DNA of 63,561 nt, the filler included. It is 6 parts of 6 records of this genome, joined end to end, with 100 filler letters (N's around TTAATTAATTAA, not from the genome) between each part and the next. Parts side by side here need not be neighbours in the genome. Positions count along the whole stretch, not along the records: positions 21,879 to 30,437 come from SRR20825019_1087; 5 more parts are not named here. One strand, given 5' to 3'. Position 1 is the first letter of the stretch, and each line of letters starts with the position of its first letter. The position numbers and the translations under genes are program-made. The notes below the pieces were generated by a model. That model did no database searches. It had not been told where the DNA came from and was given only the letters and a program-made list of their open reading frames with translations. This document shows, in pieces, positions 1 to 63,561 of this stretch.

Positions 1-387
1 GCCGTACATCATCAGGCCCTTGCGATCGAGTTCGTTGAAATGCTCCCAGGTGGCCCAGTGCGGCACCAGGTTGGAGTTGGCGATCAGCACGCGCGGCGCG
101 TCGGCGTGGGTCCGGAACACACCAACCGGGCGGCCGGACTGCACCAGCAGGGTTTCGTTCTCTTCCAGATCCTTCAGGCTGGCGACGATCCGGTCGAAAT
201 CCTCCCAGGTCCGGGTGGCACGTCCGATGCCGCCATAGACCACTAGCTCATGCGGGTTCTCGGCCACGTCCGGGTGCAGATTGTTCATCAGCATCCGCAT
301 CGGTGCTTCGGTGGTCCAGTGCTTGGCGTTCAGCTCCGGGCCGGTTGGCGGGAAGATGTCGCGGGCATTCTTGCGGGGATCACTCAT
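1..387 (-). CDS. hutU: Urocanate hydratase, 5' part (runs off window start)
   Basis: Manual translation from ATG at 387: [57 protein letters not shown], a typical HutU N-terminus. Directly downstream of hutH. Missing from the ORF track because it is truncated. Confidence 0.95.
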
Positions 388-417
388 GGCTGCGGCTCCG
401 GCCTGGCAGTTGGGGGT

Positions 418-1965
418 CTAGTAGCGGGCGGAAAGGCCCATCAACGGGCCATGCTCAGTGGCCTCCGCGATGGACTTGTCGAGGATGTGTTCGGCGACCG
501 CCTCGATATCGACGGCAATCTCGCGGTCGTCCGTCAGGGTTGGCGAGACGGTGCGGATGGCGGCGACGACGCGCTGCAGGGCGGCGCTGGTTTTCAGCGG
601 GGCGCGGAACTCCACACCCTGCGCGGCGCAGAGCAACTCGACGGCGATGATCCGGGTCAGGTTGTCGTTCATCCGCATCAGCCGCCGGGCGCCGTGGGCT
701 GCCATGGAGACATGGTCTTCCTGATTGGCGCTGGTCGGCGTCGAATCCGTCGAGCAGGGATTGGCGAGATGCTTGTTCTCGCTCATCAGCGCGGCGGTGG
801 TGACCTCGGCGATCATCATGCCGGAATTCAACCCCGGCTCCGGCGTCAGGAAAGCCGGCAGGTCGAAGGAAAGAACCGGATCGACCATAAGCGCGACCCG
901 GCGCTGGGCGATGGCACCGATCTCGGCGATGGCGATGGCCATCTGATCGGCGGCGAAGCCGACCGGCTCGGCGTGGAAGTTCCCGCCTGAGATAATCCGG
1001 CCGTCCTCGACCAGAACCAGCGGGTTGTCAGTCACCGCATTTGCTTCGATCTCAAGCGTGCGGGCAGCGTGGCGCATCATGTCGATGGCGGCGCCGGAGA
1101 CTTGCGGGTGGCAGCGAATGCAATAGGGGTCCTGTACGCGGGTGTCACCGTGCCGGTGGCTTTCGCGGATCTCGGAGCCGTCCATCAGCGCCCGCATGGC
1201 GGCGGCGACGTCGATCTGGCCCGGCTGGCCGCGCAGGGCGTGAATGGCAGGATGCAGGGGCGCGGTGGAGCCCATGATGGCATCGGTCGAAAGCGCTGCC
1301 GCGACAACGCCCGCTTCGACATTGCGCCAAGCATGGGACAGGGCGACAAGCGCGTAGGCAGTGGAGAACTGGGTGCCGTTGATCAGCGCCAACCCTTCTT
1401 TCGGGCCAAGCTCAATCGGTGCCAGCCCGGCGGCGTCCAGCGCCTCCTTGCCCGGCATGATCCGGCCCTTGTACTCGGCCTTTCCCTCGCCGATCAGTAC
1501 CGCCGCCATATGAGCCAGAGGGGCGAGGTCTCCGGAGGCACCGACGGAACCCTGGCTCGGAACGATGGGGGTCACCCGGGCGCGCAGCATGGCTTCGATC
1601 AGCTCGATCACTTCCCAGCGCACGCCGGAGGCGCCGCGTCCGAGGGACAGCAGCTTCAATATCATCATCGCCCGCACAACCTGCGACTCAGTCGGCGTGC
1701 CGACACCGGCGCAGTGGGAGCGGATCAGGTTGCGTTGCAGGGTCGAGGTGTCTTCTGGCGCAATCCTCACGGTGGCGAGCTTGCCGAAGCCGGTATTGAC
1801 GCCGTAGACGGCTTCATCGCCATTCGCCGCCTGGGCTACGAGCGCCGCGGCCGCATCGACGGCGGGTTTTGCCGCCCGGTCGAGCCGGAAGCGGTGGCCC
1901 TGGCTGCGCAGGCCTTCGAGATCGAGCAGCGTGGTGCTGCCCGGTGTCAGGATGATGTCGCTCAT
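418..1965 (-). CDS. hutH: Histidine ammonia-lyase
   Basis: [20 protein letters not shown] (MIO-forming ASG), QDPYCIRC and [10 protein letters not shown] motifs. Confidence 0.97.
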
Positions 1966-3161
1966 GAAGTCCCCGCGAAAATGCGCTTGTGGAGAGGGTT
2001 GAAGCCGATGCGGTAAGCCAGCTCCGCTGGCTCTTTGACATTCCAGATGGCGAGGTCGGCCCGCTTTCCGGCCTCGATGGTGCCCGCATCTGCGAGGCCG
2101 AGCGCCTGCGCGGCGATCCGGGTTGCGCCTGCCAGCGCCTCCTCCGGTGTCATCCGGAACAGTGTGCAGGCCATGTTCATACCCAACAGCAGGGAGGTCA
2201 TTGGCGAAGAGCCGGGATTACAATCGGTCGCGATGGCAATCGGCACGCCCGCATCGCGCAGGGCCTGAACCGGCGGTAGCTGTGTTTCGCGTAATGTGTA
2301 AAACGCACCGGGCAGGAGGACAGCGACCGTGCCGTTGTCAGCCATGGCGGCGATACCGTCCGCACCGAGATATTCCAGATGATCCGCCGACAGTGCCCCA
2401 TGCCGTGCCGCCAGTACGGTGCCGCCGAGATCTGAGAGCTGCTCCGCATGCAGCTTCACCGGCAGGCCGAGTTCCTTTGCTCGTTTGAATACCCGCTCGA
2501 TCTGCGCCGGGCTGAAAGCGATACCTTCGCAGAAACCGTCCACCGCATCGGCGAGACCTTCTTCCGCTGCTTTCGTCAGGGCAGGCAGGCAGATCTCGTC
2601 GATATAGGCATCCGGCCGGTTCTTGTATTCCGCCGGTACCGCATGGGCGCCGAGAAAGCTCGTGCGGACACGGATCGGCCGCTCCCGCCCGATCCGCCGG
2701 GCGGCGCGCAACATGCGCAGCTCGGTCTCGATATCGAGGCCATAGCCCGACTTGATTTCAATCGTGGCGACACCTTCCGCCAGCAGCGCATCGACACGGG
2801 GCAGGGCGTCGGCGACCAGTTCGTCCTCACTGGCCGCGCGGGTGGCGGTCACGGTGGAAACGATGCCGCCGCCTGCACGGGCCACTTCCTCGTAACTCGC
2901 TCCTTCAAGACGCAGCTCGAACTCTCGGGCCCGGTTGCCGCCAAAGACGATATGAGTGTGGCAATCCACCAGTGCAGGGGTGATGAGCCGCCCGCCAAGA
3001 TCCTCGCGCGGCCAGTCCGCATAGCTGGCTGGAAGATCCGTTTCCGGACCGGCCCAGGCGATTTTCCCGTCCCTCAGTGCGACGGCGCCGTTCTTCACCA
3101 GACCATAGGAAACGGTGCTGGGGAGCATGGTGGCGAGCGTGGTATTGCCGAGGATCTGCAT
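1962..3161 (-). CDS. hutI: Imidazolonepropionase
   Basis: DCHTH metal motif, [28 protein letters not shown] overlap with hutH. Confidence 0.96.
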
Positions 3162-3207
3162 GGCCGTCTGGTCCGAATAGAAGCTTGCCCGGAAGGCTGA
3201 TTTGAAT

Positions 3208-3225
3208 ATTATGTCTATACATAAT
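3208..3225. promoter_or_regulatory. HutC operator candidate
   Basis: Near-perfect palindrome ATTATGTCTATACATAAT (TGTA-N2-TACA-like core) in the divergent hutI/hutF intergenic region. Confidence 0.75.
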
Positions 3226-3252
3226 AATTGCTGTCAACAAGGAGACGCCACC

Positions 3253-4629
3253 GTGACGACGGTTTTCGCAGAGACGGTTCTGATGGAAGACGGCTGGCAG
3301 CGGGATGCGCTGGTCACGATTGATGGCTCCGGCCGGATCGTGACTGTCAGGACCGGCGACGCCTCTGCCGCCGCTGGCGCGGACCATCGCGTTGCCGTGT
3401 TGCTGCCCGCCCCGGTCAATCTGCATTCCCATGCTTTCCAGCGGGCGATGGCCGGCTTGACCGAAAGTCGCGGGCCCGATCCGAAGGACAGTTTCTGGAC
3501 ATGGCGGCGGCTGATGTACCGCTTTCTGCAATCCCTGACGCCTTCGCATGTGAACGCGATCACGGCACTGGTGCAGATGGAAATGCTGGAAGCGGGCTAT
3601 GCCGGATCGGTGGAGTTCCACTATCTGCATCATCAGGTCGACGGCACGCCTTATGCCGCGCTTGGTGAGATGAGTGAGCGCGTTACAGAGGCGGCGGAGG
3701 AGACGGGCATCGGCCTTACCCTGGCGCCGGTGCTCTATCAGGTTGGCGGTTGTGACGGGCGTGCTCTCGGGCCGGGGCAGATCCGCTTCGGCAACGATCC
3801 GGACCGCTATGCGCGCTTGCTCGAAGACGCGGAAGCGTCGGTGGCAAGGCTGACACCGGATTGCGGCATTGGGGTTGCGCCGCATTCTTTGCGCGCGGTG
3901 ACGCGAGAGGCACTTGCCGGGGCGGCGGCACTCCGTCCGGACCGGCCGATTCATATCCATGTCGCCGAGCAGGTGGCCGAGGTCGAGGAGGTGGAAGCCG
4001 CGTGGGGCGCCCGGCCGATGGCCTGGCTCTTGGAGAACCATGCAGTCGATCAGCGCTGGTGCCTGATCCATGCCACTCAGATGGAGCCGTCCGAGACAGA
4101 GGCGATGGCAAAAAGCGGTGCGGTTGCCGGGCTTTGCCCGATCACCGAATCCAGTCTCGGAGACGGGATCTTCGATGGCGTCCGGTATCGCGCGGCTGGC
4201 GGCAGCTTCGGTGTCGGCTCGGACTCGAATGTCCGAATTTCCCTCAGCGAAGAGTTGCGGACGCTGGAATATTCCCAGCGCTTGCGGGACAAGGGCCGCG
4301 CCGTTCTCGCCGAGCAGGAACGCTCTGCCGGGCGCGTTTTATTCGAGGAAGCGGTGCGGGGCGGTGCGCAGGCGGCGGGGCGCGACAGCGGGGCGATTGC
4401 GCCGGGCCGGATCGCCGATCTCGTGGCGCTGGACGGTGCCGCGCTCGATATTGCCGGGCGAAGCGGGGACCGTATCCTTGACACCTTCATCTTCGCCGGT
4501 GACGACCGCTGGGTCCGCGATGTCTGGTCGGCCGGGCGGCATGTGGTAAGAGACGGCCGGCACATCGCCCGGGACCAGATCCGGGCGCGCTACCGTGAAG
4601 CACTCCGCGATCTGGAGGACGCACTCTGA
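3253..4629 (+). CDS. hutF: Formimidoylglutamate deiminase
   Basis: NLHSHAFQRAMAG, EFHYLHH, APHSLRAV, HIHVAEQ, GSDSN motifs; GTG start at 3253 after a GGAG Shine-Dalgarno (SD). Confidence 0.95.
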   Translation: MTTVFAETVLMEDGWQRDALVTIDGSGRIVTVRTGDASAAAGADHRVAVLLPAPVNLHSHAFQRAMAGLTESRGPDPKDSFWTWRRLMYRFLQSLTPSHVNAITALVQMEMLEAGYAGSVEFHYLHHQVDGTPYAALGEMSERVTEAAEETGIGLTLAPVLYQVGGCDGRALGPGQIRFGNDPDRYARLLEDAEASVARLTPDCGIGVAPHSLRAVTREALAGAAALRPDRPIHIHVAEQVAEVEEVEAAWGARPMAWLLENHAVDQRWCLIHATQMEPSETEAMAKSGAVAGLCPITESSLGDGIFDGVRYRAAGGSFGVGSDSNVRISLSEELRTLEYSQRLRDKGRAVLAEQERSAGRVLFEEAVRGGAQAAGRDSGAIAPGRIADLVALDGAALDIAGRSGDRILDTFIFAGDDRWVRDVWSAGRHVVRDGRHIARDQIRARYREALRDLEDAL

Positions 4630-5327
4630 CGCAGTCCGCGCTCAAGTCCTGGCAGGGCATTCAGGCCGAAATCAAACGCCGCATCGCCGACCGCGTCTGG
4701 CGTCCGGGCGAGCTGATTCCAGGCGAGACGGACCTGGCGGCGGAATTTGGTTGCGCCCGCGCGACGGTGAACCGCGCCTTGCAGGGGCTGGCCGATAGCG
4801 GCTTGCTGGAACGGCGGCGCAAGGCGGGCACGCGGGTCGCGCTCGATCCTGTACGCAAGGCGACACTGGAAATCCCGATCACGCGTATCGAGGTCGAGGC
4901 GGCGGGAAGTGCCTATTGTTTCGATATTCTGGAGCGGCGGCGGGACCGGCTGCCCGGGCGGATCGTGGAGAAGATCGGGCTCGCCGGAGATGTCGACGCG
5001 CTGCATATGCGGGGGCTGCATTGCGCGGATGGGCACCCGTTTCTTTATGAAGACCGCTGGATCAACCTGCAGGCCGTGCCGGAATTCGCCGAAGCGGATT
5101 TCACGGCCATCAGCCCGAATGAGTGGCTGGTCAGGAACCAGCCCTTCACCAGAGGCGATATCAGCTTTCTTGCGGAGAATGCCTCCGCCGTTCAGGCAAA
5201 GGCTCTTGGCACGAAAGAGGGTGTTGCCCTGTTCGCCATCGAGCGGACGACCTGGAATGACGCGATGCCGATTACCTTCGTGCGCCTGGCGTACCGGCCG
5301 GGCTACCGGATGACGACGGAAATCTAG
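4626..5327 (+). CDS. hutC: Histidine utilisation repressor (GntR wHTH + UTRA), probable CTG start
   Basis: The frame of ORF 4767 extends upstream through the GntR HTH (IKRRIADRVWRPGELIPGETDLAAEFGCARATVNRAL) to a CTG at 4626 that overlaps the hutF stop, 7 nt after GGAGG. Confidence 0.88.
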   Translation: MTQSALKSWQGIQAEIKRRIADRVWRPGELIPGETDLAAEFGCARATVNRALQGLADSGLLERRRKAGTRVALDPVRKATLEIPITRIEVEAAGSAYCFDILERRRDRLPGRIVEKIGLAGDVDALHMRGLHCADGHPFLYEDRWINLQAVPEFAEADFTAISPNEWLVRNQPFTRGDISFLAENASAVQAKALGTKEGVALFAIERTTWNDAMPITFVRLAYRPGYRMTTEI

Positions 5328-5351
5328 AACCCGTCAGGGCCGCATGCCGGT

Positions 5352-5828
5352 TCAGTCTTGCCTTAATTGTCTGCGAATTGTCGTCAGGGCATCGATCAGG
5401 GGCTGTGCGGTATCCGGCGGGACGGCGCCGAGAAGATCGTTCACCCAGCGTTCATGCCCGTCGGCCATCTCGGCGAAAACCGCTTCGCCCTTGTGGGTCA
5501 ACCTGACCAGTGTGGCCCGTTTGTCGCCCGGCACCGGCAGCCGCTCTACCAGCCCGTCCTGCACCAGCCGCTCGACGATGCCCGTGACATTGCCGTTCGA
5601 GACCATCAGTTTTTCGGAAAGGGCGCTCATCCGGAGGCCGCTCTCGCTGCGTTCCAGGACGGCGAGGATTTCGAACCGTGGCAGGGTTTGATCGTAGGAG
5701 AGCCGCATCTCTTCCCGCAGCGCATTCTCGACGGACCGCGTGGTTCGCAAAATATTCAGCCAGAGCCTGAGCCGGGTTTTGCGTGTCTCTGCATTTTCCG
5801 CGAGACGTGTGCTTGGTGCTTGCGCCAT
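5352..5828 (-). CDS. MarR-family transcriptional regulator
   Basis: RLRLWL...TLPRFEILAVL...LMVSNGNVTGIVERL...DKRATLVRLT. Confidence 0.9.
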   Translation of the reverse strand: MAQAPSTRLAENAETRKTRLRLWLNILRTTRSVENALREEMRLSYDQTLPRFEILAVLERSESGLRMSALSEKLMVSNGNVTGIVERLVQDGLVERLPVPGDKRATLVRLTHKGEAVFAEMADGHERWVNDLLGAVPPDTAQPLIDALTTIRRQLRQD

Positions 5829-5962
5829 TTATGAATCTTAGGCTTTTAAATTAATTTCGCATCAAAAAATTGAGTATTAGTTGAATATTAAATCAAACTG
5901 GTGGCCGGTTGATACGTCTCCTAGGATCGGGTTTTGGCTACAGGCCAACAAACGACGGGAAG

Positions 5963-6805
5963 ATGTCGCGTATGATTGCCGACTGGGATGACGCTTATGC
6001 GAATGGTCCGCACATAAAGGGGGCGGAGACTTATCCCCCGATGTGGCAACAGCGCGCCGCTGATTTCCGGCAGGAATTGGGCGACAGGGCGGAGCTTGAT
6101 ATCTCCTACGGGGAGGCGCTGCGCAACCGCTTCGATTTGTTTCGGCCCGCAGGTCGAGCCACCGGCCTCGCCCTGTTTGTTCATGGCGGTTACTGGCGGG
6201 CGTTCGACAAAAGCATCTGGTCTCACCTGGCGCGCGGCGCGGTGGATCGGGGTTGGGCCGTCGCTATCCCGAGTTACACTCTGGCACCGGAAGCGCGCAT
6301 CGCGGATATCACGCGTGAGATCGGCAAGGCTGCCGAAGTTGCCGCGCAATTGGTCGAGGGGCCGGTTCATCTCGCCGGTCATTCCGCCGGAGGACATCTT
6401 GTCAGCCGCATGCTGTGCCGGGATGTGGCGTTGGACCCGGTGTTGCGGGCGCGTATCGCTCAGGTTGTCTCGATCAGCGGCCTGCATGATCTGCGTCCCC
6501 TGCTGAACCTTGAGATGAATGCCGACCTGAAACTCGACGAGGCCGAGGCCGCCAGGGAAAGTCCCGCGCTCCGCCATCCTGTGTCCGGTGCCCGGTTGAC
6601 CTGTTGGGTCGGTTCTGGCGAACGGCCCGAGTTTCTGCGCCAGAACGATCTGCTCGCCAATATCTGGACCGGACTTGGTGCCGTTACGGCGACGGTCCAA
6701 GCAAAGGGCAAACATCACTTTAATGTGATCGAGGAACTGGAGGATGCTGACTCGCCTCTGACCCAATGTTTCATCACCCGGGGCTTCACCAAGGGAGAAT
6801 ACTGA
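5963..6805 (+). CDS. Alpha/beta hydrolase (arylformamidase/kynurenine formamidase-like)
   Basis: HGGYW oxyanion motif, GHSAGG nucleophile elbow, C-terminal HHF. Start could be 5963 or 5972. Confidence 0.85.
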   Translation: MSRMIADWDDAYANGPHIKGAETYPPMWQQRAADFRQELGDRAELDISYGEALRNRFDLFRPAGRATGLALFVHGGYWRAFDKSIWSHLARGAVDRGWAVAIPSYTLAPEARIADITREIGKAAEVAAQLVEGPVHLAGHSAGGHLVSRMLCRDVALDPVLRARIAQVVSISGLHDLRPLLNLEMNADLKLDEAEAARESPALRHPVSGARLTCWVGSGERPEFLRQNDLLANIWTGLGAVTATVQAKGKHHFNVIEELEDADSPLTQCFITRGFTKGEY

Positions 6806-6808
6806 CTT

Positions 6809-7261
6809 ATGGCCGCTTTCCAGATGCAACAACATGTGCGGTTCCAGCATTGCGACCCGGCGGCGATCGTTTTCTATCCGCGCTATTTCGAGATGATTAA
6901 TCTCACCGTGGAGGAATGGTTCGGCACTGGCCTCGATTGGGGATTTCACCAGATGCACGAGGTGGACGACCGGGGCATCCCGACGGTTCGGATCTCTGTC
7001 GATTTCAGCGCTCCAAGCCGGTTGGGGGATGTGCTCGACTGGAGTCTTGCAGTGCAGAGAATTGGATCATCGAGTCTTGATGTCGAGATCGTTGCGCGCT
7101 GTGAGGGGGAGCTGCGTCTCACCTGCCAGTCAACTCTTGTTCAGTTTGTAAAAAGCACCGGCCGGCCGGTCGCCTGGAGTGCGGGGATACGGGAAAAAAT
7201 GAAGGCATTCGAAGACAGTTCCATAGCCAATTCCATGATTAATTCCACAGGCGGCTCATAG
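6809..7261 (+). CDS. Acyl-CoA thioesterase (4HBT/YbgC hotdog family)
   Basis: VRFQHCDPAAIVFYPRYFEM motif. Confidence 0.88.
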   Translation: MAAFQMQQHVRFQHCDPAAIVFYPRYFEMINLTVEEWFGTGLDWGFHQMHEVDDRGIPTVRISVDFSAPSRLGDVLDWSLAVQRIGSSSLDVEIVARCEGELRLTCQSTLVQFVKSTGRPVAWSAGIREKMKAFEDSSIANSMINSTGGS

Positions 7262-7323
7262 AATATCCGGGGCGCTTTCTGGCAAGGAGCCCTGCTTTGG
7301 GATATCGTATTTTGCAACGTTAT

Positions 7324-7342
7324 TTTACGCGTCGTTAACCAT
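7324..7342 (+). promoter_or_regulatory. Possible CtrA box upstream of diguanylate cyclase
   Basis: TTTA-N7-TTAAC (one mismatch to TTAA-N7-TTAAC), including the TTAACCAT half-site. Confidence 0.45.
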
Positions 7343-7409
7343 TCAGAGTGAATACTACAGATAGCAATTAATGCCGGGATCGACAGCGCGTCCGCGCGGC
7401 GGAGAGGCG

Positions 7410-8351
7410 ATGAGCAACGAAATAGATAGTCCGGAATTCTCGATCCTCGTGGTCGATGATGCTCCAGAGAACGTCATGCTGCTCAGCCTGATTTTGAAAG
7501 ATCTCGGCACCGTCTCCTCTGCCCTGAGCGGACGCGAGGCGATCGACAAGGCCCTCGAAAACCCTCCCGATCTGATTCTACTCGACATCCAGATGCCGGA
7601 ACTGGACGGCTATGATGTGATCGGGGTTCTGAAAGGAGACCCGAGGACAGAGAACGTGCCGGTGATTTTCGTCACCGGTCTCTCCGATGACGGTGACGAG
7701 GAGAAAGGCCTGAAGCTCGGGGCGATCGACTATATCACCAAGCCCTACAAGCCGGCGGTCGTCATCGCCCGGGTCCGCAATCATCTGCGGCTGCGTGAAT
7801 ATGTCATGCGCCTTGAGCAGTTGAATGAGGAGCTGGAGCGGCTTGCGACCACGGATGCGCTGACGTCGGCGTATAACAGGCGTTATTTCATGTCCAAACT
7901 GGAAGAGGAGGTGAAGCGGGTACGCCGGTACAAGCGCGCGTCATCTCTGATGATGATCGACGTGGACCATTTCAAGAAGATCAACGACACCTTCGGCCAC
8001 GATGTTGGCGATCATGTCCTGATCGCGCTCGTCAAACTTCTGGAAGAACAGGTCAGGCAACTCGATACGGTAGCCCGGATCGGCGGGGAGGAATTCGCTA
8101 TCCTGATGCCTGAAACCAGCGAGGAAGACGCGCTGATTTTGGTGAACAGACTACTCGATGCGGCCCGGACCGCTGCTATTACTGTTGCCGATAACACGGT
8201 CCGGTTTACCATCAGCATCGGCTGCACAGAATTCGACGCAGATACCGTGGACGGCGAAGGCATCCTGAAAATGGCGGATATGGCACTGTACGATGCGAAG
8301 AGAAGCGGACGTGACCAGGTCGTCTTCCGGTCATCCACGGTTACGGTTTGA
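7410..8351 (+). CDS. Response-regulator diguanylate cyclase (REC-GGDEF)
   Basis: ILVVDD...DLILLDIQMP...DYITKP receiver domain; DVDHFKKINDTFGHDVGD and RQLD...GGEEF (RxxD I-site and active site). Confidence 0.93.
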   Translation: MSNEIDSPEFSILVVDDAPENVMLLSLILKDLGTVSSALSGREAIDKALENPPDLILLDIQMPELDGYDVIGVLKGDPRTENVPVIFVTGLSDDGDEEKGLKLGAIDYITKPYKPAVVIARVRNHLRLREYVMRLEQLNEELERLATTDALTSAYNRRYFMSKLEEEVKRVRRYKRASSLMMIDVDHFKKINDTFGHDVGDHVLIALVKLLEEQVRQLDTVARIGGEEFAILMPETSEEDALILVNRLLDAARTAAITVADNTVRFTISIGCTEFDADTVDGEGILKMADMALYDAKRSGRDQVVFRSSTVTV

Positions 8352-8460
8352 ACCAAGCCATATATTTGCTCTTGCTTCACATTCCCTCTAAGTGATCTCT
8401 CTGGGATCAGCCCTTGTCCTCTCGACAAACCGGGCTGCGATAACCAAGGGGAGAGCATTG

Positions 8461-8844
8461 ATGAAATTCACCAATCCTGAAGGCGTTCCGGCGCCAGCCT
8501 CGACATATTCACAGCTGGTCACGGTACCGGCCAATGCCCGGCGCGCCATTGCCTCCGGCCAGATCGGCGTGGCGCCGGACGGCAGCGTGCGCGAGGGGCT
8601 GGAAGCCCAGACGGTTCAGGCGTTCGAGAACCTGTTCAAGGTTATCGAGGGCGCGGGCATGGCCAAGACGGACATCGTGAAGATCGTCTTCTATTCGACG
8701 GTTCCGGGTTCGGTCGCCTCTTTCCGGGAAATCCGGGATCGGATGTTTGACGGGCATGCGCCAGCCTGCACCTATCTGGAAATCTCCGCCCTGGCGACGC
8801 CGGACTTCCTTTGCGAAGTCGAGGGTGAGGCCGTCGCGCTCTGA
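8461..8844 (+). CDS. RidA/YjgF family protein
   Basis: YSQ...SGQIG...QTVQAFENL...PACT...CEVEGEA; ATG after GGGGAG. Confidence 0.88.
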   Translation: MKFTNPEGVPAPASTYSQLVTVPANARRAIASGQIGVAPDGSVREGLEAQTVQAFENLFKVIEGAGMAKTDIVKIVFYSTVPGSVASFREIRDRMFDGHAPACTYLEISALATPDFLCEVEGEAVAL

Positions 8845-8871
8845 TGGGCCTGGAGATCGGGAGACGGGCCG

Positions 8872-9675
8872 GTGATTGACGACTTTTTGCTGCGGGCACT
8901 TGCCGCCGGAATCGGAGCGGCGCTTGCCGCCGGGCCGCTGGGCTGTTTCGTGGTCTGGCGCCGGCTCGCCTATTTCGGCGATACAATGGCCCATTCCGCT
9001 CTGCTCGGGCTGGCGCTCGGCTTTCTGATGAATGTCGAGCCGGTGCTGGGGATCTTCGCCGTGACCGTCGCCGTGGCCGCGCTCCTGCTGTCGCTTGAGC
9101 GTTGGAGCACGGTGCCGACAGACACGCTGCTGGGCATTCTCTCGCATGGGGCGCTGGCCATGGGGCTTGTGGCCATCGGGTTGATGAGCTGGCTCAGGGT
9201 TGATCTGATGGGCGTGCTGTTCGGTGATGTGCTGTCGGTGTCCATGCAGGACATCATGTTGATCTATGCTGTCGTCGCGGTGGTTCTCGTTTGCCTCTGG
9301 CGGATCTGGGAGCCGCTGCTGGCGACCACGGTCAGCAGCGATCTGGCCCAGGCCGAAGGGCTTGGGGGACGCCGGGCAAACCTGATATTCACGCTGTTGC
9401 TTGCCCTGGTCATCGCCGTGGCAATCAAGGTTGTCGGGGTGCTGCTGATTACCTCGTTGCTGATCCTGCCCGCCGCGGGGGCCCGGCGCTGGGCCACGAG
9501 CCCGGAAGCCATGGTCGCCGGGGCCGTCGCGATCGGGGTATTTTCCGTGATGATCGGAATGCTGGGCTCGCTGGAGTTCGATACGCCGGCGGGGCCATCG
9601 ATCGTGCTCGTTGCTTTTGCCGTCTTCCTGATCGGTTTGCCGCGCTGGCCGGGCAGGCTGGTATCAAGGGAATAG
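8872..9675 (+). CDS. znuB: Zinc ABC transporter permease
   Basis: GPLGCFVVWRRLAYFGDTMAHSALLG, LFGDVL, DTPAGPSIV. Confidence 0.92.
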   Translation: MIDDFLLRALAAGIGAALAAGPLGCFVVWRRLAYFGDTMAHSALLGLALGFLMNVEPVLGIFAVTVAVAALLLSLERWSTVPTDTLLGILSHGALAMGLVAIGLMSWLRVDLMGVLFGDVLSVSMQDIMLIYAVVAVVLVCLWRIWEPLLATTVSSDLAQAEGLGGRRANLIFTLLLALVIAVAIKVVGVLLITSLLILPAAGARRWATSPEAMVAGAVAIGVFSVMIGMLGSLEFDTPAGPSIVLVAFAVFLIGLPRWPGRLVSRE

Positions 9676-9708
9676 GTACTTGATCATATCGGGCTTGAAT
9701 TCAAAATT

Positions 9709-9723
9709 TGTTATGTTATAACG
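9709..9723. promoter_or_regulatory. Zur box candidate
   Basis: TGTTATGTTATAACG (GTTAT-N3-ATAAC inverted repeat) in an AT-rich patch 30 nt upstream of znuA. Confidence 0.75.
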
Positions 9724-9752
9724 TTTTTTGAATTCACCCATTGAGATCCTCC

Positions 9753-10721
9753 ATGAGATATCTGTTTCTTCAGATTGGCGGCTTATTGGCCGCGCTTCTG
9801 CTTGTTGTCTTTCCGGCGCGCGCCGAGTTGTCGGTCGTCACGTCAATCCCGCCGGTGCACAGCCTCGTGGCGAAGGTCATGGCCGGGGCTGGTGAGCCGC
9901 ATCTCTTGCTGCGGAACGGCCAGTCACCCCATGAATATGCGCTGCGCCCGTCCGATGCCCGGGCACTAGAAAACGCTGACCTGATATTTCTGATCTCCCA
10001 CACTATCGAGAGTTTTCTTGGGGCGGCGGTTGACCGGAATGCCGATCATGATGGTCGCGTTGTCGAACTGAGTGAGGTCAAGGGCGTTACGCATCTGAGC
10101 GTTCGAGAGGGGACATTGTGGGACTCTCCCGAGCACGGCGAGCACACCGGGCACGGGCATGATGATCATGACAAGGATGCCGGGGAGCATGCAGCGCACG
10201 ACCATGGCCCGGACGATCCGCATGTCTGGCTGAGCCCGTCCAACGCCAAGGCTTTTGTCGCCGCAATTGCAATGTCCCTGGCAGAGCGCGATCCGGATCA
10301 TGCCGGGCTCTATAAAGCCAATGCGACGGCCGCCATGCAGGATCTTGAGGCGCTTTCCGAAACCATCCGGCAGAAGCTCGCACCGGTGCATGACCGGCCG
10401 TTTCTGGTCTTCCATGATGCCTATCAGTATTTCGAGGCTGCGTTCGATCTGACGGCGGCTGGTGCGATCAGCCTCGGGACAGGGGCGCCTCCGGGGGCGG
10501 CACGGCTGCGGGCACTTCGGCAGCGGGTCGCGGATGGCGGCATCCGCTGTATCTTCAAGGAAGTGCAGTTCAGGCCCCGTCTGGCCGAGGTCGTGGCCGA
10601 GGGCTCCGGGGCGAAGCTTGGCACGCTTGATCCGGTCGGCAGCACCATTCCGTTCGGGCCGGATGCCTACAACGCTTTGATGCTCGGATTAGCGGACGGT
10701 TTCGAATCCTGCCTGAAGTGA
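9753..10721 (+). CDS. znuA: Zinc ABC transporter substrate-binding protein
   Basis: Signal peptide, VVTSIPPVHSLV, SPHEYALRPSD, His-rich loop, DPHVWLSP, FHDAYQYFE. Confidence 0.94.
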   Translation: MRYLFLQIGGLLAALLLVVFPARAELSVVTSIPPVHSLVAKVMAGAGEPHLLLRNGQSPHEYALRPSDARALENADLIFLISHTIESFLGAAVDRNADHDGRVVELSEVKGVTHLSVREGTLWDSPEHGEHTGHGHDDHDKDAGEHAAHDHGPDDPHVWLSPSNAKAFVAAIAMSLAERDPDHAGLYKANATAAMQDLEALSETIRQKLAPVHDRPFLVFHDAYQYFEAAFDLTAAGAISLGTGAPPGAARLRALRQRVADGGIRCIFKEVQFRPRLAEVVAEGSGAKLGTLDPVGSTIPFGPDAYNALMLGLADGFESCLK

Positions 10722-10757
10722 CATACTGCCCCGAACAGGCATCACGGGGGCAGGACA

Positions 10758-11390
10758 TTGATCGATATCGAAGACGCACTTGGCACCTGCCCCATCGTCG
10801 CAATTCTGCGCGGTCTGGAACCCGAGCGCGCGGAGGAGATCGGACAAGCCCTGTTCGATGCCGGGATTCGTGTAATCGAGGTGCCGCTGAACTCCCCCCA
10901 ACCCTTCGAAAGCATTGCCAGTCTCGCCCGGCTCCTCGGAGACCGCGCGGTGATCGGCGCCGGGACCGTGCTCACGGATGAGGACGTGCGGGCCGTGGCG
11001 GCGGCGGGCGGGCGCCTTGTTGTCTCTCCCAATACGGATACGCGGGTGATCGACGAGACAAAATGGTGCGGCCTGATCTCCATGCCTGGCTTCTTCACCC
11101 CGACCGAGGCGTTTCAGGCACTGGCGGCGGGTGCTGATTATCTGAAGCTGTTCCCAGGTGATGCGATCCAGCCGAAAATCGTCGGCACCTTGCGGGCGGT
11201 CTTGCCGCCGGACCGGGGGATCGTCGTTACCGGTGGCGTCGGGCTCGACAATATCGCGGAGTTTTTCGCAGCCGGCGCCAGGGCGGTTGCCGTCGGCTCC
11301 TCGATCTTCAAGCCGGGCAAGCCGGTGGAGCAAATCGGCGCCGATGCCGCCGCGTTGATCGCTGCCTGGAGGGAGACTGTCCCGCAATGA
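10758..11390 (+). CDS. dgoA: 2-dehydro-3-deoxy-6-phosphogalactonate aldolase (KDPG/KHG aldolase family)
   Basis: VAILRG, IEVPLNSP, GAGTVL, TPTEAF, LKLFP. Confidence 0.85.
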   Translation: MIDIEDALGTCPIVAILRGLEPERAEEIGQALFDAGIRVIEVPLNSPQPFESIASLARLLGDRAVIGAGTVLTDEDVRAVAAAGGRLVVSPNTDTRVIDETKWCGLISMPGFFTPTEAFQALAAGADYLKLFPGDAIQPKIVGTLRAVLPPDRGIVVTGGVGLDNIAEFFAAGARAVAVGSSIFKPGKPVEQIGADAAALIAAWRETVPQ

Positions 11391-11493
11391 CGGAATAAGC
11401 CCATTTCGGAAAGCGGACTTGTAACCGGGCGGCGCCTGCGCGATGTCATAAGCTCAACGCCATTTCACAAGCATGCCAAGCGGGAGCGAACAC

Positions 11494-11937
11494 ATGCGGT
11501 ATCTGCACACGATGGTCCGGATCAGCGACATCGACGAGAGCCTGAAATTCTATTGCGACATTCTCGGTCTCAAGGAAGTTCATCGCTATGAAAGCGAGAA
11601 GGGCCGTTTCACCAACATTTTCCTCTACGCGCCGGGCGACGAGGCGACTGCCGCCTCTGACAAGCGCGCGCCGGTGGTCGAGCTGACCTACAATTGGGAT
11701 CCGGAAGAGTACAAGACCGGCCGGGCCTGGGGACATCTCGCCTTCCGTGTCGAGAATATCTACGAGCTTTGCCAGAAGATCATGGATGCGGGCGTCACCA
11801 TCAACCGTCCGCCGCGTGACGGTTACATGGCGTTCGTGAAATCGCCGGACGGCATCTCCATCGAAATCCTGCAGGAAGGCGAGGCGCTGGCGCCGGCCGA
11901 GCCCTGGGCGTCGATGGAAAATACCGGCTCCTGGTAA
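11494..11937 (+). CDS. gloA: Lactoylglutathione lyase (glyoxalase I, VOC family)
   Basis: MRYLHTMVRI, ELTYNWD, GHLAF, MAFVKSPDGISIE. Confidence 0.92.
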   Translation: MRYLHTMVRISDIDESLKFYCDILGLKEVHRYESEKGRFTNIFLYAPGDEATAASDKRAPVVELTYNWDPEEYKTGRAWGHLAFRVENIYELCQKIMDAGVTINRPPRDGYMAFVKSPDGISIEILQEGEALAPAEPWASMENTGSW

Positions 11938-11995
11938 AATCCTGATCCGTACCGGTATCGCACTGTTCCCGGCTGTGCTTTAGCCTGCGTCCGAT

Positions 11996-13363
11996 CTATC
12001 CCTGCGGCCATGCCGTGTGGTGATCGTCGATGACAAAGGCATGGCTGTGCCGGAACCTGCGGTGCCGGTGCGTCTGTCCCGACGGCCCGGCTTTCGCGAG
12101 CTGTGCCGGCTGATGGTGCCCGTCGTCTGCGATCGGGTGCGCGTGGACCAGCTCCTCATGTTCGTGGTCCAGTTCGGCCGGATCGTGTGCGGGCCAGAAC
12201 AGCAGCGCGCCTGCCAGGCCCGCCGTCGCTCCGACAGCAAGCATGATGAAGGCCATATCCATACCAAGGGATGTCGCGACCCATCCGGCAAGCGGATAGG
12301 TGACAAGCCAGCAGGCATGCGACAGCGCGAATTGTGCGGCGAACAGATCGGTTCTGTCTTCGGCATGACAGGATCGCCTTAGCAACAACCCCGACGGGGT
12401 CATTATCATGGATATGCCGACCCCTATCGCGCACCATACGGCCAGGGCCTGCAGGTAGGTTTCCGCAAGGATACCGGCGCAGAGCGAGATCGCCAGCAGC
12501 GCGGCCCCCGCGAGCATGACGGGGCGGGCCGAGCGATGCTCAAGCAGTCTTGGTAACGTCAGGGCGACGATCATCGAGCCCATCCCGGTGGCCGCATAGA
12601 ACAGCGTCAGGTCCCGTCCGGTGCCGCCGAGAACGTCCTGAACAAAGACAACACTATTCACGATCACCATGGAGCCGGCCGCCGAAACAGCGAAGCTCAA
12701 CGCGAGCAGGCCGCGCAGCCGGGGCGTCTTGAGATAGATCCAGCTGCCACGGGTTACCTTGGCGCGAAAGCTGCGCTGTGCCGCGTCCGGCTTCTGAGCG
12801 GGGATCGAGGCAGTGAGGATAAGGGCCGCAGAGGCAAGGAAGCCGAGCGCATTGCCGGCAAACAGTCCGTGAAATGTCATGACAGACAGAAGCAGTCCCG
12901 CCAGAAGCGGGCTGGCCAACTGCTCAAGGTCGTAGAGCAGACGGGAGAGGGAAAGCGCCCGTGTGTAATCCCGCTCTTCCGGAAGGAGATCTGGAATGGT
13001 GGCCTGGAATGTCGGGGTGAAGGCGGCGGAACAGGCCTGGAACAGAAAGATCAGCAGATAGATCTGCCAGATCTCGGTCACGAACGGCAGCAGGATCACG
13101 AACCCTGCCCGGATCAGGTCCAGAGCAACCAGGAAGGGGCCTCTGCGGAACCGGCTGGACAGGGCGGCGCCGATCGGACCGAGTACGACATAGGAGATCA
13201 TCTTGATGGCGAGGGCGGTGCCGAGCACAAGCCCGGCATCAGGACCTGCGATCTGGTAGGCGAGCAGCCCGAGGGCGACGGTGGTCAGACCGCTGCCGAG
13301 TAATGACAGCGCCTGTGCCAGAAAGAGATGCCGGTAGGCGGAATATCTCAGAATATCGATCAT
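11996..13363 (-). CDS. MFS transporter with His-rich C-terminus (NreB-like metal efflux)
   Basis: YRHLFLAQ...LTTVALGLLAY N-terminus, LFAAQFALSHACWL, tail HEHEELVHAH...HSHAFVIDDHH. Confidence 0.82.
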   Translation of the reverse strand: MIDILRYSAYRHLFLAQALSLLGSGLTTVALGLLAYQIAGPDAGLVLGTALAIKMISYVVLGPIGAALSSRFRRGPFLVALDLIRAGFVILLPFVTEIWQIYLLIFLFQACSAAFTPTFQATIPDLLPEERDYTRALSLSRLLYDLEQLASPLLAGLLLSVMTFHGLFAGNALGFLASAALILTASIPAQKPDAAQRSFRAKVTRGSWIYLKTPRLRGLLALSFAVSAAGSMVIVNSVVFVQDVLGGTGRDLTLFYAATGMGSMIVALTLPRLLEHRSARPVMLAGAALLAISLCAGILAETYLQALAVWCAIGVGISMIMTPSGLLLRRSCHAEDRTDLFAAQFALSHACWLVTYPLAGWVATSLGMDMAFIMLAVGATAGLAGALLFWPAHDPAELDHEHEELVHAHPIADDGHHQPAQLAKAGPSGQTHRHRRFRHSHAFVIDDHHTAWPQG

Positions 13364-13384
13364 ATTTCCTCGCTCGGAAAGATG

Positions 13385-13786
13385 TCAGTCCGATGCAGTA
13401 TAGCGCACAACCATGTCCCTGAGGGTCACGATGCCGACCATCTCCCCCTGCCGGGTGACAAGTGCACGAGTCAGTTTGAACCGGTTCAGCATGCGGATCG
13501 CATATTTGATGTCCATGCCGATATCGACGGTCAGAACCGGCTTCGACATGATTTCGTAAACGCTGGTGCGTTCCGGCGAGCGGTCCTTGCTGGCCACATG
13601 CGCCGCGATATCACCGACCGTCACGACGCCGTACTCGTCCCTGTCGTCCCGCCGTTCGATGACCAGTGAGCTGACATTGTGCTCCCGCATCAGGTCGATG
13701 GCGTTGCGCACCGTCGCGAGGCCGTCGATGACATGCGGGTTACCGCTCATCACGTCCTCGACCTTCACATAAGGATGCTGGTTCAT
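13385..13786 (-). CDS. CBS-domain pair protein
   Basis: VEDVM...HNVSSLVI...YGVVTVGDI...EIMSKPVL...VGIVTLRDM. Confidence 0.9.
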   Translation of the reverse strand: MNQHPYVKVEDVMSGNPHVIDGLATVRNAIDLMREHNVSSLVIERRDDRDEYGVVTVGDIAAHVASKDRSPERTSVYEIMSKPVLTVDIGMDIKYAIRMLNRFKLTRALVTRQGEMVGIVTLRDMVVRYTASD

Positions 13787-14133
13787 ATTTCTTCCTCGAT
13801 CTCTTTTTCGATTTCCTTGATTTGCGAGGTCAGGCCGACGGCGTCCTCGATGTCGATCTGGAAGGCGACACCGCTGCCAAGGTCTTCGTCGAACCGGGCT
13901 GCCCGGCAGATCTCTTCCAGGATATGACGCGACATGTGTTCCTCGACCACCAGCAACACGACGTCGCGCTGGCCCTCAAGGGTGAGGCCGAGGAAGGTGG
14001 AGGAGGGTTTCAGGCCCTCGCCCCGGACATTGGTAATGACGGTGCTGCCGGTGCCGCCGCACTTTCGTGCGGTGTCGACGACGATCTCGGTCTTGGCATC
14101 GCTTACCACGGCAACTATCAGCTTGAATTTCAT
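13783..14133 (-). CDS. PII-like signal transduction protein (non-GlnB/GlnK)
   Basis: KLIVAVV...GGTGSTV...RGEG...GSGVAFQIDIEDAVGL PII-fold pattern; ATGA overlaps on both sides. Confidence 0.85.
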   Translation of the reverse strand: MKFKLIVAVVSDAKTEIVVDTARKCGGTGSTVITNVRGEGLKPSSTFLGLTLEGQRDVVLLVVEEHMSRHILEEICRAARFDEDLGSGVAFQIDIEDAVGLTSQIKEIEKEIEEEI

Positions 14134-14966
14134 TGCTGGCTCCCTGGCTGTGGGGTTGCGGTTTCGGTATCAAATCGGGAACGGGCGGCCTCGCGCTTCT
14201 TGCGCCGCGCGGCCATCCAGGAGCCCGCCTGGGCATAACTCATGACGCTGAGTATGGGAAAGAGACTGGCGAGGGCGATCAACCCGAACCCGTCCAGTAC
14301 CGGGTCACGGCCAGGCACGGTCGAGGCGAGGCCGAGGCCAAGGGCCGTGACCAGTGGGACGGTGACGGTGGATGTGGTGACGCCGCCGGAATCGTAAGCC
14401 AGCGGAATGATCATGCGCGGTGCGTAGATCGTCTGCAGGACGACGAGCGTGTAGCCGGCGATCATGTAGAGATAAAGCGGCGTGCCGGTGACGATCCGGA
14501 AGGCGCCGACAGCGATGCTGAGGGCGACCCCGATGGCAACGGCGATACGCAGGCCCCGGCCGTCGATGGCGCCGCCGGTGAGGGTGCTGGCCTTGTTGGC
14601 GACGGCGATCAGGGACGGCTCGGCAATGGTGGTGGAGAAGCCGATGGCAGCGGCAAACAGATAGACCCAGTAATAATCCGCCCAGCCGAGGCTGGCGATG
14701 TCGCGGCCGGGGGCGATGAAGGCCGGATCGGTCAGCTGCGTCGCCATCAGGGCGCCGATCGGGAACAGGGCTTCCTCCAGCCCGACCAGGAAGAGCGAGA
14801 GGCCGAGGATCACATAGACGAAACCGAGCAGTACCCGGCCGAGTTGGGGAATGCTCTGGCGCAGCACGACAAGCTGGAAGAAGGCGAGGATCGCGGCAAT
14901 CGGGAACACGTCGATAAGTGTGCCGAGAAAAGCCTCATAGAGCGCCGTGATCCATTCCATCACCAT
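14130..14966 (-). CDS. DUF1538-family membrane protein
   Basis: [41 protein letters not shown]. Confidence 0.88.
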   Translation of the reverse strand: MVMEWITALYEAFLGTLIDVFPIAAILAFFQLVVLRQSIPQLGRVLLGFVYVILGLSLFLVGLEEALFPIGALMATQLTDPAFIAPGRDIASLGWADYYWVYLFAAAIGFSTTIAEPSLIAVANKASTLTGGAIDGRGLRIAVAIGVALSIAVGAFRIVTGTPLYLYMIAGYTLVVLQTIYAPRMIIPLAYDSGGVTTSTVTVPLVTALGLGLASTVPGRDPVLDGFGLIALASLFPILSVMSYAQAGSWMAARRKKREAARSRFDTETATPQPGSQQ

Positions 14967-14968
14967 GT

Positions 14969-15703
14969 CTAGAACACCATCCCGAAGATGAGGACAAAGA
15001 TCATCGGCGAGAGTGAGGCAAAGGCGATCAGCCCGAAACCGTCTATTGCCGGATTACGCCCCTTGATGACTGTCGCCAGTCCTACGCCGAGGGCTGTGAC
15101 CAGCGGAACGGTGACGGTGGAGGTGGTGACGCCGCCGGAATCATAGGCGATGCCGATGATCTGCTTCGGCGCTATCACGGTCAGGGCCTGCACCGCCACA
15201 TAGCCGCCGATCATGATCCAGTGCAGCGGCCAGCCTTTCAGGATGCGGAAAACGCCGACCACGATGGCGATACCGACCGAGGCCGCGACCGTATAGCGGA
15301 GCGCGCGGGCGTAGTTGTTCATCGCCTCCGGCGCGTTGGCGATGAAGCCGCCTTCCGCCATGACCCGCGCCGCTTCGTCGCCGACGGCGATCAGGGAGGG
15401 CTCGGCCACTGTCGTGCCGAAGCCGAGTCCGAAGGAAAACAGCAGGAGCCAGGTCAGGCTGCCCTTGCGGGCAAGGGCGCCGGCAAGAAATTCGCCGATC
15501 GGGAACAGGGCCATCTCCAGTCCCTGCAGAAACAATGTCAGGCCGAGAACCACGACAACCAGGCCGGCCAGTGTCTGACCGAGGTTCGGGAACGGCTGCT
15601 GAAGCACGATGAGCTGGAAGAAGGCTACGACCAGTACGATCGGCAACACGTCCCGGGCAGTGCCGAGCAGGAGGGAGCCGAACGCGAGGAACCGATTGAT
15701 CAT
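14969..15703 (-). CDS. DUF1538-family membrane protein (paralog)
   Basis: [41 protein letters not shown]. Confidence 0.88.
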
Positions 15704-15780
15704 TCAGGCAGGCTAGCGGCTTGGTCTGCCAACATCCAGTGCGCCCATCGCCGCATGCGTGCGGAAAATTTTCCAGGTCA

Positions 15781-15807
15781 CGTCACAACCGGAAACGCTG
15801 GCTCGAC
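15781..15807 (+). promoter_or_regulatory. ECF41-type sigma promoter
   Basis: CGTCACA-N16-CGAC versus the ECF41 consensus TGTCACA-N16-CGTC; directly upstream of the CMD/ECF41 pair. Confidence 0.65.
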
Positions 15808-15848
15808 ATGTCAGTGAAACCCATTGCAACGCCAAGCAGGAGACAGAC

Positions 15849-16280
15849 ATGGCTGGCACAGGACCCGTGAACTTTTACGCCAACGCCGGAGCTATTCTCG
15901 GCAAACTGGAAACCGTCGAGGCAAGTATCGCCGAAGCCGGCTTCGACAAGTTGCTGCATCATCTGGTGAAGCTGCGCGCCTCGCAGATCAACCAGTGCGC
16001 CTTTTGCGTCAAGATGCATATCGCGGAAGCCCTCAAGGATGGCGACAGCCAGGAGCGGATCGACCGGGTCATCGTCTGGCGCCATGTCCGTGATTTCACC
16101 CCGGCGGAAAAGGCGGCACTGGCCTGGACCGAGGCCTTGACCGAACTTGATCCGAAGGCCGATCTTGGGCCGCTGCGGCAGGAGTTGCGCGAGCATTTCT
16201 CCGACACGGACATTTCGACGCTGACGGCGATCATTGCCATGATCAATCTCTGGAACCGCATTCAGGTCTCCCAACATTGA
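15849..16280 (+). CDS. Carboxymuconolactone decarboxylase/AhpD-family protein
   Basis: LVKLRASQINQCAFCVKMH (CxxC), EKAALAWTEALT, INLWNRI. Confidence 0.92.
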   Translation: MAGTGPVNFYANAGAILGKLETVEASIAEAGFDKLLHHLVKLRASQINQCAFCVKMHIAEALKDGDSQERIDRVIVWRHVRDFTPAEKAALAWTEALTELDPKADLGPLRQELREHFSDTDISTLTAIIAMINLWNRIQVSQH

Positions 16281-16293
16281 TGAAAAAGCATTG

Positions 16294-17178
16294 ATGAAAC
16301 AGAATCCGGATCATCTGCGGGAGTTCGAGGAGGCGCGGCCGATGCTGATCGGCCTCGCCTACCGGCTGCTGGGCTCCCGCGCCGAGGCGGAAGATGTCGT
16401 GCAGGACACTTTTCTGGCCTGGAGCGGGACTGACCGTGCCGTGATCGAACAACCGCGTGCCTGGTTGAGCTCGGTCTGCACCCGGCGGGCTCTGGACGTC
16501 CTGAAATCGGCCCGGCGCAGCCGCACCGACTATGTCGGTCACTGGTTGCCGGAGCCGATCGAGACCGGGGAAAGCGCGACGCCTGAATCGGATCTCATGG
16601 TCAGCGAAAGCGTGACCATGGCGTTTCTGCTGGTGCTGGATCGCCTGGCACCGAAAGAGCGGGCGGCGTTCGTGCTGCACGATGTTTTCGGCATGGACTA
16701 TGCGGAAATCGCGGAGCAACTCGGGAGCACGGAGGCGGCCTGCCGCAAGCTGGCCTCCCGGGCACGGGTCAATGTCAGGCAAGCGGGTAATACCAAGCCT
16801 GCCCCAAGGGATCTGCAGCAATGCCTGATTGATGCCTTCCAGACCGCGTTGCGGACCGGAGCTGCGGATGACCTCGCCGGGTTGCTGGCGCGCGACGCAG
16901 TTTTGACCGCTGACAGCGGCGGCAAGGCGGCGTCAATTCTTGGGCCTGTCAAAGGCGCGGAGCGGATTCTCACTTTTGTTACCAGGGCGTTGCCGAAATT
17001 TTGGTCCGACTATTCCATTACGGTGGCGGAGATCAATGCGCAGCTTGCTCTGATTGTGCGGGACGGCCCCGTCGCGCACGCTGTCGTGACATTCCGGGTG
17101 AATGCTGACCAGTGGGTCTCGGAGATCATGGTCATGCGGAATCCAGACAAGTTGCGCGGCTTCGACCTCGCGGACTGA
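16294..17178 (+). CDS. ECF sigma factor, SigJ/ECF41 type with SnoaL-like extension
   Basis: AYRLLGSRAEAEDVVQ, YVGHWLPEP, DSGGK and MRNPDKL ECF41 motifs; paired with the CMD gene. Confidence 0.92.
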   Translation: MKQNPDHLREFEEARPMLIGLAYRLLGSRAEAEDVVQDTFLAWSGTDRAVIEQPRAWLSSVCTRRALDVLKSARRSRTDYVGHWLPEPIETGESATPESDLMVSESVTMAFLLVLDRLAPKERAAFVLHDVFGMDYAEIAEQLGSTEAACRKLASRARVNVRQAGNTKPAPRDLQQCLIDAFQTALRTGAADDLAGLLARDAVLTADSGGKAASILGPVKGAERILTFVTRALPKFWSDYSITVAEINAQLALIVRDGPVAHAVVTFRVNADQWVSEIMVMRNPDKLRGFDLAD

Positions 17179-17297
17179 ATTCCAGAAATCCGCCGAAGAC
17201 CATCGAAACATCATCAATTATCTAAAAATACACGCAATCTTAAGGAGTTGCAGCGATATGTCATAGAATTGCATCTAAATTGCTTGGGGAATGCGGT

Positions 17298-17822
17298 ATG
17301 GTTGCCGCGATGGAGACACAGCCTCGCCTTACCAAGACCTACCGGTTGCTGGTCCGGGGGACCAATATCAACGAGACCTCCTTGTTGGCGACCGACTACC
17401 TGAACCATTTCAACGAAGTGGTGATGCTGCTTGAGCTCATTCCGGACATGCCGGACATGCTTGAGGAGGTCGAGGAATGGAAGCCGGCGACCTATATCGA
17501 GCATTTCGCGGCCAGCGGATTTTCGGATAAGGAACTGGCCATCTGGGCCTATGAAAATGCCCCACATGAATATATTCATGCCTTCGAGGATCTGGTGGCG
17601 TCTGCCAACGAGCAGATCTTCGCGACGGTGGGGCTTTTAAAGAAGCTGAATGGAACGGTGCCCGAAGACGAGTTCCGCAATCAGACCCTGGCAAAGGTCC
17701 GTGAGGTCAGATTGACGCTGGAACAGATCTCGGGCGTTATCAACGGCACGGTGCCGCGTTACGATCAGGCGGAGATCGACGACATCATGGACCAGAACGC
17801 GATCGACAGCCTTTTCGACTGA
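17298..17822 (+). CDS. Conserved hypothetical protein with CheZ-like acidic C-terminal tail
   Basis: Open frame with host-like codon use; NINETSLLATDYLNHFNE; ends DQAEIDDIMDQNAIDSLFD; TGATG coupling to the next gene. Confidence 0.75.
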   Translation: MVAAMETQPRLTKTYRLLVRGTNINETSLLATDYLNHFNEVVMLLELIPDMPDMLEEVEEWKPATYIEHFAASGFSDKELAIWAYENAPHEYIHAFEDLVASANEQIFATVGLLKKLNGTVPEDEFRNQTLAKVREVRLTLEQISGVINGTVPRYDQAEIDDIMDQNAIDSLFD

Positions 17823-18781
17823 TGATTTTTCGCAATATCCCACATGCTGGTCAGCGCTGGCTTGGCGTCTTCGGCCTCATCCTCGCTCTCGGTTCCGCAG
17901 CTCCGGCCTTTGCCTCCCCGCCACCTGCCCTGTTTGTCACGGCGACGGGCGAGCCTGTTTCAATCGAGCATCTTGTGGAAGACCTTGTGGAACGGCGTTT
18001 CGTCTTGCTGGGCGAAAAGCACGACAATCCCGAACATCACGAAATCCAGGCGGAACTTCTGCACCGGATGATCGCGGCGGGCCGCAAGCCGGCTCTGGTC
18101 TGGGAGATGATCGAGCGCGGCAAGCAAGCCGCAATCGATGAGTTTCGGGCGAGCGGGAATATGGACCCGGATGCGTTTGCCGAGGCTATCGGCTGGGCCG
18201 ATTCCAGCTGGCCCGACTGGAAATTTTACCGGCCGGTCGCGGATGCGGCGCTGGCGGCCGGGCTGCCGATGATCGCCGGAAATCTGGATGCGGCAACGGC
18301 CCGGTCCATCAGTCAGGGCGATATGATCGATGCGGACCTGAGAGCGGCTCTCCGGCTGGACGAGGCCGTTCCGGAATTTGTCCGCGAGGCACTCCGGGAT
18401 GAGGTCTATCGCGGCCATTGCGGGCTCATTCCGCGGGACAAGCTCTCTCCGATGGTTGCCGTTCAGATCGCCCGGGATGCCAGCCTGGCGGAAGCGATGC
18501 TGCGGGCCGCCGGGACGGCCGACGGCGCCGTGCTGATCGCAGGGGGGCAGCATGCACGCCGCGATACCGGCGCCGGCTTTCATCTCGAACACAGGTTCGG
18601 CGGCGGGAATATTGCGTCTATCGGTATGCTGGAAGGCGATCTGGAAATCGTCTGGGCGGGGGAGGAGAACGCGGTTCCACCCGGCAGGTTCGACTATGTC
18701 TGGTACACGGACCCGGCGCATCCGGAGAAGGACTATTGCGCCGATCTGGAAGCCCGCTTCGAAGCCTTCACGAAAAACTGA
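17822..18781 (+). CDS. ChaN-family (EreA/ChaN-like) exported protein, putative heme/iron uptake
   Basis: Signal peptide, VLLGEKHDNPEHH, WEMI, QIARDASLA, LIAGGQHAR. Confidence 0.85.
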   Translation: MIFRNIPHAGQRWLGVFGLILALGSAAPAFASPPPALFVTATGEPVSIEHLVEDLVERRFVLLGEKHDNPEHHEIQAELLHRMIAAGRKPALVWEMIERGKQAAIDEFRASGNMDPDAFAEAIGWADSSWPDWKFYRPVADAALAAGLPMIAGNLDAATARSISQGDMIDADLRAALRLDEAVPEFVREALRDEVYRGHCGLIPRDKLSPMVAVQIARDASLAEAMLRAAGTADGAVLIAGGQHARRDTGAGFHLEHRFGGGNIASIGMLEGDLEIVWAGEENAVPPGRFDYVWYTDPAHPEKDYCADLEARFEAFTKN

Positions 18782-18807
18782 CCGCGCACCAGATGGCCGG
18801 TGCGCGG
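18782..18807. terminator. Hairpin between convergent genes (possible bidirectional terminator)
   Basis: CCGCGCACC-N8-GGTGCGCGG perfect 9-bp stem; no clear U-tract. Confidence 0.5.
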
Positions 18808-18829
18808 CGCACTTGCCGGACGCGACGTC

Positions 18830-19213
18830 TTATTTGCCGCTTTCCGCCTTGATGTAGGCGATGACATCGTCGATGTCGTCCTGCTTCTTCAGGCCGACAA
18901 ATGCCATTTTTGTCCCTTTGAGGTATTTTTTCGGGGCTTTCAGAAACTCGGCGATGCTGGCTTCATCCCACACCAGACCTTCTTCGGCCTTGGCTTGCAT
19001 GGCTTTGGAATATTTGAATTTTTCCACATGCGCGGCAGGACGGCCGATAATACCGACAAGATGTGGGCCGACCCGGTTCTTTTCCGCGTCGACGACGTGA
19101 CAGGCCTTGCATTTCCGGAAGACCTTCTCGCCTTTCGCCGCATCGCCCTCGGCCATGACCGGGCTGATGGTCAAGGCCAGAAGGGTGGCGACGTAAGCAG
19201 CTTTGCGCAGCAT
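18830..19213 (-). CDS. Cytochrome c2 (class I c-type)
   Basis: Signal peptide, CKACH heme motif, VGPHL, GTKMAF axial Met. Confidence 0.95.
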   Translation of the reverse strand: MLRKAAYVATLLALTISPVMAEGDAAKGEKVFRKCKACHVVDAEKNRVGPHLVGIIGRPAAHVEKFKYSKAMQAKAEEGLVWDEASIAEFLKAPKKYLKGTKMAFVGLKKQDDIDDVIAYIKAESGK

Positions 19214-19333
19214 ATTTCTCTCCAATTCAGCCGGTCGTTAAAGTCGACGATCTGTTCTGCTCTTTTGTAGCGCTTCATGCAGAGCGATCCCAGTTGCCGA
19301 ACTGTCGCACCGGTTGCCGGGTCGTGCCGCGCC

Positions 19334-20461
19334 TCACAGAGACCGGTCAAGCACAGTCATATGGTTGTCGAATGCCAATCCTGCAAACCGTTGTGTGTGA
19401 CCTTCCGAGACGTGGCTCGAAGGGCCGGCGATACGGGAAAGAAGTTTACCGAAACCGGTTGAGAACCGGAACCCGCCCGGATGCGGGCCCGCGGCAACAC
19501 CGGCGCTGTCGCGCACGCTGTTGAAGGACACCAGCGTGCCGTCCGGGATCGACCAGATGGCGATCTTGTCACCACGCGGGAAGGTGCTGGCTCCGAACTT
19601 TCCACTCGGATCGATGGCGACGTCGGCGCAATAGCCCTTCAGCCGGGGTGTCAGGGTTTCCGGGGCATCGAACAGGGTGCTTTTCCCGTCACGCCCGATC
19701 ATGCCGACAAGCGGCGGGGCATCGGAGGTGTCGCCCTGATACTGCATCCCGAACAGCACGGTGCCGTCCGGTCCGGTATCGAGATGTCGGATGCTGTTTT
19801 TGTGCAGCTCATGCGGAAGCTCGACCTTGCGGATGAAGCTGCCGTCGCGGGCATCGAGGAAAACCAGGCTTGGCTTCATGTCGGCGATGTTCAGCTTGGC
19901 CCGGCCACTGTCCGGATGGGTCAGGATGCCGCCATTGGCGATGGCCAGGGTCACGCCGTCCGGCATCAGACTGAGATCATGCGGGCCGATATCGTGGCTG
20001 TCCCATTCCCCGACCCGCTCGTAATGCTCCCCGATGGTCCAGACACCGATGGCGCCACGGGCATTGTCGTAATCGTTCTCCGTGGTGAAGAGCAGGCGGC
20101 CGTCCGGCGAGAACCCGGCATGGCCATAGAAATGCCGGCCCTCCGGGGCATTCACCAGATCCCGGAGCGTGCCGGTTTCCAGATCGGCAACCAGCATGAA
20201 GCGTCCGGGACGGCGTGCCATGTGGACCGCCGTCTTGCCGTCGGGTGAAATGGTCGTTGCGTGCCCGCGGCCGGGCAGGGGCAGCTCGAACGAGACTGCG
20301 CCGTTCTCGCTGAAACCGACGAGAACGAAGCTGCCATCGGGCTTCCGGGCACAGGATATCAGCAAGCGGTCATCGGCCTGCCCGGCGGTGAGCGGAGCGG
20401 AGACCAGAGCCGTGGCTCCGGTAGCGATGAGCCCGGCGATCAGGGTTCTGCGTGTGATCAT
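19334..20461 (-). CDS. DUF1513-family Tat-exported beta-propeller protein
   Basis: TRRTLI Tat signal, HFYGHA, TTEND, GPHD, ANGGILTHPDSGR, SIRHL, FDNH. Confidence 0.88.
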   Translation of the reverse strand: MITRRTLIAGLIATGATALVSAPLTAGQADDRLLISCARKPDGSFVLVGFSENGAVSFELPLPGRGHATTISPDGKTAVHMARRPGRFMLVADLETGTLRDLVNAPEGRHFYGHAGFSPDGRLLFTTENDYDNARGAIGVWTIGEHYERVGEWDSHDIGPHDLSLMPDGVTLAIANGGILTHPDSGRAKLNIADMKPSLVFLDARDGSFIRKVELPHELHKNSIRHLDTGPDGTVLFGMQYQGDTSDAPPLVGMIGRDGKSTLFDAPETLTPRLKGYCADVAIDPSGKFGASTFPRGDKIAIWSIPDGTLVSFNSVRDSAGVAAGPHPGGFRFSTGFGKLLSRIAGPSSHVSEGHTQRFAGLAFDNHMTVLDRSL

Positions 20462-20466
20462 GACAA

Positions 20467-21561
20467 TCAGTCTCCGTCCCTGCTGTTGAAACCCGGCGAG
20501 ATATCGAGGGCAACCGCCAGATCGGTGCCGATCAGACCGGCGAGCACTTTCAGATCCGCGCGGATGGCCAGCAAGGCTTCGCGCTTCTCCGGTGCGGTGA
20601 AGGCTTCGTAGAGGGAGCCTGCAAGTGCACGGGACTGGGTGACGGCTTGCTGAAACCCGGCGGTGATCTGGTCGGCCAGTATGTTCTCTCCGGCATTCCG
20701 CAGGGCCTGATCGAATCCGCCGCTGAGATACAGATCTTCGGTGCCTTTCAGGGACGCGACAAGAATGTCGCGGGACAGGCCACTGCGCCAGGCTTCGGCC
20801 AGTTTCGGGCGGGCCTTGTCCCGCTCGGAGCCAAGCGGCCGGCCGAGACGGACGTCGCGGCTCGCTTCCAGCTCGCCAAGCAGGCTCTGCAACAGCTCGA
20901 CGGTTACCTCATAAGTCTCCGAATAGGGACCTTCGCCGGTGCCCGCCATGGCGACCGCATGGGCGTAGCCGTCAGCCGGGTTCCAGTTGTCGACAATGCC
21001 TTTGGCGGCGATGGCGAGATTGCTGGCTATGGTCGTGGTCAGGGCGCATTTAAAGCTGCCCTTGGGGGCGGCATATCCCGCATCGCCGTCAACCAGAAGC
21101 CGCTCGAGAGCGGGGAGGCCCTGAACCGCGATACTGGTCTTGGCGAAAGTGGCATGCTCCAGCGCGGCACTGTCTTCCGCTGCGAGAACGCGGGACAGTT
21201 GCCTGCCGATCTTGTTCCGGGTGTCGGGCCAGAACTGGATGCGGAAACCCCGGTTCAGGAACTGCACCGGGCCGAACTGGATATGCCGGATGCCCGCCCA
21301 GGCCATCCAGTAATTCCGGAAGGCGGTGTCGAGGGCGGTGAAGTTCTGCGCCGTGCGGTCCTGACAATAAGCCGTGGCGGCGGTTTCAAGTCCGGTTCCG
21401 GCCGTGGCCAGATGTTCATAACGCGGGATGATGTGATCGTAGACACTTGCCTTCGTAATAGCTCTGAAAGTGTCGTCCGCATCTGATGCACGCGCCGGAC
21501 TGGCTGGCCCCGCGGCTGAAATTGCCAGGAAGGAGACCATCAGGATCAGAATGCGTGTCAT
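20467..21561 (-). CDS. Imelysin-like (peptidase M75 fold) iron-regulated protein
   Basis: Signal peptide, QFWPDTR, VQGLPALERLL, AEAWRSG, C-terminal GFNSRDGD. Confidence 0.9.
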   Translation of the reverse strand: MTRILILMVSFLAISAAGPASPARASDADDTFRAITKASVYDHIIPRYEHLATAGTGLETAATAYCQDRTAQNFTALDTAFRNYWMAWAGIRHIQFGPVQFLNRGFRIQFWPDTRNKIGRQLSRVLAAEDSAALEHATFAKTSIAVQGLPALERLLVDGDAGYAAPKGSFKCALTTTIASNLAIAAKGIVDNWNPADGYAHAVAMAGTGEGPYSETYEVTVELLQSLLGELEASRDVRLGRPLGSERDKARPKLAEAWRSGLSRDILVASLKGTEDLYLSGGFDQALRNAGENILADQITAGFQQAVTQSRALAGSLYEAFTAPEKREALLAIRADLKVLAGLIGTDLAVALDISPGFNSRDGD

Positions 21562-21570
21562 GGCGTTCGC

Positions 21571-21778
21571 CTATAGCGAGTTGAGAAAACGGAGAAGGTT
21601 CTCGCGGTCCCTGGTCGGGAGGGCGATCACCCGGTTCCGTGCGGTTGCTGCTTCGCCGCCGTGCCAGAGAATTGCTTCGAGCAGGTTCCGGGCGCGGCCG
21701 TCATGCAGAAAATGTGTGTGCCCGCTGACGGTCTTTGTCAGGCCGATACCCCAGAGCGGCGGCGTGCGCCATTCCCGG
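21571..21778 (-). CDS. Di-heme oxidoreductase family (DHOR) protein, 3' end only
   Basis: Manual translation REWRTPPLWGIGLTKTVSGHTHFLHDGRARNLLEAILWHGGEA...LLRFLNSL*; usual partner upstream of imelysin. Confidence 0.88.
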
Positions 21779-21878
21779 NNNNNNNNNNNNNNNNNNNNNN
21801 NNNNNNNNNNNNNNNNNNNNNNTTAATTAATTAANNNNNNNNNNNNNNNNNNNNNNNNNNNNNNNNNNNNNNNNNNNN
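21779..21878. other. Artificial contig linker
   Basis: N44-TTAATTAATTAA-N44 (stops in all frames); identical at five places. Confidence 0.99.
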
Positions 21879-22147
21879 GTCTCGCTGCTCCTGTTCGGTT
21901 GACACCAGAGTCATATGTTTCGTTGTGTCTGCACAATCTCGTCTACTGAAGTATTCATTTTTATCGGCGCCGGCGGGCTCCGGCTCAGTGAGACGGAGAG
22001 TCCGGCTGCGTCCCGATGCTGAGGGCACTCGGGACCGGCTGGCCGCTCAAATCGGACCTACGTCACCCCATTGACAAATGTCCATTATCAGTATTAATAT
22101 TGGCGATCGATGGACATCTGTCCACAACGGCTTAGGGTCAAAACTGG

Positions 22148-22290
22148 CGCGGCCCCGGGCCGGCACCGCCGTTCCCATACCGAGCGACTATGCCCGGCCC
22201 GGCGCCGGTCCCGGGCCCGGCCCGCGCCGGGGCCGCCGCGGCGCGGCCGCGCTCAGGGACGCCGCCGGAGCCGGAGGCCCGAGCCTGGGC
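22148..22290. other. Extreme-GC non-coding island (eukaryotic contig)
   Basis: Runs such as CCCGGCCCGGCGCCGGTCCCGGGCCCGGCCCGCGCCGGGGCCGCCGCGGCGCGGCCGCG; no credible ORF; upstream of the gene at 22653. Confidence 0.7.
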
Positions 22291-22511
22291 TGATCCGAGG
22301 CTGCTGCCGTGCGCCCACTGACACCGTCGGCCCGAGGCCCGAACGGTGCCGGTCGTAGGAGTCAGTGGCGGCCCTTGCCAACAGTCTCTGTGTCAACATC
22401 TGCCGGGAGGGCCAATGGCCCCCGCGGGGGGTGCGTCGCGTGGTCTTCAGTCAAGAGACATGGGGCACGCCTGAACCCGGCCGTGGCCCACACAGAGGCA
22501 TCGAGAGACTT

Positions 22512-22518
22512 TATAAAA
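22512..22518 (+). promoter_or_regulatory. Possible TATA box
   Basis: TATAAAA about 135 nt upstream of ATG 22653. Confidence 0.35.
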
Positions 22519-22652
22519 GCCAGGGGCAGGAGGCGGAAGGGGTAGCCTCGTCCACTGCATATACCCTCTCCACGGTAGCCTTGTAGTCATCAGAGTCCTG
22601 TCGGCAGGACTGGAAAGAACTGGATCGCAGCCCACTGTGTCGGGTTAGAGGA

Positions 22653-23931
22653 ATGGTATCTGTTCAATACGCGCCGCGCCTTGTTGTGGTTTTATTCTTT
22701 CTCATGGGTTACACGGTCGCGTTTTCCGAGGCCGGAGTCGACACAATGCCGAACACAACCCCGGTCACGCCACCCCATAGTGCCCCCTACCGGATTCTGT
22801 ACGTCGCAACGACGCTTTCCGAAGGAGATTGGCCAGGATTTATAGAAGCCAAGGACACTATGCTGCAGGTCAGTGTGCTGTGTATATAGTATGGAGCGGT
22901 CTATAGTTGTATAGATTTGTCTGTAGTTGTATAGATTTGTCTATAGTTGTATTGGTTTGTTTGTGGTGTCTAGCTAGAATGGCTTGCAAACCTGACCCTC
23001 CGGTTTGCAGAGTGTGCCCGGCGCGGACGTGTGGACCCTAGGGTTTAGTATGCAGCCAGAAGCGGGCGTGGTGGGGGCATGGGAGACCCAGGCTGGGTCC
23101 GACCCGTCCGGCCGGCGTGAGCTCAAGAAAGTATCAAATGTTGGTGCATTTGACCCCGATTTACTCCGTGAGTTTCTGTGGCGTCGGTACCTGCCGGGAC
23201 GAACCCACCTTGTCATTGGGACACATGGCCTTGGAGGCTTCTTTGAGTTTGGCCGCGCGACGGAGTATCCCGGTCAGACCGATGTTCAGTACCCCATCGA
23301 ACGGTTCGTATCCCTTCTAACCGGCATGGAGTTTTTGTCTGTGGTGCTGGATGCCTGCCTTATGGCGGAGCTGACGACCGCCGTCGCGCTGTCAAAGGTT
23401 ACAAAGCATATGGTCGCGTGCGAGGGATGGATGTGGGAGGAGGATACCAGCCTAGAGACGAGCGTCGTGAACTCAGTATCCGCCAGGTTGCTAAGCTTCC
23501 AAGGCAACATTCCCTCCGCTCTGAGTAACGTCGCCGAGCATTTCAGTCAAGTGTCGCGCCGCGGCGATGCTTCCGTCATTAGCACCGACCACGCCTCGGC
23601 ATTGCTGGATTCGATTCTGTCGTCACCGCGGCACCGCGGCACCATTGCACAGTGCGAGTCCGGCCTGCCCGAACGTCTGTGCCCACTGAGCTTCTATGAC
23701 GGAGTTGATGTCGAGGATTCAATGCGGCTCCTCGATGTTCGCGCGATGTTGGAAGGTGATCCGGTCCGCAATAGTCTCATGCGGCGTGTTGTCAGTGACC
23801 ACTACGGGCCGTCGGCAGGCCGCGATCAAACATCGTACACACGTGATCTTGGAGGAATGTCTTTGAACTTTGTGAGTGCGCTCAACGGCACCTCGGCGTC
23901 CTCGCCCGATGGCGATACGACCATTGTGTAG
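22653..23931 (+). CDS. Secreted clostripain-like cysteine peptidase (clan CD, C11-like), 2 exons: 22653-22868, 23011-23931 (about 378 aa)
   Basis: Phase-0 intron GTCAGT...CCTGACC...TTGCAG joins the ORFs in frame; hydrophobic signal; HLVIGTHGLGG (His) and VVLDACLMA (Cys) match clostripain HGGG/FDACLM. Confidence 0.78.
22901..22960. repeat. Intronic minisatellite, 20-nt unit x3
   Basis: ctatagttgtatagatttgt / ctgtagttgtatagatttgt / ctatagttgtattggtttgt. Confidence 0.9.
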
Positions 23932-24108
23932 TGGTGTCCACCAGGCAACTGGTGTCTCAGAGAGCGCAGGCCAGGAGTGGAAATGATTGGCAAAGACCAG
24001 CTTACCCCATCCGGGTGCGGCACTCTCAGGTACGCATTCAATCTCTCCCCTTCTTGGGGAAATGAAATGTCGTATATCGTGAATCCCACAGGTTGTTTTA
24101 TATTCTTG

Positions 24109-27100
24109 TTACTTGTCTCCATCTTCGTCGACAGCAAAGCCAAACTCACGCAATATCTCCGTCGCGCGGTCATCGGATGTCCAGTATTCGACCCCTCTGC
24201 CATGGGAGTCCACGGCAGCCAGGTCCGCGCCGGCCTCCAGTAGGGCACGAATGGAGCCTAGTTCAGTGTTTCTGACCGACAGCAGCAGGGCGGTCCATCC
24301 ATCCTCGCTGGCAATATTGACATCGGCGCCAGCCGAGATCAGGGCCCGAACAGCGTCCGTGTGCTGCCAGCATCCCATTAGGGGGGTCCATCCGGAGTCT
24401 GTCCTAGCATTGATATCGGCGCCCCACTCGACTAACGTGTTCAGTACATCCAACCCGTCTTGGTCGCTGTGCGTGATTCCCATCAGGGCGTTGTGGCCAT
24501 CCGCTGTGGTGGCGTTCACATCTGATCCGGCTTCGACCAGCATTCTCACCACTGAGGGCGCGGGGACTTGAGACGCAAGCATCAACGCCGTTCTACCGCG
24601 GATGTCAGTCATATTGATGTCGGCGCCCTTAGCCAGCAGCACCCGACACACTTCACAGTGACCACCCCTAGCAGCCGCGAGGAGCGGGGTCTCCCCGTCA
24701 GTAGCCGGATGGTCGATTGCGTCCTTAGCATTGGTGTTACCCAGCAGCCATTCCACGATGGGTACATGGCCGTGCCGGGCGGCAATATGAAGCGCAGTCG
24801 CTCCGTCGCAGTCGGCCCTGGTGCCGTCGACTCCACCGCCTTTCATGCTGTCAGCAGGCCCGACTCCAGCATCTGAGTACCAGTGAAGGAGGGTCCGCCC
24901 GGAGCTGTCAACCGCCTCAGCGTCCGCCTTGGCCTCCAGCAGAGCATTGACAACGTCCCAGTGACCCCGGCGCGCGGCCATCGCCAAGGCGCAATTACCG
25001 TCCATGTCTACGGCATCAGCGTCGGCCCCCGCACTGAGCAGAGTTGTTACAGCTGTCAACAGTCCATTTCTTGCCGCCGCCATCAACGCCGTCGTCCCAT
25101 CCTCATCAAAAGCATTCACGTCGGCACCCGAGCCAAGCTCCACGGTCCCGCCCGCCGTGGCGTTAATAAGCCTTAAGGCAGCCGAACCCTCCGCCGCAGC
25201 CCCACGCCGATAGACAAACGTGACCCGGAACCACTCCGAGAATGATTCTAGCGTAACTGGGCTCGGGGCATCCGCAAGGGGCTTGGTTGTGGCGCGTGTG
25301 TGACCCTTTCCTAGCCGGTCCAGGACGAGCAACACACCGCCGAGCTCCAGTGTGCCGGCGGTGCCGCTGTGCTGTGCAAAGGCCCGGCGCATCACGAAAT
25401 CTTGCATCGCGGTCTGCACGCGGCCCGCCCGTTGATCAAACAAGCATTTTGTCATCTCACTCAGCGACACTGCGGCATCGTAGAGCATCCCCCGACAGAC
25501 AATAGGGCGCGGCTGGCCCGAATAGACACCTGCAATCACCGCACCGCTCTTGTCTAGGGAGGTCGCTATCACACATCCATCATCGCCACCCGTCATCACA
25601 ACAACACCTCCCCCTTCATCGTGGGCCAACGCCACACCCCGAACAGGCCCCGAGCGAGCGGTAAGTCTAGCCAGGACCTCCAGTGATGAGACTTGCAACA
25701 CAACCGCAGTCCCATCCTCAGACGATGTCGCCACAAGGTCCCGCGACACCGCGAGGGCAGTCACCGGTGCCATGTGAATTCCCAGCGTGTGAGAGGGCTC
25801 GGAGTTAGGCGCGGCCTGAGAGCGGAGGTCCCATGACTTGACCTTGCCATCACGGCCCCCTGTCAACACTTTTTCTCCGCAGGAAGAGAAGGACACCGCA
25901 TTCACGGCCTCATCGCCGTGTTTAACCGTCAATTTTGGAGTCAGACCCGATCCGTCACAACAGTCCCACATCCGCCCGGCACCATCCGAGCAGCCCGCGA
26001 CTAAGGACGTGCCGTCGAGGTTGAATCGAAGAGACAGCACGCGAATGCCGGGCTCATACTCCGGCGATGCAGGGTCCCCAGCGACGGGAGTTGTGGAGAG
26101 GACGGATCCGTCCTCCGTGCCGGACAGAGTAATATCGGCCCCGGTACCAGCAGTAGCGAGAATACTCCCGTGAATATCAGATGCATACACCCAGTCGAAG
26201 CCCCTCGTTGGGACTCGGCGAAGTGCGGCGCCGGCGGCCCCGTGCCATAACGACGCGAGCGATTCTCCCTTGGTGAATGCAGACGTGGCGATGACACCAG
26301 GAGCCACCCCGCCGGGTGGGGTCCGGGCAATCGCCGATACGTCCTGGTGATCTATGCGGCGGAGAGGTGTTCCGGCAGCCACGTTCCACAAGATCGCGGA
26401 TGAGTCCTTGCCGGAACAGGTGACGGCAGTGCGTTCACCCGTCCGCAGCAAAACGGCCGTCACGGCCTGGGAATGGCCGCGATAGAGGGATGCGGGAGGG
26501 GGTGGGCGCGCCATTATCGCTTCGCCCCAGACATGGATAGTTCCCGCTGAGGTCACCGTGGTCCACCTCCCGTCCTTTCCGGCGGCCGCCCCGACGACAG
26601 GGCCCCTGTGGCCTGCAATAGTCCGGACTTCATCGCCAGTCCGCGCATCGAATACTCGCGCCAGCCGGTCCTCGCCACACACTGATAGCCACTGGCCATC
26701 GGGGCTGTACGATACATGGAGGGGCGGCGAGGATACCGAAGACCGGACGGTGCTCAGGGCCGTCCCCGCGGCAACATCCCAAACAATCGCCAGACCATCG
26801 GACCCGCACGAGGCCAACCGCTCTGCACCGGACGAGAACGCCAGCGAGACGATCTTGCACACTTGGCGGCGCCCCATGTTCTTCCCGTGGGCGAATATGT
26901 CCTTCAGGACCTCCCCGGACTCCGCATCTATAATTCGCACCGACTTGGCCCAGTCGCCGGTCGCAACGAGGGCCCTCCCATCGGCCGTGGTGCCGTGCGC
27001 AACGCTCTGAATCACTCCACCGCATGAGGCGAACGTTCGGACGAGGGCGGGTGGCTCGGTGGTCCAGAGGCGAGCCTGGAGGTCACCTCCTCCGCCCGTC

Positions 27101-30100
27101 ACCAGGAAGGACCCGTCTTGGCTCAGTGCAACCGCCTCCACTCCAGAGGTGTGGCCCTGAAGCCTGGTGGGAGACTCCCAGTCATCATCAGAACCAGCGC
27201 GGCGCCAAAGGCTCACATCTCGTCCTCCGTCATGGGCCGCCGACAGAACACACCCGCACTCGCTGATCGACACACACACCACCCGCCGCCCTTCCTCATT
27301 TTCTTTCAACAAACCTTCTATCCGCCACCCGCTCCCCAGGACCACCACCTCCCCATCATCACTGCCAAGCGCCGCGGCATCTCCTCCACCGTAGGCAAAG
27401 CAAGCCACAGTTCGCGAAACGTCCTCGCTAGGTTGCTCTCCGGCCTCCACATCGGCCATGTCCGCGCCCGTCAGGTCCGCTCCCGCCAGGAACGCGCCTC
27501 GAATATCTGCCCCGCGCAGGCACGCCCCCCGGAGCGAAGTCCGGTGCATTACAGCACCCGCCAGCGTCGCCCCACTCAAGTCGACACCGCTTAGATCCAG
27601 TCCTGAGAAACAGACCCGCGCGCCGGTCAAAATGGTTGCGGCATGTGCAGACGCCACGGCGTTGGATCGGTCGTCTCTGGACAGAAGTATAGTGCCATAC
27701 AGTGTCCGCGGGAGGCCCGGAGCCGCGGTCCACCCGGCCACGGCAGGCGGTGGGTCCGAATCCAGCATGCTCTTCTCCACAGCACTGGCAGCATATCGCA
27801 TCACATCGCCAGAGGCTATATTCGGGTTGCTGAGAGCGGCCGGGGCGGCCTCAAGCGGATCCGGGGCCAGTCTCAGCTCGCTGATAACAAACACTGAGGC
27901 AAGGTACTCCTGCCACGACAAGTGGACGAACCGCACCGCATCCTGATTCGGGATGTCCTCGATTAGCGGGAGCTGACCCGCCGTGACCATCTTTTCCACC
28001 CAATCCAGCCTACCCCCGGCCAGGTTGGTGATCCCGCGCGCCTGCAGAGCCCGTTGGATTGTATCCAGGCCTGGGGTGGTGCTGAGGACACGATGGTGCT
28101 TCAGGGCACGACGAGGAATATCCCGCGTTCCCAACAGGACTTGTGCCTCGAATGCCACAATGGATAGGTACAATGTGATTTCTCGCGTTGCCAACTCATC
28201 GTCCTGCACTACATCGAAAGCTTCCTTCTGCATGACGCGGCCGAGACTCAGCCGGAGGCTAGTCGCGTACAGGCCAGCAAGCGTGCCCGCCAGGGTGCCG
28301 GCGTTGGACTGATACACATGAACCAGCAATGTTGCCAGAAGCTAAGCGCGTTAAGGGGGACGAGAGTCAACCAGGGGGCAAATAATTCCGGGGGATGGGT
28401 AACTTACCGGTGACTGAGCCATGACACTGGCCGCCGGATCCGACCGCACGGCCTCGAGGAACGCGTCCCCCGCCGTTTTGCCCCCGAGTCGGGCGGCCGC
28501 AAAGGTGCGAATGTCTCCATCCTGAAACGACTTTGGTTGATATTCGTCCAGTTTCTTCAGCTCCCTCGGGAGCGGACCCGCGTAGGGGCCGGTAGGCCGC
28601 GTTGTGATCATGCCACTGGCGCGACCAGCCACTGCAGTCAGCATGGCGGATATGAATGACACTACGCCCTCCTGATGACTCCCCGGGACCTCGTCCAGTC
28701 CATCAAATATTATCACGGTGCGTAACGGCACTGCCAACGGTTCATCATTGATCACCGCATGGAGCAAGCCGCGCGCATCGCCGGGCCATCCGTGCATGTC
28801 CGCGACACTGCTGCACACGCTGGGGAGATCCCAGCCCTGCGCCGGTCCTCGGGCGTGCGAAGTGACGAGAGCCGCGAGGGGAATATGAACAGGAAAGATC
28901 AGCGGACGATCGGGCCCTGGTCGCGCGGGGTTGTTCATTGCTGCGGCCAGCAGGACCTGCCTAGCAATCACGGTCTTACCGCTCGCAGCCCCGCCTACCA
29001 ACCAGAGGAACCGCGATGTTTCAGAAGATTTCCCTGTGACAAGGGCGTGTATAGTATCGATGGCCGCGGGGTTGGCGCGATGGGTGGCCGAGTCGGGCAC
29101 AGGAACCGCTCCCAGCACGACGCAGTCATGGAGAATACTCAGCTTATCGCCGCTCACAGCGTCTGCCACAAGCTCCGTGGTCCTCCGTATCTCACAGGCC
29201 AACCGCCGAATTCCGGCCGTAATATCCCTCTCGTCCAATTTCACCGATGCGCCGATATCATGGCGGTTGGGCGGTGCGGTATCGATCGATCCCTCTCCCG
29301 GGTTTAGGTCCTTAAGCAGCTCTCCGAGGCACGCGAGCACTGCCGCGCCGGCACAGGCAAGCTCATTTCCTTTTTCGCTGTAACGGAAGGTCTTAAACCC
29401 AAGCATCTTCAACAAGAATGGCATGATAACCAGCCGGAATTGACCGGTCGCACCAAGCCGGCCTGGCTTCAGAGCGCACGCCCCTAGGTACATAACCATC
29501 AGGCGGCGGAGCACCGCGACGAATCGCATAGCCACTACCGCGCGCCGACTGCCGGCCCATAAATCTCTGTGGGGAGAATCTTCAGGGGGCAAGAGAGTGC
29601 TAGGGTTCAGTGGCCCATACAGATCCTTTGCAAGGGCCACAAACGCCTCCCGGTCGTTATCCGAGCATCGGTCTTGGTCCCACGAGTACTCAAATACCAC
29701 GCACTGCTCCACCTTGACTAGGTCCGCCAGGATGTGGCCGCTCCCCGTGTGAGCAAAATCAATAACCCAAAACCGCCCGGCCGAATCCACCAGAACGTTC
29801 CTTCCGTTCAAATCACCATGCACAACACCTACTGGGCTGGGGCTCTGCGCAATATCATCAGGGACCGAGGATAGATGGGGGATGCACTCCCGAACGGCCG
29901 TCTCCAAGGACATGGACTCTTCCAGCATGGCAATTGCGGCACGCTTGCCCAGTACCGCATCAGCCCCATCCTTGGCGGATAGAATACGCTTCTCGATGGC
30001 TTTGATGACTGCCTGGACTAAGTCCCCCACCGTGGAGCCACCCCCCGTGCCAAGAGGGGCGGTGCCCACCGGCACCGTGACCGGAAGCATCACCACTTGA

Positions 30101-30282
30101 AACAGCCTTTGCACAGCAGCGACCCCCGTATATCCACTCACGGAGCCCTCACCTCCTTGGTCCCCGCCAAGGGCCGCCGCGACGTCATTCTTGATCAGAT
30201 CCCGCAAGGTTTCGATGTCATAGTTGCGGCTGAACTGCACCATGCGATTCGAGGCACCGCACAGCTCAATGCTCTGCGGCAT
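24109..30282 (-). CDS. NLR/STAND-like protein: APH/kinase-like + NACHT + pentapeptide repeats + WD40 + ankyrin; exons 30282-28408 and 28341-24109 (>=2035 aa, 5' end possibly missing)
   Basis: 66-nt intron GTAAGT...CTTAAC...TAG restores AQSP|LLATLL. HGDLNGRNVLV..WVIDFA kinase-like motifs; Walker A GGAASGKT; Walker B IIFDGLDEV; TTRP; FVHLSWQEYLAS; A(D/T)LxG pentapeptides; GH..WD-type repeats; G.T(P/A)L..AA ankyrin repeats. Confidence 0.88.
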
Positions 30283-30329
30283 TCACACGTCAGATCTCGC
30301 AACAACGGTACAACTCAGACGGGCCCGGA

Positions 30330-30385
30330 CTATAGTTAGGAACATAATTATAGGAGTGCTATGGTTAGGAACATAACTATAGGAG
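30330..30385. repeat. Tandem repeat, 29-nt period x2 (probably intronic)
   Basis: ctatagttaggaacataattataggag / ctatggttaggaacataactataggag. Confidence 0.85.
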
Positions 30386-30437
30386 ACAAAGGTGTGTGTT
30401 CCTTCAAGCATGAGCGCACAGAGAGGAGGGGGGGGGG

Positions 30438-30537
30438 NNNNNNNNNNNNNNNNNNNNNNNNNNNNNNNNNNNNNNNNNNNNTTAATTAATTAANNNNNNN
30501 NNNNNNNNNNNNNNNNNNNNNNNNNNNNNNNNNNNNN
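30438..30537. other. Artificial contig linker
   Basis: N44-TTAATTAATTAA-N44. Confidence 0.99.
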
Positions 30538-30538
30538 C

Positions 30539-30571
30539 CAGCTTCTCGTTTCCTCCATTTTGCAGGTGTGA
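30539..30571 (+). CDS. phnK: C-P lyase ABC subunit PhnK, last codons only
   Basis: QLLVSSILQV* is the typical PhnK C-terminus, immediately before phnL. Confidence 0.75.
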   Translation, partial: QLLVSSILQV

Positions 30572-30573
30572 TC

Positions 30574-31281
30574 ATGGCAACGCCCCTCGTCGTCTCCGAA
30601 GTCTGCAAGAGCTTCACCATGCATCTCCAGGGCGGCATTCGCCTCCCCGTGGTGACCGATGTCTCCTTCTCGCTCTCCGCCGGCGAATGCGCCGTGCTTG
30701 GCGGCCCCTCGGGCGCCGGCAAGAGCTCCATCCTCAAGATGATCTATGGCAGCTACGCCATCGACAGCGGCCAGGTGATCGTCACCCATGACGGCAATCT
30801 GGTGAACCTCGCCACCGCCGACCCACGCACCATCATCGCCATCCGTCGCGATACGATTGGCTATGTGAGCCAGTTCCTGCGCGCCGTGCCGCGTGTTTCC
30901 GCGCGCGATGTGGTGGCTGAGCCGCTGATTGCACGCGGCGAAGCTCTGGAAACCGCACGCGGCAGGTCGGAAATTCTGCTGGAACGCCTCAACCTGCCCG
31001 AACGCCTGTGGGACCTGCCGCCAGCCACCTTCTCCGGCGGCGAACAGCAGCGCGTGAACATCGCCCGCGGCTTCATCACCGATCATCCGGTGCTGCTTCT
31101 CGACGAGCCGACCGCCTCTCTCGACAAGGCCAACCGCGAAATCGTAATTGCCATGATCGGCGAGAAAAAGAAGGCGGGCGTGGCGCTGTTGGGCATTTTC
31201 CACGATCAGGATGTGCGCGATGTGGTTGCCGACCGGATCATCGACGTCACCGAATTTGCACCGAACAGGAAAGCGGCATGA
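30574..31281 (+). CDS. phnL: C-P lyase system protein PhnL
   Basis: [52 protein letters not shown]. Confidence 0.95.
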
Positions 31282-31892
31282 GGAAGCTCTCCGTGGAGCC
31301 CTGTATTCATCCGACCGCAGAGGTGAATGGCACAACGCTTGGCCGCTACACCGAAGTGGCCGAGCGCACGCGCCTTCATGAAACGGCGCTCGGCGACTAT
31401 TCCTATGTGATGCAGGATTGCAGCGCCTGGTGCGCAGACATCGGCAAATTCTCCAATATCGCCGCCGCCGTGCGCATCAATGCCACGAACCACCCGACCT
31501 GGCGTCCCACCCTGCATCATTTCACCTATCGCTCCGCCGACTATTGGCCGGATGCTGAACATGACAGCGCGTTCTTCGACTGGCGGCGGGACAACATGGT
31601 CAGGATAGGACATGACACCTGGCTCGGTCATGGCTCCACGATCCTGCCCGGTGTCACCGTTGGTGATGGCGCCGTCGTCGGTGCAGGTGCCGTGGTCTCG
31701 AAGGACGTTGCGCCCTACACGATTGTCGTCGGGGTGCCCGCGCGTCCGATCCGGGAGCGCTTCGACCGAAAAACCGCCGAACGTTATCAGGCACTTGCCT
31801 GGTGGGACTGGAGCCATGACAGGCTGCGCGGCGCGCTGGAGGATTTCCGCTCACTCGATGCGGAAGCGTTTCTGGAGAAACACGAGATCTGA
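31278..31892 (+). CDS. Phosphonate-cluster hexapeptide-repeat acetyltransferase (CAT/DapH-like)
   Basis: ATGA overlap with phn[43 protein letters not shown]. Confidence 0.9.
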
Positions 31893-32184
31893 ACCCGCGC
31901 CATCACGTCGCAACTTTCCCTGAATATGATCGTCAGGTTTTTATTGACAGGATCAAAGACCTGCGGTTTTTATGATCCTGCATCCGCGCGATGCGTCCAT
32001 GATGTCTGGGCCTTTAACCCTTTCGATCGCAGGACGTCTGTCGTTGCCCGCTGATTTGTGTGCTGTCTCATCCGACGTTATGGCATTGTGATTGCTGGGC
32101 GCTTCTTCCGACAAACTCCGGCAACAGGGATTTGGTTCTGCATCCGGGACCGACCTTGCAAAGCCACGGAGTTCCGACGTCGCC

Positions 32185-32499
32185 ATGCTCGTCTGTCAGT
32201 GCAATTTGATCACCCAGAAGGAGGTCGAGGATACGATCGTCTCCATGCTGGATGAGGACCCCTGGCAATTGATTGTTCCGGCAAAGGTCTATCACACCAT
32301 GTCCAAGCGCGGACGGTGTTGCGGCTGTTTTCCGAATGTCGTGGAAACAATCATCCGTGTCACCGAAGCCTATCATGCACGCCTTGATGCTGCCCAGAAT
32401 GCTGCTACCGTGACATATCTTGATCAGGTACGCGCGTTGCGCGAGCGTTTTGGAAGGAAGTTCAATGAAAGGCGACAAAAAGGTCATCGAGCGGCTTAA
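32185..32499 (+). CDS. bfd: Bacterioferritin-associated (2Fe-2S) ferredoxin
   Basis: MLVCQCN...CCGC; directly upstream of bfr. Confidence 0.85.
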
Positions 32500-32950
32500 C
32501 GAGGCGCTCACCCACGAGCTCGGCGCGGTCAATCAGTACTGGCTGCATTATCGCCTTCTTGAGGACTGGGGTTTCACCAAGCTCGCCAAGAAGGAGCGCG
32601 AAGAATCCATCGAGGAGATGCACCACGCCGACAAGCTCGTCGAGCGCATCATTTTCCTCGAAGGTCATCCCAACCTTCAGGTTGTTGGCCCGCTGCGCAT
32701 CGGCCAGAACATCAAGGAAGTGCTTGAGGCCGATCTTGCTGGCGAACATGACGCCCGCAAGCTTTACAAGGAAGCGCGCGACGACTGCCACGATGCGGGC
32801 GACTATGTTTCCATGAAACTCTTCGAAGAGCTGCTGGCCGACGAGGAAGGTCATATCGACTACCTCGAAACGCAGCTTGAACTCCTTGAGACAATCGGCG
32901 TGGAAAAATACGGCCAGCTCAATGCCGGCCCGGCCGACGAAGCCGATTGA
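32465..32950 (+). CDS. bfr: Bacterioferritin
   Basis: [37 protein letters not shown] ferroxidase motifs. Confidence 0.97.
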
Positions 32951-32964
32951 TCAAGCCTCTGGGA

Positions 32965-32991
32965 TGGCCGGTTGAAATGTTGATCCGGCCA
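32965..32991. terminator. Hairpin after bfr between convergent genes
   Basis: TGGCCGG...CCGGCCA 7-bp stem. Confidence 0.35.
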
Positions 32992-33035
32992 CCTCTCGTC
33001 GCGATCTGGCACAAATCCAGGACACGCGGGATTGC

Positions 33036-34010
33036 CTAATGGGCCTCGGGCCGCTCTTTGCGGTGGGGCGTGATCGCAACTTTGGCGGTTGCAGCCCCGG
33101 TCCCGGCCCGTTCAGCAACGACCACCAATCCTTCAATAGGTTCGCCACGATCCCGGCGGATCACTGCCTTTTCAAGCAGTACAGGTTCAAATCCAGCATC
33201 CCCCATGACTGCCCGCAAATGCGCCTCGGAATGAGCGTAGCGCCGCGAGGGACGCAGCACCATTGCCTCCGGTCCCGCATGATGTTCGACTGAAAAAACG
33301 AAAAGTGCCCCCGGCGCAAGCGCAGCTCCGGCCACTGCAAAAAGCCGGTCGAGCGAACCCAGATACATGAAAACGTCTGCCGCGGTCACCAGATCGGCCT
33401 CGCGGGGCAGCGTGGTGAGTGCGGAGAGATCGGCCCGTTCCAGCCGGTCGTAGATCTGTTTGTCATCTGCACGCTTCAGCATTTCTGCCGAGATATCGAT
33501 CCCTTCAAGAAAGCTGACATGGGCTCTCAGACGCTCGCCCATCAAGCCAGTGCCGCATCCAAGGTCGACGGCATGAGCGAAAGCATGTTTTCCGATCCGC
33601 AGAAGCGCTTCCTCCAGCAATTCGGGTACGCGATAACCGAGCTTGTCCACCAACGCCGTGTCGAAAGTTTCGGCATACTGATCGAACAGGGTTTCGACGA
33701 AAGCCGATGGAACGGCGCCAAGACCATCGAGCGCACCGAAAAGCTCCAGCTTCAACGCCGCACCCAGCCGATCCATTTCATCGAGCCTGAGCACATTTCG
33801 CCAGGCGTCCAGCGCGGCTGCGACCTCGCCTGCCTCTGCCAGCATCTCACCGTGGCGAAAATGTCCTGCCGCCCAATCCGGCGCACGCGCCAGCGCCTCA
33901 CCCATCAGGTCTGCCGCGGCTTTGAACTCCCCACTGTCGAACAGCATCTCGGCATAGTCAGCGCGGCGATCGGCGAGCAGATCACCCGAAGTGAAGAAGA
34001 TCGGCTTCAT
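33036..34010 (-). CDS. TPR-containing class I SAM-dependent methyltransferase
   Basis: SGDLLADRR N-terminus, TPR-like helices, LFDQYA..FD, DLGCGTG, AADVFMYLG, RYAHS. Confidence 0.88.
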   Translation of the reverse strand: MKPIFFTSGDLLADRRADYAEMLFDSGEFKAAADLMGEALARAPDWAAGHFRHGEMLAEAGEVAAALDAWRNVLRLDEMDRLGAALKLELFGALDGLGAVPSAFVETLFDQYAETFDTALVDKLGYRVPELLEEALLRIGKHAFAHAVDLGCGTGLMGERLRAHVSFLEGIDISAEMLKRADDKQIYDRLERADLSALTTLPREADLVTAADVFMYLGSLDRLFAVAGAALAPGALFVFSVEHHAGPEAMVLRPSRRYAHSEAHLRAVMGDAGFEPVLLEKAVIRRDRGEPIEGLVVVAERAGTGAATAKVAITPHRKERPEAH

Positions 34011-34122
34011 GCAGTGTTTTTCCAGGAAGCCCGCATGCGGGCGGTGAGCGCTTATGCTCCCGGAAATCTCTCCTGACAAGTCGGACTTTCGTTGCCTGAA
34101 AAATGACCTATCTTCTTACCTC

Positions 34123-35133
34123 ATGAAGCCGCAGAACCTGCTCCAGCCGCGCCCGGCGGGACTTTATTGCCCGCCCGGTGATTTCTACATCGATCCTGTG
34201 CGCCCGGTGGAGCGGGCCCTGATCACGCACGGGCATGCCGATCACGCACGTGCCGGGCATGGGCAAGTTCTGGCGACCAAACAAACGCTCGACATCATGG
34301 CGCTGCGTTATGGGACAAATTTCGCCCGAAGCCGGCAGGCCATCAGTTACGGCGAAACGCTAACGCTTGATGGTGTGGGCGTCTCTTTTCATCCGGCTGG
34401 CCACGTGCTGGGTTCGGCACAGATCGCCGTTGAGAAAAGCGGCCTGCGCATCGTCGCCTCGGGCGATTACAAGCGCCATCCCGATCAGACCTGCGCGGCC
34501 TTCGAGCCCGTGCGCTGTGATGTCTTCATTACCGAGGCGACCTTCGGACTGCCTGTTTTCGTTCATCCAGACCCCTCGCAGGAGATCCGGCGTCTGACCG
34601 CGTCATTGATGCAGTTTCCTGAGCGTGCGCACATTCTGGGGGCTTACTCGCTCGGCAAGGCGCAGCGCGTTATCAAACTCCTTCGTATAGCGGGATACAA
34701 TACGCCGATCCTCATTCACGGCGCCTTGGAAAAACTCTGTCGCTATTATGAGGGGCAGGGCATCGACCTTGGCGAACTCGAACCCGCAACTGTTGAGAAA
34801 GACCTTGCCGATCGCGCTGCGGGTCGCGTTATTGTCGCACCTCCATCCGTGTTCGGCGAACGCTGGACGCGGCGCTTCGCCGATCCGCTCAACGTCTTTG
34901 CCTCCGGCTGGATGCGCATCCGCCAGAGGGCGAAGCAGCGCGGTGTCGAACTCCCCCTGATCCTTTCTGACCATGCAGACTGGAATGAGCTGATCGCCAC
35001 TATCCGAGAAACGGAGGCAGGCGAAGTGTGGGTAACACACGGTCGCGAGGAAGCCATCGTGCGCTGGTGTGAACTGAACGGCATCAAGGCCCGCCCGCTC
35101 AACCTTGTCGGTTATGAAGACGAGGCCGAGTGA
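34123..35133 (+). CDS. Ligase-associated DNA damage response exonuclease (MBL/beta-CASP-like)
   Basis: ITHGHADH, AGHVLGS, SGDYK, EATFGLP, YSLGKAQR, SDHADW, VTHG. Confidence 0.93.
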   Translation: MKPQNLLQPRPAGLYCPPGDFYIDPVRPVERALITHGHADHARAGHGQVLATKQTLDIMALRYGTNFARSRQAISYGETLTLDGVGVSFHPAGHVLGSAQIAVEKSGLRIVASGDYKRHPDQTCAAFEPVRCDVFITEATFGLPVFVHPDPSQEIRRLTASLMQFPERAHILGAYSLGKAQRVIKLLRIAGYNTPILIHGALEKLCRYYEGQGIDLGELEPATVEKDLADRAAGRVIVAPPSVFGERWTRRFADPLNVFASGWMRIRQRAKQRGVELPLILSDHADWNELIATIRETEAGEVWVTHGREEAIVRWCELNGIKARPLNLVGYEDEAE

Positions 35134-36728
35134 TGCGAAACTTTGCCGATCTGCTCGACCGTCTCGTCCTGACCCCGTCCCGGAATGGAAAAATCCGCCT
35201 GCTCACAGATCATTTCAAAGCCGTTCCCGACCCTGATCGCGGCTACGCGCTAGCTGCGTTGACTGGAGGACTCGACTTTCCCGCCGTTAAACCCGCCATG
35301 CTGCGGACGCTGATCGGCGAACGCATGGACGAGGTACTTTTTGCCTATTCCTACGATTATGTCGGAGATCTCGCCGAGACCATATCGCTCGTTTGGCCGA
35401 CCACCCTGGAAGAGGAAACCCCGCCGCCGCTTTCCGAAATCGTTCAAACGCTCTCAAGGCTCGGTCGAGCCGAGGCCCCTTCCGTCATGGCGGGCCTCCT
35501 TGACCGGCTCGATCCCGCAGCCCGTTTCGCACTTATCAAACTGGCCACCGGCGGCTTGAGGATCGGCGTCTCGGCACGACTTGCGAAGCAGGCCCTGGCA
35601 AGGTTCGGCGACAGGGACATCAGCGAGATAGAAGAACTCTGGCACGGGCTCGAACCGCCCTATGAAACGCTCTTCGCGTGGCTGGAAGGCAAAACTCAAA
35701 AGCCTGTCAGTACAGCAAAAGCGCTGTTCCGGCCGGTCATGCTTGCCCATCCCGTCGGCGACGGGGAGCTTTCAAAGCTGGACCCTACCGACTACGTGGC
35801 CGAATGGAAATGGGACGGGATCCGCGTTCAGGCAGTGTGCGAAGACGGTGTCAAACGGCTCTATTCGCGCACAGGCGACGACATATCCGGTGCATTTCCG
35901 GACCTCCTGTCATCGTTCGAAGCCGAAATGACTTTGGATGGAGAGCTCTTGGTCGGAAAACCGGATTTACGAACCGGCACCTTCTCGGACCTGCAGCAGC
36001 GCCTCAACCGCAAGACGGTCTCGAAGAAGATGCTTGGCGAGTACCCGGTCTTCCTCCGCTGTTACGATCTGCTCCAGGCGGAAGGAGAAGATCTGCGCGC
36101 CCTCCCCTTCATCCAGCGCCGGGCGGCATTGCAGGAGCGGATATCGGGGCTGTCGCAGGATCGTTTCGATCTGTCCCCGCTCGTCGATTTCACAAGCTGG
36201 GAAGATCTGGACGCCAAACGCCGCGCGCCTCCGCATCCGGTGATTGAAGGGGTCATGCTGAAGCGGCGCGATTCCTCCTATGTTCCCGGCCGCCCCAAAG
36301 GCCCATGGTTCAAATGGAAGCGTGATCCGTTCATCATCGATGCAGTGCTGCTTTATGCGCAACGTGGTCACGGCAAGCGGTCGAGCTATTACTCCGATTA
36401 CACATTCGGTGTATGGACCGGGCCCGAAGACGCACCCGAGCTCGTCCCTGTCGGTAAGGCCTATTTCGGTTTTACCGATGAGGAACTGAAGCAGATCGAC
36501 AAATATGTGCGTGACAACACGATCGAGCGTTTCGGTCCGGTCCGATCAGTCCGCGCCGAGCGCGATCGCGGTCTTGTTCTCGAAATCGCATTTGAGGGGC
36601 TTAATCGCTCAACGCGACACAAGTCAGGCGTGGCGATGCGCTTTCCGCGGATTTCCCGTCTGCGCTGGGACAAGCCGGCAGCGGAAGCGGACCGGCTTGA
36701 AACCCTGACCTCAATGCTCGATAGCTAG
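35133..36728 (+). CDS. ATP-dependent DNA ligase (DNA-damage-response type)
   Basis: EWKWDGIRVQ motif I, LDGEL, EGVMLK, WFKWKRDP, RFPRI. Confidence 0.95.
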   Translation: MRNFADLLDRLVLTPSRNGKIRLLTDHFKAVPDPDRGYALAALTGGLDFPAVKPAMLRTLIGERMDEVLFAYSYDYVGDLAETISLVWPTTLEEETPPPLSEIVQTLSRLGRAEAPSVMAGLLDRLDPAARFALIKLATGGLRIGVSARLAKQALARFGDRDISEIEELWHGLEPPYETLFAWLEGKTQKPVSTAKALFRPVMLAHPVGDGELSKLDPTDYVAEWKWDGIRVQAVCEDGVKRLYSRTGDDISGAFPDLLSSFEAEMTLDGELLVGKPDLRTGTFSDLQQRLNRKTVSKKMLGEYPVFLRCYDLLQAEGEDLRALPFIQRRAALQERISGLSQDRFDLSPLVDFTSWEDLDAKRRAPPHPVIEGVMLKRRDSSYVPGRPKGPWFKWKRDPFIIDAVLLYAQRGHGKRSSYYSDYTFGVWTGPEDAPELVPVGKAYFGFTDEELKQIDKYVRDNTIERFGPVRSVRAERDRGLVLEIAFEGLNRSTRHKSGVAMRFPRISRLRWDKPAAEADRLETLTSMLDS

Positions 36729-36729
36729 G

Positions 36730-37803
36730 TCATTGCGTCGCAATGGCCGCGCGGATGGAGAAGACGTCAAGCGCATGCCCCTCGCCGGTGGCATCCGGAA
36801 TAATGGTGATCGTTCCACCGCTGCCCGGCGATTGATTGGGCAATTCGACCTCGAAGAGATAGTCTGAACGCGTGGGCCCGACCACGTAGCGGGTGCGGCC
36901 GCAACCGCCAAGGGCGCCAAAGTTGCAGGAGAGCGAAAGTTGCGTCTCCTCCCCGTCCTGCGCTCTCGCCTCGATGCTGAAAATGGCGTTGCGTCCGGCG
37001 AGCGTCTCCAGAACGCCGCGCCCGACATCAAAGGAAATCCCTGCCCCACCGGACGTGCTGACCTTGAGAAAAACCTGATCATCGTTGCGCATCACGTCAA
37101 TGTTGCCGCCATCCGGCGCCGAAACGGTGGTCGGGTCGCTCGGGTCAAAGATCGTGATCCATTCGCCTTCCGCGCGGCTCCCGCGGGGCCCGGAGGATGG
37201 CGTTTCGTCTTCAGCCGAAAAATTGTCCTCCTCCAGGGAAAGCGGCGGATTGCGCACGCTGGTGTCCCTTTCATCGCTGGACATCAGAATCCCACTGGAC
37301 ATGGTCCACCAGAGCCCCATGCCAAGAAATGCCACGACTGTCGCGACCAGAAAGAGCATGGCGTAAGAACGCCGTTGCCGTGGCAAGGCGGCTCGGATAC
37401 GGCGCTTTGCCTCTTCCGGTGAGTGCTCGTCCGACAAGCCGCCGCGGTCACGCGGGTCGATCTGTGGAGCGAATCCCTCGTTTTTCTGCTTGGGGCGTGG
37501 CACGCCGCGCGCCTCAGGTTCAACTTGTGGCGAGGGAGCCTGCCGCTCTCGCGGCGCAGGCTTTGAAACCGGAGGGACCCTGTCTTTAGGTGCGGCTGGA
37601 ACAAATTCGGTCTCGATCTCGGTGATCGTTGTCTTCAGGTTCTCGCGCCTGGCAAGTTTTGCTTCCTCGGAAAGATCGTCGCGCGCTTCGAGCGTGCGCT
37701 CAAGCGCAGCGAAGGCAGAACGATACACCTTTTCACGAAAGGGCCGTTTGCTAGCGTCGCCCTTTTCGAACGCCTTTCTTATCGCATTTTCTATCGCGTC
37801 CAA
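36730..37803 (-). CDS. Conserved Rhizobiales hypothetical single-pass membrane protein
   Basis: Long ORF; N-terminal AIRKAFEKGD...REKVYRSA domain, one TM helix, periplasmic domain with a Cys pair. Confidence 0.75.
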   Translation of the reverse strand: MDAIENAIRKAFEKGDASKRPFREKVYRSAFAALERTLEARDDLSEEAKLARRENLKTTITEIETEFVPAAPKDRVPPVSKPAPRERQAPSPQVEPEARGVPRPKQKNEGFAPQIDPRDRGGLSDEHSPEEAKRRIRAALPRQRRSYAMLFLVATVVAFLGMGLWWTMSSGILMSSDERDTSVRNPPLSLEEDNFSAEDETPSSGPRGSRAEGEWITIFDPSDPTTVSAPDGGNIDVMRNDDQVFLKVSTSGGAGISFDVGRGVLETLAGRNAIFSIEARAQDGEETQLSLSCNFGALGGCGRTRYVVGPTRSDYLFEVELPNQSPGSGGTITIIPDATGEGHALDVFSIRAAIATQ

Positions 37804-37958
37804 GGCTGGCTGCCCTCTTTGCCTGTCTTTGTCACATGGTTAACCGTTGGTGAGTATGCAATCAACGGTCATAACAAGGTGTGAACAATCGGCTATTCGC
37901 GCCCTGATGAGGGGTAGCCTGGTTTTTCTCCACCCTAACCACGCCCGAGGAGTTCAGA

Positions 37959-39101
37959 ATGCGGGATTTCGCCCTGGAGGTTCACTTTTCGCGCTGGGAG
38001 TTCAATGCCCGGCATCACATGACAGCTTCCGATATGGAGAGCATGACGCTGGGCGAACTGACGCAGATGGCCGGGCCTTCCGCGCGCGAAGAGCTCGACA
38101 GGCTGTGGCTCGGCTACACGGAAACCTGGGGTGCGCCGGACCTGCGCGAGGCCATTGCTGCCACCTATCACGGTCTTTCCGCGCGCGACGTCCTTTGCTT
38201 CGCCGGTGCCGAAGAAGGCATTTATGCGGCCATGCGGGTGATGCTCTCGCCCGATGATCACGCCATCGTTTCTGTTCCAAACTACCAGGCTGCAGAAACC
38301 GTGCCGCTCGGGCTGTGCGCTGTGACCGGCGTTCCGCTTCTGGAAAACGACAACTGGCGGCTCGATCTCGATGCGTTGCGTGCCGCAATCCGCCCCAACA
38401 CCAAACTCATCTCGGTCAACCTGCCCAACAATCCGACCGGCGCGCTGATGCCCCAGGATGATTTCGCCGCGCTCGTGGCGCTCTGCCGCGAACACGATCT
38501 CTACCTGTTCAGCGACGAGGTCTATCGGCTGCTCGAAAGCAATGAAAACAAGCGCCTGCCGCAGGCCGCCGAAGCCTATGAAAAGGGCATTTCCCTCAAT
38601 GTCATGTCCAAGGCCTATGGTCTGCCGGGCCTGCGGATCGGCTGGATCGCTTGCCGCGACACGGCGCTTTTGCAGAAGCTTGAGCGCTACAAGCATTACC
38701 TGTCCATCTGCAACTCTGCCCCGAGCGAGCGGCTGGCGGTGATGGCGCTTTCAGTGCGCGACCGCATTCTCACGCGGAACCGCTCGCTGATCGCGGAGAA
38801 CCTGGAGAAAATGGACTCATTCTTTGCCGAATACCCGCATCTCTTCGACTGGAAGCGCCCGGATGGCGGCTGTGTTGCCTATCCGCGCTATAACGGGCGG
38901 GATGGGGTCGAACGGTTCTGTCACGATCTCGTGGAACAAGCAGGTGTTCTTTTGTTGCCCGCCTCGGTCTATCGCTCGGAACTGATGGAGACCCCAGCAG
39001 GGCGCTTTCGCATCGGCTTTGGGCGCAAGGGGATTGATGCCGGGCTTGCCGCGATGCGAGACTTTCTCGGGCGGCGGCACAACGATATCGCCCCCGGCTG
39101 A
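37959..39101 (+). CDS. PLP-dependent aminotransferase class I/II
   Basis: NLPNNPTG, FSDEVYR, MSKAYGLPGLRIGW, FRIGFG. Confidence 0.93.
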   Translation: MRDFALEVHFSRWEFNARHHMTASDMESMTLGELTQMAGPSAREELDRLWLGYTETWGAPDLREAIAATYHGLSARDVLCFAGAEEGIYAAMRVMLSPDDHAIVSVPNYQAAETVPLGLCAVTGVPLLENDNWRLDLDALRAAIRPNTKLISVNLPNNPTGALMPQDDFAALVALCREHDLYLFSDEVYRLLESNENKRLPQAAEAYEKGISLNVMSKAYGLPGLRIGWIACRDTALLQKLERYKHYLSICNSAPSERLAVMALSVRDRILTRNRSLIAENLEKMDSFFAEYPHLFDWKRPDGGCVAYPRYNGRDGVERFCHDLVEQAGVLLLPASVYRSELMETPAGRFRIGFGRKGIDAGLAAMRDFLGRRHNDIAPG

Positions 39102-39165
39102 GACAAGAAGCGCGCAAAATGTGGCGATGGAGGTTTTCAACCGGGACCAAGATGCTGTAAAAGTT

Positions 39166-39187
39166 TTGACGTTTACGAATACGTCAA
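39166..39187. promoter_or_regulatory. Palindromic operator resembling a LiuR site
   Basis: TTGACGT-TTACGAAT-ACGTCAA, 15 nt upstream of ATG 39203. Confidence 0.6.
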
Positions 39188-39202
39188 TTTAGGGGAAATC
39201 AC

Positions 39203-40159
39203 ATGGCGCTTCCGGCCGTTTTCGACACCTTGCGTTTGCCCGTCGTCGGCGCGCCTTTGTTCATCATCTCGCATCCGCCTCTGGTGACCGCACAATGCAA
39301 AGCCGGGATTGTGGGCTCCTTTCCAGCACTCAATGCGCGCCCCAAGGAGCAGCTTGACGAATGGATATCGCAGATCAAGGAGGAACTGGCCGCGCATGAT
39401 GCGAAAAACCCGGACCGCCCCGCTGCACCTTTTGCCGTCAACCAGATCGTCCATCGTTCCAATGATCGGCTGGAGCATGACCTGAGGGTCTGCGTGGACC
39501 ACAAGGTGCCGATCGTCATCACCTCGCTCGGGGCTGTAGAGGAGGTGAACCAGGCCGTCCATTCCTATGGTGGCATCGTGCTGCACGACATCATTCACGA
39601 TCGCCATGCGCGAAAGGCTGTCGAGAAGGGCGCGGACGGGCTCATCGCCGTGGCCACGGGGGCCGGCGGACATGCCGGTACGCTTTCCCCGTTTGCTCTC
39701 GTTCAGGAAATCCGGCAATGGTTCGAGGGGCCGCTGCTTCTGTCAGGGGCCATCGCCAATGGCGGCGCGGTGCTGGCGGCCGAGGCAATGGGAGCGGATC
39801 TTGCCTATATCGGTTCACCCTTCATCGCCACTCAGGAGGCGCGCGCCACCGACGATTACAAGGAAATGATCGTTTCCTCGCGTGCTGCCGACATCGTCTA
39901 TTCAAACCTCTTCACGGGCGTGCACGGCAACTATCTGAAGGGCTCCATCGTCAAGGCCGGCATGGACCCCAACAATCTGCCGGAAGCCGACCCCTCCAAG
40001 ATGAATTTCGCCAGCGCCGATGCAAAGGCCTGGCGGGATATCTGGGGGAGCGGTCAGGGCATTGGCGCAGTGAACGAGATTGCGAGCACGGGCGCTCTGG
40101 TGGATCGTCTTGCGACCGAATATGCCAGAGCGAAGGATCGGGTCTGCGCGCCGCGCTGA
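39203..40159 (+). CDS. Nitronate monooxygenase/FabK-like flavoprotein
   Basis: PVVGAPLFIIS, GSFPALNAR, GAGGHAG, LSGAIANG, AYIGSPFIAT, WGSGQG. Confidence 0.92.
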   Translation: MALPAVFDTLRLPVVGAPLFIISHPPLVTAQCKAGIVGSFPALNARPKEQLDEWISQIKEELAAHDAKNPDRPAAPFAVNQIVHRSNDRLEHDLRVCVDHKVPIVITSLGAVEEVNQAVHSYGGIVLHDIIHDRHARKAVEKGADGLIAVATGAGGHAGTLSPFALVQEIRQWFEGPLLLSGAIANGGAVLAAEAMGADLAYIGSPFIATQEARATDDYKEMIVSSRAADIVYSNLFTGVHGNYLKGSIVKAGMDPNNLPEADPSKMNFASADAKAWRDIWGSGQGIGAVNEIASTGALVDRLATEYARAKDRVCAPR

Positions 40160-40181
40160 CCCTTCCGCACTTCACCGCACT

Positions 40182-40589
40182 TCACCCCGGCAGGCCCTCC
40201 AGCCGGGGAATTTCGCTCAATCCTTCGTCCCAGTCGGCACGACTGGACATGCAGATATGTGCGGTCGGAGGTGTTGAAACCGGTGTATCAAGACACCCTG
40301 CGGGAACGATAACCATCGCCCCGCCTGCTTCCGATCTCGGTAAAGCCGAGCCACAGGTCTGACAAAAGCTCCTCCGGTGCCGCGCCCCCGGCACACGGTA
40401 GCTTGCTATACTCTCTTCCCCCGAAAGCCAGGTAATCTCTGCCTCGCTCGAAAACAGATTGGCCGCATGGGCCGAGCCAGACCCCTTGCGGCAGCGCGAA
40501 CAGTGGCAGAGATAAAACCGCTCGAACGCACCTGAGATTTCATATCTTACCGTCCCGCACAGACAAGCGCCGGAATGCTTCGTACCCAT
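40182..40589 (-). CDS. GFA/CENP-V family protein
   Basis: GACLCG, CHCSRCRK, FCQTCGS zinc motifs. Confidence 0.92.
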   Translation of the reverse strand: MGTKHSGACLCGTVRYEISGAFERFYLCHCSRCRKGSGSAHAANLFSSEAEITWLSGEESIASYRVPGARHRRSFCQTCGSALPRSEAGGAMVIVPAGCLDTPVSTPPTAHICMSSRADWDEGLSEIPRLEGLPG

Positions 40590-40679
40590 TGATCATCTCC
40601 TCAAAGATGACGCCTCTTAGCACATCCCGGGAGAAGACACATCGCCACGACGCAACCCTGCGCGCGGCAGCAATGTGGA

Positions 40680-40719
40680 CTGTCAAGAAACCGTCATCCA
40701 GTCGACATGCAGGTTTCAT
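40680..40719 (+). promoter_or_regulatory. Pho box array (PhoB)
   Basis: Four heptamers at 11-nt period, CTGTCAA/CCGTCAT/TCGACAT/GTTTCAT (consensus CTGTCAT), upstream of phnC. Confidence 0.8.
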
Positions 40720-40799
40720 CCACACCCATTAGGCGAATGAGCAACAAGGGCGAAAAGCCTGCGGGAGAGCCGCAACAAGGCGCTTAACGGGATAAGCAA

Positions 40800-41642
40800 A
40801 TGCTTGAAATTCGACAGGTCACCCGACGCTTCGGTCCGAACACGGCTGTGCGCGATGTGGAACTGGAAATCGAACAGGGCCAGATGGTCGGTGTCATCGG
40901 CCGTTCCGGTGCCGGAAAATCGACGCTTCTGCGCATGATCAACCGGCTGATCGATCCTTCGGAAGGCTCGATCTTCTTCCACGGCAAGGAAGTCTCCGCG
41001 CTTCGTGGGGCGGAGCTGCGCCGCTGGCAGCGCGACTGTGCGATGATCTTTCAGCAGTTCAACCTTGTGCCGCGCCTCGACGTGCTGACCAATGTCCTGC
41101 TTGGGCGGCTCAACCACCGCTCCACCGTTCTGAACCTGATGAACATGTTCACCCGAGAAGAGCGCATCCGCGCCATCGCCGCACTGGAGCGCCTCGACAT
41201 TGCGCAGACTGCCCTGCAGCGCGCAGGCACGCTTTCCGGCGGCCAGCAACAGCGCGTCGCGATTGCCCGTGCGCTCATGCAGGAGCCGAAGGTGATCCTC
41301 GCCGACGAGCCGATCGCCTCGCTCGATCCGCTCAACGCCAAGGTGGTGATGGATTCACTCGCTGACATCAATGCTCGCGAAGGCATCACGGTCATCACCA
41401 ATCTGCACACGCTCGACACGGCACGCGCCTATTGCAATCGCATCATTGGCATGGCGAAGGGCGAAGTGGTGTTCGACGGCCCACCGGAAGCGCTGACGGG
41501 CGACGCCGTGCGCACGATCTATGGTGGTGAGGAAGGTGCGGAGCTTTCGGAAGCCATCACCTCCACCAGCATCAATGTTCCGGCTCCCCAGCCAGCGAAA
41601 AAATCGACGGGTCAGGCCCAACCGGCACTCGCCGTCGTCTGA
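40800..41642 (+). CDS. phnC: Phosphonate ABC transporter ATP-binding protein
   Basis: [53 protein letters not shown]. Confidence 0.95.
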
Positions 41643-41729
41643 CCCACGGGATCGCCTGGCCCGCGTAACGGGCCGTTCTGCCTGAAAACCCGCCGGCGGC
41701 AAGAGCCGGCATCCAAACGGAGAGACGTC

Positions 41730-41855
41730 ATGTTCAAGAAAGCTCTTATGGGCGCCGTCGCGCTCACTGCATTGATGGTAGGCGGCGCACAGGCCGAAGA
41801 CCTGAAGGAATTCCGCATCGGCATTCTCGGCGGCGAAAACGAAGCCGACCGCCTG
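41730..41855 (+). CDS. phnD: Phosphonate ABC substrate-binding protein, 5' part
   Basis: MFKKALMGAVALTALMVGGAQAEDLKEFRIGILGGENEADRL, truncated by the linker. Confidence 0.88.
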
Positions 41856-41955
41856 NNNNNNNNNNNNNNNNNNNNNNNNNNNNNNNNNNNNNNNNNNNNT
41901 TAATTAATTAANNNNNNNNNNNNNNNNNNNNNNNNNNNNNNNNNNNNNNNNNNNN
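41856..41955. other. Artificial contig linker
   Basis: N44-TTAATTAATTAA-N44. Confidence 0.99.
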
Positions 41956-42220
41956 TGGCGCGCACGATGGTGGTGTTGCGCCCGACGTTGCCACCGCCAA
42001 GGTATCCCTTTTCCAGAACCGCCACATTGGTGATGCCGTGTTGCGACGCCAGATAGTGCGCCGTGGCCAGCCCGTGACCACCGCCGCCGATGATGATGAT
42101 GTCATATTCGGGCTTTGGGTCGGGATCGCGCCAGTGCGGCGTCCAGCCGGTGTTGCCTGTCAGGCCTTCTTTCAGGACCCGCAGGCCGGAAAACCCTTTT
42201 ATCAGCCGATCAAAGCCCAT
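41956..42220 (-). CDS. soxB: Sarcosine oxidase subunit beta family, 5' part
   Basis: [20 protein letters not shown]...[22 protein letters not shown]. Confidence 0.88.
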
Positions 42221-42421
42221 CACCTGTCCTTTTCCCGCAGCACACAGCCGGTACGCTGTCGCATTGGGAAAGAAGTATCAATGGGTCAGCGCAAGACCAC
42301 CGGAATTTCCGACGCGCACCGGCCTACCAGCGACATGCGTTTCAGCGCAAAATTGCCAATGTGCTGCGCTCAGCGGCACAGCAGGCGCGGGCAAGGCATG
42401 ATCTGCCCAGCCCGCGTCCGG

Positions 42422-43852
42422 TCACAGACCCTTGGCGCGATAGCTCGACGCGACGCGGCCAATCGACACCAGATATGCGGCGGTGCGCAGATCCTTCACG
42501 TCATCGCGCGACCGCCAGACTTCAGCCATCGACTGATAGGCCGTGCGCATCGTATCCTCGAGACCCGAGCGCACCAGCTCAAGCTCGCCCGCGCCTTTCA
42601 GGTACTTGTCCTTGAAGTCGGGTGACAGAGTCCAGCCCAGCTCCTTGTCCTTGGACAGCCGCTCCAGCTCTTCCACGATCAACAGGTGGCGTGCCTCTTC
42701 CTGGCGGCGGCCCATGCGGCCGAACCGGATGTGGCTCAGGTTCTTGACCCATTCGAAATAGGACACCGTCACACCGCCCGCGTTTGCGTACATATCGGGG
42801 ATGATCACACAGCCCTTGTCGCGCAGGATCTCGTCCGCACCCGCCGTGACGGGACCGTTCGCAGCCTCGATGATCAGCGGTGCCTGAACCCGGTTGGCGT
42901 TGCTCAGATTGATCACACCCTCAAGCGCGGCGGGGATCAGGATGTCGCATTCGGCCTCAAGCACCGACGCGCCGTCCTCGACATAGGCGGCATTGGGATA
43001 CCCCTTCACGCCGCCATGATCGCGGATCCAGCGCGACACGGCCTCGACGTCGATGCCCTTGGCATCGACCAGCGCACCATCCCGTTCGATGATCCCGGTG
43101 ATCAGCGCGCCGTCTTCCTCGGACAGGAACTTGGCCGCGTGATAACCTACGTTGCCCAGACCCTGCACAACCACGCGTTTGCCGTTCAGCGATCCGGTCA
43201 GGTTCGCCTTGGCCACGTCCTGCGGATGGCGAAAGAACTCTTGCAGCGCATATTGCACGCCGCGCCCGGTCGCCTCGACACGGCCCTGAATACCGCCCGC
43301 GTTGATCGGCTTGCCGGTCACGCAGGCCTTGGAGTTGATGTCCGTGGTGTTCATCCGCGCATATTGGTCCGCGATCCATGCCATCTCGCGTTCGCCGGTG
43401 CCCATGTCGGGGGCCGGTACGTTCTGGCTGGGGTGGATCAGGTCGCGTTTGGCCAACTCATAGGCAAACCTGCGGGTGATCAGCTCAAGCTCGTGTTCCT
43501 CGTATTCGCGCGGGTCGATACACAGGCCGCCCTTGGAGCCGCCAAAGGGCGCTTCGACCAGTGCGCATTTATAGGTCATCAGCGCCGCCAGCGCCTCGAC
43601 CTCGTTCTGATTGACGCCAAGGCTGTAACGGATGCCGCCCTTGACCGGCTCCATATGCTCGGAATGGACCGATCGGTAACCGGTAAAGGTCTGGATCTTG
43701 CCGCGCAGACGCACACCGAAACGAACCGTATAGGTCGCGTTGCAGACGCGAATTTTCTCTTCAAGACCGGGCGGAAGATCCATCAGCGCCACCGCCCTGT
43801 TGAACATCAGGTCTACACTTTCGCGGAAACTCGGTTCTTGCACGTTGCTCAT
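42422..43852 (-). CDS. gdhA: Glu/Leu/Phe/Val dehydrogenase (glutamate dehydrogenase)
   Basis: KGGIRY, MTYKCA, GGSKGG, VPAPDMGT, GLGNVG, EAANGP, NAGGVTVSYFEW. Confidence 0.93.
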   Translation of the reverse strand: MSNVQEPSFRESVDLMFNRAVALMDLPPGLEEKIRVCNATYTVRFGVRLRGKIQTFTGYRSVHSEHMEPVKGGIRYSLGVNQNEVEALAALMTYKCALVEAPFGGSKGGLCIDPREYEEHELELITRRFAYELAKRDLIHPSQNVPAPDMGTGEREMAWIADQYARMNTTDINSKACVTGKPINAGGIQGRVEATGRGVQYALQEFFRHPQDVAKANLTGSLNGKRVVVQGLGNVGYHAAKFLSEEDGALITGIIERDGALVDAKGIDVEAVSRWIRDHGGVKGYPNAAYVEDGASVLEAECDILIPAALEGVINLSNANRVQAPLIIEAANGPVTAGADEILRDKGCVIIPDMYANAGGVTVSYFEWVKNLSHIRFGRMGRRQEEARHLLIVEELERLSKDKELGWTLSPDFKDKYLKGAGELELVRSGLEDTMRTAYQSMAEVWRSRDDVKDLRTAAYLVSIGRVASSYRAKGL

Positions 43853-44178
43853 GGTACTTCCTTTGATCGCGACTCGATTTTTTCGAGACAACTGACAGCA
43901 GCCTATGACGAAGCGGTAAACACTTGCGACTTTATTGGGCAGTTTTTGCAGAATTTATTTCGGGGCAAGCGGTTTTTTGCAGGCGGAAACAATCTTCGCG
44001 CCAGATCCGAAACTGTCGCCCCCAGCGCCATAACGGCGCCTTAATTGACGCAAAAACACCATAAAACCACAGTGATAGCCCCGTTCCGCCCGATTCTGAC
44101 CATAATCAACAGTCATTAAAGACGCTGGCGAACTGGCCTCGTTGGTCCGTTGGCACGTAACAATATTGGACCTGCATC

Positions 44179-45612
44179 ATGACACGCATTTTACGTGACA
44201 CGACATTCAGATCAGCAACTGCATCAACCAGCAGTGCGCGCGCAAAACTGCGCCGCTTCGTCAAGGACGATGACGGGTCGATGACGATCTTTGCCTGCTT
44301 CCTGATCATGATGATGTTGCTGGTGGGTGGTATCGGCGTTGACCTGATGCGCAGCGAGATGGAACGCACGCGGCTGCAAAACACAGTGGACCGCGCGGTT
44401 CTGGCCGCCGCAGATCTGGATCAGGAGATGGACCCTGAAGCGGTCGTGACCGACTATTTCGAAAAGTCCGGCCTAGGCAGCTACCTGCAAAGCGTCACCG
44501 TCGACGAAGGGTTGAACTTTCGCACGGTCACCGCCAAAGCCGCCACCAAATCCCCGACCCGCTTCATGAAGTTCATGGGCGTGCCTGAACTGAACGTACC
44601 CGCTGTGGGCACCGCAAGCGAACGCATAGCCAACGTGGAAATCTCGCTGGTTCTGGATATTTCCGGCTCGATGTCCTCCAACAGCAAGATCGAAAACCTG
44701 CGCAACGCGGCCAAAGTGTTTGTCGATACGGTGATCCGCCCCGAAACCGAAGATCTGGTCTCGCTCTCACTGGTGCCATATTCCGAGCATGTGAACGTGG
44801 GCAAACCCATCTTTGACGAGTTGAAAACCGTTCACCGTCACGAATTCTCCTATTGCCTCGAAATCCCGAACACGGAATTCAACAATGCCAAATTCGATCT
44901 GAGCAAACGCTACGACCAGATGCAGCACTTTCAGTGGAACTATGACGGGTACAACAACGACCGCTCCGACACTGTCTGCCCGCGGTATGACTATGAAACC
45001 ATCGCACCGCTCAGCCAGAATGCCACCGCGTTGAAATCCCAGATTGGCAAACTTCAGCCCCGCGCCGGGACCTCGATCTTTCTGGGGATGAAATGGGCCA
45101 CCGCTCTTTTGGACCCGTCCTTCCGTCCCGTGATCAACAACCTGATCAACACGAATGAAATCGACCAGGAGTTTCTGGGGCGCCCTGTGGCCTATGACGA
45201 CATCGAAACGTTGAAAACCATCATCCTGATGACCGACGGCAAGAACGACCGCTCGAACCGGATCGCGGACTGGGCCTACGATTCAGCCAGCGACTATGTT
45301 CACTGGAGCAACTACAACTTCAACTGGTATCTCAGCCGCTACGTCAACAGCCGTGACCGCAAATACTACTATGAAGCCGACTATTATACCGCCAGCACAG
45401 GCGACTATCTGCTGGGCAATATCTGCGATGCCGCCAAGGACAAAGGCATCGTGATCTGGGCCATCGGGTTCGAAGTTGACGACCACGGCGCCGACGAAAT
45501 GCGCAAGTGCGCCTCGACCCCCAGCCACTTCTTCCGCGTCGAAGGCGTCCAGATCACCGAGGCGTTCAAATCAATCGCACGCACGATCAACCAGTTGAGG
45601 CTGACACAATGA
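44179..45612 (+). CDS. TadG-like Flp pilus protein with vWA domain
   Basis: RRFVKDDDG|S prepilin-like site and TM; LVLDISGSM MIDAS; LMTDG; AIGF. Confidence 0.88.
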   Translation: MTRILRDTTFRSATASTSSARAKLRRFVKDDDGSMTIFACFLIMMMLLVGGIGVDLMRSEMERTRLQNTVDRAVLAAADLDQEMDPEAVVTDYFEKSGLGSYLQSVTVDEGLNFRTVTAKAATKSPTRFMKFMGVPELNVPAVGTASERIANVEISLVLDISGSMSSNSKIENLRNAAKVFVDTVIRPETEDLVSLSLVPYSEHVNVGKPIFDELKTVHRHEFSYCLEIPNTEFNNAKFDLSKRYDQMQHFQWNYDGYNNDRSDTVCPRYDYETIAPLSQNATALKSQIGKLQPRAGTSIFLGMKWATALLDPSFRPVINNLINTNEIDQEFLGRPVAYDDIETLKTIILMTDGKNDRSNRIADWAYDSASDYVHWSNYNFNWYLSRYVNSRDRKYYYEADYYTASTGDYLLGNICDAAKDKGIVIWAIGFEVDDHGADEMRKCASTPSHFFRVEGVQITEAFKSIARTINQLRLTQ

Positions 45613-46145
45613 TCCGCTTTGTGATGAAAGGGCTGCGCAAGTTCCGCAAGGACGAACGCGGGTTCATGCTGATCGAATTCGCCCTGGCGATCCCGCTGAT
45701 CTTTACCCTGTTCCTGACCTCGGTCGAACTGGGGATCTACACCATGCGCCAGATGTTTCTGGACCGGGGGATGGACATGACCATTCGCGCAGTGCGTTTG
45801 CACACGGCCAAGAAATACACGCACACCGAGCTCAAGGATATGATCTGCACCTACTCCGGCTTCCTGCCCGACTGCGACACTCAGCTTCGGCTGGAAATGA
45901 AGGAAGTGACGATGCGCGGTTTCAACGGTTTTGGCGCCCCCGCCGACTGTGTCGACACATCGCAACCCGTGACTCCGCTGCGGACGTTCTCGAACGGCGG
46001 CGACCATTCGGTGATGCTGCTGCGGGCTTGCTATATGTTCGATCCGGTGTTTCGCCTGACCGGCATGGGTGAAGGCTTTACCAAAGATGGCGCAGGTCAT
46101 GCCAAAATGGTCAGCGTTGCGGCCTTTGTTCAGGAGCCACGTTGA
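45609..46145 (+). CDS. TadE-family pseudopilin
   Basis: KDERG|FMLIEFAL prepilin motif; C-terminal FVQEP; ATGA overlap. Confidence 0.88.
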   Translation: MIRFVMKGLRKFRKDERGFMLIEFALAIPLIFTLFLTSVELGIYTMRQMFLDRGMDMTIRAVRLHTAKKYTHTELKDMICTYSGFLPDCDTQLRLEMKEVTMRGFNGFGAPADCVDTSQPVTPLRTFSNGGDHSVMLLRACYMFDPVFRLTGMGEGFTKDGAGHAKMVSVAAFVQEPR

Positions 46146-46708
46146 TGTCCCTCACATCCCCCCTGCACTGGTTGCGCCGCTTTGCGCGCGATGAAGACGG
46201 CAACATCGCAATCGAGACGATCATCATCATCCCGATCCTGTTCTGGACCTACCTGAGCATGTTCGCGATCTTTGACGCCTACCGCCAATATGCGCTGAAC
46301 GAAAAGGCCGCCTATACGATCGGCGACATGATCTCGCGGCAGACCACACCGCTGGACGATTCCTATATTGATGGCACGCGGGCGGTGCTGAAGTATCTGA
46401 CCCGCAGCCGGAACGGACAGGACCCGTCCATTCGGGTGACCTCGATCAAATACGATGCCAACAATGACGTCTACAAACGCGATTGGTCACATACCCGTGG
46501 TGCTGGCCTCACGGCGCTGAGCAATAACGATGTCCAAAACTGGCACGACCGCCTGCCGATCATGCTGCACAACGAACGTATCGTCGTGGTGGAAACCTTT
46601 GTGGAATACGATCCGCCCTTCAACACCGGGCTGAACGACACCACGATCACAAACTTTATCTTCACCCGCCCGCGTTACTCGCCGCAGGTTCTTTGGGAAG
46701 GCAGCTAG
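46145..46708 (+). CDS. TadE/TadF-family pseudopilin
   Basis: RDEDG|NIAIETII, KAAYTIGDMISR, FTRPRY. Confidence 0.86.
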   Translation: MSLTSPLHWLRRFARDEDGNIAIETIIIIPILFWTYLSMFAIFDAYRQYALNEKAAYTIGDMISRQTTPLDDSYIDGTRAVLKYLTRSRNGQDPSIRVTSIKYDANNDVYKRDWSHTRGAGLTALSNNDVQNWHDRLPIMLHNERIVVVETFVEYDPPFNTGLNDTTITNFIFTRPRYSPQVLWEGS

Positions 46709-47202
46709 TCCTTCAAATCCATGTCGCGCTGGGCGACCTTGATCGCGATGATCTCGGACACTGATTTCGACTGCGCCCCCGGCGTCATGCCCCCGACGCC
46801 GATCCGGCGGCCAATGCGCCACCACAGCCCCGGTTGCCATGTGCGCGATCCGGGGCTTTTGGTTGTCAGCAAAAAGCCATTCGACGGTTTGAATGCGAAA
46901 AAGCCGCGGTCGACGCTTTCAATCTCGTCCATCGTTGCCAGAACCGTACCGGCGGTATCACGCAATTCGGTCTCGGTCAGCACGACGGTGTGACGGGTCG
47001 CCTGCCACATGCGCACCGCCAGCCACAGCGACGCGGCGCCGATCAACAGCAAGAACAGTTGCCAAGCCAAGGCGGGCGGCTGGAAAATTGCCAGATAGAT
47101 CAGCAGCAACCCCAACAGCGCCACCGAAATCACGCCGACGATGCGCCGCCCGAACGAGGCGGATACGGCGGCCAGAACGTCGTCCGGGTCAATGTCTTGC
47201 AT
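46705..47202 (-). CDS. Conserved Rhodobacteraceae membrane protein
   Basis: Two TM helices, RGFFAFKPSNGF, PGLWWRIGRRIGVGG. Confidence 0.75.
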   Translation of the reverse strand: MQDIDPDDVLAAVSASFGRRIVGVISVALLGLLLIYLAIFQPPALAWQLFLLLIGAASLWLAVRMWQATRHTVVLTETELRDTAGTVLATMDEIESVDRGFFAFKPSNGFLLTTKSPGSRTWQPGLWWRIGRRIGVGGMTPGAQSKSVSEIIAIKVAQRDMDLKD

Positions 47203-47259
47203 GTAGGGCCCCCCAAGGTTTTATCCCTTTTGCATAGGTGGGCCACACGGGGCAAGCCG

Positions 47260-48153
47260 TCAGTGGCGCCGCACCACCTCATAGCCGCGGTCCTCCGGCT
47301 CATCATCGACCAGTTCCTGTGGGAAACCATCTGCCAGAACGGACAGCCCCGTCGCCCCTTCCAGACGCTCGATCATGCGGTCAGACTGTGCCCGCGTCCC
47401 ATAACGGGCCTGCCCGTCGGTCATCATGCGGATCATCAGCGGCGAGATTTCCAGCGGCACCCCCGCATCGTCCGCCAGCTTTTGAAACAGGCCGATGTCC
47501 TTTTGCACCAGATCCATCGTGAAATTCACGTCACGCGATCCCGACAGGATCAGCTGGCTTTCGGTCTCGTGCACAAAGCTGTTGCCCGAGGACATGGCAA
47601 TCGCCTCGTAGGTCAGCGCCAGATCCACACCCGAAGCTTTCATGACCGTCAGCGCCTCGCACAGCGTCAGCAGGTTCGCGGTGGCCAGATAGTTGGTCAT
47701 CACCTTCAGCGTCGAGGCCGTGCCAATCTCGCCCACATGCAGGATGCGCCGCCCCATATGGGTCAGGACCGGCAGCACCCGATCAAACGTGGCGCGGTCA
47801 CAACCCGCGTAAATCGAGATGTTGCCCGTGTCCGCCCGATGACAGCCACCTGACACCGGGCAATCCACCGCGCGGCCCCCTGCCGCCGCCACCAGATCGG
47901 CCAGACGCCGGATCTCGGTCGCATCGGTCGTGGACATCTCGATCCAGATCTTGCCCGCGCGCACCTCGGGCAGCATCTGTTCCACCACCGCCGCCGAAGC
48001 GGCAGGTGACGGCAGACAGGTGATAACGACATCACAATCGCGCATCATCTGCGCAGGCCCCTGCCCCGCAACCGCGCCATCGGCAACCTTTTGCGCCACC
48101 AGCGCGGCGTCCAGATCATGTGCAACCACATCCAGACCGTTGCGCACCAAACT
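47260..48153 (-). CDS. NAD(P)-dependent oxidoreductase (3-hydroxyisobutyrate dehydrogenase family), 5'-truncated
   Basis: ITCLPSP, EMSTT, DCPVSGG, LKVMTNYL, KDIGL. Confidence 0.9.
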   Translation of the reverse strand, partial: SLVRNGLDVVAHDLDAALVAQKVADGAVAGQGPAQMMRDCDVVITCLPSPAASAAVVEQMLPEVRAGKIWIEMSTTDATEIRRLADLVAAAGGRAVDCPVSGGCHRADTGNISIYAGCDRATFDRVLPVLTHMGRRILHVGEIGTASTLKVMTNYLATANLLTLCEALTVMKASGVDLALTYEAIAMSSGNSFVHETESQLILSGSRDVNFTMDLVQKDIGLFQKLADDAGVPLEISPLMIRMMTDGQARYGTRAQSDRMIERLEGATGLSVLADGFPQELVDDEPEDRGYEVVRRH

Positions 48154-48253
48154 NNNNNNNNNNNNNNNNNNNNNNNNNNNNNNNNNNNNNNNNNNNNTTA
48201 ATTAATTAANNNNNNNNNNNNNNNNNNNNNNNNNNNNNNNNNNNNNNNNNNNN
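48154..48253. other. Artificial contig linker
   Basis: N44-TTAATTAATTAA-N44. Confidence 0.99.
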
Positions 48254-48367
48254 GGGGGGGGGGGGGGGGGGGGGGGGGCTTCCTTCCATAGGCCAAGGGC
48301 GCGGTGCGGTGTCCGGTGTCGATGGATGACGATGTAATGATGGCAGTTGTGCTAATTCTTGTGACAG

Positions 48368-48505
48368 GATGAGAAGGAGGAGAATGACGCCGAAGATGAT
48401 GAAAATAATGAAGGTGAAGAACCCCCAGAGGAACCGGAGGAAGAGCCCATGCCGGAGCCCGTGTGGACACCGGCTCCATCCAAACGCAATCGACGCCGCC
48501 GTTGA
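48368..48505 (+). CDS. Probable terminal exon of a eukaryotic gene (acidic tract, basic C-terminus)
   Basis: Branch CTAAT plus acceptor GACAG, then DEKEENDAEDDENNEGEEPPEEPEEEPMPEPVWTPAPSKRNRRRR*. Confidence 0.55.
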   Translation, partial: DEKEENDAEDDENNEGEEPPEEPEEEPMPEPVWTPAPSKRNRRRR

Positions 48506-48772
48506 CCCCGCTCCTGATCTTCACAGGCTGATGGGGTGGGACGGGAAAGGTATGAAAATTCAAGGGGAGAACCGCGAGGGAAGGGGAGAAATCCGATGCG
48601 TAAACGTACCGGAATATCAAAATCCAAAAAAATAATTACAGGGTAGGGCAAGTCGCAGGAAAGGCGGCCCAACATGGCGTGCACTGAAGTAATATCCAAG
48701 TGCATGCACTATCAACGCCACTAGCAGTATTAGGCTGTGGGTTTAGTATCTATAGGAATCAGTAAACGCGAA

Positions 48773-51700
48773 TCAAACGCATTTTTCACGGTGGGCTCTC
48801 TTCAGCGGGGTGCGACGAGTTGCGAGCGAGTCTCTCCAACGCCGGGGTGTAAATACTGGGAGGGGGGAGGGGGGTGGGGCCTCCCTCTCGCGTGGCTGGG
48901 GGCCCTCCGCAACCACCAGGGGTGCCGCCCCTCCCCCAATGGCAGCAAGGCTCTCTGTGCTGCTCATCCACATCTCAGAAGGAGCAGCGTTGCGCGGAGA
49001 CGGCCCCGGGCTCAACACGTGCTTCGTGGACGTCATCGGAGCTACAATTGGAGGAGGAATGCTCATTACGACACCGGTGCCCGTCCCATTTCCGGCGTGA
49101 ATGCCCATGGCCATATGCTGGGACAGCCACTCAAAGTATTCATCAGGATCCACACCCATCTCCTGCAGATACGGGCATCAGCAGGAGCACGCGACCGTTC
49201 ACCATGGTACGCTCACCTTGGCCTTGCTGAATAGCTCTGCAGCACTGAGGTTGCAAATGGAGTCAGGGTTTGCCGTCATTAGAGACTGCTTGACCGCCAG
49301 CGCCGCCGCAAAGAAGTATCGTTCCTCCAGGGTCGCAACGATCTTGGTACGGCGCTCCTCGCGGGATCGTGCGGACTATTGCGAAATATCAGTACGCAAC
49401 CCTTGCCGTCACTGTGGAACTCACATGAACAATCGTTTGCAGGCGCGTCACCACCTGAGAGAGCAGGGAAGTGTCGCGTTGGTTTTTGACATTGTCACAA
49501 ACTGCATTTGCAGACTCGTTAGCAGCGCCTGGGACTGCGGTCTCGAGCTCGGAACAAAGGTGGAGGAGGGAATGAACCCGCTCAACCTCCATGCCAAGTG
49601 CGGGTGACACGGAGCGACGCATTGTTCTGGTGTCAACATTTGGAGTCACGGGTGACTTTGGAGTGGGAGAAACCGCTGTATCTGAGATGGGGGAGAGAAA
49701 AGGCCCGCCCTCCGCAGACTGAGGGGGCACGTGGGCTTCGACTCCACTGCCGCCATCCATCATTTTGGAGTCAACCTCTGGCTCCCGGGTTTGCTGTGTC
49801 AGCCCAACATAAGTTCATCGAACGTAACCACCAGGATGCACCGTGACTGACCTCGCACAGTTGGCCAAGCGCCGCGGTGAGACTGTCGTGGGTTGTCTTC
49901 AGCTCGCAGCGCAGAGCTTTCTCGGTCTTCTCAAGGCCAGCAATACGCTGCATTGCGTCCTTCCCCTCCCGCCTTAGGCCTTCACATTCTTTGGAAAGCC
50001 GCGCTCCTCGCTCTTCAGACTGCTTCAATTCTCCGTGTAGCATGGAGACCTTGGTCCACACAAACACAAAGTTACGGTTGACCTGACGCAAGGCGTAATC
50101 TGCCTACCTCTGCCAGTGTCTTGTTGAGCGATGCTGTCACATCCTCCAATCGCCGGGACAACGCGGCCCGTTCCAGCATAAACGCGCTTCGCTCATCCTT
50201 GAGCTTCCTGTCGCACTCCGCGTGAAGATTTGACTCATCTTCATCCATTGTCGTCCCCACAGTGATCACATCAACCTGATCAGACTCGATGATGGAATGG
50301 AGATGATCAACCTCAGCCTGCAACGCTGCATTTGCCTCTACAAGTGCAGCATTCTCCTCGGCAACCTCGCGGTGTGCCCTGTTCCATTTCGTGATCACCT
50401 GTGAGAAACAAACCTCAGCTCCTGTAGTCAGGACACCATTAATGAATATACCTTAGGGGTGATAGCAGATATTCCAGAACCATATGTGGTGGATCGCATG
50501 GACCTTGTGTGCGTGCGGACCTGGTGGGTGTCAATATCCGCCGGAAAACTGACTCCAAAAACACTCACCCGCACTGGAGTCCTCCCCCGCCTGCTCTTCT
50601 TCGCGGGCGTTTGTACAAAGACCTCTTCCCCGTCAGCATCAAGCTTGCCGGTGGGACTGACATGATGACCGACAATCATCAATCCACCATTGTGGAAGCC
50701 CCTGACCATGCCGTTTCGGCACACCTCAACTGGGGCCACCTCATCATCACTTATGTCCTCAGTGAGTGCGGAGGCGATTGACGCGGGGGTCGACACCGGT
50801 GCGACTAGTTGACCATCCTCCTTTGTCGCGGACTCCGAGGCTGAGTCTTCAGCGGGGAGCTCAAACTTCACAATAGCTTCGCGGAGTGACTCCATATCAC
50901 AATCAGGAGAGAGGTTCTGCTCTGGTTGAGGTGAGTGCACGGGGCTGCTCTCGGCACCGATATTCGAGTCATCGGGGAAGAAACCATCTCCGGCAAGGAG
51001 GGGCTGCGGCCTCGCCTGAATGTTGCTGAACATTGGCGGAGGAGGCGAAGGAAGAGGGCCCATCTGGTCAGGATTAATCAGTTGGCCCCATTTTCTCTCC
51101 TGTCGTCCCGACTTACCTTCTTCTTGGAGAGAAGGACGGCGGATGGCGCGGCGAGCCGTGGTGTTCGGTGGGTCTTGGTTGTCTTTGTTGCGGATATCTC
51201 GTGGAGCTCCTGTTCCATGGCCTAAAGTAACGAATCAGAACTAACACGCAAAGAATCCTTTGGAGCACGCTCAAAATACCTTGACCTTCTCGGCCGGCCA
51301 GCCCCTGTTGCCCGCGGCGTCGTTCCCCGGGGCGGCGAGGGCATTGGTGATGTTAGGATTCTCAGAGAGAATTCGAAGCATGCTGGACTGTTGTGACTGC
51401 AAAGCGCTTCGGCCCGAGTGCAGAATGTTGGTGGCAAGCACGGCCTGGTGGCAAGATCAGTGATGAGCCCCAACTACAGCCGCCCTGTTGCGGGATGGGC
51501 AGCCGGAGCCTGCATACCGCCTTCATAGCACCCTCCTCCATCTTGTTCGAGATGTTCATGGCACTGGTTTTCACACGCTGCGGGAAGTTTTCGTCGATCT
51601 CACATTCGACCCGCGCTAATTCGCCTAGGCGGCTTTCAGTGTGGACTGGGAGTGACACTCCGTGCTGTGCGGATGGCTTCGAGTCAGAACCATCACCATA

Positions 51701-52135
51701 AGCGACAATGGAAAGAAATCACAGAACGGCGGTTGGAGGTGAAGTGACACTTGGCATGTTACAAGGAATTAACGTACCGGCCCAGCCATTACGACAGGTC
51801 CAACGCCGAGCGGGGCACAGGCAGCCTCTCGTTCAGAACTAGAGGTGGGGCAGTCATTGTCCTGCAAATACCCTTGTCAACGCCGGCACAAACGTGGTTC
51901 GACATCCATGTCCACCTACTTCAGTATAGGAAGGGTTGCCCTTACGACTTGGAGAGACCGCGGAGGCATCAGTTTTCAGGAGGCGCGTGCCGATCTTCTC
52001 CCTCTGCTCCAGTCGCTTCAGCACTCGATTATGGTGGGTCAGCATGCCTCCTTTCTGTTTGATTTCCCAAGTGTCAGTGGGGTAAATACACATATTGCTA
52101 CCGTCGAATGCAGCGTCACCGGGCTGCCACGCCAT
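48773..52135 (-). CDS. Multi-exon eukaryotic coiled-coil protein (about 11 introns; 5' end uncertain)
   Basis: Phase-0 GT-AG introns that keep frame: 49163-49216, 49376-49424, 49794-49851, 50050-50107, 50399-50451, 50521-50568, 51064-51116, 51222-51279, 51445-51517, 51665-51777, 51862-51919. Heptad-rich middle; compact C-terminal domain LEERYFFAAALAVK...EYFEWL. Confidence 0.7.
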
Positions 52136-52249
52136 CGCCTTCTGTAGGCTGGGCTGGTGCTAAAGACGGGCCATCTGCTGCACTCTATTGAATCAGTCAC
52201 GGGCCGGTCGCACAGAGTGAGGTCACGGGTGGGTGCGGAGACTGAAGAG

Positions 52250-52375
52250 GCGGCCGCGGCCTGGCCGCGGGCCCCGGGAACGCCACGCCCGGCGTGGCAC
52301 GCAGCCGGCGCCCGCCGGCCCCGCCGGTCAGTGACCGGCCGCCGGACCCCCGGCGCGCCGGGCCGGAGCCGCAAC
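52250..52375. other. Extreme-GC non-coding island between divergent eukaryotic genes
   Basis: GCGGCCGCGGCCTGGCCGCGGGCCCCGGG...CCCCCGGCGCGCCGGGCCGG; same character as 22148-22290. Confidence 0.7.
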
Positions 52376-52869
52376 GGTCACATGAGGAGTACGCAATTAG
52401 GGCTCAAAAGTTTCGATGCGGATTTTCCTAACACTCTATGTAACGATTTAATCTATATATAACGATGGGTTCTTCGTCTCCGCCTACGCACCATCACGCC
52501 GTCATTGCAACACTGATGAGGACTGCCATGAGGATGGCGGGCCCGGGTTTCGCCTTGAATGATCCTCCTGAGCCAGTTTTCAGATTGAGCGGAGTGCGCT
52601 ACTCGTGCCGTGCCTGTCAGCTCTCTAGGCCGGTGACGTTTCATTCCTCTTCAAGTGGGCTTCCATAACCATCTACCCCCATAGCTGCACTAAGGATGCC
52701 GGTCCGACGCCCGAGCCAAGCTCCCGCTCAACGCCACCACGCACCACCACACACCAGCACCTCAAGTGGGTGAGAGGAAGCGGTGGGCTTTTGAGTGCCG
52801 TTGGAGGCAGTGACGCAGTGCTTCAGCAGCACGCGTTGCCGCAACGAGCACAACACGGTTTTGACACGC

Positions 52870-52944
52870 CGCGTTTCTTCTCTCACCCAACCCCGTGCTT
52901 CTTCTCTCACTCGGCCCCGCGTTTCTTCTCTCACTCGGCCCCGC
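52870..52944. repeat. Tandem repeat, 24-nt unit x3, in the upstream region of the gene at 53084
   Basis: cgcgtttcttctctcacccaaccc / cgtgcttcttctctcactcggccc / cgcgtttcttctctcactcggccc. Confidence 0.9.
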
Positions 52945-53083
52945 ATACCCAAGAGAGCCCGCGAAGGCAAACGAAACACCCACCGGTGCACGGCACCTGG
53001 CCTCGGTTAAGCTTATATAGAGAGAGCGTCTGTCTCTTGGGTTAGATGGCTACCAACTCCAGCCCGTTAGAGGCAGAGGCAGC

Positions 53084-56000
53084 ATGGGACACTTGCGCAC
53101 ATGCTGTGCTGTGGCGATAGTGCTCATGTTGAGCATGACGACATCGCAGATTGCGGGGGGTGTGGATGCGGTGAAGCTCCCGCCGGTTGACCCGGCCTCC
53201 ATGGACGTAGACGCCATCCAGGACACCCTCCAGACACTTTTTGGCGGCCTACTCGGGGGTAGCGTGAGCGTCAATGGTAACACCATCAACCTCCGCGGCA
53301 AAGGCGACGAGCCGGCCCCGCCACCAGTTCCAACGAACACCACTGCGAGCCCGACGTATAAGTACGGACGGGTGAACTCAACACTCAGCCCTGCAGCACT
53401 AAACGCTACACTTTTTGATTTGGCGCGGAAGGGTGGTCGCGTCGCAAAGAAGCTGGGTTATCCGTTCATGCCGGACATCAAGTTCAAGCACACCGTGGCT
53501 CCGATGGGCACCGTGAGCCCCGGCCCTGGCCAGCTACCACCCGCCGTGTTGGCGTTGCTGCAGGAAGCGTACGCGGGCTTTGAGGAGTCTGAGGACGGGG
53601 GAGGAGGCGACGATAATCCTCTCGAGTTCTTGATGAAGATCTTTGACGTGCTACAGGTACTGTGAACTTCGCGCGGTTAGTCCGTAAAAATAACGTTCTG
53701 TCCAGATGATTATGCCGACCAAGGACACGATTCATGGGCTCCTGGACTTGCCGACATGTCTTATAGAGCTTATTGTGGACGCGGTGAGGGAGCTGGGTTC
53801 CGGCGGCGTGTGCAAGATAGGTAGGTGTTTTGTAGCTGCTGTTCGCTTGGTGGGGCCCGACCCCGCCTGGCCACAATCAAAGGAGTGCACTCACAAACTT
53901 GCATGACAGGCCCCTTAGAAGTTTCAGATGAGACTCTCGATATGATTCAGCTCGACCTCAACATTGAATTCCTCTCTTCTCTCGGCATCCCCTTCATGTC
54001 TCTCCGCGAGATGTGTGATAAGCTCATGGTGCTCCGCGCGGCTATTGATGGTCTGACTGATATTGCCGTTGGCAAGCGATGCCATCTTTCACCAGTGAGC
54101 GGTCTTATACAGAATGACCAGACACTCTCCGCCGCGGCCGACGGGCTTTCGTCGGTCACGAAGACGAAGGAGCAGCGCGAAGGGATCGCACTCTTGCAGG
54201 AGGAGGAAAGATTCTTTGACGGGATGGGCGGGATGGGAGGATCCGGGGAGTACGACGCTGCACCGGCCGAGTCGCAGCCGGAACCTGCAGGGGCGAGTGT
54301 GGGCTCTGGGGCCGAGTCGCCAAACGCCAGTGCCGCGCCCAAGCAGGGTTCAAGGGGGGCGGGTGCCGGAGGGGCTATGCCTGATGATATGGGAGCGAAC
54401 ATGCAGGACGCGGGAGAGATGATCCAGCAGGGCATCGCCATGCTGAAGGAGGTCATGGGCCTCGCAGAGCTATTCTTCGGAACTATAGTTGAGAATGTGG
54501 ACACCTGCGCAGAGACGCCGCGGGCGGAGTTCTCGTTCAGGGTAGACATTGAACAAATCGGCCATGTGGAGGTCATCGGCTCGCAGTCGCTGTGCTGTGT
54601 GCTGAAGGCATTGACCGCCATCATCCCAGCGGCAATTGATCTAATCATCAACAGCCCTATCTTTCAGATATTCGGCATGCTGAAAGACCTTATCAAGGTG
54701 CTGGTGGACACGATCATCAAGCCTATTCTGTCAATCCCTGACCTCCTGATGGGCCTGCTGCCCCAGACACCCACATGTGTACTCCAGGGAGTGCCTCTGG
54801 ACGAAGAGGCGATGAGAGCCATCTCCCTTCGCTTCGACATTGGTCTCGACCTCAAGATTGCGTCCATCCAGGTTCCCAAGCTGTACTTCAAGACACAGAC
54901 AGGGAACGATCTGTGCTTCATCGTGCAAGTGCTTGATGGGCTGGTGGACAAACTGGAGGGCCTGGTGCAGAACGTGGTGGGCCAGGTCGTTGAGGTGGAC
55001 GGCCTCTCACTGGAAGGGTTGGGCCTCGGCATGGTTAAGGACATCATCAACATCCCCATCAAGTTCATCGTTGATGTAGTTCGTTCATTTGAGAAGGGAA
55101 GCCACGAGTGCGCTGCGCTCTTCTCCGGCTCGTCCAATCCCGATATCAACCTATTGATCGACCTGCCTCCATTCATTTACATCCCAAGTGGGATATATGT
55201 TGCGGACAACCCGTCGCTGAGACTTGGGCCGATCGTACGCATCTGGCTCGATGATGCGCGCGGAGCGTGCAGCCTGGTACTGGGGCTCAAGAATGCTATT
55301 GAAATTCTTCTCCGGGAGGGTATAACAATCGGTTCGGCTACCCTCAAGGGAGGAATGGAGGCGGGTGTAGACGCTGCCAAGGGCAAAGGTGACGGCACGC
55401 CGGTGGCTGTTGAAGATGACGCGGAGACATCCTCGGAGAGCGCGGGTGACAGCGAGAATCAGGCGCTTGTAGAGGCAACCACTCCATATGACAAGCACAA
55501 GATAACAACGCCGCAACTGCTGGCCAGGGCCCGCAAGACGGCTAAACTTTTGCAGTCACGACTTGCCCTCATCGAGGTTTCCGAGACTCAGGGTGACGAT
55601 ACTGCCGAGGACCAAGGGGCTGATGGTGGCGCCACGGGTGAAAAGAAGTCCGGTGGAGCCCTGGGGGGGACTGTAGATGGGGTTGCGAATCAGGCTGTAG
55701 GGATGGTTAGCAAGATCGTAAAGATGATCACAGACATGATCGATGAGGTGCTTAAGATGCTGGTTAAGATCCTTCCGGACCTCGACACCTTCAAAAGCAT
55801 CCTCCAACTCCCCATATGCCTTCTCACCAAGGTCATAGAGACGGCAAAGTCGGTCATTTCCGATGGGTGAGTCTCCGCAATGATAGGTTGTTGTAGTTGG
55901 ATGGGACTGATCATATGTGTGCAGGCCGTGCAAGCCCGCGATGGGCGAGGACGCGGAGGAGATCCCGAACGAGACGCTGGACAAGGTGAAGCTCACCGGC

Positions 56001-57685
56001 GAAATCGCGCTGCCGTCCGCGACCACATTCGCCATTCCCTCGCTGCGGCAGCTCTGCAGGTCGGTGGAAAACGCTTGCTGATTTGTTGGTTGGCCTTCTT
56101 CTCACTGTGGTGCTTGTGATTTATTCAGGGTGGTGACGATCGTACAAAGGGCCGCTTCGGAGGTATTTGCCCTTGTAAAGCAAGATGAGGGGAACGCGCT
56201 GGACAGGCTTGAAGAGTGCTTCCACTCCCTACAGGACGAGGCCACCAAGGCCCTCGATGCGGCAGGCGGGGTGGTGGAGTCTGTGACTAATGCCGGGGAT
56301 GACGGGGATACCGAGGCTGAAACTGTGACTAATGCCGGGGGTGACGGGGATACAGAGGCTGAACCTGCCGTGAAATCCGGTGGTGATGCGACTGCAAGCG
56401 ATGGCGAAGCCGCAAGCCATGATGACGAACAAGTTCCTGACAACACTCCAACGGATGGCGACAAGGAGAAGGGGATGATGATGGATGAGGTGCAGTTGAT
56501 TGAGCAGGGCCTCGACGACATACTGCACATGGAGGAAGCCCGGAAGGAGAAGAAGATCCCTAAGCGGCGCCGGGTTGTCACGACGGAGATGAAAGAGAAG
56601 GCATCGGATCTTAGTAAGGGACTTCTTGTCTCCATGATTGAGATCCAGGAGCATGCTGGAATCATCGACAAGATCACGGGCGGAAAGGACGGGGGCGCGG
56701 ACATTACCAACATGATCGAGATGCTTGTGAAGAACGTGGCCAGCGTTATCGAGAACTTGGTTAACGTGCCCCTGAAACTGATCTCAAAGCTCTTCGTCAC
56801 CATCAAGAATTCGGTTGAGTCTTGCGAGGAGTTCCACCACATTGATATGGACGCTTTCCTGACGGTTGACCCCATTCTCTACGACCTTACGACCCACGAC
56901 ACTGTGTCAATGTGTGTGCTGGTTAAGGGGGTGTCCCGAGTAATCCAGAACAGCGAAGAAGAGGGCGGAAAGCTGCTGACATCCCTACCAATGCTCAAGG
57001 ACGTACCCATGCTGGACACAATCTTCAGCCTCCTGGGCATTGTCAGCAAGCTTGCCATTATTCCTGAGAAGCTCCTCGATATATTCCCGAAGGAGACCGA
57101 GGGAGAGTCACGGGAAATGTGCAAGCTGGGGGATGTCACCTACCACCAACTCGATGATCTTCAGCTCAAGGTCCTCATTCAATTGAACCTAAAGCTGGCG
57201 TCTTACCAGGTATGTGCGTATGGGTGTGCTCAGAGTATGACCACTGACCACGGGCGATAGCTTCCCAAGTTTGGCATTCGAACTCACACCGTCCTGGACC
57301 TCTGCCGCATCATCATGGGCTTGGAGAAATTCATGGATGGGTCTGAGAACCCGATCGAGACCATCGTGAGTCGGTCGTATTTGGGAATTCCGCTGTCTTT
57401 ACTTACACGTACCCGCAGCTCAAGATAGCTGAGGATGCCGTAAAGGCGCTAATGGAGGCCGTCCCAGGCGTCGGGAAGGTTGCAGGAAAGATTCTCGATA
57501 GCCCGGTGGGAGACATCGCTGGAGGCGCGATGGGAGGTGACTCGCCTATGGGTGACATGGGCGGAGGTGGTGGGCCCATGGGATCCATATTCATGCAAGA
57601 GAAAACTAGCACCCTTGGCGATGATGATGACAAGAAGGACGATGACACGGAGGAAGATGACAAGAAGGACGATGACAAGAAGGAC
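53084..57685 (+). CDS. Large secreted repetitive eukaryotic protein, >=7 exons, >=1411 aa, 3'-truncated
   Basis: Signal peptide. Introns 53657-53705, 53821-53909, 55867-55924, 56060-56128, 57210-57260 and 57366-57418 are all GT..AG and join the track ORFs in frame. Internal repeats. TATATA at 53014. Confidence 0.82.
56281..56363 (+). repeat. Coding tandem repeat, 42-nt unit x2 (VTNAG[D/G]DGDTEAE)
   Basis: ctgtgactaatgccggggatgacggggataccgaggctgaaa repeated with few changes. Confidence 0.9.
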
Positions 57686-57785
57686 NNNNNNNNNNNNNNN
57701 NNNNNNNNNNNNNNNNNNNNNNNNNNNNNTTAATTAATTAANNNNNNNNNNNNNNNNNNNNNNNNNNNNNNNNNNNNNNNNNNNN
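57686..57785. other. Artificial contig linker
   Basis: N44-TTAATTAATTAA-N44. Confidence 0.99.
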
Positions 57786-58283
57786 GTCCCGGTTCACGCG
57801 ATGGGCGCGGGTGCCGATGATGGCGGCAAGCTCGACCTCCCAATCCAGCTGCTGGGTCATGCTGCGGTCGTGCAGGATCGGCTCGTTCGGGCCGATGACG
57901 GCGGTCGGGGGCTTCGAGAAGACCACCGGCTCGCGCGGCAGGTCGGGGTTGGTGTCCAGCGTCGCGGCGCTTTCGGCGACGTGTTCGGTGTAGTTCAGGC
58001 CGATCCCGAAGATGTTCTTGCGCGGCCGCGGGATCGGCGCCAGCAGGCGGACATTGGCGAGCGCGGTGGCGGCGCCGAGGGGGAAGCGACCGTCGCATTC
58101 CTCAAGGCATTCGGCCAGCGTCTCCAGCCCCGGGCGTCCGGCGTCGATCAGGCCCAGCATGCTGTCGGGCAGATCCACCTCGAAGGCGGCGCCGAGCGCG
58201 GCCACATCGACGCAGAGGGCGCCCGCGATCACGCCCAGCCGGGCCTCGCCCTCGACCGAGGCGCGATAGGTCACAAGTTTCAT
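57786..58283 (-). CDS. Fumarylacetoacetate hydrolase family protein, 5' part
   Basis: LLAPIPRPRKNIFGIGLNYTEH, PVVFSKPPT, LDWEVELA. Confidence 0.92.
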
Positions 58284-58843
58284 GAAGCTCTCCTTGATGT
58301 CTTGTCTTTGCGGCCGGGGGCTTCCCCCGGTTCCGGCAGGTCCAGCCAGAGCGACCGGCCCCGATAGCCGCCGCGGATCAGGGGGCTCTCGCCGCGCAAT
58401 TCGGGGAAGCTGTCGGCCCAGTCGCGGTAGCGGTCATTGGTGACGATCAGCGCGCCCAGATCGCGGGCGGCGGTGAGGATATAGGGATCGGCGGGCGTGC
58501 CCTTCGGCACCACCATCACCCGTTTCTGAGGGATCTTCAGCAGGGCACTGAAATCACTCTCGCGGCCGTAGCGGTTGAACAGCAGATAGCCCGCGTTCGC
58601 GTCGAAGATGACGCAGGCGGCATAACCCCGGGCGTCGAGCTGGCGCAGCACGTCGCGGACCGGGCCGAGGTCGGGCGTATTGTCCCTCCAATGCATGACG
58701 TTGGAGCCGTCGAGTACCACCCAGTTGAGCCGGGCACGCGCCCGGGACCGGCGCCAGAAGAACACCAACAGGGCGGCGATCACGACAGGTACAGCCAGCA
58801 GCGCGATATCCGCCATCTCGGCGCTGGTCAGGGAAAAGGGCAT
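58280..58843 (-). CDS. Membrane-anchored NYN/PIN (Zc3h12a-like) ribonuclease-domain protein
   Basis: N-terminal TM helix; VVLDGSNV, FDANAG, ADPYIL and VTNDRYRD acidic motifs. Confidence 0.82.
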   Translation of the reverse strand: MPFSLTSAEMADIALLAVPVVIAALLVFFWRRSRARARLNWVVLDGSNVMHWRDNTPDLGPVRDVLRQLDARGYAACVIFDANAGYLLFNRYGRESDFSALLKIPQKRVMVVPKGTPADPYILTAARDLGALIVTNDRYRDWADSFPELRGESPLIRGGYRGRSLWLDLPEPGEAPGRKDKTSRRAS

Positions 58844-58861
58844 GGAGGAGGGTCCTTCGGG

Positions 58862-59986
58862 TTACGGCATCACTGGTTGATGACCGCCATTCTCCCCGAA
58901 GGCCTGTTCGCGATAAAGCCCCATCGCCCGCATCACCGGCAGGTCGCTCAGGCAGAAAAGCACGGCGTCCTCGCTGTCCGAGGCATTGGCATGTTCGTGC
59001 CAGGCCCAGGAGGGCACGCAGAAGATGTCATGCTCGGCCCAGTCGAAGCGCTTGCCGTTGATCACCGAATGGCCGCGGCCCTTGGCGACGTGGTACAGAT
59101 AGCTGCCGGTGTGGCGGTGGGCGCGGGTCCGCTCGCCCGGGCGCAGCATCTGCATGCTGGCGCCCAGCGTCTTCAGCACCGGCCCGTTGGTCACCGGGTT
59201 GACGTAATCCATCAGGATCCCGTCGAAGGGCGAGCCGTCCGAGCAACCGGCCAGCTTCGACAGCGCCTCATAGGTCGGGGCCCATTCGTATTTGAACATC
59301 GGGCTGTAGCCCTTGGACCAGTTGCCGTCCCGCGGCGTCAGCCCGGGATTGCCCCAGGTCTTGGTCATGTCGTCGACCGGATAGGCCACCGCCTGAGTCA
59401 GATCCGGGTGAACCTCGTAGAAATTCGCCTCCATCGCGTTGACGAAGGGGATGTCGAGCCCGTCCTGCCAGATGCAGGGCGTCCCGTCCGAGGCGACGGC
59501 ATGTTCGTGCCAGGTGCCGTTCGGGGTCAGGACGAAATCGTTGTGGCCCAGCGTCATCTTGTGGCCGTCAACCACGGTATAGGCGCCTGTGCCCTCCATG
59601 ATGAAGCGGATGGCGCTGGCCGAATGGCGGTGGGCGCTGGCCTGTTCGCCCGGGTGCATCACCTGCAGCCCGGCATAGATCCAGCCCACCGCCGCGGCCA
59701 CGTCGCTGCGGCCGGGGTTGTTGAGGTAGATCACCCGCCGCCCGGCCTTTTCCGGCGTTACCAGGTCGACCGAGCGCAGCACATGGGCGCGCAGGTCCTG
59801 ATAGCGCCAGAGGACGGGGTGCGAGCTGCTGGCCGGCTCCCAGGGTTCGATCTTGTTGGCCACGGTCCAGAGCGCGCCGGCGTCGAAACGCTCAAGCTCG
59901 TCGTAATAGGCCAGCAATTCGGGCGTGTCCTCGACATTGGCCCGCCCGGCCACGTCCTCGCGATACTGGTCCCGCGCTTTGCTCAT
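58862..59986 (-). CDS. Gentisate 1,2-dioxygenase-family bicupin ring-cleavage dioxygenase
   Basis: AHRHSASAIRF, LTPNGTWHEH, DGLDIP, AHRHTGS, VPSWAWHEH. Confidence 0.9.
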   Translation of the reverse strand: MSKARDQYREDVAGRANVEDTPELLAYYDELERFDAGALWTVANKIEPWEPASSSHPVLWRYQDLRAHVLRSVDLVTPEKAGRRVIYLNNPGRSDVAAAVGWIYAGLQVMHPGEQASAHRHSASAIRFIMEGTGAYTVVDGHKMTLGHNDFVLTPNGTWHEHAVASDGTPCIWQDGLDIPFVNAMEANFYEVHPDLTQAVAYPVDDMTKTWGNPGLTPRDGNWSKGYSPMFKYEWAPTYEALSKLAGCSDGSPFDGILMDYVNPVTNGPVLKTLGASMQMLRPGERTRAHRHTGSYLYHVAKGRGHSVINGKRFDWAEHDIFCVPSWAWHEHANASDSEDAVLFCLSDLPVMRAMGLYREQAFGENGGHQPVMP

Positions 59987-60042
59987 CGGAATCCCTCCTG
60001 GCTGTGTGGCCTGATCCTACGGCAGGATTTTATGGAATCAAC

Positions 60043-60058
60043 AGATTTTCGCAAATCT
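60043..60058. promoter_or_regulatory. Palindromic operator candidate for the adjacent GntR regulator
   Basis: AGATTT-TCGC-AAATCT in the AT-rich divergent intergenic region. Confidence 0.5.
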
Positions 60059-60145
60059 TGTGTTCTTGATTTTTTTTGGGCCGCGGGCGAGAAGGGGAGG
60101 GGACATAATCGACCGCCCGGGGAACCGGGTGAGGGGGCTGCGAGG

Positions 60146-60835
60146 ATGAGCAAGACAGCGAAGTCGATGGGCGAGCAGGCCCATGCGATGCTCAGGCACC
60201 AGATCATCAGCGGCGCTTTCGCGCCCGAGCAGCCCTTGCGGCTGGCCCAGTTGCAGGAGCGGTTCGGCGTCGGCTTCTCGCCGCTGCGCGAGGCGCTGAC
60301 CCGGCTCACCGCCGAGGGGCTGGTGACTTCGGAACCGATGCGGGGCTTTCGCGTCGCGCCCCTGTCGCAGGAGGATCTGCGCGACACGATGGAAACGCGG
60401 GCCTTCGTCGAAACCGAGGCCTTGCGCCGCTCGATCCGGCGGGGTGATGACGATTGGGAGGCGCGGATCGTCTCCAGCCTGCACGCGCTGGGCCGCCAGT
60501 TCGAGCGCTCGACCCCCGACCAGCCCGAGAGTCTGGCGGCGCTGGAGGAACGGCACCGCGATTTTCATTTCGCGCTGGTCTCGGCCTCGGGCTCGCGGCG
60601 GCTGGAGCAGATCATCGACAGCCTTTATGTCGGCTCGGTGCGCTACCGGATGCCGAGCCTGAGCAACCGTCAATCCAACCCGGCGCGCGACCTGATGGCC
60701 GAGCACGGGGCGATTGCCGATGCGGCGCTGGCCCGGGACGAGGCGCTGGCGACCCGCCTGCTGGCCGAGCATTACCGCCTGACGGCAGAAATGCTCGGCC
60801 AGGCGCAGGCGGCGCCCCTGGACCGCGCGGTCTGA
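60146..60835 (+). CDS. GntR/FCD-family transcriptional regulator
   Basis: LRHQIISGAFAP...GVGFSPLREALTRL...GFRV; HRDFHFAL, EHGAI. The real start is ATG 60146, not the track's 58691. Confidence 0.92.
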   Translation: MSKTAKSMGEQAHAMLRHQIISGAFAPEQPLRLAQLQERFGVGFSPLREALTRLTAEGLVTSEPMRGFRVAPLSQEDLRDTMETRAFVETEALRRSIRRGDDDWEARIVSSLHALGRQFERSTPDQPESLAALEERHRDFHFALVSASGSRRLEQIIDSLYVGSVRYRMPSLSNRQSNPARDLMAEHGAIADAALARDEALATRLLAEHYRLTAEMLGQAQAAPLDRAV

Positions 60836-60841
60836 GGGGCC

Positions 60842-61375
60842 TCAGCGACCGAAGTCGCTGGCGTCGATCTGCCCGTCGCCGTTGCCGTCCAACTCGGCCA
60901 GCAGCCGGGGCGTCGCTTCGGCCCATTCGGCGGCGCTGATCGCGCCATCGCCGTCGGTGTCGTTATAGGCAAGCGTCATGGCGCCGTGGATGCGCTGGCC
61001 CGGGGCGTTGTCGCGGCCGAAACCCCGGCCATGGCCCATGCCCTGACCTTGGCCCTGACCTTGCCCCATGCCCTGGCCCCGGCCTTGTCCGCCATGGTTG
61101 GCCTCTTCCTGTCCCGCGATGGTGCTGGCCATGTTGACCTGTTCCCCGGCGTCGATCACCCCGTCGCCGTTCAGGTCGAACATGTCGAACAGCGCAGCCC
61201 GGCGCAGCGTGACGTCTTCGGCCAGGACCCGTCCGTCGGCGTTCATGTCCCATTCGCTCAGGAACTGGGCCATGGTTTCGCCCCGGCCTTGCCCCGGGCC
61301 ATAGCCCTGCGCCAGCACGGCGCCCCCGGCAAGCATCAGCCCGGTCAGGATCAGAAGCGATTTGGCGGCTCTCAT
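60842..61375 (-). CDS. Exported EF-hand domain protein with Gly/Gln-rich linker
   Basis: Signal peptide; DMNADG, DLNGDGVID, DTDGDGAIS and DGNGDGQID loops. Confidence 0.88.
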   Translation of the reverse strand: MRAAKSLLILTGLMLAGGAVLAQGYGPGQGRGETMAQFLSEWDMNADGRVLAEDVTLRRAALFDMFDLNGDGVIDAGEQVNMASTIAGQEEANHGGQGRGQGMGQGQGQGQGMGHGRGFGRDNAPGQRIHGAMTLAYNDTDGDGAISAAEWAEATPRLLAELDGNGDGQIDASDFGR

Positions 61376-61490
61376 ATCGACACATCCTCATGTTTGACTT
61401 CATGTGTTTCACGGCACCCCGCCCGCCTTCCGTCGCGCGCCTGTGTCGCAGCCCCCCGTCGCACCCCTGACACCCTAGATCCCCATCCGC

Positions 61491-61519
61491 TTGCCCGCCC
61501 CTGCGTCACCCGCTATGTC
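61491..61519 (+). promoter_or_regulatory. Sigma70-like promoter for panCB
   Basis: TTGCCC-N17-TATGTC upstream of the GGAGG SD. Confidence 0.45.
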
Positions 61520-61555
61520 TGGCGCCGCCGGACGGGCAGGCAGCGGAGGGGCGCG

Positions 61556-62401
61556 ATGCAGGTTTTCACCACCAAGGCGGCGGTGCGCGACAGCGTTCGC
61601 GCCTGGCGCGCCGAGGGGCAGAGCGTGGCGCTGGTGCCGACCATGGGTTACCTGCACCGGGGGCATATGGCGCTGGTCGAGCGGGCGAAAACCCAGGCCG
61701 ACCGGGTGGTCACCTCGATCTTCGTGAACCCGCTGCAATTCGGCCCGGGCGAGGATCTGGCGACTTATCCGCGCGACGCCGACCGCGATCTGGCGATGCT
61801 GCGCGAGGCCGGAGTGGACGGGGTCTTCCTGCCCTCGGTCGAGGAGGTCTATCCGCCCGGCGCGCAGACCATTGTCGAGACGACGGAACTGGCGCGGGTG
61901 CTGATCGGCAAGCTCAGGCCGGGGCATTTCCGCGGCGTAACCACGGTCGTCACCAAGCTTTTCAACATCGTCCAGCCCGATACCGCCGTCTTCGGCGAGA
62001 AGGATTACCAGCAGCTCTGCATCATCCGGCAGATGGTGCGCGACCTCGACGTGCCGATCCGCATCGAGGGCGTGCCCACGGTGCGCGAGGAGGACGGGCT
62101 CGCGCTCTCCAGCCGCAACGTCCGGCTGACGCCGGAGGATCGCGCGGCCTCGGTCATCCTCAGCCAGTCGCTGTTTGCGGCCGAGGAGATGGCGAAGACC
62201 GGCATCACCGCCTCGCGCCTCCGGGCCTGGGTCGCGGCCAATATCGGCGCCAATCCCCGCGCCGATCTGCAATCGGCCGATATCCGCGATGCCGAGACGC
62301 TGGCGACGATTTCCGGCCCCCTGCAACGCCCCGCCGTGATCCTGCTGGCGGTGCGCTTCGGCAAGGTCCTGTTGATCGACCAGCGCGTCGTCACCCCCTG
62401 A
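61556..62401 (+). CDS. panC: Pantoate-beta-alanine ligase
   Basis: VPTMGYLHRGH, SIFVNPLQF, RPGHFRGV, FGEKDYQQ, GLALSSRN. Confidence 0.96.
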   Translation: MQVFTTKAAVRDSVRAWRAEGQSVALVPTMGYLHRGHMALVERAKTQADRVVTSIFVNPLQFGPGEDLATYPRDADRDLAMLREAGVDGVFLPSVEEVYPPGAQTIVETTELARVLIGKLRPGHFRGVTTVVTKLFNIVQPDTAVFGEKDYQQLCIIRQMVRDLDVPIRIEGVPTVREEDGLALSSRNVRLTPEDRAASVILSQSLFAAEEMAKTGITASRLRAWVAANIGANPRADLQSADIRDAETLATISGPLQRPAVILLAVRFGKVLLIDQRVVTP

Positions 62402-62413
62402 GGAGGAAAGCCC

Positions 62414-63229
62414 ATGTCCACCGAACCGCAAGCGCCGATCCGCCGCATCACCGCGCCGCAGATCCGCGCCAAGAAGGGCGGCGAGCCGATCGTCTCGCTG
62501 ACCTCGTACCACGCGCATACGGCGGCGATCGTTGACAGATATGCCGACTTCATCCTGGTGGGCGACAGCCTGGGCATGGTCATGCACGGGATGGACTCGA
62601 CCGTGGGCGTCACGCTCGACATGATGATCGCCCATGGCAAGGCGGTGGTCCGGGGCACCAAGCGGGCGCTGGTCGTCGTGGACATGCCCTTCGGCACCTA
62701 CGAGGAATCGCCGGGCGTGGCCTTCCGCAACGCGGCCAAGGTCATGCAGGACACCCAGTGTCAGGCGGTGAAGCTGGAAGGCGGCGCCCGCATGGCCGAG
62801 ACGATCCGCTTCCTGGTGGATCGCGGCATCCCGGTGATGGCGCATATCGGCCTGACGCCGCAATCCACCAACGTCATGGGCGGCTTCAAGACCCAAGGGC
62901 GGGACGAGGCGACCTGGAAGCACCACATCGCCGATGCCATCGCCGTGGCCGAGGCGGGCGCCTTCGCCGTGGTGGTGGAAGGGGTCGTGGAGCCTCTGGC
63001 GCGCGAGATCACCCGGGCGGTGGACATCCCGACCATCGGCATCGGCGCCAGCGCCGATTGCGACGGGCAGATCCTGGTGCTGGAAGACATGCTGGGCCTG
63101 AACCCCAAGCCGCCGAAATTCGTCAAGGTCTACGGCGCCTTGGGCGGGATGATCGAGCAGGCGGTCAAGGATTACGCCGACGAGGTGAAATCCCGCGCCT
63201 TCCCGGGCACGGACCAGACCTATACCTGA
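62414..63229 (+). CDS. panB: 3-methyl-2-oxobutanoate hydroxymethyltransferase
   Basis: [38 protein letters not shown]. Confidence 0.97.
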
Positions 63230-63232
63230 GCC

Positions 63233-63561
63233 TCACCAATCCTCGGGCCGGTGGGCGTAGCCGATATAGAGCGGGTGCTTGGGGTGCCCGTCCTTGCTGA
63301 GGCCCAGATGGCTGAGCGGCTTGCCGGTGGCGCGCAAGACGGCCTCGACCGCGGCGCCCCGGTTCAGATGCGCGCCATGCGTGCCCCAGGCGCAGACCAC
63401 GGCATCGGCCCAGAGCGCGCTCTCGGCAATCGCCTGATCGTTGCCCGGCCCCACCGGATCGGCCTGCGCCCGCATCACCTTGGGATCGGTCGCGCGATAG
63501 GCGAAGATGTTGCACACCCGGAACGACCCGAAGCCCAAGGCCCGCGCCCGCCGCTCGCAGC
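63233..63561 (-). CDS. DUF1643-family protein, 3' part
   Basis: NIFAYRATDP, CAWG, GHPKHPLY motifs; truncated at window end. Confidence 0.85.
   Translation of the reverse strand, partial: CERRARALGFGSFRVCNIFAYRATDPKVMRAQADPVGPGNDQAIAESALWADAVVCAWGTHGAHLNRGAAVEAVLRATGKPLSHLGLSKDGHPKHPLYIGYAHRPEDW

Follow-up and report, generated by a model that had tools for sequence, protein, structure and literature searches.

An NLR-like STAND NTPase from a microbial eukaryote with a TCAD9-type kinase-like region, a NACHT module and a pentapeptide-WD40 block inserted before ankyrin repeats

Results and Discussion

Overall architecture

The gene analyzed here appears to encode an NLR-like STAND NTPase of a protist family, in which a TCAD9 kinase-like domain and a family-specific NACHT module are combined with variable repeats, and into which a pentapeptide-WD40 block has been inserted in this copy. 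We have moderate confidence in this reading; it draws on sequence comparison and structure prediction, and the sensing and kinase mechanism attached to it is proposed by analogy. The predicted protein consists of a TCAD9/APH-like kinase part, the NACHT module, a pentapeptide beta-helix, 14 WD40 blades, an unstructured linker of ~128 aa and ~9 ankyrin repeats, in this order (Table 1). The initial annotation had proposed an NLR-like STAND receptor of a protist that combines an APH-like (TCAD9-type) region, a NACHT and two repeat arrays. Pfam, AF2 models and Foldseek agree with that proposal, and the Walker A and B motifs are intact. All of the motifs quoted there were found where it had placed them.

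Table 1. Features of the NLR-like gene and its surroundings (positions in the window)
Feature	Position	Strand	Residues (aa)	Description
Upstream segment	30283..30437	-		155 nt to the contig end, non-coding in look; 29-nt direct repeat at 30330-30385
Exon 1, visible part	28408..30282	-		625 codons; kinase-like C-lobe and NACHT nucleotide-binding domain
TCAD9/APH-like kinase C-lobe	29500..29880	-	135-261	Pfam, own HMM and fold matches
NACHT module	27847..29010	-	425 to ~790	Interrupted by the intron; Pfam, alignment, HMM and fold matches
Walker A GGAASGKT	28972-28995	-	430-437	
Walker B IIFDGLDE	28690-28713	-	524-531	
ITTRP	28594-28608	-	559-563	Sensor-1-like
Intron	28342..28407	-		66 nt, phase 0, GTAAGT...TTAG, two in-frame stops
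Exon 2	24109..28341	-		1410 codons and stop; remaining NACHT module, pentapeptide, WD40, linker and ankyrin
Winged-helix motif FVHLSWQEYLAS	27895-27930	-	763-774	
Pentapeptide beta-helix	27436..27615	-	868-927	~12 rungs; PF00805 42.7 bits, AF2 model
WD40 array	25531..27408	-	937-1562	Pfam 118 bits; 55 modelled strands, ~14 blades
Linker	25147..25530	-	1563-1690	No family; pLDDT 20-30
Ankyrin array	24145..25122	-	1699-2024	Pfam Ank 148 bits; ~9 helix pairs; low-confidence insert at aa 1767-1796
Neighbour gene	22653..23931	+		Exons 22653-22868 and 23011-23931; 378 aa; convergent with the NLR-like gene

Gene model and genomic context

The window is a stretch of 63,561 nucleotides in which six unrelated contigs are glued by artificial N/TTAATTAATTAA linkers, and the true context of the gene extends only over 21879-30437. 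This contig is 8.6 kb long and, on the plus strand, ends in poly-G 155 nt upstream of the ATG at 30282. It is eukaryotic because the neighbour gene is spliced: a contig that matches at >=99% lacks the 142-nt GT..AG intron of this gene and comes from run X1, an independent, transcript-like run whose kind is not recorded and which consists of contigs only. The NLR-like gene itself comprises two minus-strand ORFs (28351..30282 and 24109..28329). Splicing 30282..28408 to 28341..24109 by coordinates gave 6108 nt, corresponding to 2035 aa and a stop codon. That a 66-nt intron joins the two ORFs into one protein had been suggested before, and it is corroborated by the ORFs, the GT..AG ends, the coordinate splice and the spliced junction SP|LLATLL, which aligns without gaps to NPLMLSLL, NPLMLSML and VPLLATML of three relatives. 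The locus is a genuine intron-containing gene, and the microbial eukaryote that carries it has a high GC content.

It is very improbable that the locus is an artefact, either a chimeric assembly or a pseudogene, with ankyrin repeats taken from a different gene or a 66-nt segment that is no intron. The contig is short, the assembly behind it is mixed and fragmented, no fold is predicted for the linker, and the linker-ankyrin boundary (~25122) lies inside a gap (25061-25206) in the X1 contigs. However, a single unbroken frame of 1410 codons spans the WD40, linker and ankyrin parts, the GC content is even along the gene, and ankyrin repeats are the expected C-terminus of the family (8 of 17 relatives). 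The intron ends are canonical, and removal of the intron restores the alignment. In addition, X1 contigs match at >=99% over 24345-25842 and are colinear there, beginning in the last WD40 blades and reaching the ankyrin repeats by way of the linker; the end of the WD40 array and the linker are connected by one of these contigs, and colinearity extends over the linker part 25207-25489. Run X1 covers 13 of 30 bins and leaves out 25883-30437, a span that includes the junction 28342-28407 and the 5' end of the gene. The X1 depth is ~3 on the NLR-like gene and 48 on the neighbour gene.

Apart from the NLR-like gene and this one unrelated spliced gene, the contig carries neither a MoxR AAA+ nor a vWA gene. 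Neither an Rfam match (0 for the window) nor a paralogue was found within the window. A search with exon 1 gave 63 pattern matches among metagenome contigs and 42 among genome contigs, with no confirmed relative in either set and no longer contig that extends the 5' end. The best score in the ESM Atlas search was 0.76, which is under the lead level.

NACHT module

By Pfam, motifs and predicted fold, the module is a member of the NACHT clade of STAND NTPases. The Pfam NACHT profile (PF05729) matches aa 425-595 at 30.3 bits (cut-off 26.7), and the motifs listed in Table 1 align to the same motifs of relatives. The best structural matches found with Foldseek are to NLRP3 (E 3.9e-4), and NLRC4 and NOD2 are also among the matches listed; identity in the fold matches is 9-19%, and the E-values are marginal because the query contains two domains. 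An HMM of 14 protist family members, from which this protein was excluded, scored 109.4 bits (E 1.1e-35) against the module, as compared with 17.4 bits for an HMM of 22 bacterial-type NACHT-pentapeptide-WD40 proteins. In a tree, the NACHT grouped with the 14 protist members on one side of a branch with an SH-aLRT value of 100, and the bacterial-type proteins were placed on the opposite side; the tree was built by a quick search, the branch of this NACHT is very long (2.38) and its nearest neighbours are also on long branches.

The protist TCAD9-NACHT family

The same kinase-like domain followed by a NACHT of the same clade was found in 19 of the 150 representative matches listed. Named members include GBG29183.1, GBG27114.1 and GBG31137.1 of Hondaea fermentalgiana, CAK9092772.1 of Durusdinium trenchii and KAK3249355.1 of Cymbomonas tetramitiformis. 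The relatives share with our protein the TCAD9 catalytic region (HGDLNGxN, WxIDF) and the NACHT clade, and the spacing from HGD to Walker A is 277 aa here and 236-462 aa in 17 of the 19. On sequence grounds, the protein is thus a clear member of this protist family, which is unnamed and is defined here. The identity is ~25% over the NACHT and reaches 42-56% only within ~50-95 aa around the catalytic loop. Among the closest proteins in two large libraries, the best E-value for exon 1 was 8.9e-17, and the NACHT- or WD40-bearing matches of exon 2 have at most 31% identity. Since the identity is low, orthology with any protein is not established. A weak search of exon 1 against longer proteins scored none of 7999 candidates; the exhaustive search did find long relatives.

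The C-termini of the 17 relatives scanned carry ankyrin (8), RCC1 (2), HEAT (2), LRR (1) or WWE (1) repeats or domains, with none listed for three, and pentapeptide or WD40 repeats were found in none of the 17. The recurrence of the TCAD9-NACHT module and of the ankyrin end means that the architecture, which the initial annotation had not recognized as described, is not unique. Because 8 of the 17 end in ankyrin repeats, the ankyrin array, which had been regarded as an appended second sensor, is better described as the ending typical of this family, with the pentapeptide-WD40 block as the addition. What appears to be new, judging from these comparisons, is the insertion of that block between the family NACHT and the ankyrin repeats; the TCAD9-NACHT-ankyrin pattern itself is recurrent. 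Full-text searches of the literature gave no description of the family; the clade lists of Kibby et al. may already include eukaryotic members of this NACHT clade.

Kinase-like domain

The Pfam TCAD9 profile (PF19974) matches aa 150-260 at 55.2 bits (cut-off 40), over profile positions 296-398 of 429 only, and the APH profile (PF01636) matches at 34.2 bits (cut-off 23.2). Our own TCAD9 HMM, built from 44 stand-alone TCAD9-like proteins of 500-660 aa, scored 96 bits; over the first 420 residues it aligned to aa 135-261 only, and its positions 160-295, which represent the N-lobe and are matched by 13 of the 19 relatives, found no match in this protein. The catalytic loop HGDLNGRN (29797-29820; H155, D157 and N162) is followed by the Mg-binding VIDFA (29752-29766), in which I174-D175-F is equivalent to DFG. 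H155, N162, D175 and D187 are invariant in alignment A1 of 26 sequences. The predicted fold of this part resembles glucosamine kinase, maltokinase and choline kinase (Foldseek). The AF2 model of aa 1-625 has a pLDDT of 76.6, and its residues 1-145 form helices without the beta-sheet of an ATP-binding N-lobe, the part in which the VxK lysine and the helix-C glutamate are expected. In a six-frame search of the whole window for an N-lobe, only a bacterial receiver domain (7365-8348) was detected. Pfam searches at E-values up to 1 on aa 1-150, 260-420 and 640-870 and on the linker gave nothing credible. Judging from the model and the HMM search, ATP binding by the visible kinase-like part is not assured. 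Of the phosphotransferase output that had been proposed, the catalytic C-lobe motifs are intact and the N-lobe is absent from the contig.

The region might instead be a dead C-lobe remnant, a pseudokinase that serves as a docking or oligomerization surface while partners recruited through the ankyrin repeats provide the output. We regard this as rather improbable. The missing N-lobe and the loss of the catalytic Asp in two relatives (P0215 and P0254) are in line with it, as is the report of Kaur et al. (PMC7159879) that catalytic residues are disrupted in most protein-kinase domains of bacterial ternary systems. However, the HxDxxxxN motif and the Mg-binding Asp (H155, D157, N162 and D175) are kept here and in 17 of the 19 relatives, which argues for selection on catalysis, and the contig end explains the missing N-lobe more simply.

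The 5' end

The 5' end is probably incomplete, because the N-lobe present in most relatives is absent here; one or more exons encoding the kinase N-lobe, and perhaps more, would be missing from the visible ORF. The upstream 155 nt is either a 5' UTR or promoter, or the 3' part of an intron that ends at the acceptor-like site CCGCAG at 30274. We lean slightly toward the latter: the ATG at 30282 would then fall within the last part of an intron, the true exon would begin after CCGCAG, and exons beyond the contig end would encode the N-lobe and possibly a long N-terminal region. Several observations point in this direction. The contig stops in poly-G only 155 nt from the ORF, and the model has no beta-sheet N-lobe. 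Of the 13 relatives that match the N-lobe, 11 have 137-293 aa between the end of that match and HGD, whereas only 154 aa in total stand before HGD here. Up to ~1000 aa precede the kinase-like domain of relatives, for example with a thioredoxin domain in P0122. The upstream 155 nt contains CTATAGTT-type repeats, as does the proven intron of the neighbour gene, and the acceptor-like CCGCAG|AG falls at codon 3. On the other side, an in-frame TGA stands immediately before the ATG, as for a true start, and the 155 nt has no donor-like site. The N-terminus is likewise short and free of an N-lobe match in three relatives (P0196, P0215 and P0218), so a form without the N-lobe may be real; those models may themselves be truncated. 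Residues 4-21 can be aligned by eye, without statistical support, with the hinge of TCAD9 proteins from bacteria. If the 5' end is truncated, the kinase-like domain would be an internal, constant partner of the NACHT and not a terminal effector. As a separate point, a truncated 5' end competes with a complete protein of 2035 aa and does not bear on the NLR-like identity.

Pentapeptide, WD40 and ankyrin repeats

The AF2 model of aa 860-2035 has a pLDDT of 76.2. A DNA repeat of period 15 (27455-27498) lies inside the pentapeptide block. The ~14 modelled WD40 blades would fit two seven-bladed propellers. The repeat HMM finds only 10 blades because the blades have diverged, and no DNA-level tandem repeat of the WD40 period was detected. 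The motif LSEMTKCLFDQRAG (25423-25464, aa 1585-1598) had been taken as the close of the array, which the model does not support: it lies 23 aa beyond the last confident WD40 strand, in a low-confidence linker that AF2 predicts to be disordered. In a BLAST search of a small local database, this motif aligned with an internal WD40 'LWD' strand of P0121 (E 0.002). The ankyrin array is present as proposed, with ~9 helix pairs in the model in place of roughly eight repeats. This array was rejected as evidence of kinship, because unrelated ankyrin proteins match it at least as well as family members do. For both the WD40 and the ankyrin blocks, the similarities are of the kind that such repeats share in general and give no indication of origin.

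Comparison with known systems

The pentapeptide-WD40 block (aa 760/870-1550) aligns at 24-30% to NACHT-pentapeptide-WD40 proteins of Streptomyces, Kitasatospora, Sorangium and Micromonospora, in which the NACHT, the pentapeptide beta-helix and a long WD40 array have the same order. These proteins differ from ours in that they are prokaryotic and intron-less, have a NACHT of a different clade and other N-terminal effectors (many of them TIR), and stop after the WD40 array without ankyrin repeats. A FWH..G.CRF.PGELD-type tail ends 16 of 24 NACHT-pentapeptide-WD40 homologues and was not found in this protein by BLAST. The 'LS....LL.QRGA' tail that the initial annotation had given for such proteins is absent from the C-termini of all 24 homologues inspected, and Mortierella, Mycoavidus and ciliates, given as its carriers, do not occur among the named matches of the 120 listed.

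Bacterial TCAD9 proteins (PF19974) have the same APH-like catalytic core. They are ~530 aa long, and their N-terminus is receiver-like and their N-lobe complete, whereas here the core is part of a eukaryotic NACHT fusion protein and has no visible N-lobe. Two reports (PMC7159879, PMC8195603) describe small-molecule kinases of the APH-like type as effectors in bacterial ternary conflict systems, and Kaur et al. (2020, PMC7159879) predict that the TCAD9 effector phosphorylates low-molecular-weight substrates. According to the same report, TCAD9 of the MoxR-vWA (VMAP) systems is encoded beside MoxR and vWA genes. Membership in such a system was rejected, since the contig carries only the NLR-like gene and one unrelated gene, the host is a eukaryote and the Tad/vWA ORF in the window (44179-45612) sits on a separate, bacterial contig.

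Animal NLRs such as NLRP3, NLRC4 and NOD2 share the NACHT fold and, broadly, the same working plan, in which repeats act as the sensor, the NACHT as the switch and the N-terminal part as the output. RIPK2 kinase signalling downstream of NOD1/2 is a functional parallel; the kinase partner there is of the RIPK protein-kinase type, whereas here an APH/choline-kinase type is fused in cis. LRR, CARD, PYD and BIR are absent from the Pfam matches of exon 1 (all five) and exon 2 (the best 25 of 40), and assignment to the animal NACHT-LRR proteins was dropped on these grounds. Fungal NACHT-WD40 incompatibility proteins of the HET-E/NWD type have near-identical, recently homogenized WD40 repeats. The diverged blades of our protein led us to reject this class as well.

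Possible function

A possible mechanism can be outlined from solved NLRs and bacterial NACHT defence proteins. In the family layout, an APH-like (TCAD9) domain stands N-terminal to the NACHT at a fixed distance, followed by variable C-terminal repeats, of which ankyrin is the commonest; in this copy, a pentapeptide beta-helix and a 14-blade WD40 array, an arrangement otherwise seen in bacterial NACHT proteins, lie between the NACHT and the ankyrin repeats. The repeat arrays may keep the NACHT closed and ADP-bound. Binding of a ligand by the WD40 array, the ankyrin array or both would be followed by nucleotide exchange and oligomerization, and the clustered N-terminal kinase-like domains could then phosphorylate a small molecule or a protein as the output.

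By the same analogy, the role may lie in immunity, allorecognition or conflict. Bacterial NACHT proteins are reported to protect against phage in a preprint (10.1101/2022.07.19.500537), which also describes the swapping of repeats around a constant core as a pattern of conflict-type NACHT proteins. A non-immune role as a STAND scaffold in the cell cycle, in cilia or in stress signalling, as for some animal NACHT-WD40 and NACHT-TPR proteins, is unlikely. Both arrays consist of old, diverged repeats with no tandem repeat at the DNA level, unlike the WD40 arrays of the fungal incompatibility proteins, the window holds no second copy, and expression is low in the one transcript-like run, all of which would suit a scaffold. 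However, the C-terminal repeat types (ankyrin, LRR, RCC1, HEAT and WD40) are swapped freely around a constant core, and Hondaea alone has three diverged members.

Receptors of the NLR type have been studied extensively in animals, plants and fungi and lately in bacteria, and far less in free-living protists. Should the kinase-like domain prove to provide the output, it would represent an effector type that is not known for eukaryotic NLRs and a direct link to the bacterial conflict systems from which TCAD9 was defined. The fragmentary state of the contig, the absence of the 5' end and a function proposed by analogy limit the practical value of this example. A wider reading is tentative: stramenopiles, dinoflagellates, green algae and this organism may have in common an undescribed NLR family, whose constant signalling partner is an APH-like small-molecule kinase that was inherited from bacterial conflict systems. 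In that case, activation would make or destroy a phosphorylated metabolite or nucleotide signal and would not recruit a death-fold adaptor, and the family could capture a whole bacterial-type cassette of pentapeptide and 14-blade WD40 repeats before its native ankyrin array, giving two sensors in series. Irrespective of this wider reading, a NACHT of the protist clade joined to a pentapeptide-WD40 sensor of bacterial style is a concrete case of sensor-cassette shuffling. The TCAD9-kinase-NACHT family occurs in at least three eukaryotic lineages, namely the Labyrinthulomycetes, Symbiodiniaceae and Pyramimonadales.

Gene structure and transcription

Between the two open reading frames (ORFs) of the target gene lies a stretch containing two in-frame stops, and the initial annotation proposed that the ORFs are fused by removal of a short intron. 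The proposed intron has GTAAGT...TTAG ends. When the sequences on either side of it are joined by coordinates, they form a single frame of 6108 nt, with 2035 codons and a stop. The spliced peptide (...AQSP/LLATLLVHVY..., slash at the junction) aligns without gaps to NPLMLSLL, NPLMLSML, and VPLLATML of three relatives from the protein-library search (P0218, P0122, and P0163, respectively), and the NACHT alignments around the junction are otherwise continuous. This alignment provides good comparative evidence for the intron, and the proposed fusion is retained.

The target contig was found in a single public sequencing run (X1), which is kept as contigs. An X1 contig (depth 48) matching the neighbor gene lacks positions 22869-23010, a 142-nt segment bounded by GT and AG. 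In the target gene, six short X1 contigs in colinear order (depth about 3) span 24345-25842, a stretch that encodes the last WD40 blades and most of the linker and extends into the ankyrin repeats. X1 behaves like a transcriptome. Because the GT..AG segment is skipped and colinear pieces lie on the target gene, the contig is of eukaryotic origin, and transcription of the target gene appears to include at least its 3′ third. The neighbor protein has no Pfam family; only a faint Peptidase_C11 match (E 0.25) was found, around its LDACLMAE motif. Two short direct repeats on this contig have CTATAGTT in common.

Features of the target gene, its protein, and the surrounding sequence
Feature	Position	Strand	Description
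ORF 1 of target gene	28351..30282	-	open reading frame
ORF 2 of target gene	24109..28329	-	open reading frame
Intron of target gene	28407..28342	-	66 nt, GTAAGT...TTAG; good comparative evidence
TCAD9	aa 150-260		Pfam, 55.2 bits
NACHT	aa 425-595		Pfam, above cut-off
Neighbor gene	22653-22868 and 23011-23931	+	two exons, 378 aa, signal-peptide-like start
Direct repeat	22899-22960		period 20, 3.1 copies; inside neighbor gene's intron
Direct repeat	30330-30385		period 29, 1.9 copies; upstream of target gene's ATG
Artificial linkers	21779-21878, 30438-30537, 41856-41955, 48154-48253, 57686-57785		between unrelated contigs
Long ORF	53825-55870		681 aa, no Pfam family, acidic, low complexity
Long ORF	56130-57260		376 aa, acidic, low complexity

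Domain architecture

Pfam matches above the curated cut-offs were obtained for TCAD9, APH, NACHT, Pentapeptide, WD40, and Ankyrin, and all of the motifs quoted in the initial annotation were found in the protein. Residues 1-625 were modeled with AlphaFold2 from a 26-sequence alignment (pLDDT 76.6, pTM 0.67). In a Foldseek search, this model matched the NACHT structures of NLRP3, NLRC4, and NOD2 as well as glucosamine kinase, maltokinase, and choline kinase, with E-values of about 4e-4 to 1e-2. A PDB profile search with the same alignment gave RIO2 kinase, the RNase L pseudokinase, and an aminoglycoside phosphotransferase.

A second AlphaFold2 model (residues 860-2035, pLDDT 76.2) contains about 12 pentapeptide rungs, followed by 55 strands that form 14 blades (residues 937-1562) and would fit two seven-bladed WD40 propellers. 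A 128-residue linker (1563-1690, pLDDT 20-30) leads to about nine ankyrin helix pairs (1699-2024). No DNA-level tandem repeats were detected in the WD40 or ankyrin regions of the gene; therefore, these repeats are old and diverged.

Relatives in protists

An exhaustive HMMER search with exon 1 against 1.84 billion representatives (E up to 0.001) gave 349 matches, none below 1e-30 (best 8.9e-17), and no close homologue of the protein was found among these representatives. Most matches share only a catalytic region of roughly 55 residues. In its general outline, the architecture is not confined to the target protein: according to a local NACHT HMM, the kinase-like region is followed by NACHT in 19 of the 150 listed representatives. 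They include proteins of the labyrinthulomycete Hondaea fermentalgiana (three), the dinoflagellate Durusdinium trenchii, and the green alga Cymbomonas tetramitiformis, together with MMETSP and EukProt entries. A Pfam scan of 17 relatives detected TCAD9 in 16 and NACHT in 14; the C-termini comprised ankyrin (8), RCC1 (2), HEAT (2), LRR (1), and WWE (1), and neither pentapeptide nor WD40 repeats were found in any of the 17.

The HxDxxxxN catalytic motif is retained in 17 of the 19 relatives and the Mg-binding Asp in all of them. The two relatives without the catalytic Asp or Asn, P0215 and P0254, have the loops HGRLNGSN and HGGLDGSS, and both end in RCC1. In the membership tests, the target protein grouped with the NACHT clade and possessed the TCAD9 catalytic core, the N-lobe excepted. 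Searches of the main texts of articles yielded no account of a protist family that joins TCAD9 or APH to NACHT; such proteins may be listed in supplementary tables. Judging by titles and abstracts, none of the papers found for NACHT, pentapeptide, and WD40 together deals with eukaryotic proteins of this type. The family merits description, and the target is one, probably 5′-truncated, copy of it on a short contig.

Possible origin of the pentapeptide-WD40 block

Exon 2 matches mainly bacterial proteins. Those of its matches that bear a NACHT have the order NACHT-pentapeptide-WD40 and come from Streptomyces and Kitasatospora (in both often with TIR), Sorangium, and Micromonospora (24-31% identity); they can be aligned with the target protein from residue 760/870 to about 1550. 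An HMM of 14 protist family members, from which the target was left out, gave the target NACHT 109.4 bits (E 1.1e-35), whereas one of 22 bacterial-type NACHT-pentapeptide-WD40 proteins gave it 17.4 bits. In a quick maximum-likelihood tree, it lies with the 14 protist members on the same side of a branch with an SH-aLRT of 100; the branch leading to it is very long (2.38), and its position beside two of the relatives (P0133 and P0163) is unreliable. By these sequence comparisons, the NACHT is not of the bacterial NACHT-pentapeptide-WD40 type. The simplest reading is that a TCAD9-NACHT-ankyrin gene would have acquired a pentapeptide-WD40 sensor cassette, whose source cannot be named because the repeat similarity is generic.

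A tail motif (LS....LL.QRGA) given in the initial annotation for such proteins of Mortierella fungi, their Mycoavidus symbionts, and ciliates was absent from all 24 NACHT-pentapeptide-WD40 homologues inspected. Sixteen have an FWH..G.CRF.PGELD-type motif at the C-terminus, another tail is common to five Sorangium proteins, and three tails are Pro/Lys-rich. The tail-like motif of the target protein falls within the low-confidence linker of the AlphaFold2 model.

Kinase-like region and the 5′ end

The assignment of an APH/choline-kinase-like domain stands for the catalytic core, on the basis of motifs, Pfam, and fold matches, but not for the N-lobe, which was not seen in the ORF. Neither the catalytic loop (H155-G-D157-LNGR-N162) nor the Mg-binding I-D175-F is disrupted, and the 26-sequence alignment shows no variation at H155, N162, D175, or D187. 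In the AlphaFold2 model, residues 11-145 form six helices, and no beta-sheet precedes residue 151. A TCAD9 HMM was built from 44 stand-alone TCAD9-like proteins (500-660 residues) among the exon 1 matches. Its consensus has a receiver-like N-terminus, an N-lobe with VVK and E motifs (positions about 160-295), and a C-lobe starting at about position 350; the target protein aligns to positions 361-472 only. As judged from the model and alignments, the kinase-like part, as seen, comprises only half of a kinase.

The N-lobe was matched in 13 of the 19 family members. In 11 of these, the match stops 137-293 residues ahead of the HGD motif; it is continuous in P0254 and weak in P0163. The target protein has only 154 residues ahead of HGD, and no kinase N-lobe is encoded elsewhere in the 63.6-kb window. 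An in-frame TGA immediately precedes the ATG at 30282, beyond which the contig continues for just 155 nt, a stretch that carries repeats and looks non-coding, and an acceptor-like CCGCAG/AG is located at codon 3. The N-lobe in the relatives, the nearby contig end, and the acceptor-like site incline us to place the true 5′ exon or exons outside the contig; the alternative is a protein form that lacks the N-lobe.

Possible mechanism

In solved NLR structures, the C-terminal repeats serve as sensor and autoinhibitor, NACHT is an NTP-dependent oligomerization switch, and the output is N-terminal. The same roles are described for the C-terminal repeats, NACHT, and N-terminal domain of bacterial NACHT defense proteins (10.1101/2022.07.19.500537). 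By analogy, ligand binding by the WD40 and/or ankyrin arrays would lead to oligomerization, which would activate the clustered kinase-like domains. In the MoxR-vWA ternary systems of bacteria, APH-like "small-molecule kinases" are counted among the effectors, and phosphorylation of low-molecular-weight substrates is predicted for them (PMC7159879; PMC8195603). The target protein is not a component of such a system, nor is it an animal-type NACHT-LRR or a fungal HET-E-type protein. The distance between the kinase-like domain and NACHT is near-constant across the family, while both protein ends vary; therefore, instead of being an effector that is freely exchanged, the kinase-like domain may be a fixed partner of this NACHT clade in signaling or regulation.

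Genomic context

The window is made of six contigs and is not a single locus. Its five identical linkers (44 N, TTAATTAATTAA, 44 N) are artificial and the contigs are unrelated; therefore, gene neighborhood across them is meaningless, and the genuine context of the target gene is its 8.6-kb contig only (21879-30437; 8559 nt, GC 0.607). Four contigs look bacterial and carry genes for an aromatic amino-acid lyase, an MFS transporter, an ABC ATPase, an ATP-dependent DNA ligase, Tad/vWA, and a GntR-FCD regulator, and two look eukaryotic. A poly-G run (+ strand) terminates the target contig, and another opens the second eukaryote-looking contig (48254-57685; GC 0.566), whose first 25 nt are G. The two long ORFs of the latter may be related to each other. 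The ORF-poor left part of the target contig contains a GC-rich simple repeat (22192-22273; GCCCG-type, periods 5-26). At 21987, an X1 contig departs from the window sequence with a 255-nt loose end, which suggests either that the left end of the target contig is arranged differently or that a splice lies there.
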